Of a DNA stretch of 36,136 nt, positions 1 through 36,136 are shown in pieces. The stretch is from the IMG/VR virus record IMGVR_UViG_3300025773_000003, positions 1 to 36,136 of that record. One strand, given 5' to 3'. How positions within the stretch are numbered: the stretch's first letter is position 1; each line of letters opens with the position of its first letter. Below the pieces are notes generated by a model, which saw nothing but the letters and a program-made list of their open reading frames with translations, searched no databases and was not told the origin of the DNA. Position numbers and translations under genes: made by a program. The DNA comes from a virus. Taxonomy: Duplodnaviria > Caudoviricetes.

Positions 1-127
1 AACAATTAATACAGAGCTTAAAACACGAACATCTGGTCGGACAATGATCTTATCCGCCAGAGGTCTAAATGATACAATTTCATCAGCCATTTCAATATTA
101 CCCTATTGCTTTGGTTATAAACCCTGT
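1..127. repeat. Terminal direct repeat, copy 1 (identical to 36010-36136); contig is circular
   Basis: Exact 127-nt identity of the two ends; it cuts through the groES-like ORF and 127 is a common assembler k-mer size. Confidence 0.95.
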
Positions 128-157
128 AGCCCTTTACCGAGAGCTATGGGGTTTAGC

Positions 158-427
158 TTATTTGCAATCGTCTTGGTCGTGACCGACACGCTTATGGCTG
201 TAGCACTCACGCTCACCCATATTGCCGTCATTCAATTCACCGAGCTTGCCTTCAAAGTTGCCAGCATGGCTCATTGGGCGTGAACCCATAGCATCCATTT
301 TGCCCATGCCAACTCCGCCAACTAGCTTGACTTTGCGCTCTCCGCTCATGTCAGCTTTCGCTGCGCCAGTAGGTGCTTTTGCGCCAGTTGTTGAAGGTAC
401 GCCCTTCATGCTATCCATTTTGCCCAT
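158..427 (-). CDS. Small Gly/Met-rich hypothetical protein, first gene of the late operon
   Basis: AAGGA RBS before ATG; internal MGKMD repeat; candidate promoter just upstream. Confidence 0.75.
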   Translation of the reverse strand: MGKMDSMKGVPSTTGAKAPTGAAKADMSGERKVKLVGGVGMGKMDAMGSRPMSHAGNFEGKLGELNDGNMGERECYSHKRVGHDQDDCK

Positions 428-465
428 GATTTATCCTTTAAGATGGGGTTGATACACTACGAATA

Positions 466-494
466 ATAATACTATTTTACGATTTTTCAAGCAA
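466..494 (-). promoter_or_regulatory. Putative sigma70-type promoter for the late operon
   Basis: Minus strand TTGCTT-N17-TATTAT upstream of ORF 158..427. Confidence 0.45.
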
Positions 495-761
495 TTTTAC
501 TAGATTTATCGCACCTTCTATATCGTGGATTCGAGCTACTGTTGACCCACGCCAATTCAACATAAATGCTTGTTGCGCTGCTGTGAACTTTGCCTTGTCA
601 TCTGACTTTATTTCAACAAGTGCGGTCTTTTGGTTTTTACCCACCACAAGATCAGGGAATCCGCCAGCAACCCTTGACGTATCAAATACAGAACAGCCAA
701 GCTCTCGTAACGTCTTAACGATAAACGAATGATTAGCATCAACTTTTCTAGCATAGGTCAT
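477..761 (-). CDS. VRR-NUC-like PD-(D/E)XK nuclease (putative resolvase)
   Basis: GFPDLVVG...LVEIKS motif and 'FTAAQQAF' segment typical of phage VRR-NUC proteins. Confidence 0.8.
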   Translation of the reverse strand: MTYARKVDANHSFIVKTLRELGCSVFDTSRVAGGFPDLVVGKNQKTALVEIKSDDKAKFTAAQQAFMLNWRGSTVARIHDIEGAINLVKLLEKS

Positions 762-789
762 TGAAATGTAATAAATTAAAGGTTAGTAT
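761..789 (+). promoter_or_regulatory. Sigma70-type promoter for the plus-strand two-gene cassette
   Basis: TTGAAA(761-766)-N17-TAGTAT(784-789), then RBS AGGGGA before ATG 819. Confidence 0.6.
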
Positions 790-818
790 CTAAACACTTT
801 ACACCAAAAGGGGATCAA

Positions 819-2039
819 ATGGCTCAAAAACCATTGTCGCATGAAGATATGCAAGAAGCGGTAAATGCTTTTGCAAAGACTGGTAATAAACGAAAATCAG
901 CCGAACTTCTTAATCTTCCTGAAGGCACTTTTAATTCAAGGTATAGAGCTGCAATATTGGCTGGAATTAAGCCCACAGTCGAAGTGTTTAATAAAGATTT
1001 AAACGAGCTAAATGATGCTAGAAATAAAATTCGCCAGCTAGAGGCTACGATCCACGCCCATGAAGAAAATACATTAACTGCCGAATATATCAAAACCACC
1101 ATTCTAAAGATGTCAAAGAAGGTGGTATCTCCACCTAATTGGCTTATTAAACCTACTAAAGGCAAAAGAAGCGCAGGCGTTCCTACCCTTTTTGCATCAG
1201 ATTGGCATTGGGGCGAGGTAGTTGACCCAAATCAAATTAATGGCGTAAATGAATACAACGTAGCGATTGCACAAGATCGTGCAAGAGTCATGATTGAAAA
1301 GACCATTGATTTACTTAAAAACCATGTAGCTTTATCTGATTATCCTGGCATTGTATTTGTGTTAGGTGGCGATATGGTTTCTGGTGACATTCATGAAGAA
1401 CTGATGGCTACAAACTCTATGGAAATTATGCCTACAGTTATAGACTTATTCGGTGTATTGACTTGGTGTATTGAAACTTTAGCCGATGAGTTTGGAAATG
1501 TCTTTGTTCCGTGCGTAAGTGGTAATCATGGGCGCAATACGCACAAAATTAGGGCAAAAGGCAGGAACTTCACATCCTTTGATTGGTTACTCTATCAGTT
1601 TCTATCAAAGAGGTTTGAAAATGATTCTCGCATCCAATTTCATATTCCTGACGGCTCAGATGCCTATTATTCAATCTACGGACACAAATATTTACTTACA
1701 CATGGGGATCAATTTCGTGGGGGTGATGGTGTCATTGGCGCTTTAGGCCCAATCATTCGTGGAGATCATCGTAAACGCTCCAGAAACGCTCAGATTGATA
1801 TGGAATACGACACAATGATCTTAGGTCATTGGCATCAATTAATCCAGCTAGAACGCCTTATTGTAAATGGTAGTCTTAAAGGTTACGATGAGTATGCTTA
1901 TGCCAATAACTTTGGCTTTGAGCCACCACGCCAGGCATTATGGATTACCCATCCTGAACATGGTTTAACATTTAGTATGCCTGTGTATGTTGAAAGAAAA
2001 CAAAAGCAGCTTAACAAAGAATGGATTACTTGGAAATGA
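819..2039 (+). CDS. N-terminal HTH/coiled-coil plus calcineurin-like metallophosphoesterase
   Basis: All metallophosphoesterase motifs: SDWH, GGDMVSGDIH, GNHGR, THGD, GHWH; N-terminal HTH-like KRKSAELLNLPEGTFNSRY. Confidence 0.85.
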   Translation: MAQKPLSHEDMQEAVNAFAKTGNKRKSAELLNLPEGTFNSRYRAAILAGIKPTVEVFNKDLNELNDARNKIRQLEATIHAHEENTLTAEYIKTTILKMSKKVVSPPNWLIKPTKGKRSAGVPTLFASDWHWGEVVDPNQINGVNEYNVAIAQDRARVMIEKTIDLLKNHVALSDYPGIVFVLGGDMVSGDIHEELMATNSMEIMPTVIDLFGVLTWCIETLADEFGNVFVPCVSGNHGRNTHKIRAKGRNFTSFDWLLYQFLSKRFENDSRIQFHIPDGSDAYYSIYGHKYLLTHGDQFRGGDGVIGALGPIIRGDHRKRSRNAQIDMEYDTMILGHWHQLIQLERLIVNGSLKGYDEYAYANNFGFEPPRQALWITHPEHGLTFSMPVYVERKQKQLNKEWITWK

Positions 2040-2386
2040 AACTGAGTCCTGCCATATTAAAGAATTTATATTCTGCATTAATGCTATGTGAGCCACTAAA
2101 TAAGTGGAATTTGCCTTTGCCAGAAGAAATTAAATTTGTTGTTGATTCAGACCCCGAATCTATGGGAACGTACCTATACGATGATGGGGGAGATTACGAA
2201 CACATCATTACAATTTCTGATGCTCGTTGTGGCTGGTTGACAACAGTAATTTCAACATTACTCCATGAGTGTATCCACATGAGTCGTAGTGGAACAATCA
2301 CCGATGCTTGGACTAAACACGATGCCACATTTAGACGTAGAGCATCTAAGGTTGCAGAGCTGGGTTTTGACCCACTAGAGCTATAA
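2036..2386 (+). CDS. SprT-like zinc metallopeptidase
   Basis: TLLHECIH (HExxH) plus downstream KHDATF; start at 2036 gives an ATGA overlap with the phosphoesterase stop. Confidence 0.75.
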   Translation: MKLSPAILKNLYSALMLCEPLNKWNLPLPEEIKFVVDSDPESMGTYLYDDGGDYEHIITISDARCGWLTTVISTLLHECIHMSRSGTITDAWTKHDATFRRRASKVAELGFDPLEL

Positions 2387-2648
2387 CTTCTTCGAGGAGT
2401 TCCTCTTCGCTCGTTTCAAAGGTGGACTCAAATTTTCGTCTACCCAATCCGTGAATACCAGTATTTGATCCTCGATGGTGGGCGGTACACAAACCAATGA
2501 CAGGTGCTTGATTGCGAGGTATGTTACCTCGTCTAATATGGTGCAATTCGCATCCAACGTCTTGCGTTTCGTATCCCAACCTTTTGCATAAGATGCAGCC
2601 AAGTCGTGCCACTTTTGCATAGTATTGTTTTTCTGCTTTAGTGGACAC
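2346..2648 (-). CDS. Ref-like Zn-binding HNH nuclease
   Basis: GCILC...ELHH...IGLCTAHHRG...GIHGLG pattern of Ref/DUF968-type proteins; GTG start. Confidence 0.75.
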   Translation of the reverse strand: MSTKAEKQYYAKVARLGCILCKRLGYETQDVGCELHHIRRGNIPRNQAPVIGLCTAHHRGSNTGIHGLGRRKFESTFETSEEELLEEVIALVGQNPALQP

Positions 2649-2802
2649 TTTTGGTGCTAGTCCAATCTTCTAACTCTTGCGCTGATTCTGTTATAGAACA
2701 AGCAATTAAATAGGCTTGTGAATATTTACCTTTAAGTACCGCTTCGTGATAGTGTTTGATGAATGAGTTAAGTTTAAGAATAATGTCTGCATAATCGTTC
2801 AT
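2638..2802 (-). CDS. Small hypothetical protein (54 aa, MNDYADIILKLNSF...), not in ORF track
   Basis: Translated by hand; ATGA overlap with the stop of 2799..3128; fills the operon gap. Confidence 0.7.
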   Translation of the reverse strand: MNDYADIILKLNSFIKHYHEAVLKGKYSQAYLIACSITESAQELEDWTSTKSVH

Positions 2803-3128
2803 TTCGTTAATCTTTCTATTGATCGGTTGCTAGCTTGTTCTGTGCGCCAGATTTCTACTCTAAGTTTTGCTGCTTCAAGTTTCCATTTTAACGCTTCTGC
2901 GTTTTCTGTAGCCACTCCAATGGCTTTACATAAATTCTGATAAGCCTCTGAGCGATACGCTTCTCTTTCTTGCGCCCCAAGACTTTGCTCCGATGATTCA
3001 GACATTTTAATAGCTTTAAGGCTTGACTTAAATGCCTCAAGCTCCGCAAGTTCACCCTTCGCTTTTGCATACGCAGGCGCAGTTTTAAAAATGAAGTCAA
3101 TCGCATCGTTTGGATCATAATCTTTCAT
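2799..3128 (-). CDS. Helical phage protein (possibly UvsY-like)
   Basis: Coupled to neighbours; all-helical with AQEREAYRSEAY and IWRTEQASNR segments; function is a guess. Confidence 0.65.
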   Translation of the reverse strand: MKDYDPNDAIDFIFKTAPAYAKAKGELAELEAFKSSLKAIKMSESSEQSLGAQEREAYRSEAYQNLCKAIGVATENAEALKWKLEAAKLRVEIWRTEQASNRSIERLTK

Positions 3129-4389
3129 TTATTCTTTCCCCTATCCATCGCATTACTGGCACAGCCATAGAATTTCCAAGAGCTTTATATCTTACACCGC
3201 TTGGACAGTTTTCTTTAATATTTGTGTAGTTGTCAGGAAAGCCTTGTAGTCTTTCACATTCAACTTCTGTAAGCCTACGAACTGCCATGTTTTGTATAGC
3301 TACTGCTTCCACAGGTGTTCCGTTACTACGCCATCCGCTACCTGGATTAGCTCTTAATGTTCCGCTAATATCAGATGAGCCAATAGCTAATGGAACATTG
3401 TTGCCACCAGTTCCCCATCTAGCAGTAACAGTAGGGCTTATTTCAATTTCTTTGATTCTGCTATCTGTGCCATGATTTTCATAAGCAACTGCATGGCGGC
3501 TGACTGTATCTAGCGTATTCATAGGGTCACCAGATTTTCCGATGCCTAAACCATTTCCCTTTCCATCGTTATTTCTGTTTGCTCCACCACCTTTATATTG
3601 AGTCGCTTGAGCATGAATTGGAATGGGTTGCATTACAAATAATGGCGCACCAGAATTTATATGTTGATTTTCTAAACCAAGTTTTTCGCCAAATGAAGCA
3701 TTTAATGTATTTGCTTTATCAGCAGGCCATTGAACAACTACAGCGTTACCTTCACTTCTTGCTGGGTTGTAGCTACTGTGGCTTGAAGGGCTTTTTGTAA
3801 TGCAATTGGCAATATCTTTTTTCTCGCTTCTGCCCTTCTTAATATCCCTTCGCAGGCTTTCGGACTCAAATAATACTTCTGCGGCAGATTGCCAACTTCC
3901 AAAACATCCGACAACAAACACTCGTCTGCGTCTTTGGGCGACTCCAAAGTATTGAGCATCAAGCACCCTGTATGCGAACCCATACCCGAGTTGAGCCAAC
4001 GCCCCGAGGAAGGCTCCAAAATCCCTTCCTTCGCCTGAACTAAGGACACCTGGCACGTTTTCCCAAATGCACCACTTGGGTCTAAACTTGTCAAGAATTC
4101 CAACATAGGTAAGGGCAAGATTTCCTCTTGGGTCTTCAAGTCCTTTTCTAAGACCTGCAACGCTAAATGATTGGCATGGAGTTCCTCCGACCAAAAGTCC
4201 AACTGAGTCATTGATGTTCCATTCTTTGTATTTAGTCATATCACCATAATTGGTGACGTGTGGGTAATGATGTGCAAGCACTTGACTAGGAAATTTCTCA
4301 ATCTCGCTAAATCCTACAGGTTTCCAACCCATGTGATGCCACGCAACTGTGGCAGCTTCAATTCCAGAACAAACAGATAGATAGTTCAT
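3115..4389 (-). CDS. C5 DNA cytosine methyltransferase
   Basis: Motifs I (SVCSGIEA), IV (GGTPCQSFS), VI (ENVPG), VIII (QRRRRVF), IX (RRLTEVECERLQGFP), X (YKALGNS). Confidence 0.95.
   Translation of the reverse strand: MNYLSVCSGIEAATVAWHHMGWKPVGFSEIEKFPSQVLAHHYPHVTNYGDMTKYKEWNINDSVGLLVGGTPCQSFSVAGLRKGLEDPRGNLALTYVGILDKFRPKWCIWENVPGVLSSGEGRDFGAFLGALAQLGYGFAYRVLDAQYFGVAQRRRRVFVVGCFGSWQSAAEVLFESESLRRDIKKGRSEKKDIANCITKSPSSHSSYNPARSEGNAVVVQWPADKANTLNASFGEKLGLENQHINSGAPLFVMQPIPIHAQATQYKGGGANRNNDGKGNGLGIGKSGDPMNTLDTVSRHAVAYENHGTDSRIKEIEISPTVTARWGTGGNNVPLAIGSSDISGTLRANPGSGWRSNGTPVEAVAIQNMAVRRLTEVECERLQGFPDNYTNIKENCPSGVRYKALGNSMAVPVMRWIGERINERL
3738..4211 (-). CDS. Alternative-frame polypeptide nested in the methyltransferase gene (M.EcoHK31I beta-like)
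   Basis: 157-codon +1-frame ORF with C5-MTase-like segment RWLNSGM...ECLLSDVLE...KYYLSPKACEGILRRA. Confidence 0.65.
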   Translation of the reverse strand: MTQLDFWSEELHANHLALQVLEKDLKTQEEILPLPMLEFLTSLDPSGAFGKTCQVSLVQAKEGILEPSSGRWLNSGMGSHTGCLMLNTLESPKDADECLLSDVLEVGNLPQKYYLSPKACEGILRRAEARKKILPIALQKALQATVATTQQEVKVTL

Positions 4390-4532
4390 TTAAGCGCAAG
4401 CCATAATCCAATTTGACTAAACGCATAGCCTAACCAAATAATTGCGTTAGGAAATGCACCCTTGCGTAATTGCAATACGCCTACCATCAAATATCCAAGC
4501 CCTGTTGCTGCGATAATGGTTTTTTCCAACAT
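4386..4532 (-). CDS. Small membrane protein (48 aa, MLEKTIIAATGLGYL...), not in ORF track
   Basis: Strong RBS AGGGGGGA; two hydrophobic stretches; ATGA overlap with the MTase start. Confidence 0.75.
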   Translation of the reverse strand: MLEKTIIAATGLGYLMVGVLQLRKGAFPNAIIWLGYAFSQIGLWLALK

Positions 4533-4723
4533 TTGTATTCCCCCCTGTTTCCTAATTGATACTGAATAGCATAGTCTTGCAATAATACTTGAGGCAATTT
4601 CTTGCTCGATATGTATTGTCTAAACTTTGCTAATCCCCATTGCGCTCGCCATTTACACAGTTGTCTGACGGCTGATTTGTGCCGAAATTCGTTGTCGTAA
4701 TTGGTAGAATGATTCTCCAGCAT
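4487..4723 (-). CDS. Hypothetical protein
   Basis: Co-oriented ORF bridging the replication gene and the membrane protein; start uncertain. Confidence 0.55.
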   Translation of the reverse strand: MLENHSTNYDNEFRHKSAVRQLCKWRAQWGLAKFRQYISSKKLPQVLLQDYAIQYQLGNRGEYKCWKKPLSQQQGLDI

Positions 4724-5027
4724 AAGGCGTTATTCCTAATTCTCTTGCTTTAGCTAGAGTTAAATCATCCGATGAGAACCACGGCAACTGTGGTTTTTTT
4801 ACAGTTTCTGTTAGATCAATTTCATCTTCCCATCGCCCTTGATTTAGCCAGGTGGCGGGATGAGGAATAAACTCTTTTGAAGTTTCTTTGAGCTTCCAAT
4901 ATTTTAAATGATTTGATATGGCATCAAGAGCTTCTTTTTGCTCTAACTCGCTTAACCGATTCCAGCTTGACTGCGCTGCTCTTTTTGCTACTTTTCTTGG
5001 GTACAGATCCCAAAACGCTTGAAACAT
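4653..5027 (-). CDS. Phage replication protein, C-terminal (replisome-organiser-like) domain only
   Basis: FQAFWDLYPRKVAK...A...W and FIPHPATWLNQGRWEDE motifs; own RBS GGGGAG 7 nt before ATG. Confidence 0.75.
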   Translation of the reverse strand: MFQAFWDLYPRKVAKRAAQSSWNRLSELEQKEALDAISNHLKYWKLKETSKEFIPHPATWLNQGRWEDEIDLTETVKKPQLPWFSSDDLTLAKARELGITPYAGESFYQLRQRISAQISRQTTV

Positions 5028-5184
5028 GAAACATCTCCCCGTTACGTTCCATCATTATAGCTTCTACCAAAGTGCAAGTCAGTCCTTGTTGGACAAGAAA
5101 ATGCAAGCCTTCCCTGTCGTAATGCACATGGACTTCGGCTGATCCATCTTTGTTTTCTTTAATTTTCTTAATTAAAATTTCCAT
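4924..5184 (-). CDS. Hypothetical protein
   Basis: TAATG coupling with the upstream gene; 3' end overlaps the replication gene by 104 nt. Confidence 0.6.
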   Translation of the reverse strand: MEILIKKIKENKDGSAEVHVHYDREGLHFLVQQGLTCTLVEAIMMERNGEMFHVSSVLGSVPKKSSKKSSAVKLESVKRVRAKRSS

Positions 5185-5387
5185 TAATGTTTGCCTTCAA
5201 AAGCAGCAGGCCCAAGCGCATGAATAAGTTGTTTATTAGCCTCTAGTTCACGCCTAGCAAATAAAAGTTGTTCTCGCAATGATTTAATTTCCATGTCTGC
5301 TACTCGTAACATATCAATGAGCATAGACTCCCGTGTTTGAGTGTCAGCGTTGACAAACTCTTTAGCACTTACCATATCTTCAATCAT
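5184..5387 (-). CDS. Small coiled-coil hypothetical protein
   Basis: Strong RBS AGGGGGA; heptad-like sequence. Confidence 0.7.
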   Translation of the reverse strand: MIEDMVSAKEFVNADTQTRESMLIDMLRVADMEIKSLREQLLFARRELEANKQLIHALGPAAFEGKH

Positions 5388-5429
5388 AGTTCCCCCTAGT
5401 TATTATACAAAACCACTTAAAGTATATAT

Positions 5430-5635
5430 AAAACCTTCCTTGCCCTTCTGGTGAGCGAACCTAGCCTACCTAAGTTCGCCTTCAATTCTGCCCATCCGGA
5501 GCCACAGAACCCGCCAGTCGTTCGATGCACAGGCACTAGCTTCGCCACCTGTATTGCGCTATTTCAGCATCTTCCCTCTAGTAACGCTACAACACTTTGA
5601 TCGCTACGATGTCGTTAGAGCCGCCAATCAAAGAA
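5430..5635 (-). ncRNA. Candidate structured non-coding RNA or single-strand origin element (~200 nt)
   Basis: GC-richer intergenic region with six helices whose G-U wobbles form only on the minus strand; promoter directly upstream. Confidence 0.6.
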
Positions 5636-5640
5636 ATAAC

Positions 5641-5668
5641 ATCTTACAACAATTTTAAGACTTTGCAA
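5641..5668 (-). promoter_or_regulatory. Promoter for the structured element
   Basis: TTGCAA(5668-5663)-N16-TAAGAT(5646-5641); same hexamers as the promoter at 6623-6652. Confidence 0.6.
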
Positions 5669-6386
5669 TATCCTGCTCTGCCATATAACAAAAAATACTG
5701 CACTCAATGTCAGGTTCTTTAGGATAATTGCCATCTGTAGGCTTTAGTTCATCCAAATATCTGTCTTTAAATACAGTTTGTTTTTTAAATCTTTCTAACT
5801 TTGCCATGCGGTCAAAATGCTCTGGAAAATCAATTTTAATCTTATTCCAATAGCCCATACCGCCTTTGACACATCCTATGCAATTATTGTTATGGTATCC
5901 AAGTTTATACATCGCTGGAAGCTCAATGTTGGCATTTTTAAGCATAGCCAAGCAATCTTCTTTTCCTAAGCCTTTGTCAATCAATGGAGTCCAAATATCA
6001 ACATCATTATTAGCGTCTATAAAGCGATCTAAGCGGGCTTGCTCCTCTGCGGTATAGCCAAACACTTGACGATCTGTAAGTTGCTCAAAACGCTGTCTAA
6101 TGCGTTTTTTAAGCTCTCTTGTGCAAGGTGCGCCTTTTGGTGTGCGAATAAAGTTTTTTTCAAATACTTTGTAAATTGAACGCTCGTATTTGTCATTGCC
6201 CAATATTTCTATTTTTTGCCCAAACCATTCCTCGCAATCTGCTAAAAATCGCTTATTGTCAGGGTGTTCTTCTTTGACTTCGGTATAAGCAATAATAAGT
6301 GGCAATTTGCCAGCATTTTCGGCAATCGCTAACTTGGTAGCTACCGCACTTGCAGCCCCACAACTAAACCAGCAAACTATTCTCAT
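5655..6386 (-). CDS. PAPS-reductase-like / adenine nucleotide alpha-hydrolase family protein with Cys motifs
   Basis: Degenerate PP-loop WFSCGAASAVA; GAPCT, NNCIGCVKGG, ECSIFC; start 6386 gives an ATGA overlap with the Cro-like gene. Confidence 0.75.
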   Translation of the reverse strand: MRIVCWFSCGAASAVATKLAIAENAGKLPLIIAYTEVKEEHPDNKRFLADCEEWFGQKIEILGNDKYERSIYKVFEKNFIRTPKGAPCTRELKKRIRQRFEQLTDRQVFGYTAEEQARLDRFIDANNDVDIWTPLIDKGLGKEDCLAMLKNANIELPAMYKLGYHNNNCIGCVKGGMGYWNKIKIDFPEHFDRMAKLERFKKQTVFKDRYLDELKPTDGNYPKEPDIECSIFCYMAEQDIAKS

Positions 6387-6616
6387 TGAAGTTCGGGCCA
6401 TATAAGATGCCAGGACTGAGGAAACAAGTCCTTGCGTGTAATTAAACCATGCGACTCCCTTTCAAGAGTTGCCCCTAAAAATGCGTATTGAGATGCTGGA
6501 ATGTTGTTTTTTCGCCACAAACTAACTGCTGCTGGGCTTACCCCTGTTAATTTGGCTACTTTGGCAGTTCCCCCAAGCAAATCAATTATTGCTGAATCCG
6601 TAAGTTTTAGTCCCAT
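6383..6616 (-). CDS. Cro/YdaS-like HTH regulator
   Basis: IIDLLGGTAKVAKLTGVSPAAVSLW HTH and C-terminal DLFP..WHLIWPEL. Confidence 0.85.
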   Translation of the reverse strand: MGLKLTDSAIIDLLGGTAKVAKLTGVSPAAVSLWRKNNIPASQYAFLGATLERESHGLITRKDLFPQSWHLIWPELQ

Positions 6617-6622
6617 TTAGCA

Positions 6623-6686
6623 ATCTTACAACATAAGTAATTATTTTTGCAAAGGTATTGCAAAGTCCTGAATATTGCTTAATAAT
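6623..6686. promoter_or_regulatory. Divergent promoter pair (middle arm leftward, early arm rightward)
   Basis: Minus TTGCAA(6652-6647)-N18-TAAGAT(6628-6623); plus TTGCAA(6658-6663)-N17-AATAAT(6681-6686). Confidence 0.65.
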
Positions 6687-6728
6687 GGAGATATAGCAAC
6701 TTCGCTATGTCATTTAAGGGGAATTTAA

Positions 6729-6932
6729 ATGGATGAGTTGTATCAAGTTATGACCGAAATGGAGCAACGCTTGGAAATAGCGTTAGATAACATGGAATAC
6801 GGCACAGAATTGTCGCAAGACGATGTGGATGTTATTCGTGCTGCTTGCGGTAAACCAAACAATACACGCAACAATCTTTTGCAAACAGTCTTTGATGACT
6901 TTGGCAAAGTATTTGGAGGCAACCATGTCTAA
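6729..6932 (+). CDS. Hypothetical early protein
   Basis: Strong RBS AAGGGGA; first gene of the plus arm. Confidence 0.75.
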   Translation: MDELYQVMTEMEQRLEIALDNMEYGTELSQDDVDVIRAACGKPNNTRNNLLQTVFDDFGKVFGGNHV

Positions 6933-7377
6933 ATTTTTAGAGCTTCGCAAGATCAATGTTAACGACCATACCGAGCGCAAAGGCCGTTTTACTTATCTTT
7001 CTTGGGCATGGGCCACAGATCAGTTGCTTCAAGCTGATCCTACAGCAAGCTGGGATTACAAACTATTTCAACAAGCTGATGGGTCTTTGTTGCCTTATTG
7101 CGCCATTGGCGATACAGGCATGGTATTTTGCACAGTTCATGCTTTTGGTAAAGCAATGACATCACAGTTACCAATCATTAACAATATGAATAAACCGATT
7201 GCCAATCCTAATGCAATGGATGTCAATACTGCTATGCAACGATGCTTAGTTAAAGCGATTGCCTTGCATGGCATTGGTTTGTATATCTATGCTGGCGAGG
7301 ATTTGCCAGAAGATGAAGCACCAAAACAAGTGAAGTCTAGTCAATCAATGAAGTCTGTAGCAGAAGATATTTTATAA
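6925..7377 (+). CDS. DUF1071/Sak3-like single-strand annealing protein
   Basis: KGRFTYLSWAWA and NTAMQRCLVKAIALHGIGLYIYAGEDLP motifs; GGAGG RBS before ATG 6925. Confidence 0.85.
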   Translation: MSKFLELRKINVNDHTERKGRFTYLSWAWATDQLLQADPTASWDYKLFQQADGSLLPYCAIGDTGMVFCTVHAFGKAMTSQLPIINNMNKPIANPNAMDVNTAMQRCLVKAIALHGIGLYIYAGEDLPEDEAPKQVKSSQSMKSVAEDIL

Positions 7378-7388
7378 GGGGAAATAGC

Positions 7389-7652
7389 ATGGCATATACA
7401 CCAAAAGAAGGTTCAGGAAGTTTGTTTAAAAATGAGCGTAAGGCTTCTGACAACCATCCTGACTTTACTGGAACAATTATGGTCAATGGCAAAGAACATT
7501 ACTTATCTGCCTGGACTAAGACATCCACTAAAGGATCAAAGTTTCTTAGCGTATCAATCGGCAAAGAAAAAATCCCACAAGGATTTAAACCAGCAGGATC
7601 AGACGAACTACCAAAGGATGATCCGTTTATAGATGATAGTACCCCGTTCTAA
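7389..7652 (+). CDS. SSB-like ssDNA-binding protein
   Basis: GSLFKN...HPDFTG...LSAW...FLSVSI and acidic tail ending DDSTPF; follows the annealing protein. Confidence 0.75.
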   Translation: MAYTPKEGSGSLFKNERKASDNHPDFTGTIMVNGKEHYLSAWTKTSTKGSKFLSVSIGKEKIPQGFKPAGSDELPKDDPFIDDSTPF

Positions 7653-7663
7653 AGGAGAACACT

Positions 7664-7870
7664 ATGCAGAACCAAATTAAAAACCTTGTTGAGCAAAGCT
7701 CTAAAATAAGTTGGCAGCCAGTAGGTGTAGATGAGGAGCAACTGCTTATCAGCTTTACACCAGAAGATTTAGCTGCTGTAATTAATGCGGTTCTGCACGT
7801 TGCTGCCAATATGTGCGAGAACTATTACGATTCAGAACGTATCCTTGATTACGCAAAAGGAATTAAATGA
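7664..7870 (+). CDS. Hypothetical protein
   Basis: AAGGAG RBS; ATGA coupling to the next gene. Confidence 0.7.
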   Translation: MQNQIKNLVEQSSKISWQPVGVDEEQLLISFTPEDLAAVINAVLHVAANMCENYYDSERILDYAKGIK

Positions 7871-8124
7871 CTTGCCGAGTATGTAAGTTTTTTGTATTTA
7901 ATCAAAACGATATGATGGGAGCTTGTAAACTCAACCCTGTGGTGATTAATAAAATGCCACAGGACTGGTGCGGGCAAGAAATTCCTGTAGAGTATGAAGA
8001 ACCAGGCATTACAATAACTGTTGCTCCAAAGGCTACAACTGTTGCCCAAGAGACAACATACGATATACACACGGATGCAGTAAAACCAAAAAGGGGAAGA
8101 AAAAATGCAGGAACAAAAGAGTGA
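7867..8124 (+). CDS. Cys-rich (metal-binding) hypothetical protein
   Basis: CxxC...C...WCG pattern with basic tail; AAGGA RBS. Confidence 0.65.
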   Translation: MTCRVCKFFVFNQNDMMGACKLNPVVINKMPQDWCGQEIPVEYEEPGITITVAPKATTVAQETTYDIHTDAVKPKRGRKNAGTKE

Positions 8125-8875
8125 ATCAGGCCATTGGTACACCAAAGATGGAGAGCCAGCCTATACGATTGAACGAGCCGATGGAAAAGGATTCCGCAAC
8201 ACGACTCTTAGAGATGCAAAAAAGCTGGGCCTTTTACCGAGCGTTACTACCATTCTCGGTGTGGCGTCAAAGCCTGGACTCCAGAATTGGCTTCAGCAGC
8301 AGGCTATCCTTGCAGCCCTAACGCTACCACGCAATGAGGGCGAGTCTGAGGAAGATTACTTAGACCGAGTTCTCAATGACTCTAAGGCACAAGGCAGAGA
8401 TGCAGCCGATAGAGGAACACAGATCCACGGCATCTTAGAAGCCTTTTTTAGCCAAGTTTTACTGCCTGAAGTACCTGAGTATTGCCGTAACGCAGAAAAC
8501 GCCTTAAAAGCCTCGTTTGGCAATCGCCTATGGGTTACTGAGAAGTCTGGTAGCCATGAGCTAGGATTTGCTGGAAAAGTGGACTTACACGCTAAAGGCG
8601 ATAAAATTAAGGGCATTGTTCCTGTAGTTGCAGATTTTAAGACAAAAGAAGTCCCTTTAGAAAAGGTCGTTCCATACGAAGATCATATCATGCAGTTGGC
8701 TGCCTACCGAGAGTTATTAGGCTTGTCAGATGCCCGGTGCGCTATTGTCTTTGTTAACGGATTGACCAATGAAGTCAAGGTCTGCGAGATTGAGGAAGCC
8801 GATTTGCAGAAGGGCCTAAAGTGCTTTTTTCATCTGCTACGCTTCTACCAAATTAAAAGCGGATTGGTCGTATAA
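8105..8875 (+). CDS. PD-(D/E)XK exonuclease (Cas4/RecB-like)
   Basis: LPSVTTIL, RGTQIH, FAGKVDL, ADFKT, QLAAY motifs. Confidence 0.85.
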   Translation: MQEQKSESGHWYTKDGEPAYTIERADGKGFRNTTLRDAKKLGLLPSVTTILGVASKPGLQNWLQQQAILAALTLPRNEGESEEDYLDRVLNDSKAQGRDAADRGTQIHGILEAFFSQVLLPEVPEYCRNAENALKASFGNRLWVTEKSGSHELGFAGKVDLHAKGDKIKGIVPVVADFKTKEVPLEKVVPYEDHIMQLAAYRELLGLSDARCAIVFVNGLTNEVKVCEIEEADLQKGLKCFFHLLRFYQIKSGLVV

Positions 8876-8881
8876 TATCTT

Positions 8882-8940
8882 TGGGGCTGGGTTGGTGATC
8901 CCCCGCCAAAATTCCTTCCGTGAGGATTCCAGCCCCACCT
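8882..8940 (+). ncRNA. Candidate small three-helix RNA (C4/CI-like antisense RNA)
   Basis: 9-bp closing stem TGGGGCTGG/CCAGCCCCA enclosing two hairpins; perfect TATAAT at 8871-8876. Confidence 0.55.
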
Positions 8941-8943
8941 TAA

Positions 8944-8961
8944 TGTTGTTTTATTGCAACT
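8944..8961. promoter_or_regulatory. TGTTG-N8-CAACA family palindrome (1 mismatch)
   Basis: TGTTG TTTTATTG CAACT, intergenic. Confidence 0.5.
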
Positions 8962-8986
8962 TAGGGTTTTCCTTATAAAAAATAGT

Positions 8987-9019
8987 TTGACACCTATGCT
9001 ACAGACAAAGAAACTGTAG
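8987..9019 (+). promoter_or_regulatory. Promoter with overlapping inverted repeat (putative operator)
   Basis: Perfect TTGACA at 8987-8992, weak -10 GAAACT at N17; CTACAG-N9-CTGTAG at 8999-9019. Confidence 0.5.
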
Positions 9020-9054
9020 TTACTCCATGTGGAGTTTTATTTAAGGGGATTTAA

Positions 9055-9234
9055 ATGAAATCAAATTTTATGCCAATGGGTTACAGAAGCAACGATGGCT
9101 GGTTAATTAGTGACCAACAGATGCGTGAACTTCAACAATTTTTTGCTGAAGAATTGCAACTAGAAGTTAGCCCATCGGATTGTTTGCGTATTACCGATGT
9201 ATTCAAAAAGTATTTTGAAAAAGAAGTAGCGTAA
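9055..9234 (+). CDS. Small hypothetical protein (59 aa, MKSNFMPMGYRS...), not in ORF track
   Basis: Translated by hand; strong RBS AAGGGGA. Confidence 0.75.
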   Translation: MKSNFMPMGYRSNDGWLISDQQMRELQQFFAEELQLEVSPSDCLRITDVFKKYFEKEVA

Positions 9235-9240
9235 GTTTAC

Positions 9241-9307
9241 ACAGGGCAAGCATACTTTAGCTCAATAAGCCGAGGGTGTACGACTAAGCAGCTTGTCCTG
9301 TTTTTTG
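9241..9307 (+). terminator. Terminator-like or attenuator structure
   Basis: ACAGGGCAAGC/GCTTGTCCTGT stem with a large structured interior, followed by a T run. Confidence 0.5.
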
Positions 9308-9321
9308 GCTTAGGGGGAATT

Positions 9322-9504
9322 ATGAAAGACGGACATTACATAACTACTGTTATATTTGGTAATACAGAGATTGAGCTTTATGGTTACAACCATGATATCA
9401 GTTACGCTTATATTGATAACCATGACGCAACAGAAATGTTTATTGATTTAAATGTATTTGATAAATTGATTGATGCAGCTTATGACAACAAGCCTTGGGC
9501 TTAA
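9322..9504 (+). CDS. Hypothetical protein
   Basis: RBS AGGGGGA. Confidence 0.7.
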   Translation: MKDGHYITTVIFGNTEIELYGYNHDISYAYIDNHDATEMFIDLNVFDKLIDAAYDNKPWA

Positions 9505-9514
9505 AGGGGGAATT

Positions 9515-9595
9515 ATGAAAACAGCAATAATTGAATGGATTGGCGTAATACTGCTAGGCCTAATTTTGGGCGCAATGTTTGGCTGGGGGTTCTAA
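9515..9595 (+). CDS. 26-aa single-TM microprotein (MKTAIIEWIGVILLGLILGAMFGWGF)
   Basis: RBS AAGGGGGA; TAATG coupling to the next gene. Confidence 0.7.
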   Translation: MKTAIIEWIGVILLGLILGAMFGWGF

Positions 9596-9843
9596 TGAAA
9601 TTGAACCCTGAATTTGAAAGCCCTGACTTTGCTCAATACAAGTGCTATCTTGTGGGCGGTGTCTTGCATCTTCCGCATTACACCAAGCCAGGCGTGTATG
9701 TAGCACCAACCATCTGCCAGGGTGTCATCAATGGCAGACCTGATTACAAAACTCCAGAGTATTCACAGATCCAGCTCAAAATGATGGGTGCTATAGAAAC
9801 TTTAGAGACCTTGTGGAAAACTTATGCGAGGGATGATAAATGA
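9595..9843 (+). CDS. Hypothetical protein
   Basis: Start moved to ATG 9595 (TAATG overlap). Confidence 0.65.
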   Translation: MKLNPEFESPDFAQYKCYLVGGVLHLPHYTKPGVYVAPTICQGVINGRPDYKTPEYSQIQLKMMGAIETLETLWKTYARDDK

Positions 9844-10034
9844 AGCCTAAAGACCTAGCAGATTATTTAGAGGCCAATGTAACCCCTACTTTAGCAATAG
9901 CTGGGGACATTACTATGGATAGCATTATCAAAGTCTTGCGTAAGCAACAAGAGGACTTAGAGTATATGCAAGAGCAATTTGATCGTTCTATTGAATTTTT
10001 AGCCAAATGCAACGGATGGAGCAAAAATAAATGA
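9840..10034 (+). CDS. Hypothetical protein
   Basis: ATGA overlaps on both sides. Confidence 0.65.
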   Translation: MKPKDLADYLEANVTPTLAIAGDITMDSIIKVLRKQQEDLEYMQEQFDRSIEFLAKCNGWSKNK

Positions 10035-10228
10035 GCTATGAGAACTTTACTTTACGCATGAGCCGACCAACGCCTAGAACGCTCTCAGAGGCTTTAAAAG
10101 ACGCTGAGTATGCTACCGCCATTACTAGACCTGAAGAACCCGAATACGACCTCTTATGGGGCTTTTTAGGGGCTTTATTGTTTGTAGCTGTGTTCGGTTA
10201 TGGCTTTTGGCGGTATGTCAACCTATAA
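10031..10228 (+). CDS. Small membrane-anchored protein
   Basis: TPRTLSEA segment and C-terminal TM helix. Confidence 0.7.
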   Translation: MSYENFTLRMSRPTPRTLSEALKDAEYATAITRPEEPEYDLLWGFLGALLFVAVFGYGFWRYVNL

Positions 10229-10652
10229 GCCGTTTAGCCAAGATTTACACGATGTATATGATGCGCCTGCTCGTCAAGCTGTATCTATTTGGATGCAGAT
10301 GAAAAAAGGTTATGAAGTGCGGGAAAACCCTAATCGCTATGGAGTTGACTTAATCTGCTTTCGATCAGGTTCTCCAGTTGGTGCGCTTGAGGTAGAAGTT
10401 CGTCAATTAGGTTTTGACCAACATCGTAGTATTCACGTAGCGCAGCGCAAAGAAAAACTATTTCAGGAAGGTCTGCCGACTCTATTTTTTGCCTTAACTC
10501 AGGACTTACATCGTGCTTATTACCTGAAAGCAGACTTGATAAAAGATTGCCCATTGGTAGAAGTCCATAATCGTTATGTTGGTAAAGGGGAAATGTTTTA
10601 CGATGTCCCGATTACCATGTTCAAAATCGCTAACCTTACGGATGTATTTTAA
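10215..10652 (+). CDS. Putative PD-(D/E)XK-fold nuclease-like protein
   Basis: YGVDL...LEVEVR pattern; likely start MSTYKPF at 10215. Confidence 0.6.
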   Translation: MSTYKPFSQDLHDVYDAPARQAVSIWMQMKKGYEVRENPNRYGVDLICFRSGSPVGALEVEVRQLGFDQHRSIHVAQRKEKLFQEGLPTLFFALTQDLHRAYYLKADLIKDCPLVEVHNRYVGKGEMFYDVPITMFKIANLTDVF

Positions 10653-10855
10653 TATTTACGCATTGAAGGCAATGGAGCTTCTTTTTGGCTTGATCCATGT
10701 TCAGCGTGGTGCGCTTTTTCCATAGGCAAAGCAATATGTTTATCCAGCTTTCGCTCAAGACGTTCTACTTCCTTCTCAATGCGATGAGGGGATTCTTTTA
10801 CATAATGGCCTTTTGGGGACTCGTGTGTTTTACCTTCGATTTTGAAGTTGGTCAT
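10649..10855 (-). CDS. His/Lys-rich hypothetical protein, last late gene
   Basis: ATGA coupling to the endolysin; stop overlaps the stop of the convergent early gene. Confidence 0.65.
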   Translation of the reverse strand: MTNFKIEGKTHESPKGHYVKESPHRIEKEVERLERKLDKHIALPMEKAHHAEHGSSQKEAPLPSMRKY

Positions 10856-11367
10856 AGTGTTTCTCCGATCATATTTAATGCGTTAAATTTTACATCTTCT
10901 ACTCTTTTTAACCACCCTTTGCCAAAAGTGCCAAAGGTAGGTAATGATTCATAAAAGCTAGTCTTTCGATTGCTGTAGGCATCTACAACATCTTTTGGGT
11001 CTTTTTGAGCAATCAACTGCATAGTGCGTGGGCCAATCACTCCATCGGGAACACAGCCCATAGCTTCTTGTAAGAGCTTTACGGCTCTGCCTGGCCCCAT
11101 ATTTACCGCAGCATCAAACGCCATATAATCCACGCCCACAGGCAACTGGTTTGCATAACAAGCCATAAAATACTTAGCTTGATACATAGGGGCTACATCG
11201 GCAGGGGTTAGACCTTTCATAGTCTTAACTTCATGCCCGACCCATTCTTCCCAGACTTTTTTAGTTACGCCAAGATTGGTTTCACCGCCAGGGTCTGCTG
11301 GATTGTTTACCCAACCGCCTTCTGACTTTAATACAAGGTCAAGGCACTTTTGAAAATTATTTTGCAC
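10852..11367 (-). CDS. Endolysin, glycoside hydrolase family 108 with peptidoglycan-binding domain
   Basis: EGGWVNNPADPGGETNLGVT, FDAAVNMG, DGVIGPRT, FGKGWLKRV. Confidence 0.92.
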   Translation of the reverse strand: MQNNFQKCLDLVLKSEGGWVNNPADPGGETNLGVTKKVWEEWVGHEVKTMKGLTPADVAPMYQAKYFMACYANQLPVGVDYMAFDAAVNMGPGRAVKLLQEAMGCVPDGVIGPRTMQLIAQKDPKDVVDAYSNRKTSFYESLPTFGTFGKGWLKRVEDVKFNALNMIGETL

Positions 11368-11578
11368 TATCTGATCCTATTTTTATGCCTGTAATTAAAC
11401 CAATAAAACCACCAACGATGGTCTGAAATGCAGGGCCAACTATTTCAAATAGTTTATTGTTATCTACCTGAGGATCAAAGAATCCAAACATAAACACAGT
11501 AACCATAGCCAATACAGTTACACATAAAGTAAATGTAGCTATTAAAGTTACCCAAGAAGCTAATTGTTCGTTATTCAT
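11357..11578 (-). CDS. Two-TM membrane protein (holin-like)
   Basis: Two hydrophobic helices; within the lysis cassette. Confidence 0.6.
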   Translation of the reverse strand: MNNEQLASWVTLIATFTLCVTVLAMVTVFMFGFFDPQVDNNKLFEIVGPAFQTIVGGFIGLITGIKIGSDSAK

Positions 11579-11997
11579 TTTAAATTAACTTGTTGATTAA
11601 CCCATTCTTGTAGGGTCATTAATTGTTCGGTTGTTTGGGCGCATTGCTCGGCAACAAGTAATACGTTATGGGTTTCTCCATTAATTGTGATGGTGGCGTT
11701 GGGGTCGGAGGACACGACACCGCTACGGGAGTTGAGCATCCCGCTATAAAAAGTATGGATATTAGTAAGGCGAGCTTCGTAAGTTTGCTTAATGTTTTCA
11801 TTAATTAATTCCTGTTCCTTAATTTTTGCTGCCGTTTCAGCCTGTTGTTTTTCTCCAGCAATTTGGACTTCCTGTTTGTAATCCACAAAGCGCAGATGCT
11901 CAACATAAAAGCCAGCACTAAACCCACCAAATACAAGAGCAATATAAAGGTAAACTTGTCCACCAAAACCACCAATCAATTTAAGTAAAAAGTTCAT
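11575..11997 (-). CDS. Rz: Rz-like inner-membrane spanin
   Basis: N-terminal TM, coiled-coil region, C-terminal Cys; contains an embedded lipoprotein gene. Confidence 0.8.
   Translation of the reverse strand: MNFLLKLIGGFGGQVYLYIALVFGGFSAGFYVEHLRFVDYKQEVQIAGEKQQAETAAKIKEQELINENIKQTYEARLTNIHTFYSGMLNSRSGVVSSDPNATITINGETHNVLLVAEQCAQTTEQLMTLQEWVNQQVNLK
11619..11801 (-). CDS. Rz1: Rz1-like outer-membrane lipoprotein spanin, embedded in Rz
   Basis: Signal peptide with lipobox FIAG-C; Pro-rich mature part with a second Cys; alternative frame inside Rz. Confidence 0.85.
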   Translation of the reverse strand: MKTLSKLTKLALLISILFIAGCSTPVAVSCPPTPTPPSQLMEKPITYYLLPSNAPKQPNN

Positions 11998-12224
11998 TGT
12001 GGCTCTGCACCAGCCATGTGTTTACCAGCTACCGCAGCAGCTCCTGAACCCGATACGATGCCCAAAGCACCAGCTAGTTCAGTAAGGCTAATTTCATGTC
12101 CTGCGTAGATTAAATAGATTGCTGCACCTGCAACTACAAAAAAGCCAAGAAACCAAGCCCAACGAGCAATGTCATGAGTCTGATTGTCTTTGCCAGTCAA
12201 AATATGGGTAAAAATTTCGTTCAT
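11994..12224 (-). CDS. Holin-like two-TM protein
   Basis: Two hydrophobic segments; ATGA coupling in the lysis cassette. Confidence 0.65.
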   Translation of the reverse strand: MNEIFTHILTGKDNQTHDIARWAWFLGFFVVAGAAIYLIYAGHEISLTELAGALGIVSGSGAAAVAGKHMAGAEPQ

Positions 12225-12430
12225 TTTTTGTTTAAAAATACATCAACAATAATAGTAATAAAGCCACCGACTACAGATGCTACTCCCATTAAAGCCCATA
12301 AAGAACCCTTAGAACGCTCTGCCATAGCTAGAAGGGTTTTGATGTCATGGCGCATTTCGTTCATTTCACGCTCCATAGCCTCAACCTTTTGCCACATTAC
12401 TCCGACTTTAACTGGATCAATCTCAACCAT
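12221..12430 (-). CDS. Coiled-coil plus single-TM protein (holin/antiholin-like)
   Basis: N-terminal heptads, C-terminal TM, basic end. Confidence 0.6.
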   Translation of the reverse strand: MVEIDPVKVGVMWQKVEAMEREMNEMRHDIKTLLAMAERSKGSLWALMGVASVVGGFITIIVDVFLNKK

Positions 12431-12432
12431 GA

Positions 12433-13149
12433 TTACGACTTCATAATATAGGCCAAAGCGTAATAAGGTGGCATATTTGCGCCTGACCCGCTTACACCAG
12501 TTGTTGCGTTGGCTACAGTAATACCAGTAAATGCAGTATCTGTAGTTTGAGATCCGCTTCTTACGCCAACTTGATTGCCTGGTTGTCCAGCAATAGTTGT
12601 GCTAAAAATTCCGTGAACGTGACCTGGGTCTGTAACAGTCGCAGCGTGGGTATGACTTACTACAATAGCATCAGTAGAACCGCCAGTAGCTCCTACAGCA
12701 TAAGTATTTCCTGCGCCCAATACAAACGAATTACGCAAGTCAGGTGTGCCATTAGCACCATTACATAATAACCAACCACTAGGAATAGATCCTGTAGAGC
12801 CTGACCAAATAGCAATTAAACCGCTTGGAACTGTATTAGATACAGCAGGGGCATTTTGCAAAATACCATATAGATTATCAAGGGTAATTAAACTTGTGCC
12901 TGATGCGCTTTGAATAATAAATTTATAGCTATAGCCTTGTAGCAACCAAATTTCATTAGGAACACGACCTGAGCTATCTAAAACGATAGGATTGGCATTA
13001 GCAGTTGTTCCACCATTGTCGGTATAAGTAGCTAAGGGTGTAGATGATCCAGCTTGATAAGTATAGATAAGACCACCTGAAAGTGGTACACCATTGTTAT
13101 CAAAGTATTGTTGACCTATGCCAACGGATGATAGTAGAACTGATGCCAT
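12433..13149 (-). CDS. Virion protein with tailspike-type N-terminal anchor and tail-collar domain
   Basis: FDNNGVPLSGGLIYTYQAG...NPIVLDSSGR; IPSGWLLCNGANGTPDLR...NMPPYYALAYIMK. Confidence 0.8.
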   Translation of the reverse strand: MASVLLSSVGIGQQYFDNNGVPLSGGLIYTYQAGSSTPLATYTDNGGTTANANPIVLDSSGRVPNEIWLLQGYSYKFIIQSASGTSLITLDNLYGILQNAPAVSNTVPSGLIAIWSGSTGSIPSGWLLCNGANGTPDLRNSFVLGAGNTYAVGATGGSTDAIVVSHTHAATVTDPGHVHGIFSTTIAGQPGNQVGVRSGSQTTDTAFTGITVANATTGVSGSGANMPPYYALAYIMKS

Positions 13150-13158
13150 TATGTTTCC

Positions 13159-14970
13159 TTATTGTGCGCTAGACAAAAGTCCACGCAATGTAGTTACAGG
13201 GATATTTTTTGTTCTTGCTTCAACTTCTGGTCTTTCACCCAAACGCATCATATCGGCAAGATTTGATACGCTTTGTTTGCGTAATGTTTCTGCGCTTTTT
13301 CTTGCTCCCATAGCACCAAGAGCAAAAGGAACTCCTAATGTTGGTTCTGCATAAGCTGCACCACCAGTAAATATGCTTGTTACTGGGCCAGTAGGTGCAA
13401 ATCTTCCATAAAATTTAAGAAGATTTTGGACTTTTCCACCTTTAGCGGCTTCTTTAATAGCTTCTTGTTCTTCAGCACTAAACATACGCATTTTCTTGTC
13501 ATTTTTAGCAAGATTGCGTAATTGTGTGGCCAATGAATTTTCTGCACCAGAGGCTGTAAATTTGCTTTGATCTAATTGAGCGTTTTCAAACATATCATCA
13601 AATATTTCAGCTTTTTTAAGTTTGCTATAAGACTTGCGAGCTTCTGCCCAATCTTGTAAACCTTGTTTGCTTCCTGTGCTGATATGATCTGATGGAGCAT
13701 TTAAAACATAATCATCAAAACGATCTTTTAAAATACTTGCCAATCTACGAGTTTCAGGGTCTGCACTTTTTTGTTGACCTTGAATCATTTTGCGAATGGC
13801 TTGCAATTCAGTAAAATCTTTAGGAACATCAGTACGAGCCATTTCCGTAATAACTGCATCAATACCTGGATAGGCTTTAGGAGTAAAACCTTCTGCCCTT
13901 AATTCATGTCCAGTTCTAAACATTTCATCAGCAAACTTGGCGGTATTAAAACGTACGCCAGACTGCTCTGCTTTATTAAATAAATTTTTTGATTCTTGTA
14001 TAAGAGCTTGTTGGCTTGGTGCGTTAGTTGCTTGTCTGCCAAAATTAAAACCAAAAGGAAGTCCCGTAGCCGCACTAGCTAAAGTTCCAATCAAAGGATT
14101 ACCTGTCATTTCTGTAGCTATTTGACCTGCTGCTGCTGAAGGTGCGGAAGCGGCTAACTGTGCTTTAGGTGCTTGTGCCATTTGTGAAGCAAAACTACGC
14201 ATAATAGGGCTTCCAGCTTCAGTAGCCATACGAGAAAAAGCAGGCAACTGTGCGCCTGTGCTTGCCAATGCGCCACCAGCAGATTCAATAGCTCTTTCGC
14301 CCATGCCTGTTGGTTCTGCATAACCTAAATTAGCCATGCCTTTAGAAACAACTTCACTAGGCATTTGCAAATTAGTTCCTGCAACTTTATTAATTGCTGT
14401 ATTTAAAACATCGCCAATAGGCAAAGCCATAGAACCAATTAATGCACCATAAGGGCCTGCTAGCTCGCCTCCAGCAACAGCACCAGTTACAGTAGGAGTC
14501 ATTCCTCTACCAAGCAACTCTGCTGTGCGTGGAATGGTTAAACCCTTTTCTTCTTCTGGCACTTCACCAGCTTTAAGTGCTTCTAATTTTTTTTCAATTA
14601 AACCTTTTTCTTTTTTTTCTTCTGCGGGCGTTAATATTTTTGAAATGTAATCTGATGGGTCTTTTGTAACAAAACCGCCATAAGATGCTAATGCTTTTTC
14701 TTTACTACCAGTTAATTTATAGGCATTAAGCAAATCTTGTTTAGCCATTTCTCTAGCTTGATCTCTGTCAAAAGGATTAAATTTAATACCTTTTTGATGA
14801 AATTCAGCAACTCTATGAGGCATAAATTGATATGCACCCATAGCACCTGTTTCTTTATTTACAGCGTGAGGATTACCACCGCTTTCAACCTGTTCAAGGC
14901 GATCTAATTCTTCTTCTGTAAAAGGATTTTCAGCTTTTTTTCGAGCAGTTAAATAATCTTCGTAACCCAT
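13159..14970 (-). CDS. DNA ejection protein with N-terminal lytic transglycosylase domain
   Basis: VESGGNPHAVN..GAMGAYQFMP SLT motifs; Ala/Gly-rich helical body; P22 gp16-like position. Confidence 0.8.
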   Translation of the reverse strand: MGYEDYLTARKKAENPFTEEELDRLEQVESGGNPHAVNKETGAMGAYQFMPHRVAEFHQKGIKFNPFDRDQAREMAKQDLLNAYKLTGSKEKALASYGGFVTKDPSDYISKILTPAEEKKEKGLIEKKLEALKAGEVPEEEKGLTIPRTAELLGRGMTPTVTGAVAGGELAGPYGALIGSMALPIGDVLNTAINKVAGTNLQMPSEVVSKGMANLGYAEPTGMGERAIESAGGALASTGAQLPAFSRMATEAGSPIMRSFASQMAQAPKAQLAASAPSAAAGQIATEMTGNPLIGTLASAATGLPFGFNFGRQATNAPSQQALIQESKNLFNKAEQSGVRFNTAKFADEMFRTGHELRAEGFTPKAYPGIDAVITEMARTDVPKDFTELQAIRKMIQGQQKSADPETRRLASILKDRFDDYVLNAPSDHISTGSKQGLQDWAEARKSYSKLKKAEIFDDMFENAQLDQSKFTASGAENSLATQLRNLAKNDKKMRMFSAEEQEAIKEAAKGGKVQNLLKFYGRFAPTGPVTSIFTGGAAYAEPTLGVPFALGAMGARKSAETLRKQSVSNLADMMRLGERPEVEARTKNIPVTTLRGLLSSAQ

Positions 14971-16202
14971 TATAAATGACCCTTTTCAGTCAATTTTTTA
15001 ATGTTATTTTCTTTTTTAAGCATATCTTCTATTTGAGCTTTAGATTTGCCTTTAAATACAAACTCATCAATTTCTTTAGAACTAGCGCCTAAATCTTCCA
15101 TCGCCATTAATTGCAATACATCCGTATCAGCATTTTCACCCCAAGTTTTTTGGAATGAAGCAATATTATTTACGCCAAATTGTTTAGTAAATTTGCTTAC
15201 AGCTTTAGCTTCTAGCTCTGAATTTTTGAGATCGCCCGAAGCACGATAAGCAGTATTTAAAAGTACATCTAAAGGCATATTAAGTTTGCCAACAGAAGCA
15301 GCCGTAAGAGCTTTTCCTGCATCCGTTGATAAACCATCTTTACCATAAGTAGTTACAGTAGAAGCAATAACATTATCTAAATTCTTTTGTAACTGAGCAA
15401 CTCGTGGATCGCCTTTAGCTTTTAAAAATTCTAATCTAGCTTGACCACCAATACCGCCTTGAAATAACTCAGGAATATCTTTTTGTAATGTTTTAATGCT
15501 TGAAATAAGTTCTTGATTATTTCTAACTACTTTTGGCAATCTTCCAGCTACATCACTTGCGTGTGCTTGGTATAAAGAGCCCACATCAGCAGCTTCTTTT
15601 TCGCCTTGAATTGGTATATATGGGGTTTGCGGATTGCGTACTGGATATTGTAATTCCATGCCTGCGGATGTAGGGGCTGCCCCTTGACCGCCCATACCTT
15701 GAGATGCGCCAGCTTGTGGAGAAGTTTCTGTAAGCTGACCTGGCAAAATACCAGCAGGATATTGTTTTTCAATTTGAGCTTGTGCAGTTAAAGCCTTAGC
15801 TTGTGCTTGAGCCAACCATGCTTTTAATTCAATAGGCTTGCCGTTTTGTGGTAAACCAGCCAAATATTGTTTCAAAGATTTTTGATTTCCACCAGCATTA
15901 GCATTAATTTGTGATGCTCTCTCAATAATGTCATCAATCTTCAAATCAGGTTTTAACATCAAATCTGCTGTATTTTGAGCAATATTTGCGTAATGATTTC
16001 TTGTATTTTCTAATTTAGCATTATTTAGACGAACTTGAGCCTCTTCTGATTCAGCTTGACCTTTGGCAATAGCTGGTTCTAATAATGCTTTTTCTTTTTG
16101 ATAAGCAGTTGCGCCTCTAGCAATATTAAGCATATCACCTATGCTTGTGCCTTGTACGGGTTTAATCTCAGAAGCTACTGTAGAAACATTAAAATCAGCC
16201 AT
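14970..16202 (-). CDS. DNA ejection protein (P22 gp20-like position)
   Basis: Ala/Gln-rich helical protein between the other ejection genes. Confidence 0.65.
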   Translation of the reverse strand: MADFNVSTVASEIKPVQGTSIGDMLNIARGATAYQKEKALLEPAIAKGQAESEEAQVRLNNAKLENTRNHYANIAQNTADLMLKPDLKIDDIIERASQINANAGGNQKSLKQYLAGLPQNGKPIELKAWLAQAQAKALTAQAQIEKQYPAGILPGQLTETSPQAGASQGMGGQGAAPTSAGMELQYPVRNPQTPYIPIQGEKEAADVGSLYQAHASDVAGRLPKVVRNNQELISSIKTLQKDIPELFQGGIGGQARLEFLKAKGDPRVAQLQKNLDNVIASTVTTYGKDGLSTDAGKALTAASVGKLNMPLDVLLNTAYRASGDLKNSELEAKAVSKFTKQFGVNNIASFQKTWGENADTDVLQLMAMEDLGASSKEIDEFVFKGKSKAQIEDMLKKENNIKKLTEKGHL

Positions 16203-16211
16203 TTTTATTCC

Positions 16212-16955
16212 TTATGCTAAAGCGAAAGCATCACCTAGAAAATTGCCTCCAGATGCTGCTCCGCTTCCAATAGCCGTAGTATCAATAGCACTAGGCGCAC
16301 CTTTTAATACATTGCTTAAAAAGCCAAGATTGCCAATATTTTGCGCTGCACCAGAATAAGCGTTTGCTGCGCCAACTTGACCTGCTGCTTGAGCGTTTGC
16401 TGCTCCAGTTTGCAAAGATGCAATGCCTTGCGCTGTGCCTGTAGATAGATTGCCTAAACCAGAAACCGCATTTTGACCAATATTTGCAATACCACTTAAC
16501 GTATTAAAAATATTGCCACGTTGCGCTTGATAGTTATTAAAAGCGTTTTGATACGCATTTCCAGCATATCCTTGCGTGTAATTTTGCAATGCAACATTAG
16601 CATTACCGCTATTAATACCACCAGTAGCATTAGATTGCTGATTTGCTGCCTGCTGTCCTTGACCTAATTGAAAAGCATAATTAGGGGCTAACTGAGCATT
16701 TAAGTCTTGATTGCTAAATTGATTAGTCAAATAAGGCAACATTGAAGAAATATTGCTTACACCCTGTTGACCCAAATTGGTATAAGGGGTGTAATATGGG
16801 GTCATATTAGCTAGGTTTTGCTGTAGGGTCTGCTGACCTTGATAAGCTCCCTGAGCTGCTGTTTGACCAGCTTGCGTTGCTCCACCACCCCCAATGAGGC
16901 CACCTACCACATTGCCCACTAATGGGGCTGCTATCATAGCTGCACTACCGCCCAT
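16212..16955 (-). CDS. DNA ejection protein (P22 gp7-like)
   Basis: Gly/Ala/Gln/Asn-rich; PYTNLGQQG, PNYAFQLGQG, ATGGINSGN. Confidence 0.8.
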   Translation of the reverse strand: MGGSAAMIAAPLVGNVVGGLIGGGGATQAGQTAAQGAYQGQQTLQQNLANMTPYYTPYTNLGQQGVSNISSMLPYLTNQFSNQDLNAQLAPNYAFQLGQGQQAANQQSNATGGINSGNANVALQNYTQGYAGNAYQNAFNNYQAQRGNIFNTLSGIANIGQNAVSGLGNLSTGTAQGIASLQTGAANAQAAGQVGAANAYSGAAQNIGNLGFLSNVLKGAPSAIDTTAIGSGAASGGNFLGDAFALA

Positions 16956-16980
16956 AATTTCTCCAATCTAATATGCTAAT

Positions 16981-16998
16981 TGTCGCATTTTTACAACA
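16981..16998. promoter_or_regulatory. TGTTG-N8-CAACA family palindrome (1 mismatch)
   Basis: TGTCG CATTTTTA CAACA upstream of the ejection genes. Confidence 0.55.
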
Positions 16999-17437
16999 GT
17001 TTCGTAAAGACTTTATCCATAAAACTATAGCCCAAATACTCAAAAAGACTGCTATTGTCTGAGTGAACTTTAGTGTTATAGATAATTCTGTTAATTCCTT
17101 GCTCCTTTAGCAGCTTTTCTGCAAATTGGAACATCCTAATTCCTACTCGACCCTTGCGATACTCTTTCTTTAAGAAGTAAATATCCTCAAAAGCCGTCAA
17201 ACAAGTCTTGTAATGAAGGTGGGGCATCACAAAATAAATGATATAGCCTATTAATTTGCCATCTTCTTTACAGGTTACAAACTTCAATCTTCCTACATCC
17301 AATATCTGTTTATACGCATCCCAATCAGGATCAAGAGGGTAAGTCTTTGTTACCGATAATTCTTCGTAATGATCCTTAATTATTTCCTTTAATGCGTCTA
17401 AATTTTCTAGCCAATCGTCATCTTTATATTCGATCAT
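16991..17437 (-). CDS. GNAT-family acetyltransferase
   Basis: DGKLIGY, EDIYFLKKEYRKGRVG, LFEYLGY motifs; P22 gp14-like position. Confidence 0.85.
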   Translation of the reverse strand: MIEYKDDDWLENLDALKEIIKDHYEELSVTKTYPLDPDWDAYKQILDVGRLKFVTCKEDGKLIGYIIYFVMPHLHYKTCLTAFEDIYFLKKEYRKGRVGIRMFQFAEKLLKEQGINRIIYNTKVHSDNSSLFEYLGYSFMDKVFTKLL

Positions 17438-17670
17438 GTATTGTAATAAGGCACTTTATATTGTTTTCCCCCAACAGTTACATTCATAAATCCTGCTGGA
17501 TTTGATGGTAATGTAGCTGTCCCCTTTGTTGCTGTTGCTGAACTAGAAAAGTTTAATAAGTTCAGAAACCATTGTTGCCACGCCCGTGTGGGCATTTTGG
17601 TATTGTCATCGATTAAAGGAGTAACTGGGTATTGATTGCCCTGACTTTGCCCAAACAGAATATTAGCCAT
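17434..17670 (-). CDS. Short tail needle/plug-like protein (P22 gp26 position)
   Basis: Directly after the tail hub; PTRAWQQWF N-terminal segment. Confidence 0.55.
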   Translation of the reverse strand: MANILFGQSQGNQYPVTPLIDDNTKMPTRAWQQWFLNLLNFSSSATATKGTATLPSNPAGFMNVTVGGKQYKVPYYNT

Positions 17671-19796
17671 TAATTATCCCCTTCGCTGGCTTTCAAGTTA
17701 GCTGAAATAATGCAAGCAAAGACTGGGTCAGTCACAACGACTTCAAATATGCGATCCCTTGCCATGCCTAATCTGCGCCAAATAATACGATTTTTGTATT
17801 TACCGACTTGACCAATATTTGACCAATATTCATTACTCCAAGTAGAACCGCCATCGTTTGACCATCTGAGCATAGCTTGTGGGTTTGCACCGACTGTTTC
17901 TGCGTTCAAAGGTGGATTTGTAATGCCTTCTAAACCAACGCCGGGCTGGAATTGAATCTGAAACTCGTCAAAATATTGACGTTGCAAATCTGTGACAAGG
18001 TGTGGGCATCTACGCAATCTGCGGATTTCATTGCCATTATCGGTGTAGTTATTAGGATCTAACTTATAGATTTGACCATTTTGCCAATCCCCTACGAGAA
18101 CAACACCTTGAAACAAAGCAGCGCAATTAGAGCGATGGCGGTGGTAGTTATTCTGATTATCTACCCATAACCACTTGTGCCATAGACCTGTAGAGATGTC
18201 ATAAACCCAAGTTAAATCTAGGCTTGGGAAAGTAATGACATAGCACTCATGCCCTTCTAACTGATAGGTATAGGCAATCGCATCGCTGACAGATTGATTG
18301 ACTAGCGTGTTTTCTACTGCGTGGGTCGAAATGCGCTTAGGAAAGTAACCTTCCATCACTACGATTTCTGATTGACCACGATTGTTTCTAGCTAAATAAG
18401 CAAAAGAATTGCCTAAACGAGCTACAGAGAACTTAGCAGCAATACCATGTTGGCTAGATGAACCAGGGATTCTTGAGAAAGCGAATGGGAATGTGCCTGC
18501 ATCTGCCCAGACTTCAGAAGTCGTTTCGCCTAATAAATAGACTTGCCCGTGATCGGCAATAATAGAAACAAGATTGTCAGGGCCTGTGAACTTAGAAGCA
18601 TAAGACAAGCCATAAGTAATTGGGCTTAATAGATTAGAAGCAGCCCATTGCTGTGTGCTAGGGCGATTGTAAATAAAGTAGTTATCTACAATATCAACTA
18701 CATCAGCACCACTAAATGCACCATCAGAGCTTGGCAATACGCTAAAGTTCAGCAAATACATAGTTTCAGAGCCAACAGTTTGACTGGTGCTAATTACATA
18801 AGTACCAGTACCGCCTGTGCCCGATCCAAAAGTCAATGTTAGGGTTAACCCTGTGCCCGATCCGCTTGTGGATGTAGATACGTTATTTGATGGGGTAGAA
18901 GTATATTGACCCGAATAAGTTAATGACAATCCTGTGACTGCTCCTGAGCTTACCGAGGTAACAGTAAAGGTAGCTGGACTATTGCCATATACACCTCCTA
19001 AAACTGTCACAGTATCGTTTACAGCGTAACCTGAACCCGCAGTAGCAATAGAAGCAGACAATACTGTTCCGCTTCCCAAAGCCGTAATAATCGTGTTTGC
19101 AGTCACTCCAGTACCTGTAATGGTTTGACCTGGGTAAATTGTTCCGCTTGTTACTGCGCTTACTGTCAAAGTCGTGCCAGATGTGCTGGCTGTAATGACT
19201 CCTGCGACTGATGCAGAGTTCATCTGAATAGCAGTAGAAATTGTATTAGATTGATTTAAAGTCCAAGTTGAGCCTGATCCGCTAACAATAACTGTTTCAC
19301 CTGTAATTCCGACACCAAACAAAGACTGACCCGCAGCGATTGTGCCTGAAATAAAACGAGTAACAGTCAAAGTTGTTCCTGAAATTGTGCCTTGAAATAC
19401 AGCAGAAGATGGCTGAGAAATACGCCATGTGTAACGATAAGAGCCGTCAACGATATAGACGTTTAAGCCGTTATCTGTAATGCCGACTTGACCGCTTGAA
19501 CTATTTAGCTGTCCTACGATTGTCGCTGTGTATGTCGAATCCATGACATAGACATAAGGGCCACAGACTGCAACCATGTAATTACCACCGCTAACTGTTC
19601 TCATGCCACGAACAACTTGAGCGTTTTGTAAGGTAACTACGTTTGTAAGACCAGGTGTAGGATATAAAGCGACTACCCCTCTTGCCCCTTGACCTTTTGT
19701 AGGATCGACTTCAGGGCGAAAATTGATACACTCTTGGGCATCTTGGTAAATAGAAGGTGCTGTGTAGGCTGCTCCTACGAAGCCAAAGTCAGCCAT
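17670..19796 (-). CDS. Tail hub / packaged-DNA stabilisation protein (P22 gp10-like) with ~215-aa insertion
   Basis: LYPTPGL, YQLEGHECYVITFP, LRWSNDGGSTWS, WRRLGMARDRIFEV motifs. Confidence 0.88.
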   Translation of the reverse strand: MADFGFVGAAYTAPSIYQDAQECINFRPEVDPTKGQGARGVVALYPTPGLTNVVTLQNAQVVRGMRTVSGGNYMVAVCGPYVYVMDSTYTATIVGQLNSSSGQVGITDNGLNVYIVDGSYRYTWRISQPSSAVFQGTISGTTLTVTRFISGTIAAGQSLFGVGITGETVIVSGSGSTWTLNQSNTISTAIQMNSASVAGVITASTSGTTLTVSAVTSGTIYPGQTITGTGVTANTIITALGSGTVLSASIATAGSGYAVNDTVTVLGGVYGNSPATFTVTSVSSGAVTGLSLTYSGQYTSTPSNNVSTSTSGSGTGLTLTLTFGSGTGGTGTYVISTSQTVGSETMYLLNFSVLPSSDGAFSGADVVDIVDNYFIYNRPSTQQWAASNLLSPITYGLSYASKFTGPDNLVSIIADHGQVYLLGETTSEVWADAGTFPFAFSRIPGSSSQHGIAAKFSVARLGNSFAYLARNNRGQSEIVVMEGYFPKRISTHAVENTLVNQSVSDAIAYTYQLEGHECYVITFPSLDLTWVYDISTGLWHKWLWVDNQNNYHRHRSNCAALFQGVVLVGDWQNGQIYKLDPNNYTDNGNEIRRLRRCPHLVTDLQRQYFDEFQIQFQPGVGLEGITNPPLNAETVGANPQAMLRWSNDGGSTWSNEYWSNIGQVGKYKNRIIWRRLGMARDRIFEVVVTDPVFACIISANLKASEGDN

Positions 19797-20767
19797 TATC
19801 TAAAGAACCCGCCCGACAAAATCCATCCTGCATCACGCTGGCGAGAAGCCAACATCGCATCGGCAAAACGAGCAGATTGAACTGGCTTCATATTGATCCG
19901 TTTAACTGTAGCTTTAGCTTGTGCAGCGTAGGCATTAATCATCTGTATTTGCGTTGGATTAGCTTTGCCATACATAGGCATCAAACGCTCTGCTAAACAC
20001 CATCTGAGAGCCATTGTGTAGCCCTGTGGCAGGATTACAGTATCGTTAAGATTGGTATAGTTTTGAAATAAATTGTCTGTAAATATGTGCATTTCGCCCT
20101 GTGAAGGGTTAGGCCATACATAAATATTTCCAAGTGTTTCGCTAGGCTGATAATAAAGAGCTTTGGGCCACGGGCCATTCAAAGTTTTTAAACCAATCAT
20201 TTCGTATTCTTCTACCGCTAAAACAGCGATTGGGTAATCCAAACCACCATTGACGATAGGTACGCCATTAGAATTGGTATTAATCCGCACAAAAGCAGAA
20301 TCTATTGATAATGGTCTTTGATAGTAAAGATTAATCGTTTCAGACGATACTGTTTGACTGATATTTAAACGATATGTACCAGCTTCATTGACGTTATTTC
20401 CTGCGCCTGTAAGCATAGCTACAATTTTTGTTCCCGCAGTAATTCCTGTACCGCTAAGTGTTTGCCCTACGTTGATAGCCCCTGAGCTAATGCCTGTAAC
20501 TGTTAAAGTAGTGCCTGAAATTGAACCTGTAATGATTGCGCCAATTTGACCACCTGGGCCGATTGTGTATTGAGTTTGACCTGGAACGATAGGAAAGACG
20601 ATCTCATTCTTGTAATAGACCATCATTTCTTCGTTGCTCCATTGATCGCACAGATCGTTCAACATATCGAACGCATCCTGCGCAGCATCAGCCGTTGGGG
20701 TCTCACCAGCTTCCAGCGCTCCAATATCTTTCAGAGCACGAGAAATAATGTCATACGGAGTCGTCAT
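19796..20767 (-). CDS. Head-to-tail adaptor (P22 gp4-like) with inserted beta module
   Basis: [11 protein letters not shown]...GETP...LNDL N-terminus; [22 protein letters not shown]; upstream of the hub gene. Confidence 0.75.
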
Positions 20768-21261
20768 TACATATTCCTTGCATATTTACCATGATATTTA
20801 TCACGGGCTTCGATTGCGACTAATTCGGCAAGCTCTAAATCATCATAAGTTCCAAAATATTTGATTTTTTTGTTTACTTGTAATTGAACATACCATTTTT
20901 TTGCAGCTTTGTGCCAACAAACACCTTTAATTCCGCTTGAATTATTTAAAGGTATTTTTCTATTTTGCGCATTTTCAGACTTAGTTACTTCTCGCAAATT
21001 TTCAATTTTATTATTTGATCTATTGCCATCAATATGATCAATTTCATAAGGCAAATAACCATTTTTCATTAAAAATATAAGCCTATGAGCCATATAAAGA
21101 CGATTATTTATTTTAATTCTGATATAACCATCTTCACGTTTATTGCCAGCTTCTTTACCTAAAAGATCTGTGCGTGTTCCTTTTGCCATTTTCCATAGCA
21201 ATTTTCCATCCTTGTATTCAAAGGAATCTAATGAAAGGTCACGCAAAAGCTGAATATTCAT
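20767..21261 (-). CDS. Free-standing HNH homing endonuclease with AP2-like C-terminal domain
   Basis: [31 protein letters not shown]...YFGTY; AT-rich compared with neighbours. Confidence 0.92.
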
Positions 21262-21264
21262 GGC

Positions 21265-21579
21265 TTAAATCTCAGGTTTGAATACTTGTGGCATCCAGGG
21301 TGCTGGTACAGGTTTATGTGATTTTAACGCTTTTATCTGATTTTCGACACCCTTTTTAATATGGTTGTCACCATCTTTGACAGCGTCAGCTTCAATCCAG
21401 CCTACAATCATTTCTTCAGTAACTTCTAAAAATGGCACTTTTGCAGTAGGGCAATCAAAAAACCAGTTACCTTCAGTTTCTACTGATAAATCATCTTCTG
21501 TGCCGACTAGATGGTATCTTGCCCCTGTAATCACTTCATCTTGAGCAAAGACTTCTAAAATTTTCCATTGATAGTTCAT
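21265..21579 (-). CDS. Acidic hypothetical protein in the tail module
   Basis: VPFLEVTEEMIVGWI segment; co-oriented and tightly spaced. Confidence 0.65.
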   Translation of the reverse strand: MNYQWKILEVFAQDEVITGARYHLVGTEDDLSVETEGNWFFDCPTAKVPFLEVTEEMIVGWIEADAVKDGDNHIKKGVENQIKALKSHKPVPAPWMPQVFKPEI

Positions 21580-21581
21580 AT

Positions 21582-21830
21582 TTATCCTATTAATGCTGTT
21601 ACTTCAGCTTGTGTTAGTCCTAATGCTGTTAATTTAGCTAGTGCAGAAGCCTTAGCAGCTATGGCATCTTGTTCGGCTTTTGTTTCGGCAGCTTGTAATT
21701 CGGCTAATTTAGCTTTTGCAGCATCTTTATCGTAGGCTACTTCTTGTTCATTAGCGTCATAAGCTACATCGCCACGGATAACAGTTACAGTAGGATTTAA
21801 TGCGTAAATTGCATCATGTAAATTAATCAT
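21582..21830 (-). CDS. Putative fibre assembly chaperone
   Basis: ATGA-coupled to fibre module; C-terminal ALAKLTALGLTQAEV. Confidence 0.6.
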   Translation of the reverse strand: MINLHDAIYALNPTVTVIRGDVAYDANEQEVAYDKDAAKAKLAELQAAETKAEQDAIAAKASALAKLTALGLTQAEVTALIG

Positions 21831-22327
21831 TGTGCAATCTCCATTAAAGTAATTGTTGATACTGGTTGTGTTGTAAATGCGTTGTAATTAATATGAACAT
21901 TAGATAAATTTCCAGTTGAAGCAAAATAAAGCGTATAAGTTGTTGCTGAAGTTGTTGCTGGAGAATCTAAATATTCAATTGAATTTCCACCAGTAGCAAT
22001 ATATTGGGGAGTCCCTCCATTTATAAATCCTGCGCTTCCCTCAAATGTTAATATAGCTGTTGAATTTCTAACAATTTGTAAACCTAAAGCTGTATTAGTG
22101 TTGTATTTCATAACACCATTCGCACTAATAAAAATAAGTATTTTACTTGTAGAAAATAATGGTGTAATAGAGGCCGTTAGCCCAGTAGATGAAAATGTTG
22201 AAGAAGCTGTGCTTGCATCTGTTGAATAAGTAGCATTAACCACTTGCAACACTTTACTAGGTGCAGCTTGTGGATTAGTGCCATTAGGGAATGTAGCCCC
22301 TGCTGTTCCATCAATTATAAATGTCAT
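21827..22327 (-). CDS. Short tail-fibre / receptor-binding module
   Basis: KVLQVV...GLTASITP..SKILI...YLDSPATTSATTY...STITLMEIA. Confidence 0.75.
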   Translation of the reverse strand: MTFIIDGTAGATFPNGTNPQAAPSKVLQVVNATYSTDASTASSTFSSTGLTASITPLFSTSKILIFISANGVMKYNTNTALGLQIVRNSTAILTFEGSAGFINGGTPQYIATGGNSIEYLDSPATTSATTYTLYFASTGNLSNVHINYNAFTTQPVSTITLMEIAQ

Positions 22328-22482
22328 GATGCTGCCTCAGGAGTGTTACCAGCTTCTACCCATTTTAGGTATTCTTGGTAGTCTGTATTGGCTGGGTCGA
22401 ATGGAATAGAAGCGTTGTCAGAAATACGCTGAATCATGCGTTTATTTATAGAACCATCGGTGTCCAATAATTGTTTATACAT
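22324..22482 (-). CDS. 52-aa fibre chaperone-like protein, not in ORF track
   Basis: Translated by hand: ...SIPFDPANTDYQEYLKWVEAGNTPEAAS; ATGA overlap. Confidence 0.8.
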   Translation of the reverse strand: MYKQLLDTDGSINKRMIQRISDNASIPFDPANTDYQEYLKWVEAGNTPEAAS

Positions 22483-22483
22483 T

Positions 22484-23590
22484 TTATAATTCCGAAGAAA
22501 GTATTACAGTTCCAGTAGAACCTGAATCTGTTGTAAATGCTTGTGCCGCACTAAAAGAACTGCCTGAACCACTTGTAAAATATATTCTTGCACTATTTAC
22601 TGAAGAAGCATTTACACTAACATTGCCTGCTGTAAAAGATTGAGCAACACTAAAATTATCACCACCAAAAGCACCTGAAAAAGTTCCTGTTGGGGCTGCT
22701 CGCATTTGAACTGAAAGCGGAATGGTTGCAAGTGCTGAATTTGGACCATTACATCCACCAATATAATAAGAATTGGTCATATTAGGCACAAAGCAGTATC
22801 TCTGACACAAAGCCAATTCTTGCTGATACTGACGATACTCAAATCCAGTAGCACTACTTCCTACTTCTAGTTGAACACCAGTAATGTAAAAAGTTGCTCC
22901 GTTTGTTCCTACTACGGATGTTGCGCCTGTGGGTGCAAAGTATGTTCCAGTTGCCCATGCTCCAGCAGTCCCGCTATAAGTAGAGCCAGTTCCAAGACCA
23001 TACCAAACGCTTAAACCTTTTCCGTTTGTTGCCCCTACCCAAGTTCCTGATGTATCGCCAGCAATCGTTACTGAAATGGTTGTCCATGTGTTTGCCACAG
23101 GAATTGAATAACTAAATGGATAACTTCTATTTTGTGCGCCATTTTGTAATGCGCCTCCAAAAGTTCCAGTCAGGCTTGAATACACTTGAAACGACAAAGT
23201 TATAGTTTTAGCATTTGCCGTTCCAAATTGTAGGTCAGATGTATTAAAACCTTCAATCGTGTACTTTAAAAGAAAGTAATCGCCAGCACCTAATGATGTT
23301 GCCGCTAAAGATGTTACTCCTAGATAATTACTAAACCCTATTGGTGGCGTAACTGAACCAGCATTTTGCTGTACGCTAAATTTAGATGCTTGTGAAAGAC
23401 CTGTAGACCATCTATCAAGTGTATAAGTATTGTCTACTGTTGGTGTAACACTACTACCATTATTTCTTTGGTCAATAACCATCGCACCATTAATAATGCG
23501 GTTCTTCATAATAGAAGCATTACCAGCCCCTAGATTAGAGCCAACTACACTTGTGCCTATTTGGTCAGCGTTAATTGTGCCGTAAGCCAT
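22484..23590 (-). CDS. Tail-fibre module with carbohydrate-binding-like domain
   Basis: KNRIINGAMVIDQR...YTLDRW...ITGVQLEVGSSATGFEYR...ELALCQRY. Confidence 0.8.
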   Translation of the reverse strand: MAYGTINADQIGTSVVGSNLGAGNASIMKNRIINGAMVIDQRNNGSSVTPTVDNTYTLDRWSTGLSQASKFSVQQNAGSVTPPIGFSNYLGVTSLAATSLGAGDYFLLKYTIEGFNTSDLQFGTANAKTITLSFQVYSSLTGTFGGALQNGAQNRSYPFSYSIPVANTWTTISVTIAGDTSGTWVGATNGKGLSVWYGLGTGSTYSGTAGAWATGTYFAPTGATSVVGTNGATFYITGVQLEVGSSATGFEYRQYQQELALCQRYCFVPNMTNSYYIGGCNGPNSALATIPLSVQMRAAPTGTFSGAFGGDNFSVAQSFTAGNVSVNASSVNSARIYFTSGSGSSFSAAQAFTTDSGSTGTVILSSEL

Positions 23591-23751
23591 TATGTTAATT
23601 GCTCCGCAGTAGGTTTAGCCAAAGTTGGGTGTTCCCATTTAGCAATGTAATCGCCTTTGCCGTCTGAATCGTTTTGCAAAATAATAACAGTCATAAAGTC
23701 TTTATCTTCAAGACTTGGGTAAATTGCTTTGATTTTGTCGTATAAAGTCAT
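23590..23751 (-). CDS. 53-aa XkdW-like fibre chaperone, not in ORF track
   Basis: Translated by hand: MTLYDKIKAIYP...LQNDSDGKGDYIAKWEHPTLAKPTAEQLT; TAATG overlaps at both ends. Confidence 0.8.
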   Translation of the reverse strand: MTLYDKIKAIYPSLEDKDFMTVIILQNDSDGKGDYIAKWEHPTLAKPTAEQLT

Positions 23752-24278
23752 TAGGATGTCCTTACCAAAACACCTTGAAAATATGTAGCAGTTGAAGAAT
23801 TTGTTAATGTTACAGATGTTGTTCCAACGGAAGCATAAATTTCTACATAATCAGTTGAGCCATTGCAATAAACTAATGCAGAACCAAACCCACCATTCAT
23901 GGTTGTGTTGTAGCTATTAAAAATGTTTTTAAATGTGCTTCCATTTTTATAAATATTAACTGCTAACCAAGTTGCAGAATTGATATTTACTCCAGCACTA
24001 ATTTGATAGTAACCAGCAATAGTAGGTGTAAATCTGCTAGAAGCAAACATACCACTAGAAACATCAAAATCATTAGAAGTAAAAGTAATTTTTGTAAATG
24101 TTGCCGATGATGCAATAGTTTGTTGAACACTTTGATAATAGCTAAACGCTGGCATATTACCGCTAACCATTACTGTGCCAGTAGCAGCAGGAAGGGTCGC
24201 AGTATTCGTACCAGCTACGGCTGGAACTGTAACTGTAACTGTACCGCTTGTATCGCCTGAAAGAACCATTGAACTCAT
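23751..24278 (-). CDS. Tail-fibre module with C1q/TNF-like domain
   Basis: PAFS...KITF...RFTPTIAGYYQI...IYKNG...DYVEIY...YFQGVLV; start 24278 from ATGA overlap. Confidence 0.75.
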   Translation of the reverse strand: MSSMVLSGDTSGTVTVTVPAVAGTNTATLPAATGTVMVSGNMPAFSYYQSVQQTIASSATFTKITFTSNDFDVSSGMFASSRFTPTIAGYYQISAGVNINSATWLAVNIYKNGSTFKNIFNSYNTTMNGGFGSALVYCNGSTDYVEIYASVGTTSVTLTNSSTATYFQGVLVRTS

Positions 24279-27200
24279 AGAATTACCCATTTAGAACCGC
24301 TAGGAACTGTTACTGATTTACCTGATGCGACTGTTACAGGGCCAACAGAATGTGCGCTATAACCGCTTGGTATTGAGTAAGTAGCACCTACAGTTAAGTT
24401 ATTAACAAAAATACCATTGCTGGCAACAACTTGCGGTGTAGTTGTATCGCCTGTTGAAGCATTGTAACTAATACCTGTATTTACATAAGCTGTCGATAAT
24501 GAGCCACTTGTCGCTGATGAGCCGACTATGTAATATGGCCCAGTCGAGGTCGTAGAAGTAACTGTTGCACCGCCACCAGAAGCTGCTGCCCAAGTTGCTG
24601 TTGTTCCATTAGAAGTTAAAACATAAGTACTTGCACCTATTGGTAAACGAGTGGCGGTATTTGTTCCGTTTCCAATAATTAAATCACCTGTTGTGGTGAT
24701 AGGAGATAAAGCATTAAACGCTGCACTTGCAGTAGTTTGACCTGTGCCACCATTACCAATCGCTACAGTTCCTGTCACATTGGCTGCATTTCCGCTAATA
24801 TTTGTAGTCCAACTAGGTGCTGATGTTCCGTTTGATTGTAAAACTTGTCCACTTGTGCCATTTGCAATGAAAGAAGTTGCACCAGCGCCAGTTTGATAAG
24901 GTATTTGACTTGCAATACCACCAGCTAAATTAGTAGCTGTAGTAGCAGAAGTCGCTGTTGCTGCGTTGCCACTTGTGTTTACGTTAATAGTAGAAGGAAG
25001 GCTGAGAGTAATGCTTCCTGAACCATTGGTTACAGTTACTTGACTGGCTGTGCCTGTAATGGTGGATCGTGTAAATCCTGTGCCATTACCAATATCAATT
25101 TGACCATTGGTGGGCGTGGAAGTTAAGCCAGTTCCGCCATTGGCTATGGCTACTGTGCCTGTTACATTTGAAGCAGTACCACCAATAGATAGGCCTGAAG
25201 CAGTTCCTGTCAATCCTGTGCCTGCACCGCTAAATGATGTAGCAGCCAAAAGACCTGTGCTTGGCGTGTAATTGAGCTTAGTGGAGCTGGTGTATTCAGT
25301 CGTTGCTGTACCGCTTGTAACCCTTGCAAATAGGGGATAATACGCAGTAGCAGAGCTTGTATCGTCTGTAATCGTAACCCCAGTTGCAGGAGCAGCAGCC
25401 CATGTTGGTAATCCGCTTGATAAAGTCAGGATATATCCGTTTGTGCCAGGGGCGAGGAAAGTCGTTGTATTTACGGCAGATTGATAAGGCAAGTATCCGG
25501 CTAAGCCACCAGCTAGATTTGTTGAAGTTGTCGCTGATGTTGCGCTTGTTGCTGTTGCTGCATTACCGCCAATCGAAAGACTAGAAGCTATCCCTGTTAA
25601 ACCTGTTCCTGCGCCACTAAAGCTGGTAGCAGTAAATACCCCAGTAGAAGGGTTATATTGCAGTTTAGTAGAGCTTGTATATTCTGTTGCCAAGTTTCCG
25701 CTTGTTTGGTTTGCAAACAAAGGATAACGAGTGCCATTTGTAGTGGTGTCATCGGTTACAGTCGCATAAGCGGTTGGGGTTGACCATGTAGGTGCGCCCG
25801 TGCCACCTGATGTTAAAACTTGACCAGTTGTTCCTGCTGCGCTGATTGCTAAAGCTGTTGTTGATGCGCCATAGGCAATTCCACCTGCTACAAAAGCTGA
25901 TGATTGACCTGTACCGCCTCGATTGTAGGCAATAGTTGAGCCATTCCATGTCGCAGAAGTGATTGAGCCAGGATAATCTAATGTGTTAGTTGACCAAGAT
26001 ACATTAGAAGGAGTGGAATCATGACGATCCCAAGTGCCTGCTGCAAGTGAATTATCAAGCAATACAATCGTTACATATCCACCAGCTTGAATCGTTGCAA
26101 TCGTGGTAGATGAATTATTTATTACAGTAATTGCGCCTGATGATTGATTGTTATTAAATGTAAATGTTGCACCATTAGGCAATGTTGTGGCGTTGGGCAG
26201 CTTAATTGTTTGACCGCCTGAACCTGTAATTAATAGATTTTGTGGCGATGCAGCAGTTAATGTAATTGTTGTGCCACTTGCGGCTTGGCTAGTAAAACCT
26301 TCAAATAAACAGTTAGTCGTAATATTTCCGTTGGCATCACGCAAAACAACGCTATTTGCACCGCTTGAGCTTGTAACTCCAGTGCCACCATTGGCTACGT
26401 TTAATGTGCCAGATAAAGTAACTGCGCCTGTTGTGCTTGTAGATGGTGTAAATCCTGTTGTTCCTGCGCTAAATGAGCTGACATTTGAAGGTAATGAAGT
26501 CCAAACAGGAACACCGCTAGAAAGGGTTAAATATTGCCCATTTGAGCCTGCCGATAAGAAAGTCGTAGAACCGCTTGATGTTTGATAAGGCAACGCTCCA
26601 GCAGAACCGCCTGCTAGGTTTGTAGCAGTCGTAGCGGTTGTAGCGGTAGAAGCTGATCCTGCGGTGGTTGCGTATGTTGCAGTTGCAGCATTTCCACCAA
26701 TACTTAATCCTGATGCTGTCCCGGTAAGCCCGCTACCTGATCCACTAAAAGAAGAAGTAGCAGTAATAGTAGTACCAGTAATTGCGGCAGCAGAAGAACC
26801 GCCAATAGTTGTGCCATTGATTGACCCTCCTGTAATTGCCACATTGTTAGCGTTTTGCGTTGACATTGTGCCAAGACCGCTAACTTGCGTATTGGCAATA
26901 GCAATAGATGTCGTAGTTGCGCTAGTAATTTGCCCTTGAGCATTTACCGCTATAACAGGAACTGCGCTAGCAGAGCCATAAGTAGAAGCTGAAACACCTG
27001 TATTGGTAATGCTAAATGTATTGCTACTGAGGGTTAACCCTGTGCCAGCATAATAAGTGTTTACAGTAGAGAACTGCACCCAAGTAATTGCAGTAACGCC
27101 AATAGTGCCTGTTGTGGGCGAGGTACATACCCAACCTGTTTCAGCTTGAGAACCATTTAAAACGACTGTATAAGCACCTGAAACCTCTGACCATACATCC

Positions 27201-27679
27201 ATATCGGCAGATCGACTCCATGCGCCTGCGGATGCAATATAAATGCCGTTATTAGCTTGTGTAGTTTGATTCTTGACAAGAACACGATCACCAGCTAGGG
27301 TAGTGTATCCATCAATCGTTTGAAGCCCTGAGAGCGTTATATTGGCTAATGTGCCACATTGACACGCAGCTTTAGGGCCAAGACCTTGAGCGACTGTATC
27401 TACATACAGTTTATTAGTAATATCGGTGTTTCCACTAGGGCTAGTAGAAATTGTGCCTGTTGTGGTTGTAATGCTAGTAAAAGTGCCAGCAGCAGGGGTA
27501 GTTCCACCGATAACTGAGCTATCAATCGTGCTATTTGTAATGGTTAACCCTGATTGAACAGGGTTTATTGAAGCGTAAAAAGGCTGATTCTGACCTATAA
27601 AGGTTTGAAAATTCCCTTGTAGGTCAAAATAAGCCTGAACAGGCAGTAAATTCTGCGTTACAGAATCATTGACAGCCAT
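24275..27679 (-). CDS. Long repetitive tail fibre (1134 aa)
   Basis: Thr/Ser/Gly-rich; LSGLQTIDG...GDRVLVKNQ domain; repeated GNAATAT..ATNLAGG..PYQ and NGGTG units. Confidence 0.88.
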   Translation of the reverse strand: MAVNDSVTQNLLPVQAYFDLQGNFQTFIGQNQPFYASINPVQSGLTITNSTIDSSVIGGTTPAAGTFTSITTTTGTISTSPSGNTDITNKLYVDTVAQGLGPKAACQCGTLANITLSGLQTIDGYTTLAGDRVLVKNQTTQANNGIYIASAGAWSRSADMDVWSEVSGAYTVVLNGSQAETGWVCTSPTTGTIGVTAITWVQFSTVNTYYAGTGLTLSSNTFSITNTGVSASTYGSASAVPVIAVNAQGQITSATTTSIAIANTQVSGLGTMSTQNANNVAITGGSINGTTIGGSSAAAITGTTITATSSFSGSGSGLTGTASGLSIGGNAATATYATTAGSASTATTATTATNLAGGSAGALPYQTSSGSTTFLSAGSNGQYLTLSSGVPVWTSLPSNVSSFSAGTTGFTPSTSTTGAVTLSGTLNVANGGTGVTSSSGANSVVLRDANGNITTNCLFEGFTSQAASGTTITLTAASPQNLLITGSGGQTIKLPNATTLPNGATFTFNNNQSSGAITVINNSSTTIATIQAGGYVTIVLLDNSLAAGTWDRHDSTPSNVSWSTNTLDYPGSITSATWNGSTIAYNRGGTGQSSAFVAGGIAYGASTTALAISAAGTTGQVLTSGGTGAPTWSTPTAYATVTDDTTTNGTRYPLFANQTSGNLATEYTSSTKLQYNPSTGVFTATSFSGAGTGLTGIASSLSIGGNAATATSATSATTSTNLAGGLAGYLPYQSAVNTTTFLAPGTNGYILTLSSGLPTWAAAPATGVTITDDTSSATAYYPLFARVTSGTATTEYTSSTKLNYTPSTGLLAATSFSGAGTGLTGTASGLSIGGTASNVTGTVAIANGGTGLTSTPTNGQIDIGNGTGFTRSTITGTASQVTVTNGSGSITLSLPSTINVNTSGNAATATSATTATNLAGGIASQIPYQTGAGATSFIANGTSGQVLQSNGTSAPSWTTNISGNAANVTGTVAIGNGGTGQTTASAAFNALSPITTTGDLIIGNGTNTATRLPIGASTYVLTSNGTTATWAAASGGGATVTSTTSTGPYYIVGSSATSGSLSTAYVNTGISYNASTGDTTTPQVVASNGIFVNNLTVGATYSIPSGYSAHSVGPVTVASGKSVTVPSGSKWVIL

Positions 27680-27691
27680 AATTGGCCTTTA

Positions 27692-28045
27692 TTAGTTTTG
27701 GTCAACCATTGGCAACACATATAGTGTGCCACTCGTTCCAATCGCTGTAATTGCAAAACTTGGAGGTACTGCCAAAACTGTAGGTTGGGACATTGCTACA
27801 CCCAACACAAAGCTCTGACTGCTTGACCCGCCTGATGGCAATACGGCTGCTGGTGCTGTTGTTGATGTTCCTGCAACGGCAGGAGTAATCGTAATAGCAA
27901 CAGGACTAGAACCAGTATTTAAAAAGCCACAAAAGTTCGCTTGATCGTTCCCGTTAGGGGTAATCGTTACAGAAGTAGAAGAAGTGCCACTAACGCTAAT
28001 AGCCGTTGTAGGGCCTACAAAACGATACGCTGATACGTTAGCCAT
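27692..28045 (-). CDS. Putative virion protein
   Basis: Beta-rich small protein in the structural operon; AAGG RBS. Confidence 0.65.
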   Translation of the reverse strand: MANVSAYRFVGPTTAISVSGTSSTSVTITPNGNDQANFCGFLNTGSSPVAITITPAVAGTSTTAPAAVLPSGGSSSQSFVLGVAMSQPTVLAVPPSFAITAIGTSGTLYVLPMVDQN

Positions 28046-28054
28046 AATTTATCC

Positions 28055-28381
28055 TTAAGCAGCGTTAACAGGTGCTGGGCCTTCAAAACGAACGACTTGG
28101 AACTCATATACGCCAGCAGCAGGAGTTGCTGCGCTGGTTGAGCAGTTACCAAACTGAATGGTCAAAACGCCATTGGTTAAGCAATCAGTTTCAGCAATAA
28201 AGATACCAGCTGTTTGATTGGCAATATAACCACCTGTGGAGATAAAGTCGGTAGTCAATAGACCTGGGACATTAAATGTCTGCACAGCAGTAGTAGAAGC
28301 TGCTACTTGAGCTGGAGTGATAGATGGGGCGATATAGAACGTAGAAATTGCATTTCCACGAGCGATTGTTGTTGATGGCAT
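28055..28381 (-). CDS. Putative virion/decoration protein
   Basis: Beta-rich small protein; AAGGA RBS. Confidence 0.65.
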   Translation of the reverse strand: MPSTTIARGNAISTFYIAPSITPAQVAASTTAVQTFNVPGLLTTDFISTGGYIANQTAGIFIAETDCLTNGVLTIQFGNCSTSAATPAAGVYEFQVVRFEGPAPVNAA

Positions 28382-28405
28382 AAATTTTCCTTTGCAAAGG
28401 GGTAG

Positions 28406-28440
28406 TGTGGTAATTCTACAACGATTATATAAGAAAACAA
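28406..28440 (-). promoter_or_regulatory. Putative internal promoter with degenerate palindrome
   Basis: Minus TTGTTT-N16-TAGAAT; TGTGG-N8-CAACG at 28406-28423 straddles the -10. Confidence 0.45.
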
Positions 28441-28474
28441 AAGAAAAAACCCACCTTTTTAGGGGCGGGTTTTC
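28435..28474 (-). terminator. Rho-independent terminator after the capsid genes
   Basis: Minus AAAACCCGCC...GGTGGGTTTT hairpin followed by TTCTTTTGTTTT. Confidence 0.75.
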
Positions 28475-28490
28475 TCATATTACTACAATA

Positions 28491-28769
28491 TTACGACTTC
28501 AATAGACCTAAGGATTTCAATGCGGTAACGATGTCACCGATTGTGTAGGCTGTGCTTCCTGATGCACCTGGGAAGGTGGTATTGGTGTAAACAGCAGTTG
28601 TAGAACCAGCAGCAGTAGTAGTTGTGTTAGCTACGGCTGTAGGTTGTGTTACTGGAGTTGCGCCAAAGAAAGCCAAAGGGCTATTTGCTGCGATATAAAC
28701 GCCATCAGTAGAGTCACCATTAAATAAATAATGTGCTGTTACTGTGGTTGATGGGCCTGGATTTGCCAT
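28491..28769 (-). CDS. Head fibre/decoration-like protein
   Basis: Directly after the coat gene; LAFFGATPVTQP and IVTALKSLGLL segments. Confidence 0.65.
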   Translation of the reverse strand: MANPGPSTTVTAHYLFNGDSTDGVYIAANSPLAFFGATPVTQPTAVANTTTTAAGSTTAVYTNTTFPGASGSTAYTIGDIVTALKSLGLLKS

Positions 28770-28797
28770 GATTATTTTCCTTTAAATGTTAGGTTAA

Positions 28798-30036
28798 TTA
28801 AGCTGCAACACGGCAAGCGAGTTCAGGATACAAATTTGCCCAACCATACAGAACGTCTAAACGAGTAGGAATAGAGTCATTGTTAATGGTGTATTGACGA
28901 ACTACACGCATTGACAGACCGATTTCCTTGTCGCTTGCACGACCTGCAAAGTGAACACCCTCTGGCAACTCAAGGTCGGCTACTGCGAGAGTAAACGCAT
29001 TGCGGTGCATGATGATGTTTTGTGGGGAAACTGTACCAGACTGGTTAAAGAAGCTAACAGCAGCAGTAGAGCTAGTTGAAGGGATAGATACGTTCTGGAA
29101 CTGACCAGCAGTAATGATAGCTGGGCTTACGTTTACAGAAATAGTACCACCTGAACCGCTAACAGCAGTATTAACTACAAAGTTACGCAGCTTGTTTGAA
29201 CCATAAGCCTGACGATTCTGTGGGTTAACAGCATATACACCAGCGATGGTGAATGTGTCACCTTGTAACAAACTTACGCCATTGGTCAAAGACAAAGTGA
29301 TGGTGCTTGAAGAAGCCCAACCAGATGTCAAGAAACCAGTAGCGGTAGTTGTGTTAACAGTTGCAGAACCAGAGAAGCTACCAAACTGATGTGAAACGAT
29401 GTTTTGATCCATCTTCCAATTCATACCAGCAGAGTCACGACCCATCAAACCTTTACGATACTGCTCGCCAATAGCTTCTTGTGGCACAAATAGGCCTTTC
29501 AAGCTGTCAACGATAGTAGCTGAGGTAAATGGCTCAACTGTGCATGATCTACGGCCATCACGTGGTGCGCCTTCAGAATCAAGGTAAGCAGCAGCAGTCA
29601 GGTAAGTAATCAAACCAGTTGGAGGCGTACCAGCTACACCAACGATATTGGCTGTGTTGTTTGCAGCTTGTGTGCAACCATCACGATCAATCTTGTTAGC
29701 AATAGCAGCTACAGCAGGCTTCAATACACGATCAGAGAACATATCGAGAGAAAGTGCAAGGTCTTGGGTGGTAAATTGGGTGTCAACGTGAAACTGTGTT
29801 GACAATGTTACAGGTACAGAAGTTTCTACAAAATCCTCGACATTGAGGGCGGGCCCTGTGGTACCAATGAAACGGCCAGGTTTCCGAACGTTTACTGTGT
29901 TACCAATCTTACCACCTACTACCGCAAATTGGTCATCGTAGTTACGATCTACTTCTGACGTAAAAGTCAGTTCGTTTTCGAGAACCATTAAGGCCTCATT
30001 AGTAATTTTTGAAATCGTCAATAAATTATTCGACAT
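28798..30036 (-). CDS. Major capsid protein (P22 coat gp5-like)
   Basis: MSNNLLT..ITNEAL, KIGNTVNVRKP, GDTFTIAGVYAVNP, RLDVLYG motifs. Confidence 0.93.
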   Translation of the reverse strand: MSNNLLTISKITNEALMVLENELTFTSEVDRNYDDQFAVVGGKIGNTVNVRKPGRFIGTTGPALNVEDFVETSVPVTLSTQFHVDTQFTTQDLALSLDMFSDRVLKPAVAAIANKIDRDGCTQAANNTANIVGVAGTPPTGLITYLTAAAYLDSEGAPRDGRRSCTVEPFTSATIVDSLKGLFVPQEAIGEQYRKGLMGRDSAGMNWKMDQNIVSHQFGSFSGSATVNTTTATGFLTSGWASSSTITLSLTNGVSLLQGDTFTIAGVYAVNPQNRQAYGSNKLRNFVVNTAVSGSGGTISVNVSPAIITAGQFQNVSIPSTSSTAAVSFFNQSGTVSPQNIIMHRNAFTLAVADLELPEGVHFAGRASDKEIGLSMRVVRQYTINNDSIPTRLDVLYGWANLYPELACRVAA

Positions 30037-30070
30037 GATTTCTCCTTTTCTTTAAATATAAATTGAGTTA

Positions 30071-30994
30071 TCAGCGTATCCGTTTAGCCTTTCGATCTGC
30101 TTTCCATTGGGCGTAAGTACCATGAAATACTCCATCTCCATCGATGAGAACATCTTGTGTACCTTTGCCTGCGGTGAGAGGCTTAATCGGTGCTGGTGCT
30201 TTACTACGAGCAACAGGTTCGCTTTTGACTTCAGCAGGAGCTTCTTTACGCTCAAACTGAACTTCCAATTTCCCTAATTCCTTAAGTGCTTTGTTAACTG
30301 GCATAGAAGAAATGCGTTGGGCAAGGTCATCATCTGATGCTAATTGATATAGGATTTGAGGGCCTACATCGGACTCTAGAATCGCATCCCGTACTTCATC
30401 TCGTACTTGGACTTTACTAGATGCCACCATTTCATCAAAATCAGGCAATTCAGCTTTGGCTTTCTCTAATTTAGAAGTCCAAGATTTAATAACTTCTTGG
30501 CGTTCAATTTCGACTTTGCGTTGCTGTTCTTGCTTATCACGTTCTACTAATGCTTTTTCCGCACTCCATTCAGCTAATGCTTCTGCATATTCAAAAGCAT
30601 CTTGAAACTGACTTGCTTGGGGTTTTTCACCCAAAATGTCTTGTTCAATTTGTTGGGGTGCTGGTGCTACTTTGCTCTCAAGTTCTTGTAGGCGGGCTTC
30701 TAAGGCTTGCTTTTCGGCTTCAGCTTGTTTAGCACGAGTTGTAAGCTCACGAAATCGCTTTTCAATTTTGGGATTTTGTTTAGGCTTGTCTGTTACTTCC
30801 GCTTCTTGTTCTGCCTCAGGTAAATTCTCGGCTTGGGCCTCAACTGATGGCTCTGACTCTGGAGTTTCCTCGACAGTTTCAGCCTCAACAGGGGCTTCTT
30901 CGCTGGCTAAACCTAATTTATTAGCAGTCCATTCCGCTAAATTATCTGACGTTACTACATTGTCTGCTGTTCTTACTGCTGTTTCTTCTGACAT
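30071..30994 (-). CDS. Scaffolding protein
   Basis: Acidic coiled-coil protein between portal and coat with basic C-terminus; GAGGA RBS before ATG 30994. Confidence 0.85.
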   Translation of the reverse strand: MSEETAVRTADNVVTSDNLAEWTANKLGLASEEAPVEAETVEETPESEPSVEAQAENLPEAEQEAEVTDKPKQNPKIEKRFRELTTRAKQAEAEKQALEARLQELESKVAPAPQQIEQDILGEKPQASQFQDAFEYAEALAEWSAEKALVERDKQEQQRKVEIERQEVIKSWTSKLEKAKAELPDFDEMVASSKVQVRDEVRDAILESDVGPQILYQLASDDDLAQRISSMPVNKALKELGKLEVQFERKEAPAEVKSEPVARSKAPAPIKPLTAGKGTQDVLIDGDGVFHGTYAQWKADRKAKRIR

Positions 30995-31048
30995 GAGATT
31001 CCTCAAGATTTTTACCCGATGAACCCATCGGTAGGCAATACAAATTCA

Positions 31049-31080
31049 TTTATATCATAAGTGTTGCGCTTTTACAACAC
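31049..31080 (-). promoter_or_regulatory. Internal promoter with perfect palindrome
   Basis: GTGTTG-N8-CAACAC at 31061-31080; minus TTGTAA-N17-TATAAA with TGn extension. Confidence 0.65.
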
Positions 31081-33155
31081 TAAATGGCTCGTTCAATCGC
31101 TTCAGCTTCGGCTGATTTTTCAGTCGTTTTATTGATATGGGCAAGAACTAAAGCTAACTGTGCTTTCATCTGCTCAATTTCAAGCTGGGTCTGAGTCTTG
31201 ATAACTGTGTCATGCGCTGTCGTATCGGTACGCAACTGAGTATCTTCTCTGCGTACTTGCAGGCGCATCTTCTCACGCTCTGTTTCAGCCTGTTGGACTT
31301 GCTCTTGAACGCTTGCACGATATTTACTATCCATCTGCATCATCTGAATTTGCTGTTGTAGCTGTTCAATCGTCTTTTTGCCCTGTGCAATCATCATCTG
31401 AGCCTGTGGTGGCACTTCTGACTTCTCATCAATTTGGGCGAGAGGATTGTTTACAGCCAAGCGATCAGCAATAACGTCTGAGCCAGGGAAATCCATATTA
31501 CGGACATATAAATCGCCTGCAATCTGCACTAGGGCAGGATCGGCAGCAAATAGGCTGGTCATTGCATCTACGGCTTCTTGACGTTTGGAGTTGTAGCCAG
31601 GGCCTGTATCCATTACTACGTCATATTCGCCTACAGTAACGTCATTTAGGACTTTAGCTACGCCATTCTCATCCGAGCCAGGCTGGTTTAAAGTCACAAT
31701 CTCAGGCTTGCCATCATCGCCAATGATCCGCATGACTCGTTCTCTGTCATAAATCTTAGGCACTAGGTCAAGAATGATCCGACCTGTGTGACGGATACTG
31801 CGTGTCAGATTGTCGTAATAATGGAAGTTAGTCATATCAGCTTGCATCTGCTGACCATTAATAGATTTGCCTGACTGTAAGCCTTGTGGGAGCTGGCTTG
31901 GATCAAAAATACCGACTACTGCTTGTAAATCCTGATTCATACTCTGTAATGCAGACATCACGCCCGCAGGAGGTGGCTCTGGTTGCAGTCTTGTAGGCTG
32001 TGGAGCTGGTCTGCCCTCAATATCGGTCTGCTTATAACGCAAGACAGGCATAGCTTTAATGTTAGCCATTGCCCATTCGTTTTCATGACCTTCATCTTGA
32101 CCTTCTGCCAATAGCCATTTTGCTTTAGGAGCTAAAGCTACAGTTTCAGTCAAAGCAGTTGACCAGTAGTTATACATACGCTGTGGGTCTTTTGCCATGC
32201 GTACTAAGCCAAATTTCTTATGCTTATCGTCAACTCGCACTTCTTGACCAAATACAGGCACGATTGGGATATATTTACCCGCCCATTCACCTTCTTCAAG
32301 AATTTGCATAGCCGTTAGCTTGCAATATTTGATCTTTTTACGCCATACATCACGTTTAGCAATAACAGTAATACCCGCTTGGGCTAAGACTTCCTTGCTT
32401 GGGATCTCTGTAGAGTAGCCAGTAGTGCCATCAGATAGCTCTAAAAGCATATCTTTAGTGCGTTCTGTATAGAAATACTCAGCTACACGTATATCTTCTT
32501 TTGTGACCCATTCGCTCTCCGTATCGCCTGTTCCTCTTGATGAGAAACCCTGATCCACTTCTGCATCTGGGTACATGGTTTTGAACACGTCTTTAGAGAT
32601 AACTGTTGTGATAAGAACTCGCTCAGCATCAGACCCATCTGGCAACACGCTATTAGGATCAAAATAGACAGTAAAAGGGTTCTCAACTGGTCTAATGTAG
32701 ATTTCTTGGTCAAAGCTGTCCTCTCTTACATAATCAGTAGTAACACGCCAATAGCCCCAACCCATCTTGACGCAATACTCAAAAGCATGGTCGTAAGCTG
32801 CATCGGCATCGGATTGGTTCTCAATATGACGGCAGATGCCTGTAAGAATCTCAGCAACCTTCTCGTCTGACTCATTGTTCATGCCATGCACTTTAATGCG
32901 TGGGCGTTGCTGTCTTTGTTGGTTACAGATTTGACGCACATAGGCATCAATTTTATTAATGGTAAGGCAAGGGCGGGCTTCTAAAATACGGCTGTTTTGC
33001 ACATCTACAGGCCATTGATCGCCTGCTGCAAACCTGACATCATCAAGGGCTTCGGCACGATTGTTGCTATCCGAATCATTACAAAGTCTTAAAAAATCCT
33101 TAGCTTCTTGGATTCTGCCGTCTGATTGGGAGTCTGCAACGCTATCGTATGCCAT
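31080..33155 (-). CDS. Portal protein (P22 gp1-like)
   Basis: GDQW...RPCLTINKI, GWGYWRV, YIPIVPVFG, KDPQRMYNY, GEYDVVMDTGP motifs; coiled-coil C-terminus. Confidence 0.93.
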   Translation of the reverse strand: MAYDSVADSQSDGRIQEAKDFLRLCNDSDSNNRAEALDDVRFAAGDQWPVDVQNSRILEARPCLTINKIDAYVRQICNQQRQQRPRIKVHGMNNESDEKVAEILTGICRHIENQSDADAAYDHAFEYCVKMGWGYWRVTTDYVREDSFDQEIYIRPVENPFTVYFDPNSVLPDGSDAERVLITTVISKDVFKTMYPDAEVDQGFSSRGTGDTESEWVTKEDIRVAEYFYTERTKDMLLELSDGTTGYSTEIPSKEVLAQAGITVIAKRDVWRKKIKYCKLTAMQILEEGEWAGKYIPIVPVFGQEVRVDDKHKKFGLVRMAKDPQRMYNYWSTALTETVALAPKAKWLLAEGQDEGHENEWAMANIKAMPVLRYKQTDIEGRPAPQPTRLQPEPPPAGVMSALQSMNQDLQAVVGIFDPSQLPQGLQSGKSINGQQMQADMTNFHYYDNLTRSIRHTGRIILDLVPKIYDRERVMRIIGDDGKPEIVTLNQPGSDENGVAKVLNDVTVGEYDVVMDTGPGYNSKRQEAVDAMTSLFAADPALVQIAGDLYVRNMDFPGSDVIADRLAVNNPLAQIDEKSEVPPQAQMMIAQGKKTIEQLQQQIQMMQMDSKYRASVQEQVQQAETEREKMRLQVRREDTQLRTDTTAHDTVIKTQTQLEIEQMKAQLALVLAHINKTTEKSAEAEAIERAI

Positions 33156-33178
33156 AGATATTCCTTAATTATCGGCTA

Positions 33179-33209
33179 ATTTTAAGCCAAGTGTAGTATT
33201 TGCACAACA
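33179..33209 (-). promoter_or_regulatory. Internal promoter with palindrome upstream of the portal gene
   Basis: TGTAG-N8-CAACA at 33192-33209; minus TTGTGC-N17-TAAAAT. Confidence 0.6.
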
Positions 33210-33213
33210 TATT

Positions 33214-34503
33214 CTAGCCCATCCAGCTTGACGGCAGTTGATAAGTAGCCTTTTGTTTTGGTGCTTTTCTAGGCTCATTTACCATCAAACCAATGTATCG
33301 GAAAGCATCAGCCCCGTGGGAGTAGTTGTCGTGTAATGGCTTTTGGCTAAATTGCTTAGTGTCAGGATCTACGTCATAGCGGTAATGGCGTAGGCATTGC
33401 AGTCCTTCATGCGTGTTGGTCTTATCAAACCAGCACTTATTAAACATCATTCGGGCAGCATTAATGGAATCAACAATGGGTGTTCGCTCAATAACTCTAG
33501 TGTTATACCCTGTAGCTCTAACGATGTCCTCAATGCTTTTGCCGTTAGATCCCAAAGTCTTTGATCCTGCGTCATGAGGTAGCCAAAGGGTGTCATATAC
33601 ATATCCATAGGACTGCATTTTAGCCAGGTAATGCGCTATCGTTTCTTGCGTGTTTTCGTAATACCTAATGAGGCGAGTTTCCATGCCAATAAACTGCACA
33701 AACCAAATAGCAGTAGCGTCAGCCCAACCGAGGTCAAATACTGCGTGAACTGGCTTAATTGGGTCATAAGGGACATTCGTTATTCTACCCTCTAAATCAG
33801 CCATAGCCATTTCTTTGGCAAAGATAGCACCATCTACTGTTTGACGGCATAAGCCTTCCCAGACTGTGTTGTAGGCTTCTCTATCCCTACTAAATAACTG
33901 ATCTTTTTCCTCACGCAACACATCAGGAAACCAGGGGTTGTCTTGCCAATTCATACGCACAGTTTGGCAGTTAGGCGGTGGATTTAATACAAATCTTTGA
34001 TAAACAGGGTCTGTTTCTAGCTCTGGATTAAAAGTAATCCATATCTCAGAGTCGGGCGTTCTTATCGTAGGTATAAGGATTTCAAGACTTCGATCACTTA
34101 CAGTCTGTGCTTCCTCAATCCACACATGAGTGCTTCCCTCATAAGATTTTATGTTTGCTGGATTGTTTTTGAGGCCCACAAAGTTAAACTCTGTGCCATT
34201 TTTGCCTCTAATTTGATTCTGAGTTACTTCATAGAATGATTCCAGTTTCATTGCTATGATCTGGTCTGCCAATAACCTATGCACAGATTGGGCAATAGAG
34301 TTTTGAAACTCTCGAGCGCAAAGCACTCTAATTGGCTTTTTAACGCCTATAACAAGTAAGGCACGGGCAAATCCCCAAGACTTTCCTGAACCTCGCCCAC
34401 CATGACAAACTTTAAACCTTGATGGCTCAAAAAGGAATTGCAGCTTGATAGGGAAGTCAACCGCAGATATTGCCTCCCGCAGTTCTTGGGTGATTTCACT
34501 CAC
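33214..34503 (-). CDS. terL: Terminase large subunit
   Basis: Walker A GGRGSGKS, Walker B WIEEAQ, TFNP; nuclease AVFDLG, LPHDA, SHGADAFRY. Confidence 0.96.
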   Translation of the reverse strand: MSEITQELREAISAVDFPIKLQFLFEPSRFKVCHGGRGSGKSWGFARALLVIGVKKPIRVLCAREFQNSIAQSVHRLLADQIIAMKLESFYEVTQNQIRGKNGTEFNFVGLKNNPANIKSYEGSTHVWIEEAQTVSDRSLEILIPTIRTPDSEIWITFNPELETDPVYQRFVLNPPPNCQTVRMNWQDNPWFPDVLREEKDQLFSRDREAYNTVWEGLCRQTVDGAIFAKEMAMADLEGRITNVPYDPIKPVHAVFDLGWADATAIWFVQFIGMETRLIRYYENTQETIAHYLAKMQSYGYVYDTLWLPHDAGSKTLGSNGKSIEDIVRATGYNTRVIERTPIVDSINAARMMFNKCWFDKTNTHEGLQCLRHYRYDVDPDTKQFSQKPLHDNYSHGADAFRYIGLMVNEPRKAPKQKATYQLPSSWMG

Positions 34504-34795
34504 TTGGCTTTACAAACCTGACTTCGATAGCCTGCAAGAGGTTATTGCCCTCTGCATCTTCTATGCTTGTAGATTGATGCGCTTTGCCATCGATACGATC
34601 CATGATCTCTTTGACTGCCCATGCTTCACCTTCTTGAGCAGAGTCAACTAGCGTTTCTACAATCTTTTCTAGCTTTTGAGGATTCTGAGTCAGATGACGC
34701 TTAATCTGGTCAAAGAACAGCTTATTCTTCGTAGCGTTCTTATTCCCCTTCATGCTTTCAGCAATCTTGGCGTTCTTGTCTAACTCAGTTTCCAT
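34496..34795 (-). CDS. terS: Terminase small subunit (putative)
   Basis: Overlaps the terL start; KGNKNA and WAVKEIMDRIDGKA segments. Confidence 0.7.
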   Translation of the reverse strand: METELDKNAKIAESMKGNKNATKNKLFFDQIKRHLTQNPQKLEKIVETLVDSAQEGEAWAVKEIMDRIDGKAHQSTSIEDAEGNNLLQAIEVRFVKPSE

Positions 34796-34818
34796 ATTCT
34801 TGAATTATAAATACTTTT

Positions 34819-34872
34819 TGTTGTATTTACGCAACATTTTGGCTGTCATCAGATTGTTGTATTTCTGCAACG
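34819..34872. promoter_or_regulatory. Tandem TGTTG-N8-CAACA palindromes upstream of terS
   Basis: TGTTG TATTTACG CAACA (34819-34836) and TGTTG TATTTCTG CAACG (34855-34872); minus TATAAT at 34809-34804. Confidence 0.6.
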
Positions 34873-35015
34873 TTTGTCTGTTTGATAGCTTGTACTTGTG
34901 CTGTAGCCTGTCCATGAATCTTAGCGATCAATCCTGCTACTTCTGCATAAGCAGCGTTACCAACGTGTTTAAGGATTGCCTCTACTTCAGCTATCTCAAG
35001 ATTAAGATTAATCAT
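34827..35015 (-). CDS. Small hypothetical protein
   Basis: ATGA coupling; EVAGLIAKIHGQA segment. Confidence 0.7.
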   Translation of the reverse strand: MINLNLEIAEVEAILKHVGNAAYAEVAGLIAKIHGQATAQVQAIKQTNVAEIQQSDDSQNVA

Positions 35016-35320
35016 TTCTTTTTAGCCTTTGCTTTCTTAGCTTCACGCTGAACATTGAGGGCGATGGCTACAGCTTGCTTCTGTGGCTTACCACCAATTT
35101 CCATTTCAGTTTTAATGTTTTTGCTTACTGCCTTCTTGCTGGCTGATTTCACTAACGGCATTGCTTTGCTCCTTGTTGTTGCCTTCTTCAAGGCGGGTTT
35201 TGTTTTAATTTCTGCTTTGCGTGGCTCAAAGTCCTCAGTAATAGGAAAATGCCATTGATTAGATGGCTTGGGCTTTGGGCCAATGACTTTACTTAACCAA
35301 TCAATAATGCGATCAAACAT
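35012..35320 (-). CDS. Lys-rich basic protein (possible internal start at MPLVKS)
   Basis: AAGGGGGA RBS; VSKNIKTEM..GKPQKQAVAIAL segment. Confidence 0.7.
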   Translation of the reverse strand: MFDRIIDWLSKVIGPKPKPSNQWHFPITEDFEPRKAEIKTKPALKKATTRSKAMPLVKSASKKAVSKNIKTEMEIGGKPQKQAVAIALNVQREAKKAKAKKK

Positions 35321-35336
35321 ACTTCCCCCTTTAGGT

Positions 35337-35612
35337 TTAACAATTCCAATTCTTTAAACTAGCTTTGGCTCGTTCTGCTGGGCCTTTTGCTTTCTTTACT
35401 ACGCCTTCCATCCTTGCACAAAATGATGCCTTACGACCCTTATCCTTCTCAGTCTTTGGATTTGGTGCAGGAGCTTTCAGATTGCTACCATTCTTAGCAT
35501 TGTATTCAGCACGACCTTTGGCGGTCATTCCTGCGCCCTTTTCTGTAGGATTGTAGGTCTTGCCCTTGCCTGTAGTCTTATGCGGGATAGGTTTATCGTG
35601 TTTAGTAGCCAT
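35337..35612 (-). CDS. Lys-rich basic protein
   Basis: GAGMTAKGR...LKAP...RKASFCARM...WNC; TAATG coupling. Confidence 0.75.
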   Translation of the reverse strand: MATKHDKPIPHKTTGKGKTYNPTEKGAGMTAKGRAEYNAKNGSNLKAPAPNPKTEKDKGRKASFCARMEGVVKKAKGPAERAKASLKNWNC

Positions 35613-35779
35613 TATTTTTTCTTCGCAGTCTTAGCAGATTCAATAAATGCTTGCTTGGTAGGTGCGCCCTTTGTGCCAGGCTTACGCATCTTTTCTACGG
35701 GTTTACCCTCTGCTTTTTCACGCTTGATGCGTTCTTGTTTAGCGTGGATGTTTGCATAAAGACCAGGTTTAGTTGCCAT
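35612..35779 (-). CDS. Lys-rich basic microprotein
   Basis: MATKPGLYANIHAK...MRKPGTKGAPT; AAGGG RBS before ATG 35779. Confidence 0.75.
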   Translation of the reverse strand: MATKPGLYANIHAKQERIKREKAEGKPVEKMRKPGTKGAPTKQAFIESAKTAKKK

Positions 35780-35781
35780 AT

Positions 35782-36099
35782 TTACCCTTCTGTCCAGCAG
35801 ATGTCCTGCCAGCTCATTAAAAGACACTTTTCGCCATTATGGTTAATAGGTGTGAACTTAAGATACTCCTCTTTGGGATTGTCGTTCATAGTGCCAAAAC
35901 GTACTCGTTGCCCTACGGCAATCGGCATAGCTTCACGTCTTTCGGATGACAATTTCTTGCCAGGCCCTACAGCAACAACAGTTCCCATGTTCTCAGCTTC
36001 TTTGTTATAAACAATTAATACAGAGCTTAAAACACGAACATCTGGTCGGACAATGATCTTATCCGCCAGAGGTCTAAATGATACAATTTCATCAGCCAT
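35782..36099 (-). CDS. groES: GroES/Cpn10-like co-chaperonin (5' part repeated at 1-90)
   Basis: FRPLADKIIV...GTVVAVGPGK...IAVGQRVRF...LLMSWQDI pattern. Confidence 0.85.
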   Translation of the reverse strand: MADEIVSFRPLADKIIVRPDVRVLSSVLIVYNKEAENMGTVVAVGPGKKLSSERREAMPIAVGQRVRFGTMNDNPKEEYLKFTPINHNGEKCLLMSWQDICWTEG

Positions 36100-36136
36100 T
36101 TCAATATTACCCTATTGCTTTGGTTATAAACCCTGT
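36010..36136. repeat. Terminal direct repeat, copy 2
   Basis: Identical to 1-127. Confidence 0.95.

Follow-up and report, generated by a model that had tools for sequence, protein, structure and literature searches.

An operon with a stand-alone initiator domain

The window, by which we mean the whole stretch of DNA analysed, is a complete virus record of 36,136 bases with terminal repeats, and its minus strand carries an operon headed by a Cro-like gene (6383–6616). Downstream of cro lie a PAPS-reductase-like cargo gene (5655–6401), which is absent or replaced in close relatives, a conserved structured element of about 195 nt (5439–5634), two small ORFs of 67 and 86 aa without a family (4924–5387), in an interval that varies freely among relatives, and the gene of a 124-aa protein (4653–5027) whose residues 2–79 match positions 179–259 of phrog_270 and which corresponds to a stand-alone C-terminal domain of a phage replication initiator. 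Longer relatives fuse this domain to HTH_36, DUF1376, DUF4373 or Phage_rep_O domains. A scan of 61 ORFs of the window, many of them without a family, found no full initiator, primase, helicase or polymerase, and no P-like loader was found in the 36-kb record.

AlphaFold models the 124-aa protein as two small helical domains (mean pLDDT 89); neither sequence searches nor Foldseek found a PDB relative of the initiator domain, and its nearest named cluster in the Atlas is Phg_2220_C (0.90, 116 shared features), a lead only. Residues 80–124 (window 4653–4790) appear as a small helical appendage that is mostly uncovered in full-length relatives, and their weak SAP/LEM/Rho-N-like fold matches (Z ≤5.6), which lie at background level, may serve as a lead for nucleic-acid binding, not as a finding. 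The gene overlaps both its upstream 86-aa neighbour (4924–5027, ∼100 nt) and its downstream 78-aa neighbour (4653–4723, ∼70 nt), and relatives keep these overlaps. Elsewhere in the window, a divergent switch (6383–6932) has cro on one side and a 67-aa ORF without a family on the other, with no CI-like repressor or integrase among the ORFs scanned; a C5 methyltransferase gene (3115–4389) carries a 157-aa same-strand ORF in another frame (3738–4211), with like overlaps in loci L140, L155 and L170; and a GroES-like co-chaperonin gene lies at 35782–36099.

Upstream of the structured element, a sigma-70-type promoter is predicted on the minus strand (TTGCAA-N16-TAAGAT, 5641–5668), whose +1 would fall near 5634, at the first helix. 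It had been pointed out in an initial annotation of the locus, all of whose named sequences are found where it placed them. The promoter is present and is kept where the upstream gene is cro and not the PAPS reductase (L012, L042, L134), but a consensus promoter scanner run on the window does not list it; that scan found no opposing promoter inside the element either. Of 35 cro loci with a spacer, 29 have a −10-like hexamer 130–149 nt upstream of the RNA, and no such hexamer was seen upstream of the RNA in the helicase-primase loci described below. The element is likely to be transcribed from its own promoter.

Behind the element follows an AT-rich tract (5399–5433, minus strand), a candidate unwinding element that holds a TATAAT (5407–5402) ahead of the ribosome site of the next gene and may be only a promoter. 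The tract, likewise singled out in the initial annotation, is real: the 40 nt 3′ of the RNA exceed the other ORF-free windows of their locus in AT content in 36/36, 13/17 and 37/46 loci of three context classes, an enrichment that may reflect promoters. Whole-genome GC skew tracks the orientation of the genes, its turning point lying near 6.6 kb and away from the RNA. At four-fold sites, 28 of 35 helicase-primase loci, whose genes are related, show a small increase in skew from one side of the RNA to the other (−0.049 to +0.007), with T/A skew moving in the opposite direction and an equally weak control (7/11).

Identity, extent and fold of the RNA

The sole Rfam match in the window is to RF02932, the Betaproteobacteria-1 RNA (cmscan; 5634–5509, minus strand, 89.9 bits, E 1.4e-15), and it spans model positions 1–120 of 120. 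The initial annotation had called for an Infernal search of Rfam; it had recognised no named RNA family in the element and had offered a new class of non-coding RNA as one reading, which is refuted because the score exceeds the gathering cut-off of the family (49.4 bits). The element is a full-length member of a catalogued family, whose record types it as “Gene; sRNA”. Betaproteobacteria-1 RNA presumably stems from the 224-motif survey, where three pseudoknots are reportedly already drawn for it. Searches of the literature on the family and on phage origin RNAs, which covered papers outside subscription, returned no functional study; subscription papers may hold the original description. The main text of that survey (PMC5737381) does not mention Betaproteobacteria-1 by name.

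Conservation in our alignments extends ∼70 nt 3′ of the Rfam model, to about 5440. A covariance model built here, R1, scores 161.7 bits on locus L001. A core pattern collected 119 viral, 70 GTDB and 120 metagenome loci; R1 confirms 66 of the 70 GTDB loci, which are mostly from Burkholderiales, and the homologues occur in Betaproteobacteria and their phages, as expected of RF02932. Blastn with the window element had no match in the phage collection, and a GC-rich copy as query matched one phage and one megaplasmid. From these homologues we made two alignments, A1 (57 sequences, aligned without structure) and A2 (78 sequences); 28 columns of A1 are invariant. A short conserved ORF, which had been named as an explanation that would undo the RNA reading, was rejected because neither strand has an open frame across the whole element, and the lengths of the indels are spread over the three frames (32/26/20).

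In A1, 86.8% of 2641 helix cells are paired, against 68.5 ± 0.6% in shuffled alignments (0 of 500 shuffles as high) and 33–46% for slid-helix controls, and 37 of the 48 pairs show double changes. The helix cells contain 309 G-U and 27 A-C combinations, which fixes the minus strand, as the initial annotation had argued from the wobble pairs. Single-sequence folding of the window element was no better than shuffles (z 0.36 and −0.11) and is uninformative. On the evidence of covariation, the element is a real structured RNA-type fold with three crossing helix pairs.

Helix P1 (5633–5625 with 5603–5595) is paired in 82% of cells in A2, with many double changes, and its loop supplies the 5′ strand of pseudoknot 1 (5606–5604 with 5579–5581, within 5577–5609; 98.2% paired in A1), where pairs 5605/5580 and 5606/5579 are 100% standard and show double changes; in the window, extra pairs of 5609–5608 with 5577–5578 may form around a bulged G. 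P2 (5587–5582 with 5556–5561), drawn from the Rfam model and covariation, is 95.3% paired in A1, and its loop forms pseudoknot 2 (5571–5567 with 5528–5524; double changes in 5/5 pairs in A1, 96% paired in A2). P3 (5552–5548 with 5533–5529; 92% in A2) encloses the invariant UGGCGAAG (5547–5540) and is crossed by P4 (5540–5535 with 5518–5513), the third pseudoknot, which is 99.7% paired in A1 and in 466 of 468 cells in A2. The helices P1, P2 and P4 of the RF02932 model thus all covary here. Beyond that model, folding and A1 define hairpin P5 (5509–5505 with 5490–5486), which is 90.7% paired in A1 with double changes in 4/4 pairs and pairs in the window too, an indel shift lowering the score of the window register to 38% in A2, and folding and covariation define hairpin P6 (5480–5470 with 5464–5454; 91% in A2), with an invariant GGCU at the loop end. 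A triple link of 5550 with 5508 and 5458, first seen in the covariation, was weak in independent pairs and is not claimed.

With homologues collected and covariation checked, five helices proposed in the initial annotation hold (P1, P3, P5, P6 and pseudoknot 2) and three of its elements fail. The closing helix of its three-way junction (5517–5514 with 5451–5448) is 63% paired, its first pair in 6 of 78 sequences. Its CUCUA/UAGAG pseudoknot is 44% paired, and the supported partner of this loop is the one given above (5606–5604 with 5581–5579). It had also compared GCGAAGC with the d(GCGAAGC) mini-hairpin reported in phage origins; the G-C/C-G stem around GAA is not kept here, as 5545/5539 is G-C in 57 of 78 sequences and 5539 co-varies instead with 5514, in P4.

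Co-varying words, a second RNA and genomic settings

The loop of P5 displays a stretch, word A (5489–5501), that recurs in the same sense in the 3′ tail as word B (5441–5453), at the start of the purine run noted in the initial annotation; in the window, 10 of 13 letters are equal. What is new here is that loop word and tail word co-vary without a complementary partner nearby. An exact match of at least 5 nt is present in 72 of 78 copies (mean 6.6 nt, compared with 3.9 ± 0.13 after shuffling of loops and tails). A copy's own tail is the better fit in 29 of 39 disjoint nearest pairs, tied in 10 and worse in none, and in 36 pairs made independent on a tree built without the word columns it is better in 26, tied in 10 and worse in none. 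Genome loci held out from the model match in 25 of 33 cases (mean 5.97 against 4.26 ± 0.18), from 56 of 65 loci parsed and with 24 near-identical copies collapsed to one, several short values being due to mis-parsing; the repeat is also visible in metagenome copies. No reverse complement of the word beyond chance was found in the element or within 600 nt (51 loci). The words lie 43–62 nt apart, a spacing that rules against a phased DNA repeat, and phased multi-copy iterons are absent, there being two short copies only.

The mismatches between the words, counted in 54 distinct in-register pairs, are directional: at position 1, 36 of 37 set a loop G against a tail A, and at positions 2–4 (n=32) there are 15 G/A, 1 A/G, 11 U/A, 3 A/C and 2 C/A, with a conserved U/A mismatch inside the anchor of the word. 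Since 16 of these 32 do not fit a wobble pair and A makes up 163 of 216 letters of the tail, the lean is suggestive only, and it may be compositional.

Where RF02932 is absent, the slot after cro is filled by a second conserved, co-varying RNA of ∼240 nt (e.g., L175:2003–2240, plus strand; seen in L144, L160, L173–L177, L182, L185 and L196–L214), with double changes in 22 of 47 predicted pairs and no Rfam match. It too ends in CACC-N3-GGG, which in this RNA pairs with an internal GGUGAUA. Model R1 leaves no trace in 12 loci with other slot elements (best 5.9 bits), so by this test the second RNA is not a diverged RF02932 copy. Still other non-coding elements occupy the same slot in L193 (3436–3800), L194 (3646–3960) and L183 (2250–2560), those of L193 and L194 sharing their 5′ end with the second RNA and then diverging. 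Most cro loci, though not the window, also hold a long hairpin of 110–130 nt with a U-tract end between the post-cro promoter and the RNA (L175:1870–1990, L182:2500–2625, L183:2100–2215); a 5′ stretch in it is complementary to an internal one, which recalls C4/CI antisense immunity elements, and it has no Rfam match at E up to 5. A conserved TTAAG-N-CTTAA palindrome in the promoter-like stretch after the RNA (L144, L175, L182, L197 and others) is likely to be a Cro operator.

The presence of these RNAs goes with the form of the initiator, a linkage that the initial annotation had proposed to check. The 80 relatives fetched for the 124-aa protein are all stand-alone domains, and 76 of their loci carry an RNA, 58 RF02932 (upstream, same strand) and 18 the second RNA, with none carrying both; one of the remaining four extends just 26 nt upstream, and different elements again are present in three. 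By contrast, none of 56 loci in which at least 70 aa precede the same domain holds either RNA, 45 of them with more than 1.5 kb upstream. With the full-length protein P0049 as query, 4 of 60 loci bear the RNA, the very four with a stand-alone domain, and among 80 DUF1376 loci one does, the query's own contig. In L059 the RNA lies ahead of a 235-aa DUF1376 protein, and L288, a 97% relative, is without it. Host or lineage can explain part of this exclusion, because the full-length-initiator control comes from other phage groups.

The 130 distinct copies with flanks fall into 36 cro/initiator loci (a class enriched by our own query), 39 helicase/primase loci, 34 that we label orphans and 21 others. 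In the helicase/primase class, which encompasses GC-rich phages, prophages and the cultured phage AP1, the RNA mostly follows the primase stop by 5–37 nt. The 21 others include the capsid-operon copies and copies at T7-like primase-helicase genes; in five loci overall the RNA lies ahead of a T7-like primase-helicase. The 34 orphans sit in Burkholderiales genomes (Paraburkholderia, Caballeronia and kin); their flanks are unrelated and include no replication gene, several of the copies are truncated, and 26 have a −10-like hexamer 20–29 nt upstream (orphan loci include L216–L218, L225, L227–L230, L234–L237, L246, L248, L256–L261, L267, L269, L270, L276, L280 and L283). Their promoter-RNA-tail units measure ∼400 bp, number at most three per genome, lie in some cases near LigD or DnaE2 and are in several 3′-truncated. 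In three of the 130 copies the RNA separates the scaffold gene from the major capsid gene, and two of the three precede an HNH gene; this arrangement, often with an HNH gene following, is seen in the podovirus-like loci L048, L061, L075 and L078. Selected ORFs of 52 long metagenome loci were also scanned, giving 15 cro/initiator, 10 helicase/primase and 27 other loci; among the last, the RNA precedes a primase-helicase three times, RecE/RecT six times and a terminase once, and in one locus its neighbour is a stand-alone initiator domain. In L011, L030, L048, L061, L442 and L476 an HNH or EndoVII gene comes immediately after the RNA. The copies hardest to account for are the orphans and those in capsid operons, which may be remnants or point to an RNA with another role.

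Possible functions and comparison with known systems

We assign a probability of roughly 0.4 to the reading that the element is an origin RNA. The RNA would be made from its own promoter, with +1 at the first helix, and word A in its loop would pair with the template DNA strand under word B, a pairing that we infer because, of the strands nearby, the complement of word B alone is bound to change along with word A. The transcript would then stay hybridised as an R-loop and open the AT-rich tract behind it, much as a persistent RNA-DNA hybrid opens the ColE1 origin (PMC5043065). Replication proteins would then be able to load; the stand-alone initiator domain, or in GC-rich phages the helicase-primase encoded just upstream, would be recruited at the RNA, which would substitute for the missing DNA-binding domain and iterons and perhaps also act as primer, as in ColE1. 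The G/A lean would fit an RNA loop on template DNA, because such wobble mismatches are tolerated there. What speaks against an origin is the existence of the 34 orphans among 130 copies, the copies beside capsid, terminase and RecE/RecT genes, the case of L059, and the match of only 10 of 13 nt in the window.

A role in replication of some kind, which the initial annotation had advanced, is probable. It draws on the contrast between 76/80 and 0/56 loci, on the adjacency to primase genes, on the AT-rich tail and on the lack of another replication protein among the ORFs scanned, while L059, with both the RNA and a DUF1376 protein, and the many copies without a replication gene count against it. 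We offer with more reserve than the origin reading itself, and as rather doubtful, the generalisation that phages possess RNA-guided origins, in which interchangeable, unrelated RNAs of ∼200 nt (RF02932 and at least one uncatalogued family) would pick the origin by pairing a freely variable loop with their own template DNA, bring in a half-initiator or helicase-primase, and take the place of the protein DNA-binding domain and iterons of lambdoid origins.

The RNA could also be an origin scaffold without self-pairing, with words A and B as twin sites for one protein, co-varying with its specificity. The context of stand-alone initiators applies equally to such a scaffold; both words often read CC-N3/4-GG after similar stem ends, 5508 and 5458 are the same base in 69 of 78 copies, the second RNA ends in a motif of this kind, and the appendage of the initiator domain has its weak SAP/LEM/Rho-N-like matches (Z up to 5.6). 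These matches are at background level, however, and none of the phage proteins is found beside every copy; close relatives with alike initiator domains have different words, and the one-way G/A lean would have no explanation in a protein site, so that we regard this reading as unlikely. About as unlikely, in our estimate, is a regulatory or trans-acting RNA, either a promoter-driven sRNA or a put/nut-like element, which would attach to RNA polymerase or a different host protein and control early-operon expression. The place after cro is that of nutR/putR, Rfam types the family as sRNA, the orphans in host genomes have their own −10-like hexamer, further copies sit in capsid, terminase and recombination operons, and the invariant core (28 columns in 57 sequences) suggests a conserved host ligand. 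Yet in most cro loci the RNA comes after the terminator-like hairpin and not before it, the exclusion from full-length-initiator loci and the co-varying words are left unexplained, and Rfam gives the window no match to put, nut, C4 antisense or 6S RNAs.

A ribozyme or RNA-processing element, possibly a cassette spread with homing endonucleases, whose words would be alternative substrate or junction sites, is still less probable. Three pseudoknots and an invariant core are marks tied to demanding biochemistry (PMC5737381), and the six loci with HNH or EndoVII directly after the RNA and the scattered orphans would suit such a cassette; most copies, on the other hand, are without an adjacent nuclease, no internal guide complementary to the words was found, the tie to stand-alone initiator domains is left without a reason, and Rfam lists no self-cleaving or other ribozyme in the window. 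The second-RNA loci and the hairpin upstream likewise have no ribozyme, put/nut or C4 match in Rfam. Least probable of all is that the structure forms in displaced single-stranded DNA as a helicase or primase loading signal, of the type of ssi- or PAS-like signals, with the promoter only opening the DNA. Primase genes do adjoin the element, and comparative methods cannot separate single-stranded DNA from RNA motifs (PMC5737381), but 309 G-U (or G-T) helix cells and three pseudoknots suit RNA better, the +1 of the promoter meets the first helix, and the argument from the d(GCGAAGC) hairpin is lost.

The mechanism of the origin RNA that we prefer lends itself to direct testing, thanks to the 3′ domain, the co-variation of the words and the either-or association with initiator type, and an orphan Rfam family gains a concrete and cheap test. 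If the pairing is true, tailed phages of common freshwater and soil Betaproteobacteria would initiate replication with a small folded RNA and not with an origin-binding protein domain, and natural co-variation would reveal the bases that trigger a persistent hybrid, a step that is speculative even for ColE1 according to a review (PMC5043065); a word changeable in step would moreover make for a compact, re-addressable origin. If it is false, the RF02932 model still needs an extension of ∼70 nt and a 240-nt second phage RNA awaits description.

With the RF02932 of the database the element shares the whole-model match, P1, P2, P4 and the host range; it differs in being ∼70 nt longer at the 3′ end (P5, P6 and the co-varying words), and the family record mentions neither the phage replication context, nor the RNA's absence from loci with a full-length initiator, nor its replacement by a second RNA. 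In ColE1, a G-stretch in the RNA pairs with a C-stretch of the template near the origin, a same-sense pair as well. Our proposal has in common with RNA II that a non-coding transcript with its own promoter would, through its fold, control a persistent RNA-DNA hybrid that opens the origin (PMC5043065). It differs in the lack of sequence or Rfam kinship to RNA I or RNA II, in length (∼195 against ∼550 nt), in residing in phages and not plasmids, in a word that varies freely between phages and in that no antisense RNA I was found; the ColE1 type, moreover, has no replicon-encoded initiator, whereas here a partial initiator or, in other phages, a helicase-primase is encoded alongside. A ColE1-type RNA is driven by a promoter and ends at the origin; for the present element, promoter and boundary are predictions. 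The ColE1 type also has a persistent hybrid, RNase H processing and Pol I extension, to which the co-varying same-sense words are the one pointer here.

Plasmid-associated structured motifs of 220–350 nt, ARRPOF, GEBRO and PAGEV, have been proposed to act in replication, one of them in a rep-independent region (PMC5737381); they differ in belonging to plasmids and not phages, and the window has no Rfam match to them. The R-loop origins of T4, oriF and ori(uvsY), consist of a promoter and a downstream unwinding element that form an RNA-DNA hybrid, in a phage that encodes its own replisome. The layout proposed here is the same, with the difference of a conserved folded RNA, for which we know of no counterpart at the T4 origins. 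Lambdoid phages arrange their early replication genes as a cro-O-P module. The lambda ori lies inside the initiator gene (PMC5043065), and the locus shares with the lambdoid module the slot after cro, the phrog_270 C-terminal domain and an AT-rich, purine-leaning tract; in contrast, where that module has a DNA-binding N-terminal domain, an iteron array and a P-like loader, none of these was found in the window, which carries the RNA in that place.
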